Part shown: one piece after another, positions 1-64,000 of the stretch
How the letters are laid out: each line of letters opens with the position of its first letter
Position numbering within the stretch: position 1 is the stretch's first letter
Assembly: GCA_964520425.1 (NCBI GenBank)
Contig: CAZFMX010000004.1
Span: forward strand, 7,526-71,525
Length of the DNA: 64,000 bases
Direction of reading: 5' to 3'
DNA from: an uncultured Desulfobacteraceae bacterium
Lineage (GTDB): Bacteria; Desulfobacterota; DSM-4660; Desulfatiglandales; HGW-15
The notes under the pieces: model-generated
The model's input: the letters and a program-made list of their open reading frames with translations, nothing else
The model's database searches: none
Told to the model about the DNA's origin: nothing
Position numbers and translations under genes: made by a program

Positions 1-985
1 CTTCCAGGGCGGAAAGATCAGGTGTTTGACCGATGGCCGGAATGACCTGGTCGAGTTCCATATCAAATTCACTCCCAGGTATGGGGACCGGCCTTCTTCT
101 ACCCGACGAGTCGGGCTCCCCAAGTTCCATGCGAATACACCGCAGACCAATCACCCTGTCGTCCTGGAGGAGGACTTCCTGGGGGGCTGAGAGAAAGGAG
201 ATCTTCACCCCTTCCTCCTCTGCGGCCTCGACTTCTTCCTCCCAGGCCGGCATCTCCGCGCGAGTCCTTCGGTAGATGATAGTGACTTCTTCGGCCCCTA
301 GCCGGACTGCGGAGCGGGACGCGTCGATGGCCACATTACCGCCGCCGACGATAGCCACTCTTCTTCCCACAGCCGCCTTACCCTTAAGGTTCAGTTCTCT
401 AAGAAAATCCACACCCTGTCGTACACCCTCAGCCTCATCACCGGGGATACCCATCTCAATCCCTCTATGGGCCCCAGTAGCCAGATATATGGCCTTGTAG
501 CCTTGATTCAATAGGGTTTTGACCGTCAAATTCGGGCCCAGGGGCGTGTCGGTCCTGATCTCCACACCCAGGTTGGTGATGACCTCGATCTCCCGATCCA
601 GAATGTCTCGAGGAAGACGATGCTCAGGGATGCCCACCCGCAGCATGCCGCCGGCTTTGGGCAGGGCCTCAAAAATCGTGGATAAGACCCCTTTCCGTGC
701 TAGATGATAGGCCGCGGAAAGCCCCGCAGGGCCCGAGCCGATGATAGCCACCTTCTCCTCCCTTGGAGGGAGACATTCAATCTCTATTTCCCGGGGATCA
801 AACTGGTCGGCTGCAAGGCGTTTCAGGTCCCGAATGGCTATCGGATCATCCACATCACACCGACGGCAGGCATCTTCACATCCATGGGGACAGATTCTGC
901 CGAGCACACCGGGCAGGGGGAGATCTTGCATAATGATTTTCAGGGCCTCTTTGTATTTCCCCTGTCCCACCATCTGTACATACCC
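1..985. repeat. Copy 1 of a >=985-bp perfectly identical segment shared by the two hdrA paralogs
   Basis: It is identical to 11397-12381, and the first mismatch is at 986 vs 12382. The antisense ORF-track translations 33..275, 276..500 and 519..707 are identical to 11429..11671, 11672..11896 and 11915..12103. Confidence 0.9.
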
Positions 986-1534
986 TTGCACATTCAATCC
1001 CGCGGGGCAGGCTAGACGGCAGGGGGCTTTGTTCACTTTCTGAATGGCAAAGGCCCCCGGAATGGCTTGGGCATATTTTTTATAGGTTGCTTTTCTGGTG
1101 GAAAGACCCTGGTCGTATTCATTGGGGAGTTCTACAGGGCAGACCCTCGCACAGTCGCCACAGGCCGTGCACTTTGCCTCATCAATGTAGCGAGGAATTC
1201 TGCGAAGGGAGACTTTGAAGTTCCCCTGAGCACCACTGACCTTCTCCACGTCAGCACATGTGATCAAATCTATATTCAGATGCCGGCCGACCTCGACCAG
1301 TTTAGGAGAAATGATTCACATAGCACAATCGTTGGTAGGAAAGGTCTTGTCCAGTTCACTCATGACACCGCCGATGGCGGGGGACTTCTCCACAAGTTTG
1401 ACCAGATAACCGGAATTAGCCAGATCCAGAGCAGCCTGCATCCCGGCAATTCCGCCACCGACCACCATCACCGAGCCTGAGGGTGTATCAAGTCTTTCTT
1501 CAGTCATTATGTCTTCCCTTTCCAGTTTGACCAT
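1..1534 (-). CDS. hdrA: HdrA-like FAD/Fe-S oxidoreductase with GltD/NfnB-like insertion, predicted selenocysteine-containing paralog (partial; 3' part lies left of the window)
   Basis: The minus-strand frame is open from ATG 1534 to the window edge except for TGA at 1316-1318. Motifs are [18 protein letters not shown] (FAD fold), [10 protein letters not shown]-[TGA][12 protein letters not shown], [12 protein letters not shown], then GltD-type [10 protein letters not shown]...[14 protein letters not shown] and [13 protein letters not shown]. It is colinear with the 1482-aa protein at 8464..12912. Confidence 0.85.
1316..1318 (-). other. In-frame UGA, predicted selenocysteine codon of the hdrA paralog
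   Basis: It aligns exactly with Cys67 (TGT, 12712-12714) of the paralog in the motif DCAM-C/U-(M/I)ISPK. The frame continues open for 1315 nt downstream. Confidence 0.75.
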
Positions 1535-1639
1535 TTGGTAGACTCACAAAGCGTTTGATCCGCTCCACACTTGATTTGTCATGCAAACCGCATACGCCGT
1601 GCAACGCGGAAACGGCAAGGAGCCTGATTTGTTATAAGG

Positions 1640-2518
1640 CTATGACAGGTTGGCCTCGTTCAGAATTTGAGGAAGCCTGTCTTCCCAGCCTACGGTTGAG
1701 ATCAGTACGCCGGCCATCCCCATCTCCTTTAGCTGGGTTATGATCTTTGCAGCAATAGTTATGCATTCCTGAACTTTATCAGGGGCCTTTTGAATACTTG
1801 TGATTATCTCAGAGGGAATGGAGGTCCCCTTTATGTTTCGATCAATGTATCGTGCCATTCCGGCGGATTTTAACAGGAGAACGGTAGGAATGATCGCCAC
1901 TTGGGTTGTGTCCACTCTCTTAACAAATTGTTGGAAACGACGGGTGTCAAACACTGGGTTTGTTATGATATATTCTACCCCGAGATCTATCTTCTTTTTG
2001 AGGTTATCCAACTCGATTTCCAGAAGACCTCCCGGGGTGCCGGTGTCTATGGTAGAACCCACAAAATAGGTGGGTGATCCTTTCAACTCAATGCCAGCCA
2101 GATCTTTTCCCATCTGAAGTTTCTGAAGGGTTTCGAGGAGACCCATAACGTCCAAGTCATTAACAGCTCTGGCTTGAGGATGATCCCCGAAATTGATGTC
2201 CTCCCCTGCCGTGACCACGACATTCTTAATGCCCAGTGCTGATGCGGACAGGAGGTCGGCCTGAAGGGCTAGACGATTCCTATCCCGACAACAGACCTGA
2301 AAAACCGTTTCGACTCCTGCTTCTTGCAGCACGGCGCACCCTCCCAAAGAACTCGCCTTCAGGACGGCATTCCCCATTTCAGGGACTATGAGTGCATCTA
2401 TGCGACCTTTTACTTGATTGGCACTCCTAAGAAAAGGCGAGAAGTCGATTCCTTTTGGCGGCTCAAATTCACCAAGGACAACGAAATTCCCCGATTTTAT
2501 CTTTTCCTGTAACGGCAT
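1640..2518 (-). CDS. metF: Methylenetetrahydrofolate reductase family protein (second MetF-like paralog)
   Basis: The 292-aa product is a TIM-barrel MTHFR-like sequence (QVCCRDRNRLALQADLLSASALGIKNVVVTAGE) and a paralog of 6315..7247. It sits 105 nt upstream of the Sec-hdrA start. Confidence 0.7.
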   Translation of the reverse strand: MPLQEKIKSGNFVVLGEFEPPKGIDFSPFLRSANQVKGRIDALIVPEMGNAVLKASSLGGCAVLQEAGVETVFQVCCRDRNRLALQADLLSASALGIKNVVVTAGEDINFGDHPQARAVNDLDVMGLLETLQKLQMGKDLAGIELKGSPTYFVGSTIDTGTPGGLLEIELDNLKKKIDLGVEYIITNPVFDTRRFQQFVKRVDTTQVAIIPTVLLLKSAGMARYIDRNIKGTSIPSEIITSIQKAPDKVQECITIAAKIITQLKEMGMAGVLISTVGWEDRLPQILNEANLS

Positions 2519-2723
2519 ATGCTTGACCTCCAGTCCCCTTTGACCCCATCTTCCGTATTTGGCTCGAACTGATCGGTCCGGGACGAATAATTTGAAAAAA
2601 CGATATGAACTTAAGAATCTAGACTCAACAGACGGTTAAGCAGTTTGTTCTTATGGTCAGGGTGTTCCCCAGAGAGTAGGGGATGTAGGCTTTTACTACA
2701 ATAATTCCTATTTGGCAATCCCT

Positions 2724-4211
2724 TTAGGGGCTTTTCCCATCTTCCCTTATAACCGGTAGCAATATTCTAAAAGTAGTTCCTTTATCAGGAACGCTTTCCA
2801 CGTCAATCGTACCATTATGACTTTCTACCACACCTTTTACTATGGTGAGTCCCAATCCTGTACCTGTCACATTACGAGTCTTTTTGTTTTTTATACGGTA
2901 AAACTTGTCAAAGATCTTAGGGAGTTCTTCCGGGTCAATGCCTACTCCCGTGTCACTTACTTTGATTTCCATATATTCCCCCAGGACCTGGGCATTCACT
3001 TCGACCCGACCCCCTTCAGGAGAATAATTGATGGCATTGGTGACAAGGTTATTGAGGATCTCTTCAATTCCTTTGGGATCCGCATGAACGGGCTTCATGT
3101 TCTTGCAGGAGTCAATAAGGGTAATTCCCTGCTTCTGGGCCCTGGGCTTCAACAGAGAGAGGGTATCCTTGATGAGTGATTCGATATCCGTAGGCACTCG
3201 ATGTTGTACCTGTTTTCCCTCTTCAAGCTTCGCGATGTCCAAAAGATCATTGATCAGCTCAAGGAGTTGGTCTATTTTCTTTACTCCCTTTCCTAGGAAT
3301 TCCTCCTGCTTTTCCCCAAGAGGACCGAGTAACCCCTCTAGAAGGACAGTGTTTTGTTGCCTGATGGAAATCAATGGACTTCGGAGTTCGTGGGCTACCA
3401 TATTTATAAAATCTGATTTCATCTCGTCGAGTTGTCTAAAGGCGGTGATATCCTGCAAGACCGTGACTGTCCCGACGAGCCCATCATCGGGGCCGAGGGC
3501 TGGTGCCGAAATGGCCCTCAGGACCATTTTCCCGGCGCTGATTTCCTGGGACACGAACTCATCTCTTGCAGATTCACCGGTCTGGATACCCTCAAGTGTA
3601 TTTCTCAGAGCCCTGTCATCTATAATCTGATTCACTAATACGGGATTTTCGACCTTTCCCGATATCTCCAGCAGCCTCATCAATGCGGGATTGTGAAGGA
3701 CAACTTCCAGGTTGCGGTTAGTGACCATTACACCATCAGCCATACAGTTGATTATGGTCTTCAGCCGGCTTTTTTCCAGGTCGAGATCATAGAGGTTTCT
3801 CAATTTCTCCTCTTCATATGAGTGGGCTCTCTTTTCAAGCGCCCTCTTTTCGGCAGCCCGATTGATGGTTAAGAGAAACTGATCGATCTGGAAAGGCTTG
3901 GTTATAAAGTCATAAGCGCCCTGCTTCATACAATCCACGGCGGTATCCACGGTTCCATGTCCCGTGATAATGATGACCGGGATGTCCGGATATTGAACGC
4001 GCGTTTTTTCCAGGACCTCCTCGCCACTCATGACAGGCATTTTCAGGTCGAGCAGGATAACATCTACGGTCTCTTTGTTCAGCAGATCCACAGCCTTTTG
4101 TCCGTTTTCAGCGGTCAAGACCTCATATCCCTTTCCCGTTAACACACGGCTGCATCCCTCCCTAACAACCTGCTCGTCATCTACAACCAATATCTTTGTT
4201 TTATGATCCAT
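2724..4211 (-). CDS. Hybrid response-regulator receiver / PAS / histidine kinase
   Basis: It has an N-terminal receiver (ILVVDDEQVVRE...LLDLKMP), an H-box MVAHELRSPL, and HATPase_c boxes (NAINYSPEGG, DTGVGI, GTGLGLTIVKG). Confidence 0.85.
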   Translation of the reverse strand: MDHKTKILVVDDEQVVREGCSRVLTGKGYEVLTAENGQKAVDLLNKETVDVILLDLKMPVMSGEEVLEKTRVQYPDIPVIIITGHGTVDTAVDCMKQGAYDFITKPFQIDQFLLTINRAAEKRALEKRAHSYEEEKLRNLYDLDLEKSRLKTIINCMADGVMVTNRNLEVVLHNPALMRLLEISGKVENPVLVNQIIDDRALRNTLEGIQTGESARDEFVSQEISAGKMVLRAISAPALGPDDGLVGTVTVLQDITAFRQLDEMKSDFINMVAHELRSPLISIRQQNTVLLEGLLGPLGEKQEEFLGKGVKKIDQLLELINDLLDIAKLEEGKQVQHRVPTDIESLIKDTLSLLKPRAQKQGITLIDSCKNMKPVHADPKGIEEILNNLVTNAINYSPEGGRVEVNAQVLGEYMEIKVSDTGVGIDPEELPKIFDKFYRIKNKKTRNVTGTGLGLTIVKGVVESHNGTIDVESVPDKGTTFRILLPVIREDGKSP

Positions 4212-4253
4212 GATGAATGATAGCCCTTCTCCGAATTAACCGCTCGTGCTCAA

Positions 4254-5825
4254 TCAATTATCCAATCCGACAAAAAGAGGTTCTTCCGAGGTCCTCGCCA
4301 CAAATCCCAGGGGGATCTCGATAACGAAGGTGGTCCCTCCCTCAGGAGGAGAGTCTATGGCAATGCTGCCACCGTGCAGAGAAATAATGTTCTTGGTAAT
4401 CGTCAATCCCAGACCTGTTCCCTTTCCAGGGGCCTTGGTAGTAAAGAAAAAATCAAAGATCTTTTCCCGCATGTTCTCCGGGATACCTGGACCGGTATCA
4501 GAAACGCGGATATGGAACTGATTCTTTTCAGGTTCAAACCGCGCTTTGATATCCAGACGGCCGTTACCTTCCATGGCGTCTGCGGCATTCATGAAGAGAT
4601 TGGTAAAGACCTGCTGGAGCTGGGCCATGTCACCCACCATGCTGGGCAGGTCCGAATCTATTTGTTTGGTGATGGATATATTTTGAAAAAGGGCCTGATT
4701 GACCAAGAGAACCAGTGTCTTGTCAATCAATTCAGCTAAACTGAAAGAGGATATTTTGCCCACGGACTGCCTGCTAAACTCCAGTAGATCGGATACAATC
4801 CTTTTACATCTTAATGTCTGTTGAATGATTTCGTTTGCGTCATTGAAGTATTGGGGATTATCCTTCAAATTCTCCTTGAGCAGTTCGGCGAAGATCAGGA
4901 TGCCGGACAGAGGGTTATTGATTTCATGAGCGACACCGGCGGCCATTCTGCCTATAGATGCGATTCTCTCTGATTCCACCAGTTGGAGGTGGGCATCCTC
5001 CAGGTCTTTTCTCATCTGGAGAACTTCCCTCATATCCCTAAAGACCCCGACACTGGCTGTCTCCTTGCCGTCAATAGTGATGATAGAGGCGGATAAGGTG
5101 ACCGGAATTTTCTCACCTTCCTTTGTGGTGATCGTCATGTTGGTAGGATTTAATTTCCCTGGAGGCCCGTGCCGGTCACTGCGCATCTTCTGCATGTTTT
5201 CTTTTGCCACATCTATGTCATAGAAGCTGCTTAAATGACCCATATCCGTCATCTCCCGGGCCGAGTATCCTGTCAGTGCTTCCATCCCTTGATTCCAGAT
5301 CAGGACGTTTCCTTTGGTATCAGAGACAACAATGCCGTCCACAGTACTCTGGATCATATTTTGAAAAAAGGTGTTGGATTTTCGGGCTTCTTGTTCCAGC
5401 ATAAATCTTTCCGTCACATCCCTGGATGCTTCAAGAATCTGGACCAATTCACCCTCTTTGTTACAGATGGGGGCAATGGTGACTACGTCATAACGGATTT
5501 CGCCGCTATCATCGAGATATTCGTTGTAGACACTGATGGACCTATTCTCTTTGATCTCGTCAAGGCGCTGCCTTATGTTACAGACTCGGCCAAGTTCATC
5601 ACATGGTTGGTTGAACCCATACCTCACCAAGTAACAAGGTTTGCCCCGGACATCATCATAGCTTAGGCCGAGTTCATTCAGAAAGGGTTGATTCACGGTG
5701 TCAATGGTCATATCCGTGTTGACAACCATGATTCTGTAAGGAATAGAATCTAGGATAAGTTGTGTATGGTTCTTGTCTTTTTCTCGGGAATCCGTTCCCT
5801 CTTTTCCTAATTCCATCTTTTCCAT
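4254..5825 (-). CDS. PAS-domain sensor histidine kinase
   Basis: It has PAS-like repeats, an H-box GVAHEINNPL, an N-box NLFMNAADAM, and G-boxes DTGPGI and GTGLGLTITK. Confidence 0.85.
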   Translation of the reverse strand: MEKMELGKEGTDSREKDKNHTQLILDSIPYRIMVVNTDMTIDTVNQPFLNELGLSYDDVRGKPCYLVRYGFNQPCDELGRVCNIRQRLDEIKENRSISVYNEYLDDSGEIRYDVVTIAPICNKEGELVQILEASRDVTERFMLEQEARKSNTFFQNMIQSTVDGIVVSDTKGNVLIWNQGMEALTGYSAREMTDMGHLSSFYDIDVAKENMQKMRSDRHGPPGKLNPTNMTITTKEGEKIPVTLSASIITIDGKETASVGVFRDMREVLQMRKDLEDAHLQLVESERIASIGRMAAGVAHEINNPLSGILIFAELLKENLKDNPQYFNDANEIIQQTLRCKRIVSDLLEFSRQSVGKISSFSLAELIDKTLVLLVNQALFQNISITKQIDSDLPSMVGDMAQLQQVFTNLFMNAADAMEGNGRLDIKARFEPEKNQFHIRVSDTGPGIPENMREKIFDFFFTTKAPGKGTGLGLTITKNIISLHGGSIAIDSPPEGGTTFVIEIPLGFVARTSEEPLFVGLDN

Positions 5826-5949
5826 CTGGGTTGTAACCGTTCAGCGGCTAAGCCACGAGGAGGACGTGTCGACAAATAGCCAAGGAACCTCGATTCACTA
5901 ACGGCTCGCGATGTTGAAGCTTCCTGCAGGTCTCTCTAATTCCGCCGCC

Positions 5950-6240
5950 TCACGATGTTTCACTATCCAACCGCAATATAAGTTTCTGTTCGAGATCCTT
6001 GATAATGTCCTTTAAACTAGGAGTCTCCTGGATAGGCCCTGAATTGTTCCATCCCTTGATCAGGGCCTCCTCTTTCTTTTTTCTGAATACTTCAATGTTG
6101 GAAGCCATGGTCTTCCACAGGAACAACTTCTGAAGGATATGCCGCTCCGGAGCAGTCAAATCGATCTCCGTATCATATGTTTTTCCGTCTTTGGTGGTAA
6201 TGATCACAGTGAAAAAGCAATAAAGAATCAAGTGTGACAA
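5950..6240 (-). CDS. Hypothetical small protein
   Basis: This is a 96-aa ORF with no recognisable motif. It lies downstream of a terminator-like hairpin after metF, so expression is uncertain. Confidence 0.3.
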   Translation of the reverse strand: MSHLILYCFFTVIITTKDGKTYDTEIDLTAPERHILQKLFLWKTMASNIEVFRKKKEEALIKGWNNSGPIQETPSLKDIIKDLEQKLILRLDSETS

Positions 6241-6285
6241 TAAGTTGGTGCAATATCTTAAGGGACAAGTGCTGTAGAACTCAAG

Positions 6286-6305
6286 AAAAAAGCCTTCTCA
6301 GAAGG
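6286..6305 (-). terminator. Putative intrinsic terminator after metF
   Basis: On the minus strand a CCUUC-UGA-GAAGG hairpin is followed by C and six U residues, about 10 nt after the metF stop. The stem is short (5 bp). Confidence 0.4.
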
Positions 6306-6314
6306 ATGGCGTCA

Positions 6315-7247
6315 TCAAACCTTGGGTCTTGGAAGGAGACCGGCTCTCTCTGCGATCTCCGGGACTTTGTGTTCCCATTCGATGGCCATGAGATGAACAC
6401 CGGCTACACCTTCCATCTCTTTAAATTCTTCAATCTGCTCGAGTGCGAATTTGATGCCCTCTTCAGCTACTTTCCCTTTTCCCGCTCCTCTCAGTCTATT
6501 GATCAGAGATTCGGGCACATCCATGCCGGGGACCGCTTTGGCCATATACTGGGCCATACCAAGGCTTTTCATGGGGGTGACTCCGGCCAAGATATAGCAC
6601 TTCTCATGAAGACCCATATCGACCACCTTTTTCATAAAATCCCTAAAGATATCCATATTGTAAATGCATTGGGTCTGAACGAAATCCGCCCCTGAGGCGA
6701 TCTTCTTTGCGAGTCGGTGAACCCGGAATTCAATGGGATCTGCAAATGGGTTGGAGGCAGCCCCTATAAAGAGCCTGGGCGAGACATCAAGCTGCTCCTC
6801 ATTCAGGAATTTGCCCTCATCCCGCATCTTTTTGGCTAGGGAGATAAGTTGCATGGAGTCTAAGTCAAAGACGTTCTTGGCCTGGGGGTGGTTCCCAAAA
6901 CGCTGGTGATCGCCGGAAAGACAGAGCATGTTTCGGATGCCTAAAGTATAGGCGCCCAGGATATCACTCTGCATGGCCAAACGGTTCCGATCACGGCAGA
7001 CCATTTGATAATTGGGCTCAATTCCTTCTTGTATCAATATCGTGGAAGCGGCCCAGCTGGACATTCTAACCACCGCTGTCTGGTTATCGGTGATATTGAC
7101 CGCATCTACCATCCCTTTCAGGTGGGCAGCCTTTTCCTTGAGATGGTCCGTATTCGCGCCCTTTGGGGGACCACATTCGCCGGTAAAGGTAAAGTGCCCG
7201 GCTTTGAGGACCTTTTCAAGATTGCTTCCAGATTTCAGATCGTTCAT
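6315..7247 (-). CDS. metF: Methylenetetrahydrofolate reductase, acetogen-type MetF
   Basis: The 310-aa product has MTHFR motifs (MVCRDRNRLAMQSDILGAYTLGIRNMLCLSGD). Its start overlaps the metV stop by 4 nt, and it is the last gene of the hdrCBA-mvhD-metVF string. Confidence 0.85.
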   Translation of the reverse strand: MNDLKSGSNLEKVLKAGHFTFTGECGPPKGANTDHLKEKAAHLKGMVDAVNITDNQTAVVRMSSWAASTILIQEGIEPNYQMVCRDRNRLAMQSDILGAYTLGIRNMLCLSGDHQRFGNHPQAKNVFDLDSMQLISLAKKMRDEGKFLNEEQLDVSPRLFIGAASNPFADPIEFRVHRLAKKIASGADFVQTQCIYNMDIFRDFMKKVVDMGLHEKCYILAGVTPMKSLGMAQYMAKAVPGMDVPESLINRLRGAGKGKVAEEGIKFALEQIEEFKEMEGVAGVHLMAIEWEHKVPEIAERAGLLPRPKV

Positions 7248-7912
7248 TCTACCAGTCCCTCCTTAGCACTCTTTCGGGGCCCGCCGTCCCTTGAGGTCTG
7301 CCAATCCTTGGCTGGTGTTATTCGGAGTAGATCCTCCAGACGGCCCTGTTCCATTTTCTTTCTCACGATCATGTCCCAGACACAGTCAACTTCCCTTGAG
7401 ATCTCACACTTTCCCTTGGCCGAACCGCCACAAGGCCCGTTGAGGAGGTTTTTAGAACAACGAGCAACGGGGCATAGACCGCCGGTCAGGTGGAGGATGC
7501 AGTCTCCGCACATAAGACAGCGCTCAGTAAACAAACCCGGTCCCTCAACTACACCGATGAAAGTGGTGTTGAGTCCGGGCAGAATGATCTTCTCCGGCCA
7601 TTTCTCGGAGGTGAACTGGACCCCGGCCCCGCAGGCGATGGAGAGAACGGCGTCGGCCCACTCGATCTGTTCTTTCGCGGAATCGAAGAATTCGTGTTCG
7701 CACTGCCGCTCGATTCCCCCATTCTTGATGTCGATCTCTATACCTTCCTGTTTGGCCTTCATCCTCAACATGGAGGCCAAGATCTCTGCTTCCTTATTCC
7801 CCCCCTCGTGGCAAATGGCCACGCAGGTGTTGCATCCGAAGATCAAGACCTTCCTGTATTCTTTGATCATGTCCCAGATGACTTCGAAGGATTTTTGTTT
7901 CCCGACAATCAT
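7244..7912 (-). CDS. metV: MetV (Cys-rich MTHFR small subunit, MTHFR C-terminal-like domain)
   Basis: It carries the Cys clusters CNTCVAICHEGG and CLMCGDCILHLTGGLCPVARCSKNLLNGPCGG. It sits between mvhD and metF. Confidence 0.8.
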   Translation of the reverse strand: MIVGKQKSFEVIWDMIKEYRKVLIFGCNTCVAICHEGGNKEAEILASMLRMKAKQEGIEIDIKNGGIERQCEHEFFDSAKEQIEWADAVLSIACGAGVQFTSEKWPEKIILPGLNTTFIGVVEGPGLFTERCLMCGDCILHLTGGLCPVARCSKNLLNGPCGGSAKGKCEISREVDCVWDMIVRKKMEQGRLEDLLRITPAKDWQTSRDGGPRKSAKEGLVE

Positions 7913-7918
7913 CTTAAT

Positions 7919-8443
7919 CTACTCCTTTCCGGAGTACTTGGATTCCGTTCCAGAATATCTGGATTCCGCAAGCCGAATGGGGGAGGGACCGAGCTTTTTG
8001 ATCTTCTCTGTAAACTCGGTACAGATTTCCGCCCATCTGGGTCCCATGGCTGCGGAAAGGTTATACATCTCAAGCCGTTCCGGATCAATATCAACCTTAA
8101 TTAATAGATTCTTTAGATACTCAATCCTCTTTCTGGCGTTTGTATTTCCTTCCAGGAAATGACACTGTCCGGGCAGTCACCCGGCAGCAAATACGCCGTC
8201 CATGCCTTTCTCGAACGCGCGAAGAACATAGATGTGGTCCAGCTTGCCTGTGCAAGGGAGCCTGATGATCTTTACGTTTGTAGGATAGGAGAGCCGCATG
8301 ACCCCAGAGAGGTCTGCGGCCGCGAAAGCGCAATAGTGGCAGGCAAAGGCCAGGATGTTGGGCGACCAGTCCGAAGGGATGTCGTGCGGTTTCTCTACGG
8401 AGGAGGTATCCTCCTGTGCCACGGTTGAAGCTTCTTCTGTCAT
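7919..8443 (-). CDS. mvhD: MvhD-like [2Fe-2S] protein, predicted selenocysteine-containing (174 aa with read-through)
   Basis: The ORF-track stub 8177..8443 ends ...DGVFAAG-TGA. The same frame continues LPGQCHFLEGNTNARKRIEYLKNLL...FTEKIKKLGP to TAG 7919-7921, matching the MvhD signature GC(U)xxGxCH(Y/F)xxGN. Confidence 0.8.
8144..8160 (-). promoter_or_regulatory. Candidate bacterial SECIS hairpin for mvhD
   Basis: On the mRNA a 6-bp stem AUUUCC/GGAAAU with loop UGGAA starts 16 nt after the UGA. It was found by eye only. Confidence 0.4.
8177..8179 (-). other. In-frame UGA, predicted selenocysteine codon of mvhD
   Basis: It sits where MvhD/VhuD family proteins have the first Cys of the G-C-x-x-G-x-C-H motif. 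Confidence 0.75.
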
Positions 8444-8463
8444 GTTCTCTCTATCTTTCCTCC

Positions 8464-11400
8464 CTACATGCTCGTTCCTTCGGCCAGTGTATCTATCATG
8501 GCCAATATTTGCCCGTCTTTGAAGTTATTGACCTGAAATGCCTTGGCCGGACAGACACCCGCACAGATTCCACATCCCATGCATTTGACCTCGTTGTGGC
8601 TTACCTTGCCCTCTTCGTCGATATAGGGTGAATCAAAGGGACAAACTCTGAAGCATGTGAGACAGGACATGCAGATATCCCGGTTGTGCTTGGAAATAAT
8701 CCCGGATACGGCCAGTTTGTCCTGAGACAGGATGACACCGGCGCGACCGGCAGCGGCTAGGGCCTGGGAAATAGTTTCATCCAGATTCTTGGGGGCATGG
8801 GCCAGTCCGCACAGGAAGATACCCTCGGACGGAAAGTCTACGGGACGAAGTTTGACGTGGGCCTCCAGCAGGTAGCCCTCCGGATTGCGCGTCAGTTTGT
8901 AAATCTTGGCGACCTCTTCTGTCGTTGGGTGCGGTCTGAGGCCCGTGGAAAGCACCAGCCAGTCCGCTTCAAACTCGACTTCTCGGCCGAGCATATCATC
9001 GAAGGTCTTGACCCGAAGATTGTCTTCTGAAACCTCCACCTGAGGTTTCCTTTCCGGGATATAGTTTACAAAGATCACGCCCAAATCGCGCGCCTTAAAG
9101 TAGTAGTCTTCCCTGAGCCCGTATGTCCTGATGTCACGATAGAGGATGATGACCTGTGTATCAGGCGAGTGTTCTTTGATGGCGATAGCGTTCTTTATAG
9201 CGTCCTGACAGCAAATACGGGAGCAGTAATTATCAGGCTCCTCTCTGGAACCCACACACTGGATCATGACATATTTTTCGCCCGCTTGAACGCCATGATT
9301 GGCTGCAAGCCTCTTCTCCAGCATTCGCTGGGTGATCACCCTGTCGTTCTCCCCGTAAAGGTATTCCTTGGACTCATATTCGGTACCGCCAATGGCCACG
9401 ATAATAGCCCCATGCTCGAACGATGTTCCGTCAGTCAGGGTTGTCTTGAAGTTGCCCACAAAACCATCAGTGGATTTGACCTCAAGCCCCGTGTGAATGG
9501 TGATGCGCGGGTGGGCCTGGATCTCTTCGATTTTGGTCTTTAAAAAACCCTGCACATCGCTTTTATCCAGTGTATGAAAAAGATTGCGAGCCAGACCGCC
9601 CAGGTCAATCTCCTTTTCCACCAGGTGGACATCAAAACCCTGATCACCCAGTGAAAGGGCCGCGGTGATGCCGGCTACTCCGCCGCCAATGACCATGGCC
9701 CCGGGAATCACGCCCACCGAGTCGGTGGTGACCGGCTCCAGCAGCCTGACCTTGGCTATATTCATTTTAACAATGCTGATGGCCTTTTCTGTGGCATCTT
9801 CATTCTGTCCCATGTGACACCAGGAGCATTGCTCGCGGATATCGGCAAGCTCGAACAAATACTTGTTCAGTCCGGCTTCACGGATAGTGTCCTGGAACAG
9901 GGGCTCGTGGGTTCTTGGTGTGCAAGAAGCCACCAAGACCCTGTTCAAATTTTTCTCCTTGACGATCTCCTTTATTCGCTCTTGTGTGTTCTGTGCGCAG
10001 GCGTACATTGTATTTTCAGCATGTATAACGCCCTGTTCACCTTTCACAGATTCGACCACCTTTTCCACATCTACGGTCTGGCTGATATTGATTCCGCAGT
10101 GACAGACGAATACCCCGATTCTGGGCTCTTCTTTGGTGATGTCTGTTTCCGGCGGGAGTTCTCTGGTCACCGTCTCTGTGCCCCTGGCCTCACCCAGCAA
10201 AGCCATAGCCTCTCCCGCTACAGCGCTTCCCTGCATCACGGTCTCGGGTATGTCCTTGGGGGATTGGAATATACCCGTGACAAACACACCATCTTGAGAG
10301 GTATTAACCGGCTGAAATTGGGTTGTTCTGGGAAAGCGGTGGTCATTGAGCGCAATATCAAAGGTCTTGGCCAAATCATCCACGTCCGAGTGGGGCTGAA
10401 AGCCGATGGAGAGGACGACCATGTCAAAGGTTTCGTCCACCAGGGTTCCATCCTCTTTAGCATAGCGCAGCACCAGGTTACCTGTTCCGGGTTCTTCCCT
10501 TATTGCCGAGATCATGGCCCGTTGATACCGGACGCTGTAGTCGTTCTTGGCACGATCCACATACTTGTCAAAGTCCTTTCCAAAGGCTCTCAGCTCCATA
10601 AAGAAAATGGTGGGATGAATTCGGCTATCATGTTCGGTGGCAATAATGGCCTGCTTGGTGGCATACATACAACAGACCGAAGAACACCAGGGATTGGCAT
10701 TGTGTCGGTCCCGGGATCCTACACATTGAATCCACGCGATTTTTTCAGGATGCTTTCCGTCGCTGGGGCGCTTGACCGTTCCCTGGTACGGGCCGGACGC
10801 GGAAAGGATGCGCTCAAACTGAATGGACGACACCACGTTGGGCCAACGGCCAAACCCCAGTTCCTGTCGGACGCCGGCGTCATAGCGGGCGAGACCTGGG
10901 GACAGAATAATGGACCCCACATTGATTTCCATGGTCTCGGGTTGCTGCGCGTGGGTCTCCAGTGTTACCGCTCCAGGAAGACAGGCCTCCACGCACTGAA
11001 AACACTCGCAGCAATATGAACAATTCAAACACCGATGGGCCTCTGTCTGACCGGTCTCTATATCCAGACCCAGCTCCACTTCCTTGAAGTTTCCTTCTCG
11101 CTTTTCAACAGGCAACTCCGGCATTTTGGCTCGATCCTTCTTGTGTTGGCCTTTTGGAATAGGACGGTAGACCGGATCCTCTTTGGTGATGGGTTCCCGT
11201 CCCTCGGCCATGTCCCGTCCGTCCAAATAACGGACAATGGATTCGGCTGCCTCCCGGCCTGAGGCAACGGCACCAATGGCCACCCATGGACCGGTCTGCA
11301 CATCTCCACCCGCAAAAACACCGTCGCAGTTGGTGGCATAGGTGATGGAATCCGTTTCAACCGTACCCCACCGAGAGAATTCCAGACCGGATATCTCTTC

Positions 11401-12912
11401 CAGGGCGGAAAGATCAGGTGTTTGACCGATGGCCGGAATGACCTGGTCGAGTTCCATATCAAATTCACTCCCAGGTATGGGGACCGGCCTTCTTCTACCC
11501 GACGAGTCGGGCTCCCCAAGTTCCATGCGAATACACCGCAGACCAATCACCCTGTCGTCCTGGAGGAGGACTTCCTGGGGGGCTGAGAGAAAGGAGATCT
11601 TCACCCCTTCCTCCTCTGCGGCCTCGACTTCTTCCTCCCAGGCCGGCATCTCCGCGCGAGTCCTTCGGTAGATGATAGTGACTTCTTCGGCCCCTAGCCG
11701 GACTGCGGAGCGGGACGCGTCGATGGCCACATTACCGCCGCCGACGATAGCCACTCTTCTTCCCACAGCCGCCTTACCCTTAAGGTTCAGTTCTCTAAGA
11801 AAATCCACACCCTGTCGTACACCCTCAGCCTCATCACCGGGGATACCCATCTCAATCCCTCTATGGGCCCCAGTAGCCAGATATATGGCCTTGTAGCCTT
11901 GATTCAATAGGGTTTTGACCGTCAAATTCGGGCCCAGGGGCGTGTCGGTCCTGATCTCCACACCCAGGTTGGTGATGACCTCGATCTCCCGATCCAGAAT
12001 GTCTCGAGGAAGACGATGCTCAGGGATGCCCACCCGCAGCATGCCGCCGGCTTTGGGCAGGGCCTCAAAAATCGTGGATAAGACCCCTTTCCGTGCTAGA
12101 TGATAGGCCGCGGAAAGCCCCGCAGGGCCCGAGCCGATGATAGCCACCTTCTCCTCCCTTGGAGGGAGACATTCAATCTCTATTTCCCGGGGATCAAACT
12201 GGTCGGCTGCAAGGCGTTTCAGGTCCCGAATGGCTATCGGATCATCCACATCACACCGACGGCAGGCATCTTCACATCCATGGGGACAGATTCTGCCGAG
12301 CACACCGGGCAGGGGGAGATCTTGCATAATGATTTTCAGGGCCTCTTTGTATTTCCCCTGTCCCACCATCTGTACATACCCCTGTACATTCAATCCCGCG
12401 GGGCAGGCCAAACGGCAGGGGGCTTTGTCCATCTTTCGGATGGCATAGGCGCTCGGAATGGCTTGGGCATATTCTTTGTAGGTTGCTCTTCTGGTGGAAA
12501 GACCTTGCTCGTATTCATTGGGGAGTTCTACAGGGCAGACCCTCGCACAATCGCCACAGGCCGTACACTTTGCCTCATCAATGTAACGAGGATTCTTGCG
12601 GATGGTGACTCTGAAATTCCCTTTGGGACCCTCAACCTTCTCCACTTCTGCGCAGGTGATCAGGTCTATATTGAGATGCCGGCCGACCTCCACCATCTTG
12701 GGTGAGATCATACACATGGCACAGTCGCCAGTGGGAAAGGTCTTATCCAACATGGCCATGGTCCCGCCTATGCTTGAATCTTTCTGGACTATATGTACCT
12801 TGAAGCCGGCTTCAGCAAGGTCGAACGCGGACTGCATGCCACCCACACCGCCGCCTACGATCAGGACCGATCCTTTTACTCTATTACCATTTGAGGAGGC
12901 ACTATCACTCAT
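8464..12912 (-). CDS. hdrA: Giant HdrA-like flavoprotein: HdrA module + inserted GltD/NfnB-like NAD(P)H module + second HdrA module + ferredoxin domains (1482 aa)
   Basis: Motifs in order are VLIVGGGVGGMQ; DCAMCMISPKM; GltD-type [22 protein letters not shown]; [13 protein letters not shown] and [15 protein letters not shown]; CVGSRD...CSSVCCMYATKQA; a second MVIGGGVAGITAAL and CVGSREEPDNYCSRICCQDA; and the C-terminal CMSCLTCFRVCP/CMGCGICAGVCP. Confidence 0.9.
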   Translation of the reverse strand: MSDSASSNGNRVKGSVLIVGGGVGGMQSAFDLAEAGFKVHIVQKDSSIGGTMAMLDKTFPTGDCAMCMISPKMVEVGRHLNIDLITCAEVEKVEGPKGNFRVTIRKNPRYIDEAKCTACGDCARVCPVELPNEYEQGLSTRRATYKEYAQAIPSAYAIRKMDKAPCRLACPAGLNVQGYVQMVGQGKYKEALKIIMQDLPLPGVLGRICPHGCEDACRRCDVDDPIAIRDLKRLAADQFDPREIEIECLPPREEKVAIIGSGPAGLSAAYHLARKGVLSTIFEALPKAGGMLRVGIPEHRLPRDILDREIEVITNLGVEIRTDTPLGPNLTVKTLLNQGYKAIYLATGAHRGIEMGIPGDEAEGVRQGVDFLRELNLKGKAAVGRRVAIVGGGNVAIDASRSAVRLGAEEVTIIYRRTRAEMPAWEEEVEAAEEEGVKISFLSAPQEVLLQDDRVIGLRCIRMELGEPDSSGRRRPVPIPGSEFDMELDQVIPAIGQTPDLSALEEISGLEFSRWGTVETDSITYATNCDGVFAGGDVQTGPWVAIGAVASGREAAESIVRYLDGRDMAEGREPITKEDPVYRPIPKGQHKKDRAKMPELPVEKREGNFKEVELGLDIETGQTEAHRCLNCSYCCECFQCVEACLPGAVTLETHAQQPETMEINVGSIILSPGLARYDAGVRQELGFGRWPNVVSSIQFERILSASGPYQGTVKRPSDGKHPEKIAWIQCVGSRDRHNANPWCSSVCCMYATKQAIIATEHDSRIHPTIFFMELRAFGKDFDKYVDRAKNDYSVRYQRAMISAIREEPGTGNLVLRYAKEDGTLVDETFDMVVLSIGFQPHSDVDDLAKTFDIALNDHRFPRTTQFQPVNTSQDGVFVTGIFQSPKDIPETVMQGSAVAGEAMALLGEARGTETVTRELPPETDITKEEPRIGVFVCHCGINISQTVDVEKVVESVKGEQGVIHAENTMYACAQNTQERIKEIVKEKNLNRVLVASCTPRTHEPLFQDTIREAGLNKYLFELADIREQCSWCHMGQNEDATEKAISIVKMNIAKVRLLEPVTTDSVGVIPGAMVIGGGVAGITAALSLGDQGFDVHLVEKEIDLGGLARNLFHTLDKSDVQGFLKTKIEEIQAHPRITIHTGLEVKSTDGFVGNFKTTLTDGTSFEHGAIIVAIGGTEYESKEYLYGENDRVITQRMLEKRLAANHGVQAGEKYVMIQCVGSREEPDNYCSRICCQDAIKNAIAIKEHSPDTQVIILYRDIRTYGLREDYYFKARDLGVIFVNYIPERKPQVEVSEDNLRVKTFDDMLGREVEFEADWLVLSTGLRPHPTTEEVAKIYKLTRNPEGYLLEAHVKLRPVDFPSEGIFLCGLAHAPKNLDETISQALAAAGRAGVILSQDKLAVSGIISKHNRDICMSCLTCFRVCPFDSPYIDEEGKVSHNEVKCMGCGICAGVCPAKAFQVNNFKDGQILAMIDTLAEGTSM
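11397..12381. repeat. Copy 2 of the >=985-bp perfectly identical segment (inside hdrA, GltD-like insertion)
   Basis: See 1..985. It covers about aa 178-506 of the 1482-aa protein. Confidence 0.9.
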
Positions 12913-13784
12913 ATCAAGTTCAACTCCTTCAAGAGGCCGATTGCATCCACAAAATGCCTGTCGATTTGCAGCTCTTCAGGGGATTTGTCCATGGCCACTC
13001 CAATAAGCTCGGTAATGAAGTAGACAGGCATGCTCTGGCCAATGTCATATTTTTGCTTCATCTGTTCCTGGTATGCATCGAGGTTGAGCTGGCACATTGG
13101 GCAGGTAGTGACAAAACAGTTGGCTCCTCTCGCAATGGCGTCCTTAAAAATCTTCGACATGAGCAGGAGCGCGGTATCGGTGTCGTTAACGGTCGCGGAT
13201 GCCCCACAGCAGTCGGTTTTGTAGCTCCAGTCCAAGGGCTTGGCACCGAGGGTTTTGAGAACGATCTCCATCCCCTGTGGATTTTCTACATCGTCGGGCA
13301 CGGGCACATCATATGGGAACCTGGTTTGAAGACATCCGTAGTAACATGCGGGTTCCAGACCCTCGAGTTGCTTGACCGCCTTTTCGGCAAGTTCGCCGGA
13401 CTCGGCCTTCGGTATCAATACCTCAAGAATACTCATAATCCTAATGTTGCTCTTTACTTTTTTGGACAACTCCGCGTTGATTTCGTCCCTTAGTCTATTG
13501 TTAGACGCAAGTCTGTGTTGTGCGACCAGCATCCGGCTATAGCAGGCCGAGCAGGGGATCACCAACTCAGAGAGCCCACAGTCGTCCGCAATACCCAGGT
13601 TGCGTGCGGGCATGGCAACCGACAGGAAGTCGTCGGTCTTGCTGGCAGATGTGGCACCACAGCAATTCCAGTCTTCGAGCTCGTTCAGGTTGATTCCCAT
13701 CTCCCCTAGCACCAACTTGGTCTGTGTGTCATAGAGCTGACTCGATGCGTGTAATGTGCATCCAGGGTAATAGGCAATTTCCAT
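12909..13784 (-). CDS. hdrB: Heterodisulfide reductase subunit B-like (CCG-domain protein)
   Basis: It has two CCG-type motifs (WNCCGATSA; DCCGASATV...CPMCQLNLD). Its stop overlaps the hdrA start by 4 nt. Confidence 0.85.
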   Translation of the reverse strand: MEIAYYPGCTLHASSQLYDTQTKLVLGEMGINLNELEDWNCCGATSASKTDDFLSVAMPARNLGIADDCGLSELVIPCSACYSRMLVAQHRLASNNRLRDEINAELSKKVKSNIRIMSILEVLIPKAESGELAEKAVKQLEGLEPACYYGCLQTRFPYDVPVPDDVENPQGMEIVLKTLGAKPLDWSYKTDCCGASATVNDTDTALLLMSKIFKDAIARGANCFVTTCPMCQLNLDAYQEQMKQKYDIGQSMPVYFITELIGVAMDKSPEELQIDRHFVDAIGLLKELNLI

Positions 13785-14425
13785 TATGTCCCCCTGCTCA
13801 TGTCAGACTCTGTCAGCGGCCCGTTTTTTTTTGCCTTCTTGAGAAGGCGTTTGAGATCTGAAAGGTGTTTGATCTTTTGGATCCCGAAGTGCATGCGTTT
13901 TTTCTTGGTCATACGCAGGCCGAGTTTCGCCTGGAGCATGGTCTCTTTGTATATCTCTTTGAACTTGAAGCGCATGAGGTTGCGGAAGGTGTCCTTCATT
14001 TCATAGAGGCCCATAAATTCGATTTCATTGAGCCTTCCCAAGTGGTTGGCCGCGGTACAGAAGGATTTATGGAAGGCTGCGACTTTTGGAAGGAGTGGAT
14101 CCAGATGCTCCTCTTTGGACATATGTTTGAGGGTCTCGGTGATCTTTGCGGTTTGTATTTCGTTTGGGCAGCGGGTGCCGCATGTATAGCACGACACACA
14201 CTTCCAGACCAGCTTGTTACTGAGGGCCTGTTCCCGGTCGCCGAGCAGTATCATTCGAATCAAACGATCAGGCGTGACATAGCCGGTCTCTTCTCCCACA
14301 GGACATCCTGCAGCACATCGTCGGCACTGATAACAGGCGGTAATGTTCTGCTCTGACCGCGCCATTACCTCATGCACCAGTGCTTGCTTGCTTTCGTGTT
14401 CAAATTTTAAGGCAGGAAGTGCCAT
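13784..14425 (-). CDS. hdrC: Heterodisulfide reductase subunit C-like (2x[4Fe-4S])
   Basis: It has the motifs CYQCRRCAAGCP and CVSCYTCGTRCP. It overlaps the hdrB start by 1 nt. Confidence 0.85.
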   Translation of the reverse strand: MALPALKFEHESKQALVHEVMARSEQNITACYQCRRCAAGCPVGEETGYVTPDRLIRMILLGDREQALSNKLVWKCVSCYTCGTRCPNEIQTAKITETLKHMSKEEHLDPLLPKVAAFHKSFCTAANHLGRLNEIEFMGLYEMKDTFRNLMRFKFKEIYKETMLQAKLGLRMTKKKRMHFGIQKIKHLSDLKRLLKKAKKNGPLTESDMSRGT

Positions 14426-14512
14426 TTCAGTACTCCTTGGTCACACTTTAAGGTTCTCCAAATCCGATTTACAAAATCTTTCACGATCGCCCCTTTTCTT
14501 ACATTTCGATCC

Positions 14513-14530
14513 ATGAGATACCTATCTCAT
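14513..14530. promoter_or_regulatory. Perfect 8-2-8 palindrome, candidate operator in the divergent hdrC / membrane-Hdr intergenic region
   Basis: The sequence is ATGAGATA-CC-TATCTCAT, about 88 nt upstream of the hdrC start codon. Confidence 0.35.
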
Positions 14531-14827
14531 ATTCGATTTATGTATATTTCAGGATGTAGTGGGTTATGGATCCGAAGAGGGGCTATTTCTAGCTCGATCT
14601 GGGGATTTCCATCAACCTGAAAGGTGGCGGAGTCCAGATTTTGTGAAATATTTAACATGCCATTTCAGAGGCCGTGTGTCAAGGGGAAAGTTCTTTTGGG
14701 GATGATCTGAACCAGGTTACTAGGTTGTTAGATAACATTTCGGAATTCCACATCATATTCAATATTGGGCTCAGCCAGAAGGAGCTCAGCAGTTTTTTCT
14801 GGGGCGAGATTTTGTTGTTGACCTCCT

Positions 14828-16639
14828 GTGTTACCGTCTGGTACAAAAGTCAACCAAATCCTCCAGCTTGCAGAGATGAGGCCCATTATGTTCTTTAGCA
14901 TCAGCCTGTATATTGCTCTGGGTATTTTTGTCCTTGGCCTTTTATGGAGAATCTCCACCTGGTTCCGTTATAGTGTCGGACCCGGAGCCCGGGAGATAAA
15001 GGCATCACAAAGGCTTTTTGCGGCCATTAAGGGAAGTATTCTTACCATATTAAGCCCAAAGATCCTGATTCTTCTGAAAGTCTTTGTCTTAGATGTCCTC
15101 GTCCAAAGAAGGGTATTTGTGGAGAGTCCTCTCCGGTGGGCCATGCATATGTGCATATATGGCGGATTCATGCTTTTACTCCTCATGCATGCCCTTGAAA
15201 AATTTATTACCCTCACACTGTTTCCGGACTATACTTCTACACTCAATCCTTTTCTCTTTCTGAGGACTCTCTTTGGTCTAATCGTCCTGATTGGATTGGG
15301 ACTCTCTTTCTACCGACGTCACATCCTAAAGATACCTCGTCTCATCAGTAATGCTATGGATCATTACATGGTGACCATCCTGGCTATCATCATGGTCTCC
15401 GGTTTTTTGCTGGAGGGGACGAAGATTGTATCTCACAACAAATATCAGGAGATGGTGGAAGACTGGTCAGACGTGGACGATGAAGAATCGTTTGAGGCCT
15501 TGGAAAGTTATTGGGTGGAAAAGTTCGGTGTTGTTTCACCTGATTTAAAGGGGCCCTTTGATGCGGAAACCCTTGCCCTGGGCAAAGAACTGCATGAGAT
15601 GAATTGTGAGGCCTGTCATTCCAGACCTCAGTGGGCGTTCATAAGCTATGGTGTTGCGAAGATCGTTTCGCCTCTCGCCGTTTCACTGGACAAGGCCGGT
15701 GTTCATACGATTCTGTGGTACCTGCATTTTCTGGCCTGTTTCGTAGGCCTGGGTTATCTTCCTTTCAGCAGGATGTTTCATATTTTTGCCGGTCCCTTGA
15801 GTCTGCTTACAAACGCTGTAATGGACAGAGAAAAATCAGACCCCGCCAATATAGCCACGAGGCAGGTGATGGAAATGGATGCCTGCACGCACTGTGGGAC
15901 ATGCAGTTTGCAGTGTTCTGTGGGTGTCCTATTCGAACAGATGCAGAACGTAAACATCCTTCCTTCTGAAAAAATGGCATCCGTAAAAAGGTTCACGGCA
16001 AATAGGATAGCCAAAGAAGTGGACATAAAACGTATTCAGGAGGGACTCTATCTGTGTACCAATTGTTACAACTGCACCCTGGTCTGCCCGGTTGGCATCA
16101 ATCTCCAAGATCTGTGGTTCAACTTGAGAGAGACCTTTATTCAGGATGGTCATCCCGAGGTGTTCACCCTTTCTACACTCTCATTCTATCGCGGGTTGAG
16201 GAAAGATGAGTTGAATGATAAGGATTACGAAAAACCATTGCAGCAGGCCAACCAAGCCCTGGCTGAGAAGTACGTTTTATTCGATTCGCAGGATTCACCT
16301 ATAGATCTTGGATCTCTGGGTAAGAGTTTTGAGAAGGATCTGAGAGCATCAGCTCAAGGAAGTACCTTTTCCTTTTGTTTTACGTGTACAACCTGTACGA
16401 GTGCCTGTCCCGTGGCATGTAATTACGATAACCCCCCGGATACCCTCGGGCTAACCCCTCACCAAATCATGCGTGCCGCTGCCATTGGGCTCCCTGATCT
16501 TATTTATCGCTCAAAAATGCTTTGGACCTGCCTCGGTTGTTATCAGTGCCAGGATGCCTGTCCTCAAGGGGTTCATGTCACGGATATCCTTTATGCATTG
16601 AAGAATATGGCCATAAGGCGTGTAAAAGAGAAGACGTAA
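14828..16639 (+). CDS. Membrane NarI/DsrM/HdrE-like cytochrome b fused to a four-cluster ferredoxin domain (DsrK/HdrD N-terminal-like)
   Basis: It has about 5-6 hydrophobic helices with His pairs (WAMHMCIYGGFMLLLLMHAL, ILWYLHFLACF). These are followed by CTHCGTCSLQCSVG, CTNCYNCTLVCPVG, CFTCTTCTSACPVA and CLGCYQCQDACPQG. The true start may be ATG 14876 (MRPIMFF...). Confidence 0.75.
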   Translation: MLPSGTKVNQILQLAEMRPIMFFSISLYIALGIFVLGLLWRISTWFRYSVGPGAREIKASQRLFAAIKGSILTILSPKILILLKVFVLDVLVQRRVFVESPLRWAMHMCIYGGFMLLLLMHALEKFITLTLFPDYTSTLNPFLFLRTLFGLIVLIGLGLSFYRRHILKIPRLISNAMDHYMVTILAIIMVSGFLLEGTKIVSHNKYQEMVEDWSDVDDEESFEALESYWVEKFGVVSPDLKGPFDAETLALGKELHEMNCEACHSRPQWAFISYGVAKIVSPLAVSLDKAGVHTILWYLHFLACFVGLGYLPFSRMFHIFAGPLSLLTNAVMDREKSDPANIATRQVMEMDACTHCGTCSLQCSVGVLFEQMQNVNILPSEKMASVKRFTANRIAKEVDIKRIQEGLYLCTNCYNCTLVCPVGINLQDLWFNLRETFIQDGHPEVFTLSTLSFYRGLRKDELNDKDYEKPLQQANQALAEKYVLFDSQDSPIDLGSLGKSFEKDLRASAQGSTFSFCFTCTTCTSACPVACNYDNPPDTLGLTPHQIMRAAAIGLPDLIYRSKMLWTCLGCYQCQDACPQGVHVTDILYALKNMAIRRVKEKT

Positions 16640-16664
16640 GGCCTTCTAACCGGAGATTAGTATC

Positions 16665-17567
16665 ATGGATTTTGCCATACAACGCTGCTGCGTAACACCT
16701 ATGTATCTGAAATCATACAACAGCTCAACGGATGCAGTCCTAAGGACACTTGATATAGGATTCGTGGACATCAAGGAATTCAACTGCTGCGGGTACCCTT
16801 TGAAGGATATTGACCTAAATGCCTACGTCCTCGCTTCGGCAAGAAATTTGTGTCTGGCTGAAAAGAGCAACCTAAATGTCATGACATTCTGCAACTGCTG
16901 TTACGAGAGCCTGAAAGAGGCGAAACATCTCTTGAGAGAGGATGAGTCCATAAAGAGGGACATAAATGAGAAATTGATGAAGGAAGACCTGGAATATAGC
17001 GGTTCCACGAAAGTGAGGCATCTGCTGGAGGTACTTTACACTGATGTGGGTTTAGAGGCCTTAAAAGAAAAAGTGGCCATGTCCTTTAAAGGCTTGAAGA
17101 TCGCAGTACATTATGGCTGCCATATTCTGCGTCCAAGGCAACTGGTTCAGTTCGATGATCCTGGAACGGCTAAGGTGTTTGATCAGCTGGTTGAGATTAC
17201 AGGAGCAGAGATTGTTCCATGGGAAGCCCAGCTCGACTGCTGCGGGGCCCCCGCGTGGGGAATAGATGATGATCTTTCCATGGATCTGACTCAAAAAAAG
17301 ACCAGGGATGCCCATCAGTCCGGCGCCGATTTTATCTGTGTTGCCTGTGCCTATTGTCAGCTTCAGTTCGATAGAGTTCAGAAGATGCTTCTTTCCAAGA
17401 GAGGGGAGGACAAGGGCCTCCCTTCAATCCTTCTTACACAGCTCCTTGGTCTGAGTTTAGGTGTTGATTCAAAGACCCTTGGAATTGACCAAAACGAACT
17501 GGATGCGATGGGAATTACACATTTTCTATCCTCCGAAGAATCCTCCACGCCATTAGAAGTTGCTTAA
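16665..17567 (+). CDS. HdrB/HdrD C-terminal-like CCG-domain protein
   Basis: It has the CCG motifs FNCCGYPL and LDCCGAPAWG...CAYCQLQFD. It lies 25 nt after the membrane Fe-S protein. Confidence 0.8.
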   Translation: MDFAIQRCCVTPMYLKSYNSSTDAVLRTLDIGFVDIKEFNCCGYPLKDIDLNAYVLASARNLCLAEKSNLNVMTFCNCCYESLKEAKHLLREDESIKRDINEKLMKEDLEYSGSTKVRHLLEVLYTDVGLEALKEKVAMSFKGLKIAVHYGCHILRPRQLVQFDDPGTAKVFDQLVEITGAEIVPWEAQLDCCGAPAWGIDDDLSMDLTQKKTRDAHQSGADFICVACAYCQLQFDRVQKMLLSKRGEDKGLPSILLTQLLGLSLGVDSKTLGIDQNELDAMGITHFLSSEESSTPLEVA

Positions 17568-17690
17568 CTTATTGAAATATAATGAAAAAACTTAGCGTAT
17601 AAGTCTGGGCCTGTTCTGCTCCGCTTTTGTGCTGCGATTCTCCTGAATCAAAAAGCTCTAAGGTCCCTTTTGAGACTCACTTGTGTAGAG

Positions 17691-17710
17691 ATTTTCACAT
17701 AAGTGAAAAT
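17691..17710. promoter_or_regulatory. Palindrome ATTTTCAC-ATAA-GTGAAAAT, candidate enhancer (UAS) site
   Basis: This perfect 8-bp inverted repeat is centred about 120 bp upstream of the sigma-54-like promoter at 17816. Confidence 0.35.
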
Positions 17711-17815
17711 GCATTTCTAGATAGTGACAATTTTTTTCCTCGAATCATCTTCCTCCCATGGTCATATTCTTTTCAATGTGTTGAAATATAAAGAAAATCA
17801 AGTAGTGGGGTTGTT

Positions 17816-17831
17816 TGGTATTCTTTTTGCA
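17816..17831 (+). promoter_or_regulatory. Sigma-54 (-24/-12) type promoter candidate
   Basis: TGGTAT-N5-TTGCA has the canonical GG-N10-GC spacing. It lies about 80 nt upstream of the FHA gene ATG. Confidence 0.5.
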
Positions 17832-17909
17832 CAATTTCTGTGCTATAATTCTATATACTCAATTTGAGTCTAACGGATTTAAGATGTTTTGACGGAGGAC
17901 AAGACCAAA

Positions 17910-18308
17910 ATGGATGTCAGCGTTATAATGAAGAAAGATCGTAAGGCCCAACATTATAATATTGACAGTGATATCGTCACCATTGGACGGTCTTCTGAGA
18001 ATGATATTCAGGTTTCTGATAAGTTTATTTCCCGTGAGCACCTGAGAATAAGGCAGAAGGGAGACAAGTTCTTCGTAAGAGATTTAGGGAGTGAAAACGG
18101 GACTTTTGTTAATGGGATTCAAATACCCTTGAACGTTAACATTGAAGTAGCTAAAGGGACGGCCATCATTACCGGTATGAGTGTGATTTTCCTTGGTGAA
18201 GGGGATTCCGGGAATGTTTTTGCCTTTCTTGAATCGATTGCTCCCGGCGAGGATAAAAGGGATGAGACGGGGACAATCATTCTAAGTGATACTATCCATC
18301 CTGAATGA
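17910..18308 (+). CDS. FHA-domain protein
   Basis: FHA signature [25 protein letters not shown]...[15 protein letters not shown] 17910 is preceded by GGAGG; the ORF track offers an alternative TTG start at 17889. Confidence 0.8.
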
Positions 18309-18764
18309 TCCAATCCAGTGAGTTTTCCTCTACCAAAAATGCCTTTCTGATTATCTTCCTTTGACAGCTATTAGACGACCCACCCTATAGGACCTTTCTT
18401 TCAGAGATGTGTCGACAACATTTCTGAACGCCTTCCGACATTTGCTCGAGATACCGGCACATGGTTCATGAGATGCCTTTGGAGTGAAAATCATCCTTAT
18501 TAAAGAGGTCGTTAGGGGAAGTAAAGCTGAAGTCTCACATAAGGGTATGCTAGAGGCAGGATGTTAAGTACGGCCAAACCCGATCAACATATTGTGTCTT
18601 TGTCAGGATGATATTCTATATTTTGGTTAATTGGTGACTCTTTGTTAAATTGTGATAATAATATTGACAATTATGCATATATTGTAGTATTTTAGGTATA
18701 ACTTATTTGATTGAGACCCTTGCCCCCTCTATGAAACAGGGTTCAATAGCTCCACGACCATGAT

Positions 18765-19076
18765 TTGAGGAGTAAGATTCGAGGACCTATGAAAGACAAA
18801 GGCGAGTATCACAGTGTGGAATTCTCTGTAGAGGGCCTGCCCGTCGCATATCAGTTCAGGCTTTGGAACAACAACTCAAAGGAAATGTCTATTCTTGTTC
18901 GTGAAGACTCTGCTGTTTTGCCTCGTTTGAAAGTGGGAGACAGATTGAAGATGGAATATTACCCCACTGATCCGCGTCGCCCTAAAGTAGGAAAAGAAAC
19001 AGCCATTACAGAGATCGCTAGGGATAAACAGGGGAAGTATAACGGGCACACGGTCGTGGGTCTAGAGATTGTATGA
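18765..19076 (+). CDS. Hypothetical protein (possible PilZ-like beta-barrel, tentative)
   Basis: The ORF is about 95-103 aa. An RxxxR (RSKIR) is present only if the TTG 18765 start is used; ATG 18789 has a GAGGA Shine-Dalgarno sequence. NNSKEMSILV only loosely resembles the D/NxSxxG PilZ motif. Confidence 0.35.
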   Translation: MRSKIRGPMKDKGEYHSVEFSVEGLPVAYQFRLWNNNSKEMSILVREDSAVLPRLKVGDRLKMEYYPTDPRRPKVGKETAITEIARDKQGKYNGHTVVGLEIV

Positions 19077-19250
19077 ACTCACCAAGAAAAGATGTCTCTT
19101 GCACATCCAAGTCCTCCTCTCTTTTTAAAATCCTGCCCTGATTTGATTACCGCTATGTTGCGGAATCCTTAAAAACCGATTTATCCGATTAATGAGTAAG
19201 TGAACATGTGAAGTTACACCTTAGTTGAACAGCGAGTGAATGGTGATGAA

Positions 19251-19415
19251 ATCTTTTCGTATGTTCCGAGTCTCCCGGCCTGGTCATTTCAAACAGTTAT
19301 GGACGGGTGATGCCTCCCCCCTCCGCTGTTCCCCTCGACTTCGCTCGGGGCCAGGGGTCCCCCATTCCATATCTGTTTGAAATAAGGTGGCCTCCCGACA
19401 GTCACCCCGAAAAGA
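19251..19415. repeat. Family-A structured intergenic element, divergent copy A3
   Basis: It shares the blocks GTTCCGAGNCTCCCG, CCCCCTCCGCTGTTC, CCAGGGNTCCCCCA, CAGTCAC and GAAAAG with 21111-21300 and 59890-60070. Its stems differ in sequence but stay complementary. Confidence 0.7.
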
Positions 19416-19585
19416 CTTCCTCACCATTTTTTCGTGTTCGAGGATATCACATAATTCGTACTTATTAATCGGATGAGATCGTATCACATTCCTCCTCCTT
19501 GACTTTTGGCACTGGAGACATATGATACCGACAAAACCGCCGGACCGGTTTCTTCTCTGAGTAATCCAAGGGATAGGGTGAACGG

Positions 19586-19867
19586 GTGCAGACCAAACGT
19601 CAGGATATGATCGATATCTTATGCGAAGGGGAAATGAGTGCCAAGGACCTTTCCCAAACCTTGGGAATTAGCGAAAAGGAAGTTTATGAACACCTTCCCC
19701 ACATTGCGCGTTCCTTGATTCCCCAGGGGAAAAGACTTGTTATTCTCCCTTTCCGTTGCTTGGAGTGTGGGCATGTGTTTGAGGAGCGAAAGCGTTTTAC
19801 CCGCCCGGGTCGTTGCCCTTACTGCAAGAAGTCACATATTGAGTGGCCGACGTATCGCATTGTTTAA
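19586..19867 (+). CDS. Small HTH + C-terminal zinc-ribbon transcriptional regulator family protein
   Basis: It has a winged-helix-like N-terminus (MSAKDLSQTLGISEKEVYEHL) and the Cys pairs CLECGH...CPYCKK. Confidence 0.6.
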   Translation: MQTKRQDMIDILCEGEMSAKDLSQTLGISEKEVYEHLPHIARSLIPQGKRLVILPFRCLECGHVFEERKRFTRPGRCPYCKKSHIEWPTYRIV

Positions 19868-19900
19868 TGGAGAGAAGCCATTCCGGCTTGAGATGGAGGT

Positions 19901-21073
19901 TTGAGGCACAAGGTGAATACCAATGAAGTAACTCGATTGAGTTACGAGAAGAAGGAAATCATACTTATCGGCACAGCCCATGTATCCAGGCAGAGTGCCG
20001 ATTTGGTGAAACAGACCATAGAAGAGGTTAAACCCGATACAGTCTGCGTGGAGCTATGTCAATCTAGGTATGAAACGATTACGAAAAAGAAGAAATGGCA
20101 AGAAACAGACCTTCTAAGGATCATAAGAGAAAAGAAGGCCTTCTTGCTCCTGTCAAACCTAATGCTCAGCTATTTTCAAAAGAGAATCGGGAAGAAGCTG
20201 GGTATAACCCCGGGAGAGGAGATCATTCAGGCCATCGAGTCTGCCAAGACCGTTGGGGCCGGACTACACTTGGCGGACAGGGATATACGCACCACCCTAT
20301 CCAGGACATGGCACATGATGAGGTTGTGGACAAAGATCAAACTGTTGGCCGGCCTTGTGACCTCAGCAGGAGAAATCGGTTCAATCGAGGAGGAAGATGT
20401 CGAAGAATTGAAGAACAAGGATATGCTGGAATTTTTTCTATCGGAGATTGGAGAATCATTACCGGAAATAAAGCGGACCCTGATTGATGAGCGGGACGAG
20501 TATTTGGCATATAAGATCAGGAACGCGCCAGGTGAAAAGGTTGTGGCCGTAGTCGGGGCAGGACATGTACCAGGTATTCAAAACCATTGGGAGAAGCCGA
20601 TAGATATAGATCAACTGGAGAAGATCCCTCCAAAAGGTAAGATCTCTCTTTTCTTCAAGTGGGGGATACCGATTCTGATCATAGGAATCATTGTCTCGGG
20701 TTTTTTCATGGCAGGGTCGACGGCCGGCACCAATATGATCAAATGGTGGGTCCTGGTCAATGCCGTCCTGGCAGGCCTTGGAGCGGGGTTAGCATTGGCT
20801 CATCCCTTGACCGTGCTCTCTGCCATGGTCGCCTCTCCCATCACATCCCTTAATCCCATGATCGCGGCAGGTTGGGTCGCGGGTCTGATCGAAGTCTTTT
20901 TAGGTAAACCGAAAGTGATGGATTTCGAAAGACTTCCCGAGGATATCTCTTCCCTGAAGGGGTTTTGGAGGAACAAGGTCACGCGTATTTTGCTTGTGGT
21001 GGTGTTCACGAATCTGGGGAGTAGCCTGGGAGCCTTTGTGGCCATTCCCCTTATGGTGAGAATATTCGGGTGA
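19901..21073 (+). CDS. TraB/GumN family protein
   Basis: It has IILIGTAHVSRQSADLV..PDTVCVELC and VVGAGHVPG, plus a C-terminal membrane region. Confidence 0.8.
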   Translation: MRHKVNTNEVTRLSYEKKEIILIGTAHVSRQSADLVKQTIEEVKPDTVCVELCQSRYETITKKKKWQETDLLRIIREKKAFLLLSNLMLSYFQKRIGKKLGITPGEEIIQAIESAKTVGAGLHLADRDIRTTLSRTWHMMRLWTKIKLLAGLVTSAGEIGSIEEEDVEELKNKDMLEFFLSEIGESLPEIKRTLIDERDEYLAYKIRNAPGEKVVAVVGAGHVPGIQNHWEKPIDIDQLEKIPPKGKISLFFKWGIPILIIGIIVSGFFMAGSTAGTNMIKWWVLVNAVLAGLGAGLALAHPLTVLSAMVASPITSLNPMIAAGWVAGLIEVFLGKPKVMDFERLPEDISSLKGFWRNKVTRILLVVVFTNLGSSLGAFVAIPLMVRIFG

Positions 21074-21110
21074 TCCAGATGCATTTGGAATGGAGTATTG
21101 CTCGAGGGAC

Positions 21111-21300
21111 ACAGGCTATTCTTTCGTTCCGAGGCTCCCGTGCTGGTCTTTTCTGAGACTTATCTGCGAGGGAAACTTGCCCCCTCCGCTGTTCTTCCCG
21201 CCTCTTCGAGGCGGAAAGCCAGGGCTTCCCCCACAGATAAGTCTCGAAAAGACGGCGCTCTCCCACCAGTCACTTCAGAAAAGCCTCTGTCACTCAAGCC
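21111..21300. repeat. Family-A structured intergenic element, copy A1 (about 190 nt, long imperfect hairpin)
   Basis: It is about 85-90% identical by eye to 59890-60070. It has nested inverted repeats: an outer ACAGGCTATTCT/AGAAAAGCCTCTGT stem, an inner GTCTTTTCTGAGACTTATCTG/CAGATAAGTCTCGAAAAGAC stem, and an apical CTTCCCGCCTC-TTC-GAGGCGGAAAG hairpin. Confidence 0.8.
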
Positions 21301-21380
21301 ACTCTTTCGGGGTTTTCTGAGCTCTCATGCTCTGGGTGAGGAACCTCATTGATCAATGATAATTGGTTGTTGGCTTTGGG

Positions 21381-22595
21381 TTACTGATATCTTTTCTGTT
21401 GAAAGAGCTTTTTGTTTGGTGTGGCGGATATATAGTAAAACTTGTCCAAGGGCACGTATATATAGGGGACATCTTCTTTTCGGCGGTAGAGAAAATGCGA
21501 GAGAATCATGCGGTTTGCAGCCCGGTGTGCGATGATCATGATGTTTCCGGAGGGCCCGCTTAGATAGAGCGCCTTTTTAATACCTCGCTCAATCCTTTCT
21601 TCCATTGAGATGTAACCTTCCCCTTCGGGGTAGACGTAATTGTATTTATCCTTTTTCCTGGAAAGATAGACCTGAGGCATTTCTTCCCTGATCTCCTTAT
21701 AGCTCATCCCTTCACATTCCCCGCTGTAAATTTCATTGAACTCGGCAAAGGGAACGATTGTGCAGTTTTTTTGCCGTTCCTTGATGGGCTCCGCGGTTTG
21801 AATCGTTCTCTTCCGCTGACTGGTGAAGATAAGCGGAATGTCTTTGTTGGCGAAATATTTCGCTAAAGCCCTGGCCTGGGCCTTGCCATTATCTGTGAGA
21901 TCAGAATCCCCACCGATACGGTTTTCCAGATTGAAATAGGTTTCACCGTGGCGGATGATATAGAGGTTCTTTACCGTATCCGTCACCAAAAAATCTCTTA
22001 TTTGATCATATAAGAGGATTTCGTCGGAGATCTCTTCTTCAAGAATTTTGGTGTGAAGAGAATCCAACATGACCCTGTTCTTCTCTTTTTTCAGAGGGCA
22101 ATAGATGGATTCATAATACAAGATCCGTTGATTAAAACTGGCCATGGACTCTTCCCGGCTCAGATGGGTGAATTCGGGTAGAGTTATCTTTCTGAGTAGG
22201 CTGGTATTCACAATCTCTTGGTCATCAGTGATACATTCAATGAAGAGTATGGGATGGTTATTGAGTAGGGTTTCAATGCGTTCTCTGCGTTCGAGACTGG
22301 CATTAGTCGCGTCTATGATAGCCACGGTCCCGTTTTTCTTGAGGTATCTTTTCGCCCTGTTCAAATTGATCAGGGCGATCTTTTCTCTGATGGCGACGCC
22401 TTCCTTGTTCTTGGGATCATAGAATTCTGCGTAAGACGTATTATTCGGAATCATCCTGCGTCTCAGATCGCCATTGTTGAAAATCCTTGCTTTGATTGAA
22501 TCACGCCTGAGGTTGTCTCTGAGTTTGAGGGCTGTGACCGACTTGCCTCGGACAGGAAGACCAACCATGACGATATAGAGTTTATTGTCTATCAT
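21381..22595 (-). CDS. Bifunctional 6-phosphofructo-2-kinase / fructose-2,6-bisphosphatase-like protein
   Basis: The N-terminal P-loop kinase has GLPVRGKS. The C-terminal histidine-phosphatase domain has IIRHGETYFN...GGDSDLT and IIAHRA. Confidence 0.75.
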   Translation of the reverse strand: MIDNKLYIVMVGLPVRGKSVTALKLRDNLRRDSIKARIFNNGDLRRRMIPNNTSYAEFYDPKNKEGVAIREKIALINLNRAKRYLKKNGTVAIIDATNASLERRERIETLLNNHPILFIECITDDQEIVNTSLLRKITLPEFTHLSREESMASFNQRILYYESIYCPLKKEKNRVMLDSLHTKILEEEISDEILLYDQIRDFLVTDTVKNLYIIRHGETYFNLENRIGGDSDLTDNGKAQARALAKYFANKDIPLIFTSQRKRTIQTAEPIKERQKNCTIVPFAEFNEIYSGECEGMSYKEIREEMPQVYLSRKKDKYNYVYPEGEGYISMEERIERGIKKALYLSGPSGNIMIIAHRAANRMILSHFLYRRKEDVPYIYVPLDKFYYISATPNKKLFQQKRYQ

Positions 22596-22796
22596 GTGGG
22601 TGTGTCCTTGAAAAGGATGAATAAAGTAATATAATCGTTTGAAATGAGACGTTTTATTTTGATCGTGCGTGAACCGGAGGATTCAATCAGAACTAAAGGT
22701 GTTACAATCCTTCTACACTATGATAAAATAGAAGTAAACAACCAGCCGGTGCGTCTCTCTCACAAACACTTTCCGCGCGGGCCATCCATTTGAGAT

Positions 22797-24044
22797 ATGA
22801 TACAAATCAATAAACTCTTAGTCGTCTATCTTGTCGTCTATCTTCTCAGTACTTTATCAGGTCTTATCGTGAAGTGGATCAATGCCGGTAATCTCAGACG
22901 ATATCGGGGTGAAGTCCCGGGCCCTTTTCGCGGCCTCATCGAGAAGAACGAGCTTGAGAGAATGGACCGCTACACGATTGATAAGACGAATTTGTCCTAT
23001 GTAGAAACGGTCATCAGCAGGGCGATCTTCCTCTTAGTCATTCTGTCCGGTCTATTGCCCTGGCTGGCTGGTGTTTTGGAGGATGTCTATTTGGTATGCG
23101 CAGGCCTCATCTTCTTCGCTGTTCCAGGTTTAATAGGGGCTGTTGCCGATCTCCCGTTTGAATACTATCACCTTTTCAGGATTGAGACAAAATACGGTTT
23201 CAACACCCTCACACGTAAGACCTGGCTCATGGATCTCTTCAAGTCACTGCTGATCACTGTGATCATCGGGGTTTTTCTGCTCTCCCTTCTTCTTCTGATG
23301 ATCAGGTATACCGGAGGTAGCTGGTGGATCTGGGCCTGGCTTATCTTCTTTGGCTTTCAAATCCTGATGACCATGATTTATCCTACCATTATTGCTCCTC
23401 TTTTCAATAAGTTTACTCTCCTGGAAAACAATGAGCTTACGGAAAGAATAAGGTGCCTTGCCGAAAAAGAAGGATTTGCAATAAAAGGCGTATTCCAGAT
23501 GGATGCAGGGAAGAGGAGCCGCCATACTAACGCGTATCTATCAGGCTTTGGAAAGACCAAAAGGATTGTGCTTTTCGACACTCTGTTGGAGACTCACGAT
23601 GATGATGAGATCTTGGCCGTACTTGCCCATGAAATAGGACATTTTAAGAGGAATCATATCAAGAAACAGCTTTTAATTATGGGTCTTTTCTCCCTAGTCC
23701 TTTTCTATCTAATTTCATGGATGATCTCATGGACTCCCATGTATCATGCATTTGGATTTTCCGGAATGCCGGTCTATGCCGGAGTCTTTCTTGTTGCCGT
23801 TCTCTGGGAGCCGCTGGGATTCTTTCTCTCCCCTGTGTCCATGGCTGTTTCCAGACGGTTTGAGCGAGAGGCGGACCGTTTTGCTTTTAATGTTATGGAG
23901 ACGGCGCAACCCCTTGTGAAAGCATTAAAAAAGATGGCCAAAGACAATCTTTCCAATCTTCGACCCCATCCCCTTTACGTTTGTTTTAACCATTCTCATC
24001 CACCTCTATTAGAGAGAATTAGGGACCTTGAACAGATGAGCTAG
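22797..24044 (+). CDS. M48 family (Ste24/HtpX-like) zinc metalloprotease, membrane
   Basis: It has multiple TM helices, the zinc motif LAHEIGHFKRNH, and a downstream EREADRFA. Confidence 0.85.
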   Translation: MIQINKLLVVYLVVYLLSTLSGLIVKWINAGNLRRYRGEVPGPFRGLIEKNELERMDRYTIDKTNLSYVETVISRAIFLLVILSGLLPWLAGVLEDVYLVCAGLIFFAVPGLIGAVADLPFEYYHLFRIETKYGFNTLTRKTWLMDLFKSLLITVIIGVFLLSLLLLMIRYTGGSWWIWAWLIFFGFQILMTMIYPTIIAPLFNKFTLLENNELTERIRCLAEKEGFAIKGVFQMDAGKRSRHTNAYLSGFGKTKRIVLFDTLLETHDDDEILAVLAHEIGHFKRNHIKKQLLIMGLFSLVLFYLISWMISWTPMYHAFGFSGMPVYAGVFLVAVLWEPLGFFLSPVSMAVSRRFEREADRFAFNVMETAQPLVKALKKMAKDNLSNLRPHPLYVCFNHSHPPLLERIRDLEQMS

Positions 24045-24353
24045 ACCGTGTCTCTCTCCCTTTTCGACGGTATGTTTGGTCATGACTTGTGTTATTTGAC
24101 AGATAGTCTATAATGGTTAAATTTATTTTATTGAATTTAGGCGGTTTGGGAGTCGTCTTCCGATGTTTCGGACATGGGGGAGAGATTCAAGGCTCATGGC
24201 ACAGGGCACACGGCGTAAGGAAAGGCGCTCTAGTTTGAGCCTTAATCCCTGAGTCTGCATGTGTCGGGTGGAGTCTCGCAAAGGAGCTTTCGCGGCGGAA
24301 GCTTGAGGGCTTTCGATAAACGCGAATAGATACTTATTTTCGGGAGGATCAAA

Positions 24354-25061
24354 ATGTCAGGATCATATTCCGTTTCCAGGCCATCGACGGAAGTCATGGT
24401 CAATGATTTTGTGCGAAGCGTCTACAACTGGATGTGCATCGGGCTCGCGCTGACGGGCTTCACGGCCTTTTATGTCTCTAACAGTGAGACCATGCGTTAC
24501 CTTGTTTTCGGCAACCGGCTCATTTTTTTCGGCCTTATTATCGCGGAACTGGTCATGGTATTCTCTCTGGTCAGCAGGGTGAACCGGATGAGCGCCGGCA
24601 CGGCCACATCCCTTTTCGTGGCCTACTCTATCATTAACGGCGTGACCCTCTCATTTGTTTTCCTTGCTTATACATCCGCATCCATTGTTAGTACCTTCTT
24701 TATCTGCGCGGCGACCTTTCTGGCATGCAGCATTTATGGCTGGACCACTAAAAAGGACCTGACATCCTTTGGCGGGTTCCTCTTGATGGGCCTGTTTGGG
24801 ATTATCATAGCATCCTTGGTCAATATATTTGTGCGAAGCACCGCGATGCAAATGATGATCAGCTATATCGGCGTCTTCGTATTTGTGGGACTGACCGCCT
24901 ATGATACACAGAAGCTGAAGAATATGGCACTGAATCAACCCGCCGGTCTGGACGGCGCTGTGATCAGAAAGGGTGCCATCATGGGCGCGCTTGCCTTGTA
25001 TCTCGACTTTATCAACCTGTTCCTATTCTTACTCAGGATACTTGGTCAGGGTCGGGATTAG
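24354..25061 (+). CDS. BAX inhibitor-1/YccA family membrane protein
   Basis: It has seven hydrophobic segments and a typical C-terminus: TAYDTQKLK...GALALYLDFINLFLFLLRI. Confidence 0.85.
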   Translation: MSGSYSVSRPSTEVMVNDFVRSVYNWMCIGLALTGFTAFYVSNSETMRYLVFGNRLIFFGLIIAELVMVFSLVSRVNRMSAGTATSLFVAYSIINGVTLSFVFLAYTSASIVSTFFICAATFLACSIYGWTTKKDLTSFGGFLLMGLFGIIIASLVNIFVRSTAMQMMISYIGVFVFVGLTAYDTQKLKNMALNQPAGLDGAVIRKGAIMGALALYLDFINLFLFLLRILGQGRD

Positions 25062-25185
25062 AGCCTGCCAGGGGAATTCTCCCGGATCAGATCTAAATAG
25101 AGACTAGAAGAGCACTCTCTATATGATCCTTACTGCTGTGCGAGGTGACCCCTAGCGAATAAAGAGCCGAAAGATTTGAATCCAT

Positions 25186-26118
25186 ATGGAACCGGCCTAT
25201 GTAAAGTTGTTTCGGGAAGGGGGTTTTTCAGAACGGATCGATAAGGCGATCGCTCTAATGGAGGCTTGCAGGCTTTGCCCCCGTGAATGCGGGGTAAACC
25301 GCTTGGAAGGGGAACGGGGTATCTGCAAGACCGGTAGAAAGGCGATCGTCTCCAGCTATAACGCCCATTTTGGAGAGGAATCTCCGCTTGTGGGAAGATA
25401 TGGTTCCGGTACTATGTTTATGGGGGGCTGTAATCTCCTTTGCAATTTCTGTCAGAACTATGAGATCAGCCATCTGATAGAGGGTGTGGAGGTGGAACCG
25501 GAACAGATGGCTGCCATGATGATTCATCTGGCGGAGAGGGGATGTCACAACATCAACTTTGTGACCCCCACCCATGTAGTCCCCCAACTGCTTGAGTCCC
25601 TGGCACAGGCCGCGGAACAGGGGTTGGATATTCCCCTTGTCTATAACTCCAGTGGTTATGACAAGAAGGAAACCCTTGAACTTCTGGACGGGATTGTGGA
25701 TATATACATGCCGGACTTCAAGTTTTGGGAGGACCGTTGGGCTGAGCGGTATTGCAAGGCCCCTGATTATCCGGAAAGGGCTAAAGAGGCCATTAAAGAG
25801 ATGCATCGGCAGGTGGGAAATCTGGTTATGGATGACCAGGGTGTGGCGGTCAGGGGACTTCTGGTGCGGCACCTGGTCATGCCCGGGGATGTCGCCGGAG
25901 CTGAAAAGGTGCTTGAATTCATTGCCCGTGAAATCTCCCCCAGTACCTATGTCAATGTGATGGATCAATACAGACCGTGTGGGAACGCACATAAGGATGA
26001 ATACATAAATCGACGTTTATCGTCTCGAGAATTCAGGGAGGCGATGGAGGCGGTCAGGAGGGCAGGGCTGACGCGACTCGATTCTAGGGATCGTGTTCGG
26101 CTCGTATTTGCGAAATGA
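25186..26118 (+). CDS. Radical SAM protein (PflX / activating-enzyme-like)
   Basis: It has the CNLLCNFCQN CX3CX2C motif, plus an N-terminal CRLCPRECGVNR cluster. Confidence 0.8.
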   Translation: MEPAYVKLFREGGFSERIDKAIALMEACRLCPRECGVNRLEGERGICKTGRKAIVSSYNAHFGEESPLVGRYGSGTMFMGGCNLLCNFCQNYEISHLIEGVEVEPEQMAAMMIHLAERGCHNINFVTPTHVVPQLLESLAQAAEQGLDIPLVYNSSGYDKKETLELLDGIVDIYMPDFKFWEDRWAERYCKAPDYPERAKEAIKEMHRQVGNLVMDDQGVAVRGLLVRHLVMPGDVAGAEKVLEFIAREISPSTYVNVMDQYRPCGNAHKDEYINRRLSSREFREAMEAVRRAGLTRLDSRDRVRLVFAK

Positions 26119-26765
26119 TGAATAGCGAAAGAATATTTATAGTGGGTGATGTTCACGGATGCCTGGATATGCTCAGAAGGTTGGTGGACAAAATCGATTG
26201 GCGGCCCGATGAAGACAATCTGATCTTTCTGGGAGATTACATTGACCGGGGGAAAGATTCCAAAGGTGTGATTGACTATATCCTTGAACTCAAGAGAGAA
26301 TCCTCGCACGTTCAATGTATTTTGGGGAACCATGAAAACATCCTGTTGGACTTTCTAAATACCGGGGAGCCCAGATTGTTGATCATAAACGGCGGAATTC
26401 CTACATTGGAAAGCTACCAGGCCGCCAGTGAGAATGAGGATGATCCCCTGATTCCTCCTGAGCACACGGCCTTCTTTAAAGACCTTGTTCCATATATAGA
26501 ACTTGAAGATTACTATGTCGTTCACGCAGGTTTCCGACCGGGCGTGCCAATTGAGGACCAATCTCTTGAAGACTTGATATGGATTAGGGAGCCTTTCATT
26601 TTCTCCAACCTTGACTTTGGAAAGACGGTGATATTCGGTCATACCCCCATCGCTGAGCCTTTGATGATGGACAACAAGATAGGCCTGGATACCGGGGCCG
26701 TATATGGGAACAGATTGACCTGCCTCGAGCTTCCTCGTATGAAATTCCACTCGGTGGAGGCCTAA
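26115..26765 (+). CDS. Metallophosphoesterase (PPP-family Ser/Thr phosphatase / ApaH-like)
   Basis: It has the GDVHG, GDYIDRG and GNHE motifs. Its start overlaps the upstream stop by 4 nt. Confidence 0.8.
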   Translation: MMNSERIFIVGDVHGCLDMLRRLVDKIDWRPDEDNLIFLGDYIDRGKDSKGVIDYILELKRESSHVQCILGNHENILLDFLNTGEPRLLIINGGIPTLESYQAASENEDDPLIPPEHTAFFKDLVPYIELEDYYVVHAGFRPGVPIEDQSLEDLIWIREPFIFSNLDFGKTVIFGHTPIAEPLMMDNKIGLDTGAVYGNRLTCLELPRMKFHSVEA

Positions 26766-26769
26766 GTAT

Positions 26770-27789
26770 TTGACCGAGGCCATAGATTATTCAACCGCGA
26801 TTGGCATGACGTCCACCATCCCGGTCGAGATCGTCCTTGCAGCGGGATACACACCCATAGACCTCAACAACACCTTTGTCACTTCAGATGAATCAGAAAA
26901 ACTCCTTGGCCGGGCGGAATCCGCGGGTTTTGCCCATAACATCTGCGCGTGGATCAAAGGTATCTATTCTGCCGTCATGCATCATGGTGTGAAGAGGGTG
27001 ATCGCCGTCACCGGAGGGGACTGCAGCAATACCTTGGCCCTGGCGGAAGTTCTCAGCCGAAGGGGGATCGAGATCATTCCCTTTGATTACCCCCTGAAAC
27101 GAGACAGAGCATCCCTCATGGAACAGATGGAGAAGCTGAGGGAGACGCTCTCAGCCGCCTGGCCTGATATCTGTGATACAAAAAGACGTTTGGACAGTAT
27201 CCGCAAAAAGCTGACAGATCTGGACAGACTCACATTCCATGATAACGTGGTTAGCGGTTTTGAAAATCACCTTTTTCTGGTGAGTAGTTCGGATTTCAAT
27301 TCTGATCCCGACCTCTATGAGAGAGAGCTTGATGAGTTTCTCGAGAAAGCCAGAACCAGGGAACCGAAGAAGGAAAAGGTCAGACTAGGATACCTGGGTG
27401 TTCCTCCCATCTTCAGCGACCTCTTTGACCGTGTGGAGTCACTTGGCGGCAGGGTAGTCTTTAACGAGATCCAGAGGCAGTTCAGTATGCCATACGGTTG
27501 CGAGGATTTGACAGAGCAATATCTTAAGTACACCTATCCGTATGATATGCAGGGAAGAATAGAGGATATTCAGAGGGCTGTCGAGGAGAGGCGGTTGGAC
27601 GGACTCATTCATTACACCCAGACGTTTTGTTTTAGACAGATCTACGATATTATCCTGAGGGAAACCCTTTCCATTCCCATTCTTACTATAGAGGGGGACA
27701 GACCCGGTCCCCTGGACAGCCGCACGGCCCTACGTATTGAGACCTTCATTGACATGTTGGTCTCCAGTATCGTGTCTCAAAAGAACTAG
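26770..27789 (+). CDS. 2-hydroxyacyl-CoA dehydratase / BcrC-HgdB family protein
   Basis: Family-like sequence: TSTIPVEIVLAAGYTPIDLN, VTGGDCSN, HYTQTFCFRQ. No partner subunit or activator ATPase is adjacent. Confidence 0.6.
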   Translation: MTEAIDYSTAIGMTSTIPVEIVLAAGYTPIDLNNTFVTSDESEKLLGRAESAGFAHNICAWIKGIYSAVMHHGVKRVIAVTGGDCSNTLALAEVLSRRGIEIIPFDYPLKRDRASLMEQMEKLRETLSAAWPDICDTKRRLDSIRKKLTDLDRLTFHDNVVSGFENHLFLVSSSDFNSDPDLYERELDEFLEKARTREPKKEKVRLGYLGVPPIFSDLFDRVESLGGRVVFNEIQRQFSMPYGCEDLTEQYLKYTYPYDMQGRIEDIQRAVEERRLDGLIHYTQTFCFRQIYDIILRETLSIPILTIEGDRPGPLDSRTALRIETFIDMLVSSIVSQKN

Positions 27790-28118
27790 TCTATACTTTA
27801 GCAAAGATGAAGACTCAGTTTCTCAGATCTAACAAGATCCCAATCTGGAATCATAGACCTATCCTAACCACCAAAAGGGAGGGCATAATTATTTCCTGGA
27901 ATTTTGCACCTGAATCATAATATCCCTAATAAGGGCAAAAAGCGTCAATATCAACATATGTGCATATCTTTATATGATATTTATAGTGTTGATATGATGG
28001 GAGATAACGATGTTCTTGAATTTTCTACTTCTTTCTTGTAAAATAAGAAAATAAGTAATTTCTTGGGAAAAAGGATCAAAACCCTAATAAAATATGTTAT
28101 GAGAAATACAAATTTACT

Positions 28119-28430
28119 ATGGAAAACACATCTGGCCAAGGTAAGCAGGCAATAATACCAGAAGAGATTAAAGGATGGAGTTGGGGAGCATTTTTGTTAG
28201 GTTGGCTGTGGGGATTATTTAATGATACCTATATTGCTCTTCTTACCCTAATACCTTTTGCTGGATTTATAATGGCTATTATTTTAGGTGTAAAAGGTAA
28301 CGAGTGGGCATGGCGCAATAAGCACTGGGAAAATATTGAGCATTTCAAGCGAGCTCAAAATAAATGGGCAATTGGAGGATGGTTTATTTACGGAATCTTA
28401 ATTCTTGGAATTATTTGTCTCTTTCTGTAA
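28119..28430 (+). CDS. Small membrane protein (DUF2628-like, tentative)
   Basis: It is 103 aa with three hydrophobic segments and lies in the AT-rich islet. Confidence 0.5.
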   Translation: MENTSGQGKQAIIPEEIKGWSWGAFLLGWLWGLFNDTYIALLTLIPFAGFIMAIILGVKGNEWAWRNKHWENIEHFKRAQNKWAIGGWFIYGILILGIICLFL

Positions 28431-28550
28431 AAAGGCCAAATAAAACTCATAACAACTGGCTCAACAAAGGACTTGCTGTAAACGCTTGCGCGTTTCCATC
28501 AAGCCTGTTAGCCAGACGTTGTGAAAATAGAAGGAGTAAATCATTAAGGT

Positions 28551-28808
28551 ATGGCAAAACTTGGAACAGAAAAGAGACCTGTGGTTGTAAGAGTTCAAAA
28601 CCAAAAACGAGCTGAAGAAATAGCTTCCATATTTTCTGAACATAACTGGAAATATATAATGGGGATTGAACCGGACAAACCAGAAGACATTTCCGATCTT
28701 GAAAGGCTTCTTGATCCACCAGCTCCAATCAAGGCAGGAAATAAAATAGGCAGAAACGATCCATGTCCCTGTGGCAGTGGTAAAAAATATAAAAAATGCT
28801 GCGGATAG
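28551..28808 (+). CDS. SEC-C motif metal-binding small protein
   Basis: It has the C-terminal motif [17 protein letters not shown]. Confidence 0.7.
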
Positions 28809-28975
28809 CCTTTAAATAAAGAATTTTCACAACAGTGCAGTCAAGAGCGACCGGGCTATTTTTTCGCCTTTTTTAATGGACTGGTGGTAAGCAACCTTTC
28901 TAGCTATCAAGGAGTGTGCTGACTTGCACCGCCCGGCCACTTACTGCTGGCGATAGATCTCAGGATCGGATTACA

Positions 28976-29317
28976 ATGGATAGGAAAAAAGTAGCTTCTA
29001 CCCTTGAGAGATGTTGGTCAATACACACGAGTTCGAAATGGGAGCAAGACAATCCTGCAAAAGGGCAGTGCCCAGTTACAGCTTTGGTAATTCAGGATAG
29101 CTTTGGTGGCCGACTTCTCAGAACAAGGATCGATGGTCAATGGCACTTCTATAATGAAGTTGATGGAGTCATAAGCGATTTTACGGACAGTCAATTTGCG
29201 GAACCTATAGAATATGAGAATCAACCGGCGAGCCGTAAAGAGGCATTTGCGGAGACTAACCAAGAACAGTACACTCATCTAAGCCGGAAATTTTCAGCCG
29301 CCTGGACAGGCGATTGA
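28976..29317 (+). CDS. Hypothetical protein (YunG-like, tentative)
   Basis: The WSxxTSSKW..DNPAKGQCPVTALVIQDxFGG pattern resembles YunG. ATG 28976 is preferred over the ORF-track start at 28916. Confidence 0.45.
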   Translation: MDRKKVASTLERCWSIHTSSKWEQDNPAKGQCPVTALVIQDSFGGRLLRTRIDGQWHFYNEVDGVISDFTDSQFAEPIEYENQPASRKEAFAETNQEQYTHLSRKFSAAWTGD

Positions 29318-29361
29318 GAGTTCGGTCGTAGAGGAGGTTCTAATGAAAAGAGAGAATAAAG

Positions 29362-29589
29362 ATGAAAACAAGAGTGCACAAATGGACAATCATCGCTGTT
29401 ACCTACATCATAATGCTGGTATCTGGTTGTGCATGGTCTATTGGCGATAAGGGACATGAATGCCCAACACAACCTATTCAACCCACCCTGGGGCAAGAAC
29501 TAATAGACCTTAAGATGGCGAAGGATCAAGGCGTCATCACCGACGAGGAATATCAGGATAAGAAAAGGAAGCTAATGGAGAATCAGTAG
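29362..29589 (+). CDS. Small lipoprotein with SHOCT-like C-terminus
   Basis: It has a signal/lipobox (LVSGC) and LIDLKMAKDQGVITDEEYQDKKRKL. Confidence 0.55.
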   Translation: MKTRVHKWTIIAVTYIIMLVSGCAWSIGDKGHECPTQPIQPTLGQELIDLKMAKDQGVITDEEYQDKKRKLMENQ

Positions 29590-29720
29590 TCTCTATACCG
29601 ATAAAAATGGAGAAGTCCGTAAAGACGAAAATGACTCATGGAAGGAGGGAATAGCGAAGCTGTTGAAAGGATTGTTTTTAACAGTTTTATCCATTTTTAG
29701 TGGAGGTGTGTGAGTTACGG

Positions 29721-31328
29721 CTAGTATTCATTGAGTTGTTCTTTGACCTGACGAAGTAGTTCTATAGGCAGGTCAGACTTAAGGCATTTCTTGAGTTCAT
29801 ATTCGGCGGCATGAGTATTTCCCTGTTTTTTATAGATTTGGGCCCTAAGAAAGCTGGCCTTTCCATAACGAGAATTCAACTCGGATGCCTTCTGTGCATA
29901 ACGCAGAGCCTCCTCATAGCGGGACATTGAAAAACAGACTTCACCTATGGCACAGAAAATATCGGGAAATGAAATGCCCTCACGAATAATCGATTCCCCC
30001 TGCTCTAGGGCTTCTTGAAATTTGCCTTGCTCCTTGAGGACTACAAAGAGGTTTATGCGGGCATTCATATACTTGGGATTTATACTGACTGCCTTTCTGA
30101 ATTCCTCGACCGCCTCTTCTGCTCGATTGAGTTTTATCAGAATGCTGCCAAGGGTATTGTACAAGTCAGGGTATTGGGGGTTTTCATCTATACAGTCTTT
30201 GACAACGGGAATGAGCATTTCACAAAGAGATGTATCCTTATCTGAGAGATGCTCTATAATGAGATGGATATCTGAAAAATCAGGGTTAATTTTGATGTCT
30301 CTGAAGAAATGCTCAATCGTCTCCCCAATGGTTTCGTCCTTACCGAACAATTGGCCTATGGCCTTTGAAAGCGCATCCCCGGAGGATAAAGGAGCATTAA
30401 TCATCTCCTTTACGATATCAACTGCCGTCTGAAGACTCTTACTCTCGGGGTCCAGCCTACTCGCTGCCTCAAACTCTTCTAGACCCTCGCTTAAGTTTCC
30501 CATCTGGCAAAGAAGCACACCGAGCTTTATTCTTGCATCCAGATATGAAGGATTGATTTGAAGAGCTCTTCTGAGCGAATCAACGGCCGCATCCAAATCG
30601 TCAAGTCTGGAATAGACTATCGCAGAAAAATAGTGCATATCCGCATAGGCGGGAAACCTTTTGATTACCGTGTTTAACTGCTCCAAGGCCTCGTCAAAAT
30701 GACTCAAATAGGCCTCTGTAATAGCCAGTTTTTTTTGTGCCTCGATATACTCAGGATTGATTCTCAGTGCTTCACGAAACGCTTTACTGGCTTCGGAAGG
30801 TTTCCCCTGCCCAAGAAACGTAAGCCCTAGTCTAAAATAGACATCCGCGAAGTTCGGGTTTTCAAGGAGAATATCCTCAAAGATTTTCGCGGCCTTTTCC
30901 CACATGCCCAAATTATGAAGAGCAACACCTAATTTCAGTTTGGTTGGAAGATGGGAAGAGTCAATCTCGAGGATATTATTGAACACTTCGACGGCGCCTG
31001 CAAAGTCACCGAGGTTATTAAGACAGACTCCGATCAGGGTAGACAGTTCCACATGCTCCGGATTGTACTTAAGGGCTGCTCGAAACTCTTCCAAAGCGTC
31101 TGAATAATTTCCAGTTGCGAAGAGGAGGACTCCCAGGTTGCGATGAGCCTGTCCACAGTATACACGAGCCAGGTTGTGGTGAACGCTGCCCGGAGAGGGT
31201 TTCTTCTTGAGGGTATCCTCAAAGAGTTCAATAGCCTCTGAATACATGTGGCTGTTGTAGAGTTCCATGGCCTTACTGTAACTGTCTTCACTGGCAAATG
31301 ACATGAGACGTTTGACGAATTTCATCAT
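29721..31328 (-). CDS. TPR-repeat protein
   Basis: It has many 34-aa TPR units (A..Y...G.......A...F..AL..NP). Its start overlaps the stop of the upstream sugar-transferase gene by 4 nt. Confidence 0.85.
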   Translation of the reverse strand: MMKFVKRLMSFASEDSYSKAMELYNSHMYSEAIELFEDTLKKKPSPGSVHHNLARVYCGQAHRNLGVLLFATGNYSDALEEFRAALKYNPEHVELSTLIGVCLNNLGDFAGAVEVFNNILEIDSSHLPTKLKLGVALHNLGMWEKAAKIFEDILLENPNFADVYFRLGLTFLGQGKPSEASKAFREALRINPEYIEAQKKLAITEAYLSHFDEALEQLNTVIKRFPAYADMHYFSAIVYSRLDDLDAAVDSLRRALQINPSYLDARIKLGVLLCQMGNLSEGLEEFEAASRLDPESKSLQTAVDIVKEMINAPLSSGDALSKAIGQLFGKDETIGETIEHFFRDIKINPDFSDIHLIIEHLSDKDTSLCEMLIPVVKDCIDENPQYPDLYNTLGSILIKLNRAEEAVEEFRKAVSINPKYMNARINLFVVLKEQGKFQEALEQGESIIREGISFPDIFCAIGEVCFSMSRYEEALRYAQKASELNSRYGKASFLRAQIYKKQGNTHAAEYELKKCLKSDLPIELLRQVKEQLNEY

Positions 31329-32764
31329 TGTGCTCCTCTAGAAGAAAGGACAGCGGAAATGGTCATTATGAGGATTTTCAAATCAAGGATTAATGACCAG
31401 TTGTCAATATACTGCATATCGAGTTTCATCCATTCATTGAACTTGAGTTCACTCCTGCCGCTGACTTGCCAAAAACAGGTTATACCGGGGACTACGGAGA
31501 GTCGTTTACGCTCCCATCTCTGATACTGCAATACCTCTTTGAATATGGGAGGGCGAGGCCCCACGAGACTCATGTCGCCTTTCAGAACATTGAGAAGCTG
31601 TGGAAGCTCATCCAGACTCATTCTCCTCAGGATCTTGCCGATTCGGGTAATGCGAGGGTCGTCCTTCATCTTAAAGGCAGGACCGTCCACTTCATTCAGA
31701 GACACTAGACTTTCCAGTCTGTCTTCAGCGTCATGAACCATGGATCGGAATTTATACATGATGAAACGCCGGCCATTCTTACCGATCCTTTCCTGACGGA
31801 AAAGCGCCGGCCCTTGTGAATCCTTTTTTATGAGAACCGGGATAATCACCCATAGAGGAAGACTCAGAAGAATGAAAAAAGCCGATACGAGGAAATCAAT
31901 AAGACGTTTCAATAAGGCTTGTCTCGGGGAACGGCGTATGGATCTGATCAAAAAAAAGTGATTATCATCGATAGTCTCTTTTATATGTCCCCCGAGTATG
32001 TTTCTTATTTCGGGTGAGATAAAAGCAAAGTCAAGTCCCATTGTATCACAATGGCGGGCAAGCCGATGGATTTGGTCCGCTTCCCAAGATCCATCAGCCA
32101 GAAGGGCAATATCCACAATATGCTTTTCAAGGATCGAATCCAGCTCTTTGACTCTACCAAGAATCGGAAGACCATGAACCGTCCCTTCATGTGCCGAGTC
32201 GTTGTCCACCAAGATTCCAATAGCCTTAACCCATCGACTATTCGGAACCTCTCCGGTCTTGAAAACCTTATCGTTTGTTCCGATGATCAGGACATGCTTT
32301 ATGAATTCACTTGGGTTTCGGTTACGCCCGGAAAAAAATTGGCATAATCTGCCAAAGGCCAAGAAGATCCATAGGATGACGAAGAATGTAATCAGAAAGC
32401 AGGTTATATTTTCTGAATACCCGTATAAAAAGGTAAAAACAGACGTGATCATCCACGAAAAGAGACAGGATATTCCGGTTCGGAGGATGATTGCCTTTAC
32501 CCCTTGAAAACCAGCAGGACGCAGGCTTCCAAAGAGATTTAAAAAGAGAAGGGAACAGATCAATAGGAATGGCAGGAGAAGGATATAGTCATTCCACGCG
32601 GAGGAGAGGTCATGACTCAGGGAGGGCCCCATCGTATTCTGGATCGACAGTAGATCCATGATGGACAAAGAAAGGGGTGCGCTAATGAGATAGGCAAAAA
32701 GCACGGACAGGAGATCAAAGATGAGAAAGACTTGAAAAAGATATTTTTCCTGTTCTTTAAGCAT
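31325..32764 (-). CDS. Polyprenyl-phosphate glycosyl-1-phosphate transferase (WbaP/EpsB-type priming sugar transferase)
   Basis: It has an N-terminal TM block and a C-terminal bacterial sugar transferase domain ([20 protein letters not shown]...[27 protein letters not shown]...[21 protein letters not shown]). Confidence 0.85.
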
Positions 32765-32794
32765 GGAACTCCCATCTAACTAGTGCCCATCCAT

Positions 32795-32963
32795 AAACGG
32801 CCTTTTTGGCCAATCTTCCGCCGTCGCTACAGCTATGGCGGGACAGGCTGCGTCACCCTTTAGATTGTAATCCTCGAAATACTCTATTGTATTGATGCCC
32901 GTCCCGATGTCAATCGGGAGGGTTTCAATCTTCGCCTTCCTTGACCTTGACCAAAAATTCTCG
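32795..32963. repeat. Family-B structured element, copy B1 (just upstream of the sugar-transferase start)
   Basis: It is homologous to 35733-35866. The outer stem is 32863-32874/32919-32930, enclosing hairpins at 32878-32893 and 32903-32918, followed by CTTCGCCTTCCTTGACCTTGACC. Confidence 0.7.
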
Positions 32964-33045
32964 TTTCTGGATTGGCACTGACTAAGTTACGTGGAATTTA
33001 CCAGTCTGAGGTTCTTTTAGCCTATCCGATATTTGGGTGATACCG

Positions 33046-34128
33046 TCAAACAGCTTCCTTCACGAGACGAAAACCAATGAAATCACTCTTTGATTGAGGC
33101 GACCAGTATAACCTTGCTGCTGATCGACAGTTCTTTGCGTTGGCAAACCATGACCCACCACGTATCACGCGGCCGGGCCCTGGCCATGACATAAGAGGGT
33201 CTATGCTCTTTTCAGAAGAATAAGGCCTAAACCAGTCCTGACACCATTCAAAGACGTTGCCGTGCATGTCATACAGGCCCCACTCATTGGCATTCTTTAA
33301 GGCCACGGGATGCGTTCGGCGATTCGCGTTTCCACAGTACCAGCCTACAGCATCAAGACTAAGGTCGTGGCCGCAGAAAAGCTCCATGATCATTCCTTCG
33401 GGAGAAGACTCCATAGAACCTGCACGGCAGGCATATTCCCACTCAGCCTCCGTAGGGAGACGATAAACGGCTTGAGTCGTGCGGTTAAGGGTTTTGATGA
33501 AGTCCAGACAGTCATGCCATGTGACATTTTCCACAGGACATTCATCGCCTCCTTCAGTGATGAACTTCGAAGGGTTGGTTCCCATTACAGATTTCCATTG
33601 GGTTTGCGTAACAGGTGTTTTTTGCATATAGAAACCCTTGGTTAAGGTGACTTCATGCAGCACTTCTCCATTGTCTCGTCCCACTTCATATTCGGCGCTG
33701 CCCATGAGAAACGCACCGGGATGAATAGAGACAAAGGCATTTTCAAATAGAGATGCCGAATCCTCTGAACGTGCTTCTTCAAAGGCCGGTTCTTCTCTCG
33801 CTTCTATGGTCGAAATGGAATCCGGTGAATCTTCGACTTCCGATTTTGAGACCTTTATAATATCAGGTGGCAAAGGCTCTGTGACGGGCGAATCAGCCGG
33901 AATGATGTTTGCCTCGAAAGGAAAAGGTTCTACCTCTTCCTGCTCTGAGACCTTTAAAATCCCAGGTGGCGAAGGCTCTCTGACGGGTGAATCAGCCGGT
34001 ATGGTGCTTACCTCAACAGGAGCAGGTTCAGCCTCTTCCGTGGTCTGAACGGATTTCAGGTCCATTTCCCTTAATGCCGAAAAGACCGGAGACTGCCTTT
34101 TTTTGCCCTTTCTCAATATTCGGATCAT
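33046..34128 (-). CDS. Formylglycine-generating-enzyme (SUMF1/EgtB/PvdO) family domain protein with repeated Pro/Glu-rich N-terminal linker
   Basis: C-terminal FGE-sulfatase motifs: FLMGS...HEVTLTKGFYMQKTPVTQTQW..., YRLPTEAEWEYACRAG, GLYDMHGNVFEWCQDW, RGGSW. Confidence 0.8.
   Translation of the reverse strand: MIRILRKGKKRQSPVFSALREMDLKSVQTTEEAEPAPVEVSTIPADSPVREPSPPGILKVSEQEEVEPFPFEANIIPADSPVTEPLPPDIIKVSKSEVEDSPDSISTIEAREEPAFEEARSEDSASLFENAFVSIHPGAFLMGSAEYEVGRDNGEVLHEVTLTKGFYMQKTPVTQTQWKSVMGTNPSKFITEGGDECPVENVTWHDCLDFIKTLNRTTQAVYRLPTEAEWEYACRAGSMESSPEGMIMELFCGHDLSLDAVGWYCGNANRRTHPVALKNANEWGLYDMHGNVFEWCQDWFRPYSSEKSIDPLMSWPGPGRVIRGGSWFANAKNCRSAARLYWSPQSKSDFIGFRLVKEAV
33848..34045 (-). repeat. 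2 x 99-nt tandem repeat inside the FGE-domain gene (33-aa units)
   Basis: The units start at 33848 and 33947 and encode ...IPADSPV(R/T)EP(S/L)PP(G/D)I(L/I)KVS.... Confidence 0.75.
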
Positions 34129-34143
34129 AAATTTGCTTTCACT

Positions 34144-35664
34144 CTATGGCCTGTCATATACTGACTTAGGTTCGATATTCTTTTCACTCCCACCCGCAGA
34201 AAGATCCTCGGTTTTGATATCGGGCACAACAGGTTCGTTATTCTCCGAGGTTGCGTCGTTATCCTGGTCGATTATCGGCAGCCTCAAGACCTGACCCGCC
34301 CAAACTACATCTTGGTCCGTGATCTCCGGATTGGCCTTAAGGATGATTTTCATGGCCGAATAACGGTTCCTTCCATAATACCGGTCTGCCAATCTCAAAA
34401 TATGCTCTCCGTATTCTACGACAATCTCTTGATATTTCGTTTCCTCCTTCACTTCTTCGGAATCAAGTGATGAGGATATCTCAGAAACAGATTCTTCTTT
34501 TGGGATGTCTTTTCGAGTTTTAGAGGAAGAGTCTACATCAGCAATCTTTGGAGAATGCCCCGATTCCTTGAGAGTGTCCTCCTCACTTTCCATGGATCGC
34601 GGCTCGATTTCTTCAATGACTTTCGTTTCCATTTCCATTGGCCCAGGTTCTGGCAGAAGAGCATTAGATGGAGTTTTAGTCTCGACGGGAGATGGAGGTT
34701 CTGTTTGGGCGGTCTTTTCCGTGAAGAATTTGAAATACATCTTAATGCCCATATAGTTCAAAATAACGATACATGTAATGATGACAAATATAGATACGAG
34801 AGGATTCAAAAACTTTATAGATCTATATGTTTGGGCTTTTGAAGCCTTTGGCGTAAGAAGGATATCGCTTCGTAGCGTTTCGTATGCTTTATTCAGGATT
34901 TTCTTGTTGATCCTGGCCCGTCCTTCGGTTTTGCAGACCAAAAGGGCGTTATCGCAAACTAGGTTAATGAGGCGGGGGACTCCGTTTGTCAGGCTATAAA
35001 TCAAGCCTTTGCAACTTGGTTCGAAAATGAGATCAAAGCTGGATCTCACAACCTTTAGCCTAAAGTCGATGTATCGGATAGTTTCCGAAGGATCCAGAGG
35101 GGATAAAAACCGGCTGATATTGATGCGTTGACGAAGCTGGCGCATTTCAGGGCGCTCCAACTTGTGACTCAGCTCATATTGGCCGACTAACAGAATTTGA
35201 AGGAGTTTCTGAGAGGTCTCAATATTGGAAAGCAATCGTATATGTTCGAGATTCTCATCAGACAACAGATGCGCTTCATCTATGATGAGAACATGTTTTT
35301 GTCCCTGGGCCCTTGTTTTCACCAAAACTTCTTTGATTTCACCCGCGAGCGCTAAAGAGCCTTTTGAATGATCCTCTATGCCGAGATACCCTGCAACGAA
35401 GAGCAGGATTTCGTGATACTCGAATTGGGGATTCGATATCATCATCGGAATCACGGATGAAGGCAGCTTCTCAAGAAAGCTGTGTACGAGCATGGTTTTC
35501 CCGGTTCCGACATCACCGCAGAGGAGTGCAAAAGTCTTGTCTTCTTGAATAAAATAGAAAAGGGCTGAAAGGACTTCTTCATGATCTTGACTAAGGAAAA
35601 GGAAACGCTGATCCAGATTGTTTTCAAAAGGTGAATCCGAAAAGCCGAAGTGGGCGTTAAGCAT
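34144..35664 (-). CDS. ExeA/GspA/MshM-type AAA ATPase with TM segment and C-terminal LysM-like domain
   Basis: It has FGFSDSPFENNLDQRFLFLSQDHEE..., Walker A GDVGTGKT and Walker B LIIDEAH. The C-terminus IVVEYGEHILRLADRYYG...GQVLRLP is LysM-like. Confidence 0.8.
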   Translation of the reverse strand: MLNAHFGFSDSPFENNLDQRFLFLSQDHEEVLSALFYFIQEDKTFALLCGDVGTGKTMLVHSFLEKLPSSVIPMMISNPQFEYHEILLFVAGYLGIEDHSKGSLALAGEIKEVLVKTRAQGQKHVLIIDEAHLLSDENLEHIRLLSNIETSQKLLQILLVGQYELSHKLERPEMRQLRQRINISRFLSPLDPSETIRYIDFRLKVVRSSFDLIFEPSCKGLIYSLTNGVPRLINLVCDNALLVCKTEGRARINKKILNKAYETLRSDILLTPKASKAQTYRSIKFLNPLVSIFVIITCIVILNYMGIKMYFKFFTEKTAQTEPPSPVETKTPSNALLPEPGPMEMETKVIEEIEPRSMESEEDTLKESGHSPKIADVDSSSKTRKDIPKEESVSEISSSLDSEEVKEETKYQEIVVEYGEHILRLADRYYGRNRYSAMKIILKANPEITDQDVVWAGQVLRLPIIDQDNDATSENNEPVVPDIKTEDLSAGGSEKNIEPKSVYDRP

Positions 35665-35732
35665 TTACGGGGCAACCTTTCTTGGAATGATCTAAGGAGA
35701 TAATAGAGAATGGATTCTATGAGACCTTTGAA

Positions 35733-35866
35733 AAACGCCCCTTTTGCCCAATCTCGGCGTTAGGCTCAAATTCTAATCCTCGAAATACTACGAGTATTCC
35801 TGGCTATCCCGATGAAAATCGGGAGGGTTAGAATTCTCGCCTTCCTTGACCTTGAACAAAATCGAG
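35733..35866. repeat. Family-B structured element, copy B2 (upstream of the ExeA-like gene start)
   Basis: The outer stem is 35769-35780/35824-35835, enclosing hairpins at 35784-35798 and 35808-35823. The stems covary with B1. Confidence 0.7.
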
Positions 35867-36071
35867 CACTTTTCAAGGGTCTCTCTACCCTGAAGTGTTT
35901 CCGCGCTTTATACGGCTTAGGCGGACCTATTCTCCAGATTAACACCAATGCAAGCTCATAGGCCGGGAAACACCACAGGTTTCCAAAAATACCTAATAAA
36001 CACGAATCCCACGGGATACAGCGGGATTCGTGTTCACTAGGTTCGTCGTGTGCAAAACAAGAATCTCTATA

Positions 36072-37454
36072 CTACGGAAAGATCGGGTGAAATTCCGTCC
36101 TCCGGTTCAGCCCTTTGATCGCAGGATCTTTATTGGATACGATCGGTTTTGTGAGTCCGAAGCCTTTGATCGCGAGCTGGTTCGCCGGGACGCCCCTATC
36201 AATAAGATAGGACTGCACGGCTTTCGCCCGTAATATGGAAAGCTCTATGTTATACTCAGGGGTGAATATATCACACGTGTGCCCATGGAGTTCCATCTTC
36301 AGGTCAGGATTGAGCTTCAAAACCTCCGCGATCTCATCCAGCATGGGATAATACTCCGGCTTGATATCATATTTGTCCAGATCGAACTGCACTCTTCCAA
36401 GAATCCAGCACCCGTTTTCGTCGATTTTGGCTCCCTTAGGTGTCTGTAGGCATTTGTCGCAAGCATCACCCACACCGTCACAGTCTGTATCAGCCTGATC
36501 CATGTTGGCCTTCTCCGGGCAGTTGTCACACAGATCCCCAACACCGTCGCGGTCGGAGTCAATCTGATCCGGATTGGCTGTTTCAGCACAATTATCACAC
36601 TTGTCACCAATTCCGTCTCCATCACCATCTACCTGGTCAGGGTTGGGGACATCCGGGCAGTTGTCACATATATCGCCAAATCCGTCACCGTCACGGTCCG
36701 GCACTTTGGCCAAAAAGACTCGTGTCACAAAATCGGCCATCTTTTGAGGGGATGCTATCTCATCGGCATTGGACAAGGAGCCGCACCCGTTGATCGAGAC
36801 AATCTCCTTATACAGGCTCTTGCCCCTGGCGCTGTCTCCCACCTGCACAGTGTATATGCAGATCCTGTCTTCAAAAAGCTTCTTCATCTTCTCTACGGCA
36901 AATAAAGGGTTACCCAGGCCTTCGCCGTCACCGATCAGAATAACAGCCGTATTCCCTTGAAGCTCCTTCAGGTCCTCACAGGCCGCTTCAAGAGCGGTTC
37001 CCGGATGAGTCTCGCCGCCGGGAGATTTGAGATTTGCTATAGCCGCCTCAAAGCTCTCGGGAGTGTATTTTCTCATACCATAAACAAGGTCTGTCTCTTT
37101 TTTGGATTCCCAACCCGGGCCGAAGATCCTGAGACCTGCTATCAGTTGAATGTCGGGCATCGTCAGATCCATACGCCGGATCATTTCTTTGGCAATGGCC
37201 AGCTTTTGATTTTCTGAATAGGGGAGAGTCATGGAGTGGGACATGTCAAGAATGACCATGAAATTCTCCACCTTTTGAACGTACTTGCAGTTGTCGAGTA
37301 GGGGATTGAGATCAACCGGTACAAATCTCGCGCCTATATCCGCATAAGGGGCCATATCTCGGGTCGAATTTTCTGAGGCACAGGCCATCAGCAGTGTGGC
37401 GAGCAATAGAGTGAAGAATGTCTTGGCGTGATAACGATTCATCATATTGTGCAA
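36072..37454 (-). CDS. Lipoprotein with vWA domain, thrombospondin type-3 Ca-binding repeats and OmpA C-terminal peptidoglycan-binding domain
   Basis: It has a lipobox LLMAC and a MIDAS motif VILDMSHSM. It also has repeats DRDGDGFGDICDNCPDVPNPDQVDGDGDGIGDKCDNC... and an OmpA_C domain (LHGHTCDIFTPEYNIELSILRAKAV...NRRTEF). Confidence 0.85.
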   Translation of the reverse strand: MHNMMNRYHAKTFFTLLLATLLMACASENSTRDMAPYADIGARFVPVDLNPLLDNCKYVQKVENFMVILDMSHSMTLPYSENQKLAIAKEMIRRMDLTMPDIQLIAGLRIFGPGWESKKETDLVYGMRKYTPESFEAAIANLKSPGGETHPGTALEAACEDLKELQGNTAVILIGDGEGLGNPLFAVEKMKKLFEDRICIYTVQVGDSARGKSLYKEIVSINGCGSLSNADEIASPQKMADFVTRVFLAKVPDRDGDGFGDICDNCPDVPNPDQVDGDGDGIGDKCDNCAETANPDQIDSDRDGVGDLCDNCPEKANMDQADTDCDGVGDACDKCLQTPKGAKIDENGCWILGRVQFDLDKYDIKPEYYPMLDEIAEVLKLNPDLKMELHGHTCDIFTPEYNIELSILRAKAVQSYLIDRGVPANQLAIKGFGLTKPIVSNKDPAIKGLNRRTEFHPIFP

Positions 37455-37490
37455 CCTCCAAAGTCTGGGTGTTCTAGAGTGATGTTCAAT

Positions 37491-38243
37491 CTACTTGTCT
37501 TCAATTTTGTATCCGTTTTGGTACTTTTCCTCCAGAATCAAAGAGCCGGCCTCGGAAAAAGTCTTTTTCATGCCGTGAAGTTTTCCATCTTTATAGTACA
37601 CCTGTTCCTTCAACTGGCCGTTTTTATAAAAGTATTTACCCTCACCGTTCAGAGCACCATCTTTATATGTCAGGATCTCGCATTCAACACCCGATTGATA
37701 GTATTTCTTGTAGAGGCCGTCCAGCTTTCCACTCTTATAGTTTGCCTTGGACCAGCCGCTTTCAAAAAATTCAGTGGCGGGACCTTCCTTTTCCCCATCT
37801 ACATAGGTCCATTCAGCCCTCGTGTCTCCATTTTCATAATAGTCCCAGGCCAGGCCTTCTTTCATCCCATTCCTGTAGTTCACCTTTGCCTTGACAACAC
37901 CATTCTCGAAAAATTCCTGAGCCAGACCTTTTTCCTTTCCATCCTTGAAATTCGTCTCAGCCTTGATCTTGCCGTTTTCAAAGTATTCCTGAGCCAGGCC
38001 TTCTTTCTTTCCCAACTGGTAACTCACCTTTGCTTTAAGCATGCCGTTTTCAAAGTATTCCTGAGCCAGGCCTTCCTTTATCCCGTTTCTATACGGGATT
38101 TCTTCCTTTAGCTGCCCGCTGGGATAATATGACTTTTCAACCGTTATCAAAGGAGACTCTCGTCCGGCTTTTTTCGAATCCGCTGCGGTACACCCCAGGA
38201 CGAAAAGTAGGAGAAAAATGCTGATTTTTTTTATCGTTTTCAT
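37491..38243 (-). CDS. MORN/YwqK-repeat lipoprotein
   Basis: It has a signal/lipobox LLFVLGC and repeated units G(L/P)AxE(Y/F)(F/Y)ENG.... ATG 38243 is preferred over the ORF-track start at 38297. Confidence 0.75.
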   Translation of the reverse strand: MKTIKKISIFLLLFVLGCTAADSKKAGRESPLITVEKSYYPSGQLKEEIPYRNGIKEGLAQEYFENGMLKAKVSYQLGKKEGLAQEYFENGKIKAETNFKDGKEKGLAQEFFENGVVKAKVNYRNGMKEGLAWDYYENGDTRAEWTYVDGEKEGPATEFFESGWSKANYKSGKLDGLYKKYYQSGVECEILTYKDGALNGEGKYFYKNGQLKEQVYYKDGKLHGMKKTFSEAGSLILEEKYQNGYKIEDK

Positions 38244-38259
38244 ATAGCCCTCGATTACT

Positions 38260-38874
38260 CTATGGTTTTTCCAATGGGTAAGGTCCCCCCAAAGCAATCC
38301 AAACGCCGTTTACGTACCCCATTTCCGTATGAAATTTATCCGGAAAACGATTCGTGAGTGAGAAGTCATAACGCCGTTTGAGGCCGCCATGCTCCGTGAA
38401 ATAGACATCGGGCATTACCTCACCAAACTGAATGACGTTGATTTGTCCCCAATTTATGGTGTTTTCTTTTCTGGTCGTCCATCTCACTCTAAAGTGCCAT
38501 CTCCCGGGTGTATTATCTTCTTCATAGAACTTCTTCTCGTCTCTATTCCAATTGTTGAGGCCGATCGGATCTCTGTATCTGGCATGCCTCATCCAGTACC
38601 CGTCAAAACTAAAGGATGTATATTCGGTTCTGCGTGGACGATGGTAGTCTTTGAGTCGCGGCTCTGCGTTGTAGGTATTGCTTATCATGACAATCACTCC
38701 GTTGAAGCCGGGATCTCCACCGATGATCTTCATCGCCGTAGTAAACAGAAAATCATATGCTTCTTCAGCCATGAACTGATCTTTTTTGTTTTCAGCTAGA
38801 ATAATCCTCTGCCCAGCCAAAGTCAGCATTAGGCAAATGATGGCAAAGAGACATATTCTTTTCAAATGTTTCAT
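38260..38874 (-). CDS. Secreted hypothetical protein
   Basis: It has a signal peptide MKHLKRICLFAIICLMLTLAG starting at internal ATG 38874, and no recognisable domain. Confidence 0.5.
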   Translation of the reverse strand: MKHLKRICLFAIICLMLTLAGQRIILAENKKDQFMAEEAYDFLFTTAMKIIGGDPGFNGVIVMISNTYNAEPRLKDYHRPRRTEYTSFSFDGYWMRHARYRDPIGLNNWNRDEKKFYEEDNTPGRWHFRVRWTTRKENTINWGQINVIQFGEVMPDVYFTEHGGLKRRYDFSLTNRFPDKFHTEMGYVNGVWIALGGPYPLEKP

Positions 38875-39065
38875 GGCGACACTCTCATCATACAGGCATT
38901 TTCTTTTCTCTGAGAATCGAAGCACAACTGATACAGGACTTCCTTCAATAAACAGCCTTATAAAATGGCAAAACCAATGAGTCAAGACCCATTCATGTGT
39001 CGCTCAGTAGACGGGGTATGTCAAGTTAACTTGTTGATATGATGTAAAAAAGTTCATCTAATGCC

Positions 39066-39081
39066 AGGCACTAGGATTGCA
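39066..39081 (+). promoter_or_regulatory. Sigma-54 (-24/-12) type promoter candidate upstream of the polysaccharide export genes
   Basis: AGGCAC-N5-TTGCA has GG-N10-GC spacing. It lies about 225 nt upstream of the Wza-like start. Confidence 0.5.
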
Positions 39082-39304
39082 GAATTCTATCGCTTTTCCC
39101 CATGTTCTGCGGGAAGATCTTTTTTTTCCACTATACTGGTATCATTCTTCAAGGAGAATTTCCAGAATTATGTCAGATCCTGAATAGATTACGTCAATTT
39201 TTTTATTGACTTAAGCATTACCTTTACATTATCTAATCGAAGGAAACAATCCAAAAAATGTCACTATCCTTTCACTATCTTTACAAAATATAGCATTCAA
39301 AAGG

Positions 39305-40072
39305 ATGAGGCGCATGATGCACTTATTAATCTCTTTGCGGGTTATCAGGCTGTTCAGCGTTGTTGGAGCAGTCTGTGTAATTGTCATCCTCTTCGGTTGC
39401 GGAAGCTCTCCATATATATCAGATCCATACTCGGAATTGCAGCCGGTTCCCAGATCCAGGGTGACTCTTGGTCCTGGAGATGATATCGAGATTAATTTTA
39501 CATACTTACCGCGTTTCAACCTAAGCCGAACCATCCAGCGAGATGGGGAAATTCAATTACCATTTATCGGCACGATCATGGCCCAGGGGAAAACCCCCAA
39601 CGAACTGAGAGAAGAATTGATGCAGCTTTACGCCAAAGAGATGAAGCATCCGGACCTCGTCGTCATCTCTCGAACATTGGTGCAGGATCAGGTCTTCGTG
39701 GGAGGGGAGGTTAAAGAGCCCGCTTCATTGAATCTGGCCGGTCAGATGACGGCCCTTCAAGCCATCATGCGGGCGGGCGGTTTTGATATGAGATCTGCTG
39801 AGGTTAAAAACGTGGTCGTCATACGACACAAGGACGGCCAAAGATACGGCTGTGCCCTTGATTTCAGTGATGTCCTGAAGGGCAAGGAAGGACGACCCTT
39901 TTACCTGGAGCCGTACGATATTGTGTGGGTCCCCCGGACCAGAATCGCTAGGATCAACCAGTGGATCGATCAATACATCAACAAAATCGTGCCACAGACC
40001 GGATTCTTCTATTCATATACATCCGGCAATAAAACAATCGGGATTGATACGAACCCGTATAATGTACAGTGA
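39305..40072 (+). CDS. wza: Polysaccharide export outer-membrane lipoprotein (Wza/EpsE family)
   Basis: It has a lipobox LFGCGS and a Poly_export-like segment (LGPGDDIEINF...DGEIQLPFIGTIMAQGKTPNELREEL) followed by an SLBB-like part. Confidence 0.8.
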   Translation: MRRMMHLLISLRVIRLFSVVGAVCVIVILFGCGSSPYISDPYSELQPVPRSRVTLGPGDDIEINFTYLPRFNLSRTIQRDGEIQLPFIGTIMAQGKTPNELREELMQLYAKEMKHPDLVVISRTLVQDQVFVGGEVKEPASLNLAGQMTALQAIMRAGGFDMRSAEVKNVVVIRHKDGQRYGCALDFSDVLKGKEGRPFYLEPYDIVWVPRTRIARINQWIDQYINKIVPQTGFFYSYTSGNKTIGIDTNPYNVQ

Positions 40073-40217
40073 TCATGTCACTGACTGTGCAGGCTTAAAC
40101 AGAGACTTAGACCCCAAGAAACTCAGGCGTCGTATCGTTTCGAGATTTCTTGTCATGAAATTCTGTCATTTGGAAAATTTGAAGGGGCAATGGGCTTGGC
40201 AGTGAACCACATTTGCT

Positions 40218-42398
40218 TTGATAAACAGCTTTGGAGATGAAATGCAGGAAAAAACATATAAACAGCCGTCTTCAGATAATCTCCTAAGAAATTTCTATAG
40301 TGTGGTCTTCCGGTATAAACGGAATCTCATTCTGTTCTTCGTGTGCGTGATGATAGCCGTGATCCTAGGGACTTTGCTGATGCCTGATGTGTATCAATCC
40401 GATGCCAAACTGTTGGTCCAAATCGGCCGGGAAAGCATCAATCTGGATGAGACCACCACGGAAGTACAACCGGTTAACATTCTTCTCAGCAGGGAACAGG
40501 AACTGAATTCAGAGGTAGAGATTCTCATCAGTGAGGAGCTTGCTGCCTCGGTTGTGGATTCTCTCGGCGTGGATACTATCCTGGATGATGAAATGCCCGC
40601 TGGTGAAGGGGTCTCTTCACCGATATCTTCCCCAAAAGAAAGCGAGCGCGGCCGTGCCATCAAAAAATTGATGAATAACCTGACCATTGAGGTCGTTCAG
40701 ACAAGCAATATTATCGATCTGGCATATACGGCTGAAAACCCCCGAGTGGCCATGGCGACCCTCTCTGATGTCATTGAACGCTACCTTGAAAAACGTTTTA
40801 AGATATATCGTACGGAAGGAGCCTATGATTTCTTTGATCAACAAAAACAGATGTTGGGGGATGAACTCGCAAGGACTGAGGATAGGATCAAAGCGATCAA
40901 ATCGACATCCGGCGTAGGCTCAGTGGAGGATCAGAGGCGTTTTCTCCTGGAAAGAAAATCTTTGATGCAAAGAGACAAAGAAGAAACAGACTCCGCCATT
41001 GCCGCTTCTACAGCCAAAATCGGTGTCCTGAAAGAAGTGATATCAGTGCTTCCCGAGAGATTGATAACCAACGAGACTACAGGAGGGGCATTGTCAGCGG
41101 CGGATACTATGCGAGAGGCGGTTAATGAACTTCAGTTGAAGCAAAACGAAATCTTAACCGATTTTACCGATACGAGTATATTCGCCCAGGATATCCGAAA
41201 GCAGATTGATGGTGCCAAAATGCTTCTCACTGAAGCGATTGATGCCAAGACAGTAGAACGAGGACTCAACGAGACACGTCAAGCCCTGGAATTGGATTTG
41301 GCGACCGAAGAAGCATTGCTTGCGTCACTTCAAGCAAAGGCCGTAACACTGACTGGCCTAGTGGATAAAGTAGAGACCGAGCTACAAGATATTATCGAAA
41401 CAGAAGATAAACTTAATCGCCTTGAGAGGGAGAAGGAACTACAGGAGGATAATTACAGGAAATACGCGGGGGACCTCGAGGAATCCCGGATCGATGGAAT
41501 CCTAGAACAGGCACAGATTTCCAACATCCGCGTTTTCCAGGCGCCTACTTTACCTCAAACGCCGGTCAGCCCAAAACCTCTGCTTAATCTCCTTCTTGGA
41601 GCCTTGGTGGGTCTTCTCGGCGGGCTTGGGCTTGTGTTGTTGACTGACTACTTTGACCATACGTTGAAAACGCCTGAAGATATTGAAGGAAAGTTGCAGA
41701 TCCCCGTATTGGGAGCTATCCCATTCTTGGAACAAGGAGTACCGCCGGAGTATGGTGAATCATCTGAGCTGAAAACTCAGTGTGAGATCCTGTTGGAACG
41801 TTTGATGGCCTTGATAAAGGACGAAAGGGAATCCCAACGTGTCTTTTCCATTACAAGCTGCCATCATGGTGAAGGGGTCAGCACAATCTCGGCCTACCTG
41901 GCCGGCGCGCTGGCTGATCGAGGATATGGAAGGGTACTCCTCGTAGACACAAACTTTGAGGATCCCTTGACTCATCAGATTTTTGGCATAGATAGCGCCC
42001 CCGGATTGGCAGACATGCTTGTATCAGGCCAAAGCCAGAGCTCTTTTATTCAGCCGTCTTCTGTCAATAATCTGGACATACTCTGTGCAGGACAGACTGA
42101 CGAACCAATCAATAGATACATTTTTGAATCAAAGGTATTTACTGATTTGCTTGGATACTTGAAGAATGAATATACTTTTGTCCTTTTCGACACGCCGGCC
42201 GTTTGGGAAGAAAGTCATGCCGTCATACTGGGTGGCTTGCTTGATAGTGTCGTCCTGGTTGTCGCAGCCGAGGAGACTCGGTGGGAAGTTGCTTATCGAG
42301 CAAAAGATCGACTGACCAAAGCCGGGGCAAATCTGCTGGGCGGTATTCTCAATAAGAGACGTTTTTATGTTCCGAAACGGCTATATCAGAGCATATAG
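40218..42398 (+). CDS. Wzc-like chain-length determinant fused to a BY-kinase-like P-loop domain with degenerate Walker A
   Basis: It has an N-terminal Wzz TM region plus coiled coil and a second TM. The C-terminal domain has SCHHGEGVST (V where the Walker A Lys is expected), VLLVDTN and FVLFDTPA. The Tyr tail is poor (only two Tyr). Confidence 0.8.
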   Translation: MINSFGDEMQEKTYKQPSSDNLLRNFYSVVFRYKRNLILFFVCVMIAVILGTLLMPDVYQSDAKLLVQIGRESINLDETTTEVQPVNILLSREQELNSEVEILISEELAASVVDSLGVDTILDDEMPAGEGVSSPISSPKESERGRAIKKLMNNLTIEVVQTSNIIDLAYTAENPRVAMATLSDVIERYLEKRFKIYRTEGAYDFFDQQKQMLGDELARTEDRIKAIKSTSGVGSVEDQRRFLLERKSLMQRDKEETDSAIAASTAKIGVLKEVISVLPERLITNETTGGALSAADTMREAVNELQLKQNEILTDFTDTSIFAQDIRKQIDGAKMLLTEAIDAKTVERGLNETRQALELDLATEEALLASLQAKAVTLTGLVDKVETELQDIIETEDKLNRLEREKELQEDNYRKYAGDLEESRIDGILEQAQISNIRVFQAPTLPQTPVSPKPLLNLLLGALVGLLGGLGLVLLTDYFDHTLKTPEDIEGKLQIPVLGAIPFLEQGVPPEYGESSELKTQCEILLERLMALIKDERESQRVFSITSCHHGEGVSTISAYLAGALADRGYGRVLLVDTNFEDPLTHQIFGIDSAPGLADMLVSGQSQSSFIQPSSVNNLDILCAGQTDEPINRYIFESKVFTDLLGYLKNEYTFVLFDTPAVWEESHAVILGGLLDSVVLVVAAEETRWEVAYRAKDRLTKAGANLLGGILNKRRFYVPKRLYQSI

Positions 42399-42663
42399 CG
42401 AGTTTAACCTCTAAAACATATCGCTTTCAACGAATGGACTAAGGTCTGACCTCCCTCTTAGAGACCACCCGCATAATCCATGTTAGACATATACATCGGC
42501 TTTGCTCCTTCAGTCCAGTTCCTGTATAATAACAAGACAGACATGTAGGTCTATTTATTCTGTTAGAATGTGGATGAACGAATAGGAAGTTATAGCAGAA
42601 TTTATTTATTCAAACTTAATAAGAGAACTCGATATCTTCTGGCAGGTTGTTTTCAGTTCACCC

Positions 42664-43647
42664 ATGAAAGTCATTGAGACGATAGAGCGAAATTTTTGGA
42701 AAGAGATTGCGCGAAGCTGTCCGCACGCCACCTTTTTCCACACCCCATATTGGTCGGACTTAATGGTCAAGACCTTCTCCTATCTCGATATGACAAAAGG
42801 ATTCCTTTTTGATGACGGAACGAGGGCAGTCTTCCCTTTCATGCGGGAAAAGAGCTCTTCACTAAGGAGAGCCTTGGGATGGAATAACTACATTTCAGGT
42901 GCCGCCTACACCTATGGCGGGCCCATTTCCGATAGGCCTCTTAGTCAAGATCAGATCGATGAACTTGATGAATACATAGGCTCAATGGTCAAAAGACACC
43001 ATATGTTTGTCATTCGGGGCAATCCCTTTGCCCCAAAAAAAGACCTTCCCGGCTTTAAGAAAATTGAGGATGTATCCCATGTGGTTGAATTGTCTAAATG
43101 CCTGGATGAAAAAGATCTCCTGGAGAAATATCATAAAAGAAACAGAGATGGGGTTAAGAAAAACCTAAAAGATAATGTGCTCGAAATAAGGAAAGCGGAT
43201 TCACTGAATGAATACAAAAAACTATACAGAATATACCTGAAATCGACCACGCACTGGGAACACATCCTGACAGACTACCCTTTTACATTGTTTCAGAATA
43301 TCTGTGATCTAAAGAGTGAATATATCAGACTATGGTCTGTTTATTTCAAGAATAGAATGATTGGTGGAGAGATCATGCTATATTGGAATGATTACTGCAC
43401 AGGCTTCGTCTCCTATTATGACAGAGAATATTCAAAATTACAGGGGAGGCAGTATATGTTACATCATGCTTTCATGTATTGCCTGGCAAAAGGGATAAAG
43501 TATTATGATTTTCGGCAGAGTGGCGGGATAAAAGGAGTGGCAGATTTCAAGAGGCGAATGGGAGGGAAAGTATATTTCCATAGCGCCTGGATTAAAGAAA
43601 ACAGGATCGCAAAAGGAATTACGGCTATAAAGAAGCCCCTGGCATAG
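42664..43647 (+). CDS. FemAB-like / GNAT-fold (BioF2-like) acyl- or aminoacyl-transferase
   Basis: The size and pattern (FFHTPYWSDL..., GGEIMLYWNDYCTGFVSYYDREYSKL..., YYDFRQSGG) are typical of EPS-locus FemAB-family proteins. Confidence 0.55.
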   Translation: MKVIETIERNFWKEIARSCPHATFFHTPYWSDLMVKTFSYLDMTKGFLFDDGTRAVFPFMREKSSSLRRALGWNNYISGAAYTYGGPISDRPLSQDQIDELDEYIGSMVKRHHMFVIRGNPFAPKKDLPGFKKIEDVSHVVELSKCLDEKDLLEKYHKRNRDGVKKNLKDNVLEIRKADSLNEYKKLYRIYLKSTTHWEHILTDYPFTLFQNICDLKSEYIRLWSVYFKNRMIGGEIMLYWNDYCTGFVSYYDREYSKLQGRQYMLHHAFMYCLAKGIKYYDFRQSGGIKGVADFKRRMGGKVYFHSAWIKENRIAKGITAIKKPLA

Positions 43648-43666
43648 AAGATAACGGGCTCGTACT

Positions 43667-45592
43667 ATGAATCATTTTATGGGGATCAAGTTGCCCAGAA
43701 GTATAATCAGGAAAACTTCAGCACTCGGAAAAAGTGCACTCGATTATCTAGAATATGTTTTTATGAAAGACGGAAAAGACGACACGATCCGGTTCTCCCG
43801 TGTAACACATGGAGAAGACTGTGAAGAACATTTAAGGAATGGAAAGAGGGTTTTCAAGTTTTCTACTGATGACTATGATGATCTCTTCCCTGATAAAAAA
43901 CAAGAAAAAACAGATACCGCAACAGTGATATGTCAGCATGTTTTTGACCTTCTCTCAAGCGGGCCTAAGGAATTGAGCCAACCTGGAGATGGATATCAAC
44001 CAATTGACTGGCATACGGATTTTAAATCAGGTTATCGTTGGGATCCGCAAAACCTTCACAGCCGCGTCCGCTTTGGAGACAAACCGGGTGTTGATATCAA
44101 GGTCCCATGGGAGTTGTCCCGGTTTCAGCACTTGCCCCTATTGGGACAGGCTTATGTCCTGACAGGGAACAAAGCATATGCCGATGAATTCAGAAATCAA
44201 ATCGATGACTGGATAAGAAACAACAGGGTCGGTTTCGGAGTGAACTGGGCAAGCACCATGGATGTCGCTATCAGGGCGGCAAACTGGTTGGTCGCTCAAG
44301 AATATTTCCTTGACGAATCTGTTTTCTCTAAGGATTTTTGGCGGTCCTTTTTCTTAAGCATTTATAATCACGGCAGATTCATCCAGCGACATCTAGAGAA
44401 GAAAATACCGAAGGCTAACCATTATCTCTCCAATATTGTCGGTCTTTTTTTTATCGCCCTGTATTGTCCGTTTTTTAAGGAAAGCGATAGATGGCGGCGT
44501 TTCTGTATGAGGGAATTGGAAAGGGAAATCAAGAAACAGGTCTATGACGATGGCTGTAACTTCGAAGGATCTACAGCGTATCATCGATTGGTTTTAGAGC
44601 TATTCTTTTATTCTGACGTTCTTGCACAAAGATGCGGGATATGCTTTTCTTCCGCCTATAACAAAAAACTCAAAAAAATGTTCACATTTTCCCTGTATTC
44701 TTTGAAGCCTGACGGTAGAATTCCCCAAATCGGAGATAATGACAGTGGAAGGTTTCTGATTTTTACCAGCAGACCGACACTTGATCATGCCTATCTTCTC
44801 TCATTGGCGGCGATTCATTTTCGGGATTCGGATTTTAAACTTAAAATCTTTCCATTTGATGAAGAGGCCTTTTGGGTATTCGGGAAAGAGGGACATGGAA
44901 TTTGGAAAGACCTGCCATACCGGAAGGAAGAACTCTGTTCCAAGGCTTTTCCTGACGCCGGCTGGTATGTCATGAGGCATAAAAATCATTACTGTTTTGT
45001 GTCTTGCGGACCTAATGAACAAGTCGGTAAGGGTGCCCATACACACAATGATAGGCTGAGTTTTGAATTGATGCTCAATGGTAAAGACATTATCGTGGAT
45101 CCTGGCACCTATACATATACCCCATTTCCTGAATGGCGAAACAGATTTCGGAGCACATCGTTTCATAATACCATTAAAATAGATCGTATTGAACAAAATG
45201 ACATTTCAGGCGATCTTTTTGAGATGATTCAAGGCACAAAATGCCGCCAATGTGAATTGACCGAGACTGATAATGCCATTGTTTTTAAAGGGTCCATGGA
45301 ATATCCTGGAAAGAATATAACTCATAAAAGAAATATCGTCGTGTATAATGATGGAAAGACTTGTGAAATAAACGAACGAATATTGGGCGATATGCCTCAC
45401 AAACTGACCTTTAATCTCTGCTTGGGTAATGGGGCTCGTGATTACGATATTTCTTTGCAGAATGGATCTTTTATTGAGAAAGAAGGGGCCTATTCAAGAG
45501 AATATGGTCACAAAGAAGGGGCTGTATTTCTCAGATCCATGATAGATATAAACACGGATTTCACGAATAAAATTCGAATCAGAAAGAGATGA
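43667..45592 (+). CDS. Heparinase II/III-like family protein
   Basis: It has IDWHTDFKSGYRW, VPWELSRFQHLPLLGQAY, and a later HTHNDRLSFEL pattern. Confidence 0.6.
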   Translation: MNHFMGIKLPRSIIRKTSALGKSALDYLEYVFMKDGKDDTIRFSRVTHGEDCEEHLRNGKRVFKFSTDDYDDLFPDKKQEKTDTATVICQHVFDLLSSGPKELSQPGDGYQPIDWHTDFKSGYRWDPQNLHSRVRFGDKPGVDIKVPWELSRFQHLPLLGQAYVLTGNKAYADEFRNQIDDWIRNNRVGFGVNWASTMDVAIRAANWLVAQEYFLDESVFSKDFWRSFFLSIYNHGRFIQRHLEKKIPKANHYLSNIVGLFFIALYCPFFKESDRWRRFCMRELEREIKKQVYDDGCNFEGSTAYHRLVLELFFYSDVLAQRCGICFSSAYNKKLKKMFTFSLYSLKPDGRIPQIGDNDSGRFLIFTSRPTLDHAYLLSLAAIHFRDSDFKLKIFPFDEEAFWVFGKEGHGIWKDLPYRKEELCSKAFPDAGWYVMRHKNHYCFVSCGPNEQVGKGAHTHNDRLSFELMLNGKDIIVDPGTYTYTPFPEWRNRFRSTSFHNTIKIDRIEQNDISGDLFEMIQGTKCRQCELTETDNAIVFKGSMEYPGKNITHKRNIVVYNDGKTCEINERILGDMPHKLTFNLCLGNGARDYDISLQNGSFIEKEGAYSREYGHKEGAVFLRSMIDINTDFTNKIRIRKR

Positions 45593-46983
45593 AAGAGATT
45601 GTCAAAAAACTTCCAGAATCGATTATACAACCCATCAGATACATGATGGGTTGCCTTCCTCCACGGCTTCGATATGGAAGGGTCTTTCGGCAATCTTATG
45701 ATTTTCTGGAGAACTCCCAATGGTGGAGCAGGGAGAGGCTTCAAGAGTATCAGATGAATCGATTAGAACACCTCTTGCATCATGCCTACCGGAATGTTCC
45801 TTACTATCGATGTGTCTTTAATGAGATGGCTTTGCGTCCTGAGAGTATCAAGGACTTTGGAGATATGAGGAAATTGCCATTCCTGACAAAAACGATCATT
45901 CAGAACAACTTACATGATTTGGTAGCAGAGAATTATCCCAGGTCACGATTGGAGAATGTTTCGACGGGCGGCTCAACAGGAGATCCTTTGGGCTTCTATC
46001 ATGAGAGAGGTATTTCTGAGGCTCGGGAGAGAGCCTTTATCTTTAATTTGTGGAGCAGGATCGGTTTTAAGGCAGGAGATAAATGCATCGAACTGAGAGG
46101 GAATATTCTTCAATCGACAAAGGGAGGCAGGTTCTGGATGTACCATCCTGCGGAAAAGATCCTGATGCTTTCTTCCTATCAAATGACCAATGAGGCGTTG
46201 CCGAAATACGTTGAGAAGATCCGGCAGTTTCAGCCCGATTTCCTTCATGTGTATCCATCTTCAATCATGATTCTGGGCAGATTTATGAAAGAGAGAAGTA
46301 TTCGTCCTTTCCATAGTGTAAAAGCCCTGTTGTGTGCTTCAGAAAATATATACTCTTGGCAGAGAGAGTTGCTCGAGGATGTCTTTCAATGCCGTGTTTT
46401 CAGTTTCTACGGGCACTCTGAGCGGGCTGTTTTAGCCGGTGAGTGTGAAAAGAGTACGTCATATCATATTTCACCGGAATATGGATTTACCGAGATCGTC
46501 AATGAAAAGGGAATACCTGTGGAGAAAGATGGTGAGACCGGGGAAATCGTGGCGACCGGATTTAATAACCAGGCTATGCCCTTTATCAGATACAAAACAG
46601 GGGATATTGCAGTCTATTCCAGCAAGACATGTGACTGCGGGCGGAATTATCCTTTGATTGAAAGGATCCGGGGGAGAATTCAGGATTTCCTTCTTTCCAG
46701 AAAAAACCATTTGATCCCATTAAGCACGATCCAATACGAGGTCTTGGGTGATAGTAATTTTGTTAGGCAGTTCCAATTTTACCAGGAAAAAGCCGGAGAG
46801 GTAGTCGTCAATATCGTTAAGGCGCAAGACTATACGAAAGCAGAGGAACGTCGGATTTCAAGCGCGCTACAAAAAGGTGTAGCAGGAGATATTGAATTTC
46901 ACTTTGAATACAAAGATGAAATTCCAAGAACAAGCAGTGGAAAACGCAGGTTACTGATTCAGAAATTGCCTTCACCAGAATAA
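45589..46983 (+). CDS. Adenylate-forming enzyme, phenylacetate-CoA ligase / F390 synthetase (PaaK/CapK-like), copy 1
   Basis: It has the AMP-binding core STGGSTGDPLGFY, RYKTGD, and a C-terminal SSGKRR. Its start overlaps the upstream stop by 4 nt. Confidence 0.75.
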   Translation: MKEIVKKLPESIIQPIRYMMGCLPPRLRYGRVFRQSYDFLENSQWWSRERLQEYQMNRLEHLLHHAYRNVPYYRCVFNEMALRPESIKDFGDMRKLPFLTKTIIQNNLHDLVAENYPRSRLENVSTGGSTGDPLGFYHERGISEARERAFIFNLWSRIGFKAGDKCIELRGNILQSTKGGRFWMYHPAEKILMLSSYQMTNEALPKYVEKIRQFQPDFLHVYPSSIMILGRFMKERSIRPFHSVKALLCASENIYSWQRELLEDVFQCRVFSFYGHSERAVLAGECEKSTSYHISPEYGFTEIVNEKGIPVEKDGETGEIVATGFNNQAMPFIRYKTGDIAVYSSKTCDCGRNYPLIERIRGRIQDFLLSRKNHLIPLSTIQYEVLGDSNFVRQFQFYQEKAGEVVVNIVKAQDYTKAEERRISSALQKGVAGDIEFHFEYKDEIPRTSSGKRRLLIQKLPSPE

Positions 46984-47047
46984 CGATGTCTTGGCATGAA
47001 TGAAGCGTGCACTCATTCTGTCAATATAAGGAGTATGTCAGAAATAA

Positions 47048-48436
47048 ATGAGCTTCAGAAAACTTATCAGAAGACTTCCTTTTCCGATCCTGAGATCTCT
47101 TGGGTCTCTTTACGGAGTAATCCCATCCCGCATCCGCTTCGGAAAGGTGTTTTGGGAGACCTATCATTTTTTGCAGCGGTCACAGTGGTGGGGTAGAGAG
47201 AGGCTGGAGGAATATCAAATCAGTCAATTGGAAAAGCTATTAAGGCATGCCTATGATTGTGTGCCCTATTATAGAAGGTTGTTCGATGAAAGAGGTCTAA
47301 AACCAAATCATATTCAGAACTTCGAAGACCTTAAGAGTCTCCCCTATTTGACCAAAGATGTGTTCAGACAAAATTACAACACAATTATTGAAGAAAAATC
47401 CAGGAAAAAAGAATTTCACAGGGTCAATACGAGCGGCACGACAGGCAAACCTCTGCAATTCTATGAAAACAAATGGACCACTCAAATGGAACGGGCTTTC
47501 ATTTACCATCAATGGTCCCGTGTGGGTGTGACTCCGGATGACCCTTTGATACAAATGAGGGGTCCCGTCATACAAGATAATATACCGGAATATTATCTAA
47601 AGAGTAGAACTTTGAGGTTATCACCTCGGGTGGGCAGTCTCGAAATCATGAGGCTCTATTTGGAAGAAATGAAGAAGTCAGGGGCCTCTTATCTCCATGG
47701 ATATCCAAGCGCAATAGCACTCTTTGCCCTAACGATAAAGCAGCATGGATTGATCGTTCCAATAAAAATCAGAGCCATACTATTTGCGTCTGAAGCTGTC
47801 TATGCATGGGAAAGGCAAATCGTTGAAGAAGTATTTGGTTGTCGTGTTTTCAGCTTTTACGGTATGGCGGAAAAAGTAGTTTTGGCGACAGAATGCGAGA
47901 CCAGTCATGATTATCATTGCCTTCCGCAATACGGAATAACTGAAATAGACGAGAATACCAAAGAGATCATAGGAACAGGTTTTCTCAATCATCTTAATCC
48001 GTTTATTCGATATCGCACCACAGATGTTGCCTATGGGCTAAGTGATTCGGAATGCAAGGGCTGCGGCAGGCATGAATATCCTGTTTTCTCTGGAGTAGAG
48101 GGGAGACTTGAAGATTTCATCGTAACGACCGGTGGTATTCCGATATCTCCGGCGATTATTACACATCCTATGAAAGATCTTAAGGCAATCAAGAGCACAC
48201 AGCTCCTTCAAAAATCTCTTGATTCCATCAAAGTCAAAATTGTCCCTTGGGATCAACATGATCCAAAGACATTAGATAAAGAAGCAGACATTATAAGGCA
48301 GGGACTAAAGGGAATTCTTGGTGTCGACATGAAAGTTGAAATTGAGATTACACAATCCGTAGAGCTATCAGCGACCGGAAAGTTCAAATGGGTCATTTCA
48401 GATGTCCACAAAGGTTTTTTCGAAGCTATTAAGTAG
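47048..48436 (+). CDS. Adenylate-forming enzyme, PaaK/CapK-like, copy 2 (tandem paralog)
   Basis: It has TSGTTGKPLQFY, RYRTTD and ATGKFKW. The N-terminus is clearly paralogous to copy 1 (WW(S/G)RERL(Q/E)EYQ...VPYYR). Confidence 0.75.
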   Translation: MSFRKLIRRLPFPILRSLGSLYGVIPSRIRFGKVFWETYHFLQRSQWWGRERLEEYQISQLEKLLRHAYDCVPYYRRLFDERGLKPNHIQNFEDLKSLPYLTKDVFRQNYNTIIEEKSRKKEFHRVNTSGTTGKPLQFYENKWTTQMERAFIYHQWSRVGVTPDDPLIQMRGPVIQDNIPEYYLKSRTLRLSPRVGSLEIMRLYLEEMKKSGASYLHGYPSAIALFALTIKQHGLIVPIKIRAILFASEAVYAWERQIVEEVFGCRVFSFYGMAEKVVLATECETSHDYHCLPQYGITEIDENTKEIIGTGFLNHLNPFIRYRTTDVAYGLSDSECKGCGRHEYPVFSGVEGRLEDFIVTTGGIPISPAIITHPMKDLKAIKSTQLLQKSLDSIKVKIVPWDQHDPKTLDKEADIIRQGLKGILGVDMKVEIEITQSVELSATGKFKWVISDVHKGFFEAIK

Positions 48437-48600
48437 ATACATTATTCGCAGTGGGCAAAATGTAATAAAAGTGGTTTTCCCCGAATAGTATTCATAAGTC
48501 ATAGTCAATTATTTTTCAATATTAGATGAAGCCTCGTCAGCGATTTATTGAGCGGCACTTCTTCCATTCGAAATGAGATATCTTCGATGTTGATTGAGTA

Positions 48601-50109
48601 ATGATATGGAGAAATATGTTTGAAACAGTCTTCAAAGATATGTTCAAATATCTTCCCGCTACGGTTGTTCCTGCCATTGTAGGATTTCTAAGCATCCCGA
48701 TCTTCACAAGATTGTTCTCTCCTCAGGCATATGGGAATTACAGCATCGTAATGGCCACTGTCATGGTCATGGCAACCATTCTTGGGTGGTTGCCCATGGG
48801 AGTCATCAGGTTCTACCCTGCTTATGAAAAGGAGAAACGACTTCACAGCTTTGAAACAAGTGTTTTTTATTCAAACCTTGTCTCCATCTTAGCCCTTCTA
48901 GTTATCTCATCAGTCGTTCTCTTCACCACTAAAGCTTTTTTTGAACCGCAGTTGTTCTCTTTTCTTTTTATCGGATTAGGGATTCTGGCTGTGACTTCTC
49001 AATTCAATATCCTTTTGGATTTGCTCAGATCACAGAGAAAAGCAGGATCATATAGTCTCTTTACCTCTATAAAAAGTATAGGGGGAATAGGATTTTCTTT
49101 GCTACTCATATCCTCATTCAGGAGGGATATTGCCTTTTTGTTGTGGGGACCAATTCTAAGCACTTCTCTAATTTTGCCATTTATGTGGCGACGGACCATT
49201 GAATCAGCACGTATGTTCCCATTCATTATAGAACCCGGTTTGATAAAAACCATCGCAAAATACAGTCTGCCGCTTGTTATTGGAAACCTGGCCGCCTGGA
49301 TACTGAGCCTTTCCGACAGATATGTCATAAATCTATACAGAGGGGCACATGAAGTCGGTATATATTCAGCGAGCTATGATATAGCCGATAAAAGCATTAT
49401 GCTGATGATATCTTTATTTACGCTAGTTGTAGGACCTCTCGCTTTTAATATCTGGGAAAAAGAAGGAGAAGCAGAGAGCAAAATCTTTTCAACCAGCATT
49501 GCCCGTTACTTCTTGATCATCTATTTCCCTGCTGTTACGGGACTTGTAGTCCTATCGAAACCAATTATCAGCCTTTGTACGGCAGAGGAATATCAAAGTG
49601 GTTTTATTATCTTGCCCTTAGTCGTATCCGGAGTCTTCCTTTTTGGTTTGCAGCAGCATTTCCAGAGAGGACTTCTCTTTCATAAACAAACCTCCTTAAT
49701 CATGTGGAGTGTCGTAATTTCCGGCCTTTTTAATCTTATGATCAATTTTATATTCATCCCGAAATATGGCTATATTGCTGCCGCTTATTCCACTTTCCTT
49801 TCATATGGGTTGTATTTCGCGCTGATCGTCATTCTGTCACGACGGTTCTACACTTGGCATTTCCCTTTCCAAACGTTACTAAGGGTGTTCGTAGCCTCAT
49901 TGATAATGGGAATTGTTGTATATTACCTCCATGATAGCTTACCCGGTCCATTGATCCTGAATCTGTTTCTGGTTATCTTCCTAGGAATATTGATATATTT
50001 TGTGATGCTCTTTTTGTTCCGTGAGTATGATTTGTTCTTGATTTATGAGGAAATTTCGGCTTACATAAAAGATACATTTTTCAATGGTGACACAAATGAC
50101 ACTGTCTAA
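48601..50109 (+). CDS. wzx: Polysaccharide flippase (Wzx/MOP superfamily)
   Basis: The 502-aa product has about 12-14 TM helices and a typical N-terminus (KYLPATVVPAIVGFLSIPIFTRLFSPQAYG). Confidence 0.75.
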   Translation: MIWRNMFETVFKDMFKYLPATVVPAIVGFLSIPIFTRLFSPQAYGNYSIVMATVMVMATILGWLPMGVIRFYPAYEKEKRLHSFETSVFYSNLVSILALLVISSVVLFTTKAFFEPQLFSFLFIGLGILAVTSQFNILLDLLRSQRKAGSYSLFTSIKSIGGIGFSLLLISSFRRDIAFLLWGPILSTSLILPFMWRRTIESARMFPFIIEPGLIKTIAKYSLPLVIGNLAAWILSLSDRYVINLYRGAHEVGIYSASYDIADKSIMLMISLFTLVVGPLAFNIWEKEGEAESKIFSTSIARYFLIIYFPAVTGLVVLSKPIISLCTAEEYQSGFIILPLVVSGVFLFGLQQHFQRGLLFHKQTSLIMWSVVISGLFNLMINFIFIPKYGYIAAAYSTFLSYGLYFALIVILSRRFYTWHFPFQTLLRVFVASLIMGIVVYYLHDSLPGPLILNLFLVIFLGILIYFVMLFLFREYDLFLIYEEISAYIKDTFFNGDTNDTV

Positions 50110-51508
50110 ATTATATGATAACAAGCTGAATATATTAGCCTATATAGCTATTCCACTTTGTCTCGGCTTGGCGATCGCTTGGTGTAATTGGCAATTTAGC
50201 ATTGGTTTAGGTGCTATCATTTTATTTTTTTGTCTCGGCCCTAGCGCGCAGTTTTATGTGTTCATTGTGTCAATCTTCTATCCTCTCGTACTGACAATCG
50301 GCCCTATTAACGAGTTTCCTGTTTCTCTTATTGTCACACCACTCTTCCTCATCTCAATACTTAGTTTCATGATTCTTAATGACCATCCTATTCAGCTAGG
50401 AAGACACAGCCGACCTTTCATCATTGCCTTTTGTCTCCTGCTGTTCTGCCTTGTGATAAGTTATGCAAAGAACTCCTTTTCGGTCTTTTCCATGGATATG
50501 GGACATCATGAAACCAAAATGGTGGGTCTTTCCTATTTAAATACATTTGCTGGAATGATGGTCTTCTTAAGCTCCTCATGGTATTTTTCAGTTACTTCTT
50601 TTGATGAGAATAAGGTATTGAGGTTTTTCATCCTTATAACCATGATTTTGGCTCTTTTGAAGTTTACAGGTCTGGCATCCATTCTGTTTGATACATCTTT
50701 TAACCAGCCGTATATAACGGCTTCGGGTGCTAAAAGGATGGGAGGTTTCGACAATCTTGTCTGGCTAGCAGTCCCTGCCCTTATGGCCTACTCTTCTCAA
50801 CGGGTAAACACTTTGAGGATATTATTAATCGTTGTCTATCTGATCTTTGGAATAATCAGTGGAGGCAGGGCTCTATTCTTTGGTATTGTTTTCGCCACCA
50901 TTATATACTTGTCCTTGTTTTACAAGAAATATTCTGCGCGTCTTGTTTTGGCTTGCGGTATTATTGTTTTGACTGTGGCCTTAATGGCACAATTCGTCTC
51001 TCTTCCGACACAAATAAAAAGAATTAGCGGTTTGACCCTGATAGAGGAAGGAGGGTTCACGCAGCAAGATCCCGGAAGAGCCGTTACTTTTTCATATTTC
51101 TGGGATATTTTCTTGGATAATCCTTTATTCGGAAAGGGCATTGGTGTCTATAGCGGGAGAGTACCGGAACGGTTGAATTTTATAAATGAACAGCTTATTT
51201 CCGGAGGACATGGCGCCTATCTTTCCATTCTTGCCATTTTTGGCATTCTTGGCGCTGTTTTTCTCGCTTTGATTCTTTTCGGGACGGTCTTCAAATCATA
51301 CCGATTAATTTTAATGAACAGTCTTAGTAAAGAGCCCGTTGCCTATAAAAAAACGGCCATATTTATATTCCTTTATTCTCTAGTTACTGTTTTCTACTAT
51401 GTGTTTGGATATTCCGGTTTTCAAGACTTGAAACTATACTTTGTTATAGGAATGCTGATTGGGATCCTTGAGAAGTATGAGCGGCATTCCCATTTTATTG
51501 AGGATTAG
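50084..51508 (+). CDS. O-antigen ligase/polymerase family membrane protein (Wzy-like)
   Basis: It is polytopic with a large loop carrying the GxGxG/H pattern (NPLFGKGIGVYSG...SGGHGAYL). Confidence 0.65.
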   Translation: MVTQMTLSKLYDNKLNILAYIAIPLCLGLAIAWCNWQFSIGLGAIILFFCLGPSAQFYVFIVSIFYPLVLTIGPINEFPVSLIVTPLFLISILSFMILNDHPIQLGRHSRPFIIAFCLLLFCLVISYAKNSFSVFSMDMGHHETKMVGLSYLNTFAGMMVFLSSSWYFSVTSFDENKVLRFFILITMILALLKFTGLASILFDTSFNQPYITASGAKRMGGFDNLVWLAVPALMAYSSQRVNTLRILLIVVYLIFGIISGGRALFFGIVFATIIYLSLFYKKYSARLVLACGIIVLTVALMAQFVSLPTQIKRISGLTLIEEGGFTQQDPGRAVTFSYFWDIFLDNPLFGKGIGVYSGRVPERLNFINEQLISGGHGAYLSILAIFGILGAVFLALILFGTVFKSYRLILMNSLSKEPVAYKKTAIFIFLYSLVTVFYYVFGYSGFQDLKLYFVIGMLIGILEKYERHSHFIED

Positions 51509-51598
51509 TCTTCTTTCTGTGGCTTTTCAATCCCTTCGGAGATGTTCTCTTATTATGTATGTTCAATTCGGACATCTATTCTTTTTTCAGAATAAAAC

Positions 51599-52741
51599 AT
51601 GAGTAGAATTATATTCGCAGCCCCCCATTATTATTCAAGTTTTATACAGGTCGGGGCCCAACACTATGCCAGAGTCCTCTCAAGACATAATTGGAACGTT
51701 CTCTATTTCTCGAATTATCTTTCACCCTTCAACCTCTTTCTGAGTAAAGACAGAAAGGACAAAGTTTCTCGTTTCATAAACTATTTTCGTGGTGGAGAAC
51801 ATATCAAATCCAATCTGTTTACTTATGTCCCCTTTTCATTACTCCCACACCATAATTTTACGATTTTCGATAAAAAATGGTTCCTGCAGAACGCCTACAG
51901 ATTCACAGTTCCATCCGTCACAGGCATTTTGAGAAGGCATCTCTTTGAGAATATCGATGTGCTTTGGATAGACTGTCCAAACCAGATATTCTGGAAGGGT
52001 ATAGTCGAGCATAAGAAAAGTATCTATCGTATATTCGATGACATTGAAGCATTTCAAAAGGCTGGCCCTGTTCTCATGGATGCGCATGAAGAGGCCCTTT
52101 TATCTTCCGATGTAGTCATTGTGACATCAAAAGTTTTGATTAGCGACATGAAAAGAAAATACAAAGACGTCTCTTTCATCCATTGCCCAAACGGAGTTGA
52201 TATTACATCTTTTATCCGAGAAGAATATGTTAAACCTAAAGAGTTTGGACACATCAAGGGGAGAATAGCGTTATATGTGGGCGCTATCGATGATTGGTTT
52301 GATGAGGACCTTCTGGCGTATACAGCAAGCCATTCGCCCGAAATGAACTTCTGCATCATTGGCCCGGACAGGCTTGGAAAAATATCTACGTTGAACCAAA
52401 ACAACATCCATTACTTGGGCCCCAAGCCGTTTAAGGATATTCCTGACTATATGTTCTATGCGGATTTCGGTATAATTCCTTTCAGATCAAACAGGCTCGT
52501 GAGATGTGTCAATCCCATAAAGATGTATGAATATTTCAGCCTGGGCAAACAGGTAATCAGTACCTCTTGGGAGGAACTCAAGTTGTTGGAGTCCCCCTGT
52601 CTGATGGCTCAAGATAAGGATGAGTTCCTGGAATTCGTTCATAGCGATCAGGCTATTAATCCGGATAATGGACACCTCATACAGTACGCAAAAGAGAACA
52701 CATGGGAAAATCGACTTAGGGACATACTCGGGTTGCTGTAA
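51599..52741 (+). CDS. Glycosyltransferase (GT-B fold, GT4-like C-terminal half)
   Basis: The C-terminal pattern is ALYVGAID.W.D..LL...., PIKMYEYFSLGKQVIST. Confidence 0.6.
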   Translation: MSRIIFAAPHYYSSFIQVGAQHYARVLSRHNWNVLYFSNYLSPFNLFLSKDRKDKVSRFINYFRGGEHIKSNLFTYVPFSLLPHHNFTIFDKKWFLQNAYRFTVPSVTGILRRHLFENIDVLWIDCPNQIFWKGIVEHKKSIYRIFDDIEAFQKAGPVLMDAHEEALLSSDVVIVTSKVLISDMKRKYKDVSFIHCPNGVDITSFIREEYVKPKEFGHIKGRIALYVGAIDDWFDEDLLAYTASHSPEMNFCIIGPDRLGKISTLNQNNIHYLGPKPFKDIPDYMFYADFGIIPFRSNRLVRCVNPIKMYEYFSLGKQVISTSWEELKLLESPCLMAQDKDEFLEFVHSDQAINPDNGHLIQYAKENTWENRLRDILGLL

Positions 52742-52756
52742 GCAATCTCCAATGCT

Positions 52757-53971
52757 ATGAAAGAGAAAATGCTCTTTATTACTAATTTGTTGCCCTATCC
52801 ATTGGATAATGGAGGCAAGATAAAAACATATCACACATTATCGGTTCTAATTGACCTATTTGAGATTGACTTGTTATGTTTCATTGAAGATAAGTCTGAC
52901 AGAAAATATATAAGAGATATTAAGAGATTAGGGATTTCAGTAAATGTTGTTCTTAAGAGATTGCGGCATACACAAACCCCATTTCTGCTCTGTTGGGAAG
53001 TGCTCAAATCATTCATAACAAAATACCCTTATATTGTTTCAAAATATTCATCTCCTGAAATGAGAAGGATTGTCGCAGGTAAACTTACTGAAAAGCGATA
53101 TCATACTATCTATATCGACCATTTGCCGCTCTTTCAGTATGTTCCTGATGATAATCATAAGAAGACTATCTTTGTCATATTAGACCAGCACAATCTCGAA
53201 TATGAGATTATCCGGCGTCGCATGGATGTCACAAAAAACGTCCTCACAAAACTGCTTCTTCATCTTGAATACCTTAAGGTTGTTCGCTATGAAAAAGAAA
53301 GTTGCATGAAAGCCGATTTGACCCTAGCCATCACGAAAAGAGACCTTTCCTTGATAGATAGAATGACAGAAAACAGGGCGCGTTGCGTGATAGCCCCTTT
53401 TTATGTCGAAGATATTAGTCCTGTTCTGCACGACAAATCCTTTAAGAAAAAGACGATTCTTTTTTTAGGGACCATGTCATGGTTTCCTAACGAAGACGCT
53501 GTCACCTGGTTCTTTCATAATGTCTTCAAAAAATACCATCTTGATATAAAGGGATGGAGGTTTTTGATTGTAGGAAATTCTCCAGGAAAAACTATTTTAG
53601 ATTTAAGGTCCGATTCCGTCTGTATTACAGGATATGTCGATAATCTCAGGCCATATATAGATGATTCACTCCTCAGTGTTGTTCCCATGCGAATAGGAGG
53701 CGGGATGAGGATCAAAGTCCTCGATCTTTTCTCCTTCGGTATTCCTGTCATATCTACAAATATCGGATGTGAGGGGATTCCTGTTTCAAACGGAAAACAT
53801 ATCCTTATTGCAGATACACCTTTGGAATTCAAACACTCAATAGAGAGTATATATCATGATACTGAATTACGGCAGAGTCTGGTGAACAACGCTCTTTCTT
53901 TTGTAAAGAGTCATTATTCTTCCGCATCAGCTCTTCAACAATACAGAGATATTTTGCGGAGCATGCCTTGA
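52757..53971 (+). CDS. Glycosyltransferase family 4
   Basis: It has LPYPLDNGGKIKTYH, ILFLGTMSWFPNEDA, and GGGMRIKVLDLFSFGIPVISTNIGCEGI. Confidence 0.75.
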   Translation: MKEKMLFITNLLPYPLDNGGKIKTYHTLSVLIDLFEIDLLCFIEDKSDRKYIRDIKRLGISVNVVLKRLRHTQTPFLLCWEVLKSFITKYPYIVSKYSSPEMRRIVAGKLTEKRYHTIYIDHLPLFQYVPDDNHKKTIFVILDQHNLEYEIIRRRMDVTKNVLTKLLLHLEYLKVVRYEKESCMKADLTLAITKRDLSLIDRMTENRARCVIAPFYVEDISPVLHDKSFKKKTILFLGTMSWFPNEDAVTWFFHNVFKKYHLDIKGWRFLIVGNSPGKTILDLRSDSVCITGYVDNLRPYIDDSLLSVVPMRIGGGMRIKVLDLFSFGIPVISTNIGCEGIPVSNGKHILIADTPLEFKHSIESIYHDTELRQSLVNNALSFVKSHYSSASALQQYRDILRSMP

Positions 53972-54034
53972 AAATGATACTTGGAATACGCGGATTAGCA
54001 ATATTTTCAGTATAACGCGGGCAATAAACGACAT

Positions 54035-54790
54035 ATGAATAAAACACCGTTTCTGAATACTCAAATCAATATTCTTAACACATCTGAAGCTTTATCCATA
54101 TGCAATGGGTTTTTTGATTCTAATGAAAAGCATACGATTTATTTTCTCAACGCCCACTGTTTCAATGTGGCGCAAAAGGACGATCAATATCTTGCATCAC
54201 TCAATAATGCGGGAATAGTATTGAATGATGGAATAGGCGTACACATGGCTTCCAAGTTATTGGGTATTAAACTAAAAGAAAATATGAACGGTTCAGATTT
54301 CATTCCGAAACTTATTAGACATGCGTACTCTCGCGGCAAAAAGGTTTTTCTTTTAGGCGCTGGAGTTGGGGTTGCTGAACGGGCAAAGAAGAATTTTGAA
54401 AGAAAGCTTGGCGATCATTGCATTTCCGGAGTGAACCACGGCTATATCTTTGATGAAAATGATAATAAAGAGGTTCTTGATAGAATAAATGCTTCCGGTG
54501 CAGAATTGCTTGTTGTCGGCATGGGTGTCCCTCTTCAGGAGAAATGGATAGAGAGTAACTTAAACTTATTAAAGAATATAAAAATCGCTGTCGCCGGAGG
54601 TGCGATTATCGATTTTCTTGCTGGAAAAGTGAAACGTGCGCCTCCATTGGTTCAGAAACTCGGGATTGAATGGCTATTTCGATTTATCCAAGAGCCCAAA
54701 CGGTTGTTTCAAAGGTATTTCATCGGGAACATTGTTTTCTTTCTTTATTTACTTCGAATGCGCAGAAGACTTAAACCTAATAGCGCCTAA
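54035..54790 (+). CDS. WecG/TagA/CpsF family glycosyltransferase (GT26)
   Basis: It has YFLNAHCFNVAQKD, NDGIGV, VVGMGVPLQEKWI, and LGIEWLFRFIQEPKRLFQRY. Confidence 0.85.
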   Translation: MNKTPFLNTQINILNTSEALSICNGFFDSNEKHTIYFLNAHCFNVAQKDDQYLASLNNAGIVLNDGIGVHMASKLLGIKLKENMNGSDFIPKLIRHAYSRGKKVFLLGAGVGVAERAKKNFERKLGDHCISGVNHGYIFDENDNKEVLDRINASGAELLVVGMGVPLQEKWIESNLNLLKNIKIAVAGGAIIDFLAGKVKRAPPLVQKLGIEWLFRFIQEPKRLFQRYFIGNIVFFLYLLRMRRRLKPNSA

Positions 54791-54799
54791 AAGCCGCCG

Positions 54800-55030
54800 G
54801 TCTTTATCCGTTTTCGCAGAAGACCACGGGCTTGCCCGTGGATGAATGCTAAAACGCCCAGAATGGAGTCGAGGATTAGCTTACGCTACGGAGCGATGTC
54901 GCATGGGGGATGTGGCGGATAACCGCGGCGTTTTGTCGCGTCAAAGCCTTTGGCGAAGTCGGAAGCCGAAGGCGAAGATGGGTAACAAAATGGGACCACG
55001 GGTTTACCCGTGGGGCTCCATGATTTACAC
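54800..55030. repeat. Family-C GC-rich structured insert inside the AT-rich EPS operon (two CCACGGG-N4-CCCGTGG hairpins flanking an inner palindromic region)
   Basis: The hairpins are at 54824-54841 and 54996-55013. The inner complementary pair is GCTAAAACGCC...GGCGTTTTGTCGC, with small hairpins CGCT-ACGG-AGCG and TCGG-AAG-CCGA. Confidence 0.6.
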
Positions 55031-55094
55031 ATAGGAGCTTTCTCCCTAATCAATTATCTCTACAGAATATTTTGAAACATCTAGGAATTCTATA

Positions 55095-56204
55095 ATGGCA
55101 AAGATCTTCCTTATAACTGCTGCTAGACCCAACTTTATGAAAGTTGCTCCTCTTTTCCATGCGTTGAAGAAAGAGAGGTGGGCTGCTCCTCAGATCATAC
55201 ACACGGGACAGCATTACGATATTGGGATGTCAGATTTCTTTTTTAAGGATCTTCTTCTTCCTCACCCTCATATAAACTTAGGAATCGGAAGCGGCACCCA
55301 TGCTGAACAGACTGGCAATGTCATGATCGCCTTTGAAAAAGTCGTCACCAAAGAACAGCCTGATCTTGTTGTTGTCGTCGGTGATGTAAATTCCACGATG
55401 GCCTGCACCATCGCTGCTGTGAAGTTGGGCTGCAAGGTCGCCCATCTAGAAGCAGGGCTTCGTTCTTTTGATCGGAACATGCCGGAAGAAATCAATCGCG
55501 TTGTTACGGACGCTCTTTCAGACATCCTATGGACGCCTTCGCCAGATGCAGATCAAAACCTGCTTAATGAAGGAATTAAACCGGAAAAAATCAAGAGGGT
55601 CGGGAATATCATGATTGACTCTCTTGAACTTCTTAGAAAAGAGATCGAAAAGGAAAACATGATGAAAGAATTGCGGCTTGATGCTGGAAATTATGCCGTC
55701 GCGACCCTTCACAGGCCGGTTAATGTTGATACACAGGACAATTTGAAGAATATCTGTGATGTACTGGAATACATCGCAAGTAAATGTAAAGTCGTTTTCC
55801 CTGTTCATCCCCGTACTAAAAAAAACCTGGAAGCCTTTGGGCTGTATTCAAGGCTTGATATGAATGAACACTTGATTATGATTGCACCGTTAAGCTATGT
55901 CAAATTTATGAATCTTGTGTTTAACTCCAAATTTCTAATAACCGATTCCGGTGGAATACAGGAGGAGACGACTTACCTTGGTATCCCGTGCCTCACACTG
56001 CGGGAAAACACTGAAAGGCCTATTACGGTCTCCATGGGAACGAACCGGTTATGCAGCATAGAAAATATCCAATCACGTGTTGATGAGGTATTCCAGGTAA
56101 ATTCCACTACAGGTTCAATCCCGGAGCTTTGGGATGGACATACCGCCGACCGTGTTGTCAAAGATATTGATAAGCGATTCGGATATAGAAGATCCCTGCA
56201 GTAA
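55095..56204 (+). CDS. wecB: UDP-N-acetylglucosamine 2-epimerase (non-hydrolysing)
   Basis: It has ARPNFMKVAPL, HTGQHYD, VVVGDVNSTMA, HLEAGLRSFDRNMPEEINR, and DSGGIQEETTYLGIPCLTLRENTERP. Confidence 0.9.
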   Translation: MAKIFLITAARPNFMKVAPLFHALKKERWAAPQIIHTGQHYDIGMSDFFFKDLLLPHPHINLGIGSGTHAEQTGNVMIAFEKVVTKEQPDLVVVVGDVNSTMACTIAAVKLGCKVAHLEAGLRSFDRNMPEEINRVVTDALSDILWTPSPDADQNLLNEGIKPEKIKRVGNIMIDSLELLRKEIEKENMMKELRLDAGNYAVATLHRPVNVDTQDNLKNICDVLEYIASKCKVVFPVHPRTKKNLEAFGLYSRLDMNEHLIMIAPLSYVKFMNLVFNSKFLITDSGGIQEETTYLGIPCLTLRENTERPITVSMGTNRLCSIENIQSRVDEVFQVNSTTGSIPELWDGHTADRVVKDIDKRFGYRRSLQ

Positions 56205-56249
56205 GCAGCAGGGAATCTCACAAAGGTAAGGAAGTTTTTATTGTAATTC

Positions 56250-56315
56250 GCTTGCCCCGTTGAATTTCTTCGAGTGCACGAAGCACTATTTAACGGGGCG
56301 AGCTGTGCATTTTTA
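56250..56315 (+). terminator. Putative terminator / structured element after wecB
   Basis: The long stem GCTTGCCCCGTTGAA...TTAACGGGGCGAGC encloses CTTCG-AGTGCA-CGAAG and is followed by TGTGCATTTTTA. Confidence 0.45.
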
Positions 56316-56440
56316 TAGATTCAAAGAGACGGTATCGACAAACCTCTTTTCAAAGACCATGTCTTTTATCACTCTCTATGACAGTGGCATAAAGAGATCT
56401 TGGTCATAATCGTTCATTAAGGATATTTCGGATTTCAAAC

Positions 56441-57742
56441 ATGATTACTTCGAACCAGAACATCATTACATCAAAATGGCGACTTAGATTAGCTTTGTTA
56501 TTGTTTGTCCTTTTTATACTGAAATCATGGATCGTTTTTTGGGCGATTCCGAAGCTCAGTGAAATACGCCCTGATTTTTATGAAGAAGACAGGTTCGTTG
56601 ATGAGTATCATATCATTGCAACAAACATCCTAGAAGGGAATGGATACCGTGAATACCCAGATAGTGCTCAGACTCTTTTTCGATTACCCGGATATGTAAT
56701 GATCCTTGTAGCAGTCTTCTATGTTTTCGGGAAGAGCCTCTTTGTCATAAAACTCCTCAATATTTTTCTTTCCATTTCCACGGGTTATATCATCATTAGA
56801 ATATATCAAGAAGTCACAGGGCACTCAAAAGGCGCCCTTTTTGCTGGTTTGGTTTATTTGTTTCATCCCGGCACGATTTTGTGTGAGACTCGAGCTGCGA
56901 CGGAAATTGTTTTTACTTTTTTCGTTGCAATGTATATTCTGACTCTGCATCAGGCTTTAAAGACCGAAAGACCGTCTCAGTACTTTATATCGGGTTGCGT
57001 GTTGGGGCTTTCCGCCCTTATAAGGAGCACTCCCATATTATTCCCTTTCTTTTTGTACGCTTTTCTTCTTTTTTCGAGGAAAAGCCATAGGACGATCAAG
57101 TCCATAACCGCGAATATTGGAATGATGGTATTCGCCATGTTGCTTGTCTTATCACCGTGGGCTATTCGTAACTACATGGTCAGTGGAAAACTGATACTGA
57201 CAACGTCTCAACCAGGATCAGTTGCACAAGAGACATTATATAAAATCAAAAACCTGCAGACGGGCAAGCCATACTATGAAATCTGTTTGGAAGCTTCGGG
57301 GCAGAGGGCATTATGGGCTAAGGAACAAGGGTTCGCATTTAGAGACACTTTTCAATTATCCTTCTATTCCAGTAAAGACGAGGTTGCCTTTAGTAAATAC
57401 CTTTCCAAGAGGGTCAGGAAGGAATATTTGGAACAACCCGCACTATTCATTAAATCCATTTTCTACAATTTCTTGTGGTTTTGGTTTCAGGGCAGGACGA
57501 CCACTTCGACGATTATCAACGCCATCCTGACAGTTCCTTTATTGTTACTGGCCGGAGTAGGAATTCTTATATCCTTCAAACATTCACTGAATATATCCCC
57601 CACGACTCTCTTTATTATTTATTATGTGCTTGTGCATGTTCCTTTGATGGGATACGGACGCTTCCATTTCCCGTTGATTCCTTTATTGGCTGTTTTAGTC
57701 TGTATTCCATTTTTTCACAGGGATAGAGGAGCGCATCAATAG
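56441..57742 (+). CDS. ArnT/PMT-like (GT39/GT83) membrane glycosyltransferase
   Basis: It is polytopic, with an early loop DEYHIIATNILEGNGY typical of the family. Confidence 0.65.
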   Translation: MITSNQNIITSKWRLRLALLLFVLFILKSWIVFWAIPKLSEIRPDFYEEDRFVDEYHIIATNILEGNGYREYPDSAQTLFRLPGYVMILVAVFYVFGKSLFVIKLLNIFLSISTGYIIIRIYQEVTGHSKGALFAGLVYLFHPGTILCETRAATEIVFTFFVAMYILTLHQALKTERPSQYFISGCVLGLSALIRSTPILFPFFLYAFLLFSRKSHRTIKSITANIGMMVFAMLLVLSPWAIRNYMVSGKLILTTSQPGSVAQETLYKIKNLQTGKPYYEICLEASGQRALWAKEQGFAFRDTFQLSFYSSKDEVAFSKYLSKRVRKEYLEQPALFIKSIFYNFLWFWFQGRTTTSTIINAILTVPLLLLAGVGILISFKHSLNISPTTLFIIYYVLVHVPLMGYGRFHFPLIPLLAVLVCIPFFHRDRGAHQ

Positions 57743-58561
57743 TTGTGCTTCAATGGCACAGAAGTTTTCCATACTCCGTCCTCCTTCCCGATGAAACGGG
57801 ACTACGAAGGGTGGACAAACCAAGGCGGATATACTCATTGTGCATTTTCAATGAAGAAGAGGTGTTTAGTGTTCATCACTAAGAAATTTGCAGAGAAATT
57901 ATCAAACTACGATAGTCGAAATTCCATAGGGACAAAGCTCAGAACTAAAAGGATAGCACCTTTATTGGAAATGATAGATGAGATTTCAGCCGAACACGAC
58001 TCGGTCAATGTTATCGATATCGGCGGTACAGAAAACTATTGGAATATCGTTTCACACCAATACCTTGAAAAGAACAAGGTAGACATCACAATTGTCAATA
58101 TTCCGGGGACGGGTATGCCTCCTGACTACGGGTTTTTCAGGTTTGTTGAAGCCGATGGTTGTAATCTGGCTCAAATACCGGACAAGTCCTTTCATATCGC
58201 CCATTCTAATTCTGTGTTGGAACATGTCGGCGATTGGGAACATATGGTACGATTTTCGGAAGAACTATCAAGAGTGGCCCATAAATACTTCGTTCAAACT
58301 CCGAGCTTCTGGTTTCCAATGGAGCCTCATTTTATGACGCCTTTTTTTCACTGGTTTCCGAAATCAGTAAGGATTTGGCTCGTCCTAAGATATCATTTGG
58401 GTCACCATAGAAGGGCGGATTCAATTGATCATGCAGTAAGGATGGTGGAGAGTGTCCGGTTAATCAACAAGAAGAGGTTTCAAGAGTTGTTCATGGAGGC
58501 AGACATTATGACAGAAAGGCTGTTTTTGATGCCAAAGTCATATATTGCGTTAAAAAGATAA
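57743..58561 (+). CDS. Class I SAM-dependent methyltransferase
   Basis: It has VIDIGGTENYW (motif I-like) and AHSNSVLEHV. The real start is probably an internal ATG (57791 or 57851). Confidence 0.6.
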   Translation: MCFNGTEVFHTPSSFPMKRDYEGWTNQGGYTHCAFSMKKRCLVFITKKFAEKLSNYDSRNSIGTKLRTKRIAPLLEMIDEISAEHDSVNVIDIGGTENYWNIVSHQYLEKNKVDITIVNIPGTGMPPDYGFFRFVEADGCNLAQIPDKSFHIAHSNSVLEHVGDWEHMVRFSEELSRVAHKYFVQTPSFWFPMEPHFMTPFFHWFPKSVRIWLVLRYHLGHHRRADSIDHAVRMVESVRLINKKRFQELFMEADIMTERLFLMPKSYIALKR

Positions 58562-58573
58562 GATAGGTTTTGG

Positions 58574-59686
58574 ATGATGTACACATTTTCTTCCAAACAT
58601 AATTATTCCGGTGTGGTCATATTGATTTTGTCTGCCGTAGCCTTGGTCGGGGCCCTGATCACTCTGCTCTTTTACTATCCTAAATACTTGCCAGACGGTG
58701 ATTTGCTCCTCTCTTCTGATTTTGAAGGCGTCCTAAAGCAAGGTAATAAAGTATGCACGAAAGATTTCGGATGCTGGACCTCTACGGAGGAGGGTGTAAT
58801 ATTAGCTGAAAAGGGGGGGGGCAAAGGAAGTACAGGTGTAAGGTTGATGCCAGTTGGGGAACAGGCATCGAGCTTGCAATGGGACCTTCCAAATCCTCGA
58901 CGTTTCGATTTTCTTGAGTTAAAAGGTCGAGTTCGTGTACAAGACATCAAAACAGGTCAAGACCCCTGGAATATTGCACGTTGCCTTTTATATTTTCAGG
59001 ACCTGAGAGGAACCCGTAGATGGGATTATCCTCACTCTGCCGAGGGACTTTCAGGATCTTCACGATGGATAGAGTTTTCGAAGGTTTTTCCAGTCCCTGA
59101 TTTTGCAGTGAGTGCCCACGTCCTGATTCAGAATAGCGCCAAGTCCGGAACCATGTGGATCGATGATATTTCACTCCAACCCTTACGAGTGAATCATCAA
59201 TTCTTTCGCAACAGAAATATTCTATTAAGTGTCGGGGCTATACTCACTGTAGTCTTCCTCTTTACCTTGAGAATCTGGGAAGGTTTTGGTTGGGTGATTC
59301 CGGTTATCATTTTTTTGGGCGCCCTTGGGGTATTATGCCGTCAATCCTATTTTGAAGAAATCTCAAGTGTTTTGAACATCAGGGTTGAAGTACTTAAAAA
59401 GATCGGGCATTTCATTGTTTTTCTTGCGATGGGAACTTCATCATCTTTATGGCTTCAACGCCGTTCAACCACCCGAGGCCGCATCGGCGTGTCCATTTAC
59501 CATGCCATGAGCCTATTTGCGGTAATAGCCCTGTTTGCGGCAGTCACTGAATTCTTGCAGTTGCTTACGCTTGACCGAACACCACGGCTTATCGACTATC
59601 TAATTGATCTATCCGGAAGTCTTCTGGGTGTATTGCTCGGCTTCACTATAACAAGGGCATGTAAAACCGGACTTTCAAAATCCTAA
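58574..59686 (+). CDS. Membrane protein with extracytoplasmic beta-sandwich (CBM-like) domain fused to a VanZ-like C-terminal domain
   Basis: It has an N-terminal TM helix and a middle region ending ...SGTMWIDDISLQP. The C-terminus GHFIVFLAMG...TEFLQLLTLDRTPRLIDYLIDLSGSLLG is VanZ-like. Confidence 0.5.
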   Translation: MMYTFSSKHNYSGVVILILSAVALVGALITLLFYYPKYLPDGDLLLSSDFEGVLKQGNKVCTKDFGCWTSTEEGVILAEKGGGKGSTGVRLMPVGEQASSLQWDLPNPRRFDFLELKGRVRVQDIKTGQDPWNIARCLLYFQDLRGTRRWDYPHSAEGLSGSSRWIEFSKVFPVPDFAVSAHVLIQNSAKSGTMWIDDISLQPLRVNHQFFRNRNILLSVGAILTVVFLFTLRIWEGFGWVIPVIIFLGALGVLCRQSYFEEISSVLNIRVEVLKKIGHFIVFLAMGTSSSLWLQRRSTTRGRIGVSIYHAMSLFAVIALFAAVTEFLQLLTLDRTPRLIDYLIDLSGSLLGVLLGFTITRACKTGLSKS

Positions 59687-59889
59687 GTCGGCGACAATAC
59701 GACGAAGGGGCGCCCCCCTCCCAGTAAATCTGTCATTAAAACCAATGGTAAATGAAGAGGTGAATCCGGTATATGTTTTGCTATTAGTTGTGATCTAAAT
59801 CCACCGCCTCTGGCGGTGGACCCGGAAAGGTTCTACCGTTCCGGCGAGAAACGAATGGTTTCTTAGTACAAGGAGATAAGCTCAAAGGG

Positions 59890-60070
59890 CAGAGGCTTTT
59901 CTTCCGTTCCGAGGCTCCCGGTCTGGTCTTTTCAATGACTTATCTGCGAGGGAAACTTGCCCCCTCCGCTGTTCTTCCCGTCTCTTTGAGACGGGAAGCC
60001 AGGGCTTCCCCCACAGATAAGTCACGAAAAGAAGGCGTCCTCCCGCCAGTCACAACAGAAAAGCCTCTAT
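59890..60070. repeat. Family-A structured intergenic element, copy A2
   Basis: See A1. It has a perfect apical hairpin CTTCCCGTCTC-TTT-GAGACGGGAAG and an outer stem AGAGGCTTTTCT/AGAAAAGCCTCT. It is followed (60076-60122) by two extra GC hairpins abutting the fbp stop. Confidence 0.8.
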
Positions 60071-60131
60071 CCTTTGAGCCCCCTTCGAGGGGGCTGCTTG
60101 AGGCTTTCCGCTATGCGGAAAGAGTACTCAC

Positions 60132-61163
60132 TCAAGCCCTCCTATCCCCGCTGAGGAATACCTCCGCCGTTTCCACGTCTTCTTTGCTTCCAATATATAA
60201 CGGGACCCTTTGGTGTAAATCCGTAGGCTGAATCTCGAGAATAGGACCTTTCCCATCGCTGGCATAACCACCTGCCTCCCTCACGACCATGGCAAGAGGA
60301 TTGGCTTCAACCATCAGTCTCAGCTTTCCTGTGGGTTTATTCGGGTCTTTAAGATCCGCGGGATACATGAAAATGCCTCCTTTAAGGAGGTTTCGATGAA
60401 AGTCGGCGACCAGGCTCCCCACGTAACGGGATGTGTAGGGGCGGCCGGTTGACTTATCTTTTGCCTTGAAATAGTCCACCAAGGTCTTTGTGTCTTCATT
60501 CCAGTACTGATAGTTCCCCTCATTTAGACTGTATATCTTCCCCTTTTCAGGGATGCGGATATTTTCATGAGAAAGGAGGAACTCTCCAACACTGGGATAG
60601 AGGGTGAAGCCATTGACTCCGTTTCCTGTCGTATATACCATAATGGTGCTTGAGCCATAAATGAAATAGCCTGCGGCTACTTGCTTGATTCCAGGCTGAA
60701 GCACATCAGTGAGAAGAAAATCAACGTCTGTTTCATCACTTATCTTCCTGTAAATTCCGAATATAGTGCCGATGCTTACGTTCACATCAATATTGGAAGA
60801 GCCGTCCAGAGGATCAAAGAGGAGGATGTAGTTCCCCTTTGGATATTGAGACGGTATATCAATTAGTTCTGCGACTTCTTCTGAGCCCATGCAACAAAGC
60901 TGGCCGATATGCTGCATTCTCTCGATGATCACCCGGTTAGCGAACACATCCAGCTTCTGGACCCGTTCTTGCTGAACGTTTATCTCACCTGTAGAGCCAA
61001 GGATGTCCACCAGCCCTGCCTTGTTGACTTCCCGAGAGATGACTTTGGCTGCAACGATGAGTTCGTTGAGTAGGTAGGTAAAGGCGCCAGTGGCTTCGGG
61101 ATTCTGTCGCTCCTCCATCAACAAGTGCTGAGTAATTGTAATTCCTACACCTCTTTTATCCAT
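60132..61163 (-). CDS. fbp: Fructose-1,6-bisphosphatase class 1
   Basis: It has FBPase motifs (LLFDPLDGSSNIDVNVSIGTIFGIY, YGSSTIMVYT, YSLNEGN, RYVGSLVADFHRNLLKGGIFMYP). ATG 61163 is preceded by AAGGAGG; the ORF track extends to 61214. Confidence 0.85.
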   Translation of the reverse strand: MDKRGVGITITQHLLMEERQNPEATGAFTYLLNELIVAAKVISREVNKAGLVDILGSTGEINVQQERVQKLDVFANRVIIERMQHIGQLCCMGSEEVAELIDIPSQYPKGNYILLFDPLDGSSNIDVNVSIGTIFGIYRKISDETDVDFLLTDVLQPGIKQVAAGYFIYGSSTIMVYTTGNGVNGFTLYPSVGEFLLSHENIRIPEKGKIYSLNEGNYQYWNEDTKTLVDYFKAKDKSTGRPYTSRYVGSLVADFHRNLLKGGIFMYPADLKDPNKPTGKLRLMVEANPLAMVVREAGGYASDGKGPILEIQPTDLHQRVPLYIGSKEDVETAEVFLSGDRRA

Positions 61164-61284
61164 GGTTGCCTCCTTGTGACAATTCAAACTCAAGAAAAGT
61201 GGGTTTTTGTGCATCCTATGAGCATGAAAGCAAGATGACTACAGTTATTGATTCATGAGTCTATCAATCCTTAGCTGATTCTTC

Positions 61285-62373
61285 TCATCCGGCTTCTGCC
61301 ATATCCTCTTTATACTCGAGCCGATAGATTTCAGCGAGAGTGACAAAGATGGTTATAATCAGCGGGCCGTAAATAATGCCGAGGATGCCAAAGAGTTTCA
61401 TCCCTCCTAGAATGCCGATGAGAACAAGTAGAGAGTTCATTTTCATGCCCTTGCCGATCATTTTGGGCTTAAAGAAGTATTCCATGATGATGCTATAGGC
61501 CGCGTTATAAGTCAGGAAGCCCAACGCAAGCCCAATATTGCCCTGTAGAAGTAATATGACGGTAACAGGAAGGTAGACGACGGTTGCACCGATAATGGGC
61601 AGAAACGCCATAAATCCGATGACGGTTCCCCAGAGAACAGGGGAGCCCAGTCCGAACAAGGAGAAGCCAAAACCCCCCAGTATGCCCTGGATAACACCAT
61701 TAAGGCCATTGCCGACAACAACGGCGCTTGCCATTTCGTGGAATTTGTCTACGATGAGGTCTTGTTGTTTCCCCGGAAATGGAAGGAGTTCGCCAATATA
61801 TTCCCTAAGACGGTTGCCATCTCGAAATATGTAGTAAACAGCAAGAATCATTAAAAAGAAGTGAATGAAAAAATTGAACAGATTGGATGCCACATAGCCG
61901 AGCTGTTTAGATAAATAGAGACCCAAGTCCTTAGCCATTGAGGCAGACAATTTTTCAAGTGTTTCAATGCTGAACTCAACTCCTGCCAGCTCTCCGGTTT
62001 TTCTGACAATACGGGCCCATATGGAATCTCCCTCCAGGGCCTGGTGTATTTTCTTCAGGGAGAGGGAGTTTCTACTCGTATCGTAAAAATCGAGGGCTTC
62101 ATTGGACAGAGAGCCCACAAAACCTCCTACCGGGATGACCAATACCAAAAAAACCAATAGGGTCATAAGCAGAGCAGCTGAACGCTCATCTTCTTTTAGG
62201 CGATTTTTCAGACGGGAATAAAGGGGGTAGAAGACACTTGCTATGAGGAGCGCCAGGACCATGGCAGAGATAAAGACCCAGAAGAGCCGTAAAAGCATAA
62301 TTAGAGCAGCTAGGAGGACAATTAGGAAGAGTTTTGAAACAAAGCTTTTTTCCATCTTTCCAAGCATCTCCAA
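61285..62373 (-). CDS. AI-2E family transporter (PerM/UPF0118)
   Basis: It has about 8 TM helices and typical FLPIIGATVVYLPV and GLFGILGIIYGPLI segments. Confidence 0.85.
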   Translation of the reverse strand: MEMLGKMEKSFVSKLFLIVLLAALIMLLRLFWVFISAMVLALLIASVFYPLYSRLKNRLKEDERSAALLMTLLVFLVLVIPVGGFVGSLSNEALDFYDTSRNSLSLKKIHQALEGDSIWARIVRKTGELAGVEFSIETLEKLSASMAKDLGLYLSKQLGYVASNLFNFFIHFFLMILAVYYIFRDGNRLREYIGELLPFPGKQQDLIVDKFHEMASAVVVGNGLNGVIQGILGGFGFSLFGLGSPVLWGTVIGFMAFLPIIGATVVYLPVTVILLLQGNIGLALGFLTYNAAYSIIMEYFFKPKMIGKGMKMNSLLVLIGILGGMKLFGILGIIYGPLIITIFVTLAEIYRLEYKEDMAEAG

Positions 62374-62636
62374 GGAGATACAATATAGATGAGAGTGAAT
62401 GGGGAGTCAAAAAGAATCTGAGTTATTATATAATTGTTTAGGAGATATCATCGAGAAAGGCTTTTGAAAAGCTTTTTCGTGGAGAGGGGGAATGAACTAT
62501 CGAAGTCGTTCTGGAACAGATCTGATTTTCGGTCAAAAAACCGAAAAATGACATTTAGTAGACATAAATGTTCGATTGGACAGGAGTGAATGAATCTAAT
62601 ATCGGAAAGAGGGTAGAGAGTAGAATCCAGGAGACG

Positions 62637-63569
62637 TCATCTTCGGAGAGTAAGCCTGATTTCTGAGTCGTCGTTTAAGGGTTGAACAACCACATAGTTC
62701 CTACCAATTTCCGTAATCCTTGCTTTCCCAACCATCTCTCCTGATCTAACCATATGGCCGTTTATTATAGCGAAGGAATCCTGTGACTTGCTTGCCAACA
62801 CGATACCCTCAAGCATGTATGTGGACTCATGCATTTCGTCCGGAAGTGTTACTCCTTTTAAATCCGAGAATGACCAGTCTTGGTCGGGTGAGGTCTGAGA
62901 GAAAGACTCATTCGGAACAGATTCTGTTGTGGAAATCGATTCTACCTCGTTCAATCCAGATTTCGATATTTGCCTGCTGGGGGAGCTTGTTTCACTGAGC
63001 CTAGGAGATGATGCAAGGCTTTTCAGTAAGCCGGTATTTTGGTTCAATAACACCCATAACCCTATAATCAGAATCAGGATGCTCGACAAGACGGGAATGG
63101 CCCTCCAACGCCGTGGTGAATGATCCATTTTTCCGATGGCTGTTTCTTCCCTTTCTATTGTGACAGGCCTGAAAACAGCGCTTCTTTTCTCGGGAATTCC
63201 CCTTATTGTCGTTTTGTTAAGGTCAAGTTTCTCTTCTTCGACATAGATCTTAGCCATTTCAGTGCCCACAAATAGGAGAGTGTGTTCGCCCATTATGATT
63301 CTGTCTCCGTGTGTCAGTCTATGGGAGACAACACTTGTGTCGTTTAGGAATGTCCCGTTAGTGCTTTGGAGGTCTGTCAAGATGTAGTCAACACCTTTTC
63401 TGTCTACTCTGGCATGATAGCTGGAGACCGCCAAATCATCCAGAACGATGGTATTGTCGCCAGACCTTCCGACGGTCACGCTTTTTTTACCAAAAGAGTA
63501 GTCTTTCAAGACCTGCGAATTATGCTCTACAATCAGCCTCGCCATGGTGACCTCATTTCTCTGAAACAA
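62637..63569 (-). CDS. FHA domain - TM - GspB (T2SSB)-like C-terminal domain protein
   Basis: FHA signature: VTVGRSGDNTIVLDDLAVSSYHARV...DLQSTNGTFLN. A TM helix (AIPVLSSILILIIGLWVLL) follows. The C-terminus YMLEGIVLASKSQDSFAIINGHMVRSGEMVGKARITEIGRNYVVVQP resembles the T2SS GspB/ExeB domain. An alternative start is ATG 63545. Confidence 0.75.
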   Translation of the reverse strand: MFQRNEVTMARLIVEHNSQVLKDYSFGKKSVTVGRSGDNTIVLDDLAVSSYHARVDRKGVDYILTDLQSTNGTFLNDTSVVSHRLTHGDRIIMGEHTLLFVGTEMAKIYVEEEKLDLNKTTIRGIPEKRSAVFRPVTIEREETAIGKMDHSPRRWRAIPVLSSILILIIGLWVLLNQNTGLLKSLASSPRLSETSSPSRQISKSGLNEVESISTTESVPNESFSQTSPDQDWSFSDLKGVTLPDEMHESTYMLEGIVLASKSQDSFAIINGHMVRSGEMVGKARITEIGRNYVVVQPLNDDSEIRLTLRR

Positions 63570-64000
63570 GTCCTAAAGGTTATCCGCGGACGGCTGCCCT
63601 GCCAGATACCCGCCTGCATGAGGCATCTCATTACCAGGGGGTAGGGCACTGTAAATTCTGGCTTTTTAATTAAAAGCAAAATTTAGGCCAGGTCTGCAAG
63701 TCAGTAATATCATTGAGGATGGCATGGATGAGCCAGGCAGTCTGGTCAGTGAAGAAGCAGTAGGAAAATCCTTTCGAGATGGGCTAGGATCTCCTGCATA
63801 AAGAATATAAGGTTAAAAACAACACTTTAAAAGGGTAGATTAATTTAGTTATTTCATATAGTTATATCATAAAGAAGTTTAGAGTCTAATTATTTCTCAA
63901 AAAGGAATACACAATATATCTTCCTCTATCCATGCTCCGTTAGTCCAGCGAAGATGTCCCCACTTTTATTTGAAGCTGCAGTGTTGTCCCGAGAAAGAAG

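Follow-up and report, generated by a model that had tools for sequence, protein, structure and literature searches.

Copy A3 of a dispersed repeat lies in intergenic DNA of the 64,000-nt window, the whole stretch of DNA analysed here, which also carries copies A1 and A2. A1 and A2 each occupy the gap between two convergent genes, A2 directly adjoining a stop codon. The 165 bases at 19251-19415, within A3, had been flagged in an earlier note on this DNA, and all of the blocks quoted there are present where they were placed. The proposal that A3 has the same architecture as A1 and A2 was borne out: conserved blocks are common to all three copies and the stems differ by compensated changes. When A1 (about 21113-21292), A2 (about 59893-60072) and A3 were aligned, mean column identity was 81%, and the conserved blocks alternated with divergent complementary arms. 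The GTTCCGAGTCTCCCGG block gave three window matches at up to 3 mismatches (19263, 21126 and 59906) compared to 0.37 expected, a count reached by none of 100 shuffles. A partial match at 18698-18729, considered as a fourth window copy, was a chance match.

The inner stem of A3, TTTCAAACAGTTATGGA / TCCATATCTGTTTGAAA, pairs with a single T.T mismatch, and the A1 and A2 arms differ from it yet are also complementary. The stems had been called completely different. In the inner stem, seven pairs are indeed changed on both sides, but about half of the positions are identical, and the outer stem, said to be replaced, keeps CTTTTC/GAAAAG in every copy. The block CCAGGGGTCCCCCA, listed as kept, is conserved but only with an indel, A1 and A2 having CCAGGGCTTCCCCCA. 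The extent of the element was underestimated: the hairpin runs outward beyond the flagged bases to 23-bp terminal inverted repeats (TIRs), giving an element of 302 bp (Table 1). The only open reading frames inside it are mechanical ones of 53 and 67 aa that run through the hairpin. Comparison with Rfam, which the earlier note had proposed, yielded no matching family: release 15 at the gathering threshold gave 0 matches over the whole window, and a permissive search around A3 and A2 gave chance-level matches only (E = 0.4-10). A tRNA or tmRNA origin of the element was looked for and none was found.

Table 1 Window coordinates of A3, its parts and the two other copies.
Feature	Position	Strand	Basis or remark
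Whole A3 element, 302-bp MITE of the TIR-1 family	19178..19479	+ (orientation of the earlier note; structured strand is minus)	TIR-1 ends, relatives, empty sites
Left TIR GATTTATCCGATTAATGAGTAAG (family consensus GGTTCATCCGGTTAATGAGTACG)	19178..19200	+	
Right TIR, plus-strand letters CGTACTTATTAATCGGATGAGAT	19457..19479	-	
Structured core, a rod (helices P1-P7) whose internal loops are rich in purines	19250..19423	-	Covariance model R1, 169 bits, E = 7e-43
Outer stem P1, 5' arm AATGGTGATGAAATCTTTTCG	19239..19259	+	Longer than TCTTTTCG of the earlier note
Outer stem P1, 3' arm CGAAAAGACTTCCTCACCATT	19408..19428	+	
Inner stem P4, 5' arm ATTTCAAACAGTTATGGA	19286..19303	+	
Inner stem P4, 3' arm TCCATATCTGTTTGAAAT	19366..19383	+	One T.T mismatch
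Apical hairpin P7 CCCCTCGACTTCGCTCGGGG	19331..19350	+	In relatives, site of variable length and insertions
Copy A1, core	21113..21292	-	Covariance model, 157 bits
Copy A1 as insertion relative to syntenic locus L135	21083..21376	+	
Copy A2, core	59893..60072	-	Covariance model, 158 bits
Copy A2, extended unit (approximate limits)	59801..60131	+	Upstream hairpins CCACCGCCTCTGGCGGTGG and CCGGAAAGGTTCTACCGTTCCGG, core, downstream hairpin GCCCCCTTCGAGGGGGC

Transposon anatomy and relatives of A3

Bacterial MITEs are defined as small elements with TIRs and target site duplications (TSDs) that can fold into a long stem-loop (PMC3184786). A3 has this anatomy: it is below about 400 bp, lacks a transposase gene, carries TIRs and belongs to a dispersed family whose copies are present at some loci and absent from others. 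In A3, two matches to the TIR-1 consensus, at 19180(+) and 19457(-), carry 3 mismatches apiece. The termini of A3-type copies read GGTTCATCCGGTTAATGAGTACG ... CGTACTCATTAACCGGATGAACC, relatives of 307-313 bp have the same ends, and TIR-1 pairs 290-330 bp apart around the core were found in about 50 distinct elements. With all offsets and lengths tested, direct repeats just outside the TIR-1 ends appeared only at offset 2, as repeats of 8 bp; these TSDs were exact in 18 of 50 distinct pairs, had at most one mismatch in 30/50 and, where exact, were 76% AT compared to a background of 52%. A3 itself has no TSD (TAAAAACC versus CGTATCAC). About 44 nt common to the syntenic loci L135 and L137 are missing from the window beside A3, and we infer that loss of this adjoining DNA explains the absent duplication. 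A second terminal repeat, TIR-2 (GGCTCCTCATAAGAATTTGTGGG), bounds elements of about 375 bp that have the same core, with exact 8-bp TSDs in three of four (L043, L052 and L079). A3 is a MITE, and the structured module that it carries, which covaries and is specific to one strand, is common to two TIR types.

Syntenic loci showed gain and loss of copies among close relatives. In L135, where TraB is 92% identical, there is no A3 and no A1, and the convergent TraB and 6PF2K genes lie 13 bp apart. In the intergenic region of A3, L136 (TraB identity 88%) carries another copy, longer and offset by about 20 nt, and L137 (83%) has no A3; in both, the A1 site holds an internally deleted remnant (L136:5161-5308 and L137:3823-3938, orthologous to window 21083-21376). 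Further copies lie between the 6PF2K and M48 peptidase genes in L136 and L137, and none lies there in the window or L135. The deletion break in L136 coincides with a direct repeat, TTTTCTGAG, that occurs twice in the intact copy, and L137 keeps only the outer stem. The empty A1 site between TraB and 6PF2K (L135:5150-5190) is itself a small palindrome, TAATCCAG ATC CTGGATTA, and insertion of A1 may have targeted a terminator-like hairpin. For the A1/A2 subtype, exact ends and a target duplication could not be defined; the hairpins that flank A2 were also found in L005, L071 and L136.

A two-block pattern search gave 14 matches at 13 loci in five Desulfobacteraceae/Deltaproteobacteria MAGs, several of them at contig ends. 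Sediment metagenomes, searched with another pattern that made no use of the 5' and 3' blocks, added at least 120 loci and gave more than 100 distinct copies. These copies sit in intergenic regions and vary in the inner and outer stems (of many kinds, always complementary), in the length of the apical hairpin and in the presence of optional GC-rich hairpins; the near-invariance of CCTCCGCTGTT, CAGGG and CCCCCA among them is partly owed to the pattern-based collection of copies. The GC-rich hairpins sit at a few fixed loop positions of the core (e.g. GCCCGCC...GGCGGGC and GGGGACCCACCCCGAAGGGGTGGGGTC in L029, L055, L086, L103, L095, L136:3215-3280 and 3385-3440, and L013) and could represent expansion segments, or small palindromes nested there as inserts. 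Two copies, L110:93-267 and L116:1089-1270, are chimeric: their outer stem and flanking sequence belong to the A1/A2 subtype and their inner stem to the A3 subtype, which points to recombination or conversion between subfamilies. Judged from the copies at contig ends, the repeat family probably breaks assemblies of its host genomes. Literature searches found no description of this MITE family, which is abundant in marine sulfate-reducing bacteria and so far undescribed.

The ends and the core also occur in other arrangements. Copies of the commonest core subtype (outer stem GGGCTGTCCCTTTTC) continue into a repeated module of about 170 nt, CCAAAAGAATCCCACCCAAGG...GCAAACCCTTGAAAATAAG, with an inner inverted repeat AGATGTCGTCTTGAAAAGAA (L014, L040:3094-3816, L076:11191-11877, L091:130-969 and about 35 others). 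Composite units of 687-840 bp, made of this core subtype and other modules, have TIR-1 ends and exact TSDs. Another MITE family of about 330 bp also has GGTTCATCCGGTTAATGAGTACG ends and 8-bp TSDs (L078:2680-3014, L078:4285-4615, L018:3108-3429, L062:9836-10167, L083:11718-12047 and L106:10455-10789); its cargo is different, strongly folded (GGCCCATGGGG...GGCGGGCGGG...CCGCCCGCC...CCCCATGGGCC) and points either way with respect to the ends. At L047:2353 and L124:3221 a terminal repeat, TTCATCCGGTTAATGAACACA, stands alone between gspF and a gspG-like type II secretion pseudopilin gene, close upstream of the latter, and is either a remnant or reused sequence.

No cognate autonomous element or transposase with these TIRs was found in the window or in 886 kb of loci. 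Among the 40 window ORFs there was no transposase, integrase, RAYT/Y1, reverse transcriptase or other recombinase/replicase domain, and searches of plasmid and viral collections gave no useful match. Genes beside solo or odd terminal repeats were considered as transposase candidates and were gspF/gspG, cmk, hisC and other housekeeping genes; no gene family recurred near the copies, and no split cores flanking an ORF were found. Families with TSDs of about 8 bp and ends of the GGTTC... or GGCTC... type (ISL3, IS6, IS66 and IS256) would be candidate partners. The earlier note had held that a match to an established REP/MITE family that has its own transposase would speak against selection on structure. 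The MITE anatomy is present in the form of TIRs, 8-bp TSDs in relatives and empty sites, but the family matches none already described, and the searches above turned up no transposase. MITE identity does not remove the case for structural selection, as the core is strand-specific and the TIRs and arms are not.

Fold and covariation of the core

The predicted fold of A3 was more stable than that of shuffled sequences on both strands, at -65.4 kcal/mol on the plus strand (z = -4.3) and -78.1 on the minus strand (z = -5.5). RNAalifold applied to the three window copies gave 14-15 pairs changed on both sides, with -59.4 for the plus strand and -82.8 for the minus strand. For the wider family we built a covariance model, R1, from 28 diverse copies with a structure of 55 pairs that was written by hand, because MAFFT alone misaligned the variable stems and RNAalifold then dropped them. 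A scan of the window with this model, as the earlier note had suggested, matched the three copies and nothing else, each on the minus strand (E = 7e-43 to 1e-39; scores in Table 1).

Covariation was measured in 100 copies aligned to the model, 93 of them distinct. Canonical pairs made up 95.1% of the cells over the 55 pairs and 93 distinct copies. Double changes were seen in 32 of the 55 pairs and amounted to 555 cells, compared to 170 +/- 13 in column shuffles, none of 500 of which reached that number. When the 3' partners were slid by 1-3 columns as a control, pairing fell to 38-57%. These results strongly uphold the view that secondary structure was selected, as opposed to a repeat in decay.

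On the minus strand the core is a rod. From the outside in, the outer stem P1 gives way to a GUGAC/GGAAC motif, which may contain a tandem G.A. Then come a helix of 3 bp, a 4x4 loop of purines (GGGA/GGGA, with GGAA/GAGA as the form in some subfamilies), a GGCC helix of 4 bp, P4 (a stem of 21 bp and variable sequence) and UGGGGGA/UCACCCG; at the apex of the modelled fold, CCCCU/GGGGG faces an 11-nt bulge, GAACAGCGGAG, and leads to the apical hairpin P7. The blocks had been described as single-stranded, which is right only in part: the family consensus pairs GGCC/GGCC, GTC/GAC, CCCCU/GGGGG and UGGGGGA/UCACCCG within them. Two divergent copies (L063 8881-9020 and L118 6738-6898) have CCGCA...UGCGG in place of CCCUG...CAGCGG, a replacement which suggests an alternative helix that uses the 11-nt 'bulge' (CCCUG/CAGCGG as opposed to CCCCU/GGGGG). 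How little this region varies among the other copies also owes something to the search patterns.

Strand specificity of the core

A G.U pair on one strand is an A.C mismatch when read on the other. Among the aligned pairs, G.U cells numbered 469 and A.C cells 44, which places the fold on the minus strand; with G.U-majority pairs left out, the counts were 243 and 44. Two G.U pairs are almost invariant (91/93 and 90/93 copies). An alignment-free test gave a similar picture: 102 of 103 copies fold more stably on the minus strand, internal G.U pairs numbered 330 versus 144, and 1x1 A.C mismatches 38 versus 185. The excess was steeper among 27 cluster consensuses obtained by clustering at 10% distance (131 G.U versus 9 A.C) than among private departures from the Watson-Crick consensus (53 versus 33). 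Selection was therefore strongest in lineages that keep propagating, single inserted copies showing a much weaker strand bias, and the lineage-level G.U excess, far above the private one, suggests that the fold matters to element lineages. As a control, the TIRs and arms of the same elements were symmetric (24 versus 16 in the TIRs; 80 and 91 in TIRs plus arms). This symmetry places the asymmetry in the core; neither the mutation process nor the entire palindrome would account for it.

With the strand assigned, the earlier description of the loops as anti-Shine-Dalgarno-like or Shine-Dalgarno/GGA-like according to strand is narrowed to its second half: the exposed motifs are purine-rich (GGGA, GGAGG) and not CUCCC. 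A strict Shine-Dalgarno mimic is doubtful, since the motifs vary to GGAA/GAGA in some subfamilies.

The same contrast bears on whether the core is simply the middle of a palindrome, with no function, whose halves are kept complementary by concerted evolution through intramolecular repair or conversion in the hairpin. The entire 300-bp element, arms included, can form one long hairpin, a behaviour that is classic for MITEs (PMC3184786). Under concerted evolution the two strands should be alike, yet the core has the 469 to 44 imbalance and the arms and TIRs have none. The conserved loop motifs on the two arms are direct and not inverted repeats, and the same core occurs in elements with two unrelated TIRs and different arms. 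Singleton variants occurred in the core at roughly half their frequency in arms plus TIRs (our own count, partly biased by the way copies were collected). The core-versus-arm contrast thus disfavours a purely palindromic by-product, which we consider very improbable. Taken together, the covarying stems, the G.U pairs confined to one strand, the conservation of the loops above that of the TIRs and the presence of the module in MITEs with two TIRs demonstrate selection on the fold.

RNA cannot be told from single-stranded DNA by the strand test, because folded single-stranded DNA also tolerates G.T mismatches. The core may act in the latter form, one strand folding back during transposition or replication and being seen by the transposase or a host protein, in the manner of integron attC sites, IS200/IS605 ends and the ssoA origins of rolling-circle plasmids. 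In attC and ssoA sites the stems covary, a few unpaired bases are conserved and one strand is functional; the A3 core likewise has covarying stems, conserved unpaired bases and one favoured strand. A sigma-70-like promoter was looked for on either side of the core and no conserved site was found, nor was a terminator, there being no T-run. Orientation toward flanking genes is random (47 versus 45 upstream, 46 versus 44 downstream), so that only about half of the copies would be transcribed in the structured sense. These absences, together with selection that is strong in propagating lineages (131 versus 9) and weak in private changes (53 versus 33), as expected if the fold serves mobility, make folded single-stranded DNA a serious rival.

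TIRs with a fixed-length TSD are, among IS families, a sign of double-strand DDE-type transposition, and the 8-bp TSDs of this family point to such a mechanism. The lack of strand asymmetry in the TIRs and arms argues against selection of the whole element as a fold-back, and copies within one contig occur in both orientations. Almost invariant G.U pairs at helix ends and a tandem G.A would be more typical of RNA. With the purine loops added, these features lead us to regard RNA as likelier, and action as single-stranded DNA as unlikely. attC sites also differ in other respects: they are 57-141 bp long and lie in cassette arrays beside an integrase, whereas A3 shows no GTTRRRY/RYYYAAC boxes at the base of the stem and its copies are not arrayed. 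Unlike attC and ssoA sites, A3-type copies are transposon cargo with TIRs and TSDs.

Possible roles of the core and comparison with known systems

We favour the reading, to which we give a probability of roughly 0.65, that A3 belongs to an undescribed MITE family moved in trans whose cargo is a selected strand-specific rod, acting most likely as minus-sense RNA. The mobilising transposase, which the element does not encode, would act in trans and would make 8-bp staggered cuts in AT-rich intergenic DNA, leaving the duplications seen in relatives. The cargo, about 180 nt long, would be read from the complement of the window plus strand and would form a seven-helix rod with the purine-rich loops GUGAC/GGAAC, GGGA/GGGA and GAACAGCGGAG. 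Read-through from whichever neighbour points that way could produce a minus-sense transcript that folds into the rod, and a protein might then bind or process the rod RNA to the benefit of the element's persistence or spread.

The beneficiary could instead be the host, with MITEs spreading a useful RNA that acts in trans as a decoy for an RNA-binding protein or in cis as a stabiliser, insulator or terminator for neighbouring genes. Private substitutions in the core were rarer at paired sites (0.036) than at unpaired sites (0.062), which, with the lower singleton frequency in the core than in the arms, suggests per-copy constraint. The core holds about seven GGA triplets in loops that are purine- and GGA-rich, and the positions of A1 and A2 between convergent genes, with A2 at a stop codon, would suit a role of this kind. 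The random orientation to neighbours, the ready loss or internal deletion of copies in close relatives, the absence of a T-run terminator, the variation of the loops from GGGA to GGAA/GAGA and the lack of any recurrent partner gene near the copies all count against it, and we regard a host-useful RNA as quite improbable. More speculatively, the core could represent a new class of structured RNA or folded single-stranded DNA that MITEs must carry to be propagated, either as a cofactor or recognition module for the enzyme or as a decoy for a restraining host protein. We hold this idea only tentatively; it would explain why two TIR families have the same module, why the loops are conserved above the ends and why selection is seen at the level of lineages.

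Returning to the preferred reading of a MITE with a structured RNA cargo, the family resembles described bacterial MITEs (Correia/NEMIS of Neisseria, ERIC and RUP) in being small, ORF-free and intergenic, with TIRs, TSDs and a long stem-loop, although a cognate autonomous IS with the same TIRs was not found for it. It differs in that no sequence relation to described families was found and in having an interior that is conserved above the TIRs, is strand-specific and occurs in two TIR types. It is not a member of the REP/BIME/REPIN group, which are palindromes of 20-40 nt with a GTAG/CGTC tag, a RAYT and no TSD, whereas A3 is about 300 bp with TIRs and 8-bp TSDs. Closest in spirit is bcr1 of the Bacillus cereus group, a mobile non-autonomous repeat of about 155 bp with 5-bp direct repeats and a two-hairpin cruciform-like fold, which is known to be transcribed and in which compensatory changes keep a structure interpreted at the RNA level (PMC3184786). 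The A3 family is also non-autonomous, with a short TSD and compensatory changes, but is about 300 bp, has 8-bp TSDs and a single seven-helix rod, and comes from a different host phylum.

Structured non-coding modules inside mobile elements are also represented by the IS110 bridge RNA and the IS200/IS605 omega RNA, and the A3 core is likewise such a module. Bridge and omega RNAs lie beside the gene for their recombinase or nuclease, and in them the guide loops vary and the stems are conserved; in the A3 family, by contrast, the loops are conserved, the stems are variable and no recombinase or nuclease gene is nearby. Like structured non-coding RNAs in general, the A3 core shows significant covariation that favours one strand.

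The interiors of MITEs are usually assumed to be unconstrained, their hairpin arising as a side effect of the inverted ends, and the A3 family differs in this respect. It offers a testable case of functional structured cargo in bacterial non-autonomous transposons, in uncultured and abundant marine-sediment sulfate reducers, and the covariance model could be used to mask or annotate the family in genomes.

Other repeats were seen in the window. An exact 985-bp direct duplication (window 1-985 and 11397-12381) has its first copy beginning at the window edge and its second inside a 1482-aa flavin/FeS oxidoreductase ORF (8464-12912, minus), with similarity fading by about 1.3 kb. A 68-nt direct repeat, 82% identical (32889-32956 and 35794-35861) and containing CCCGATG.AATCGGGAGGG and CCTTGACCTTGA, lies in two intergenic regions that each flank a minus-strand ORF (33046-34128; 34144-35664) and may be a shared regulatory region. 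Coding tandem repeats of 72 nt x3 (37813-38074) and 99 nt x2 (33830-34027) lie in a MORN-repeat ORF and an FGE-sulfatase-domain ORF, respectively.
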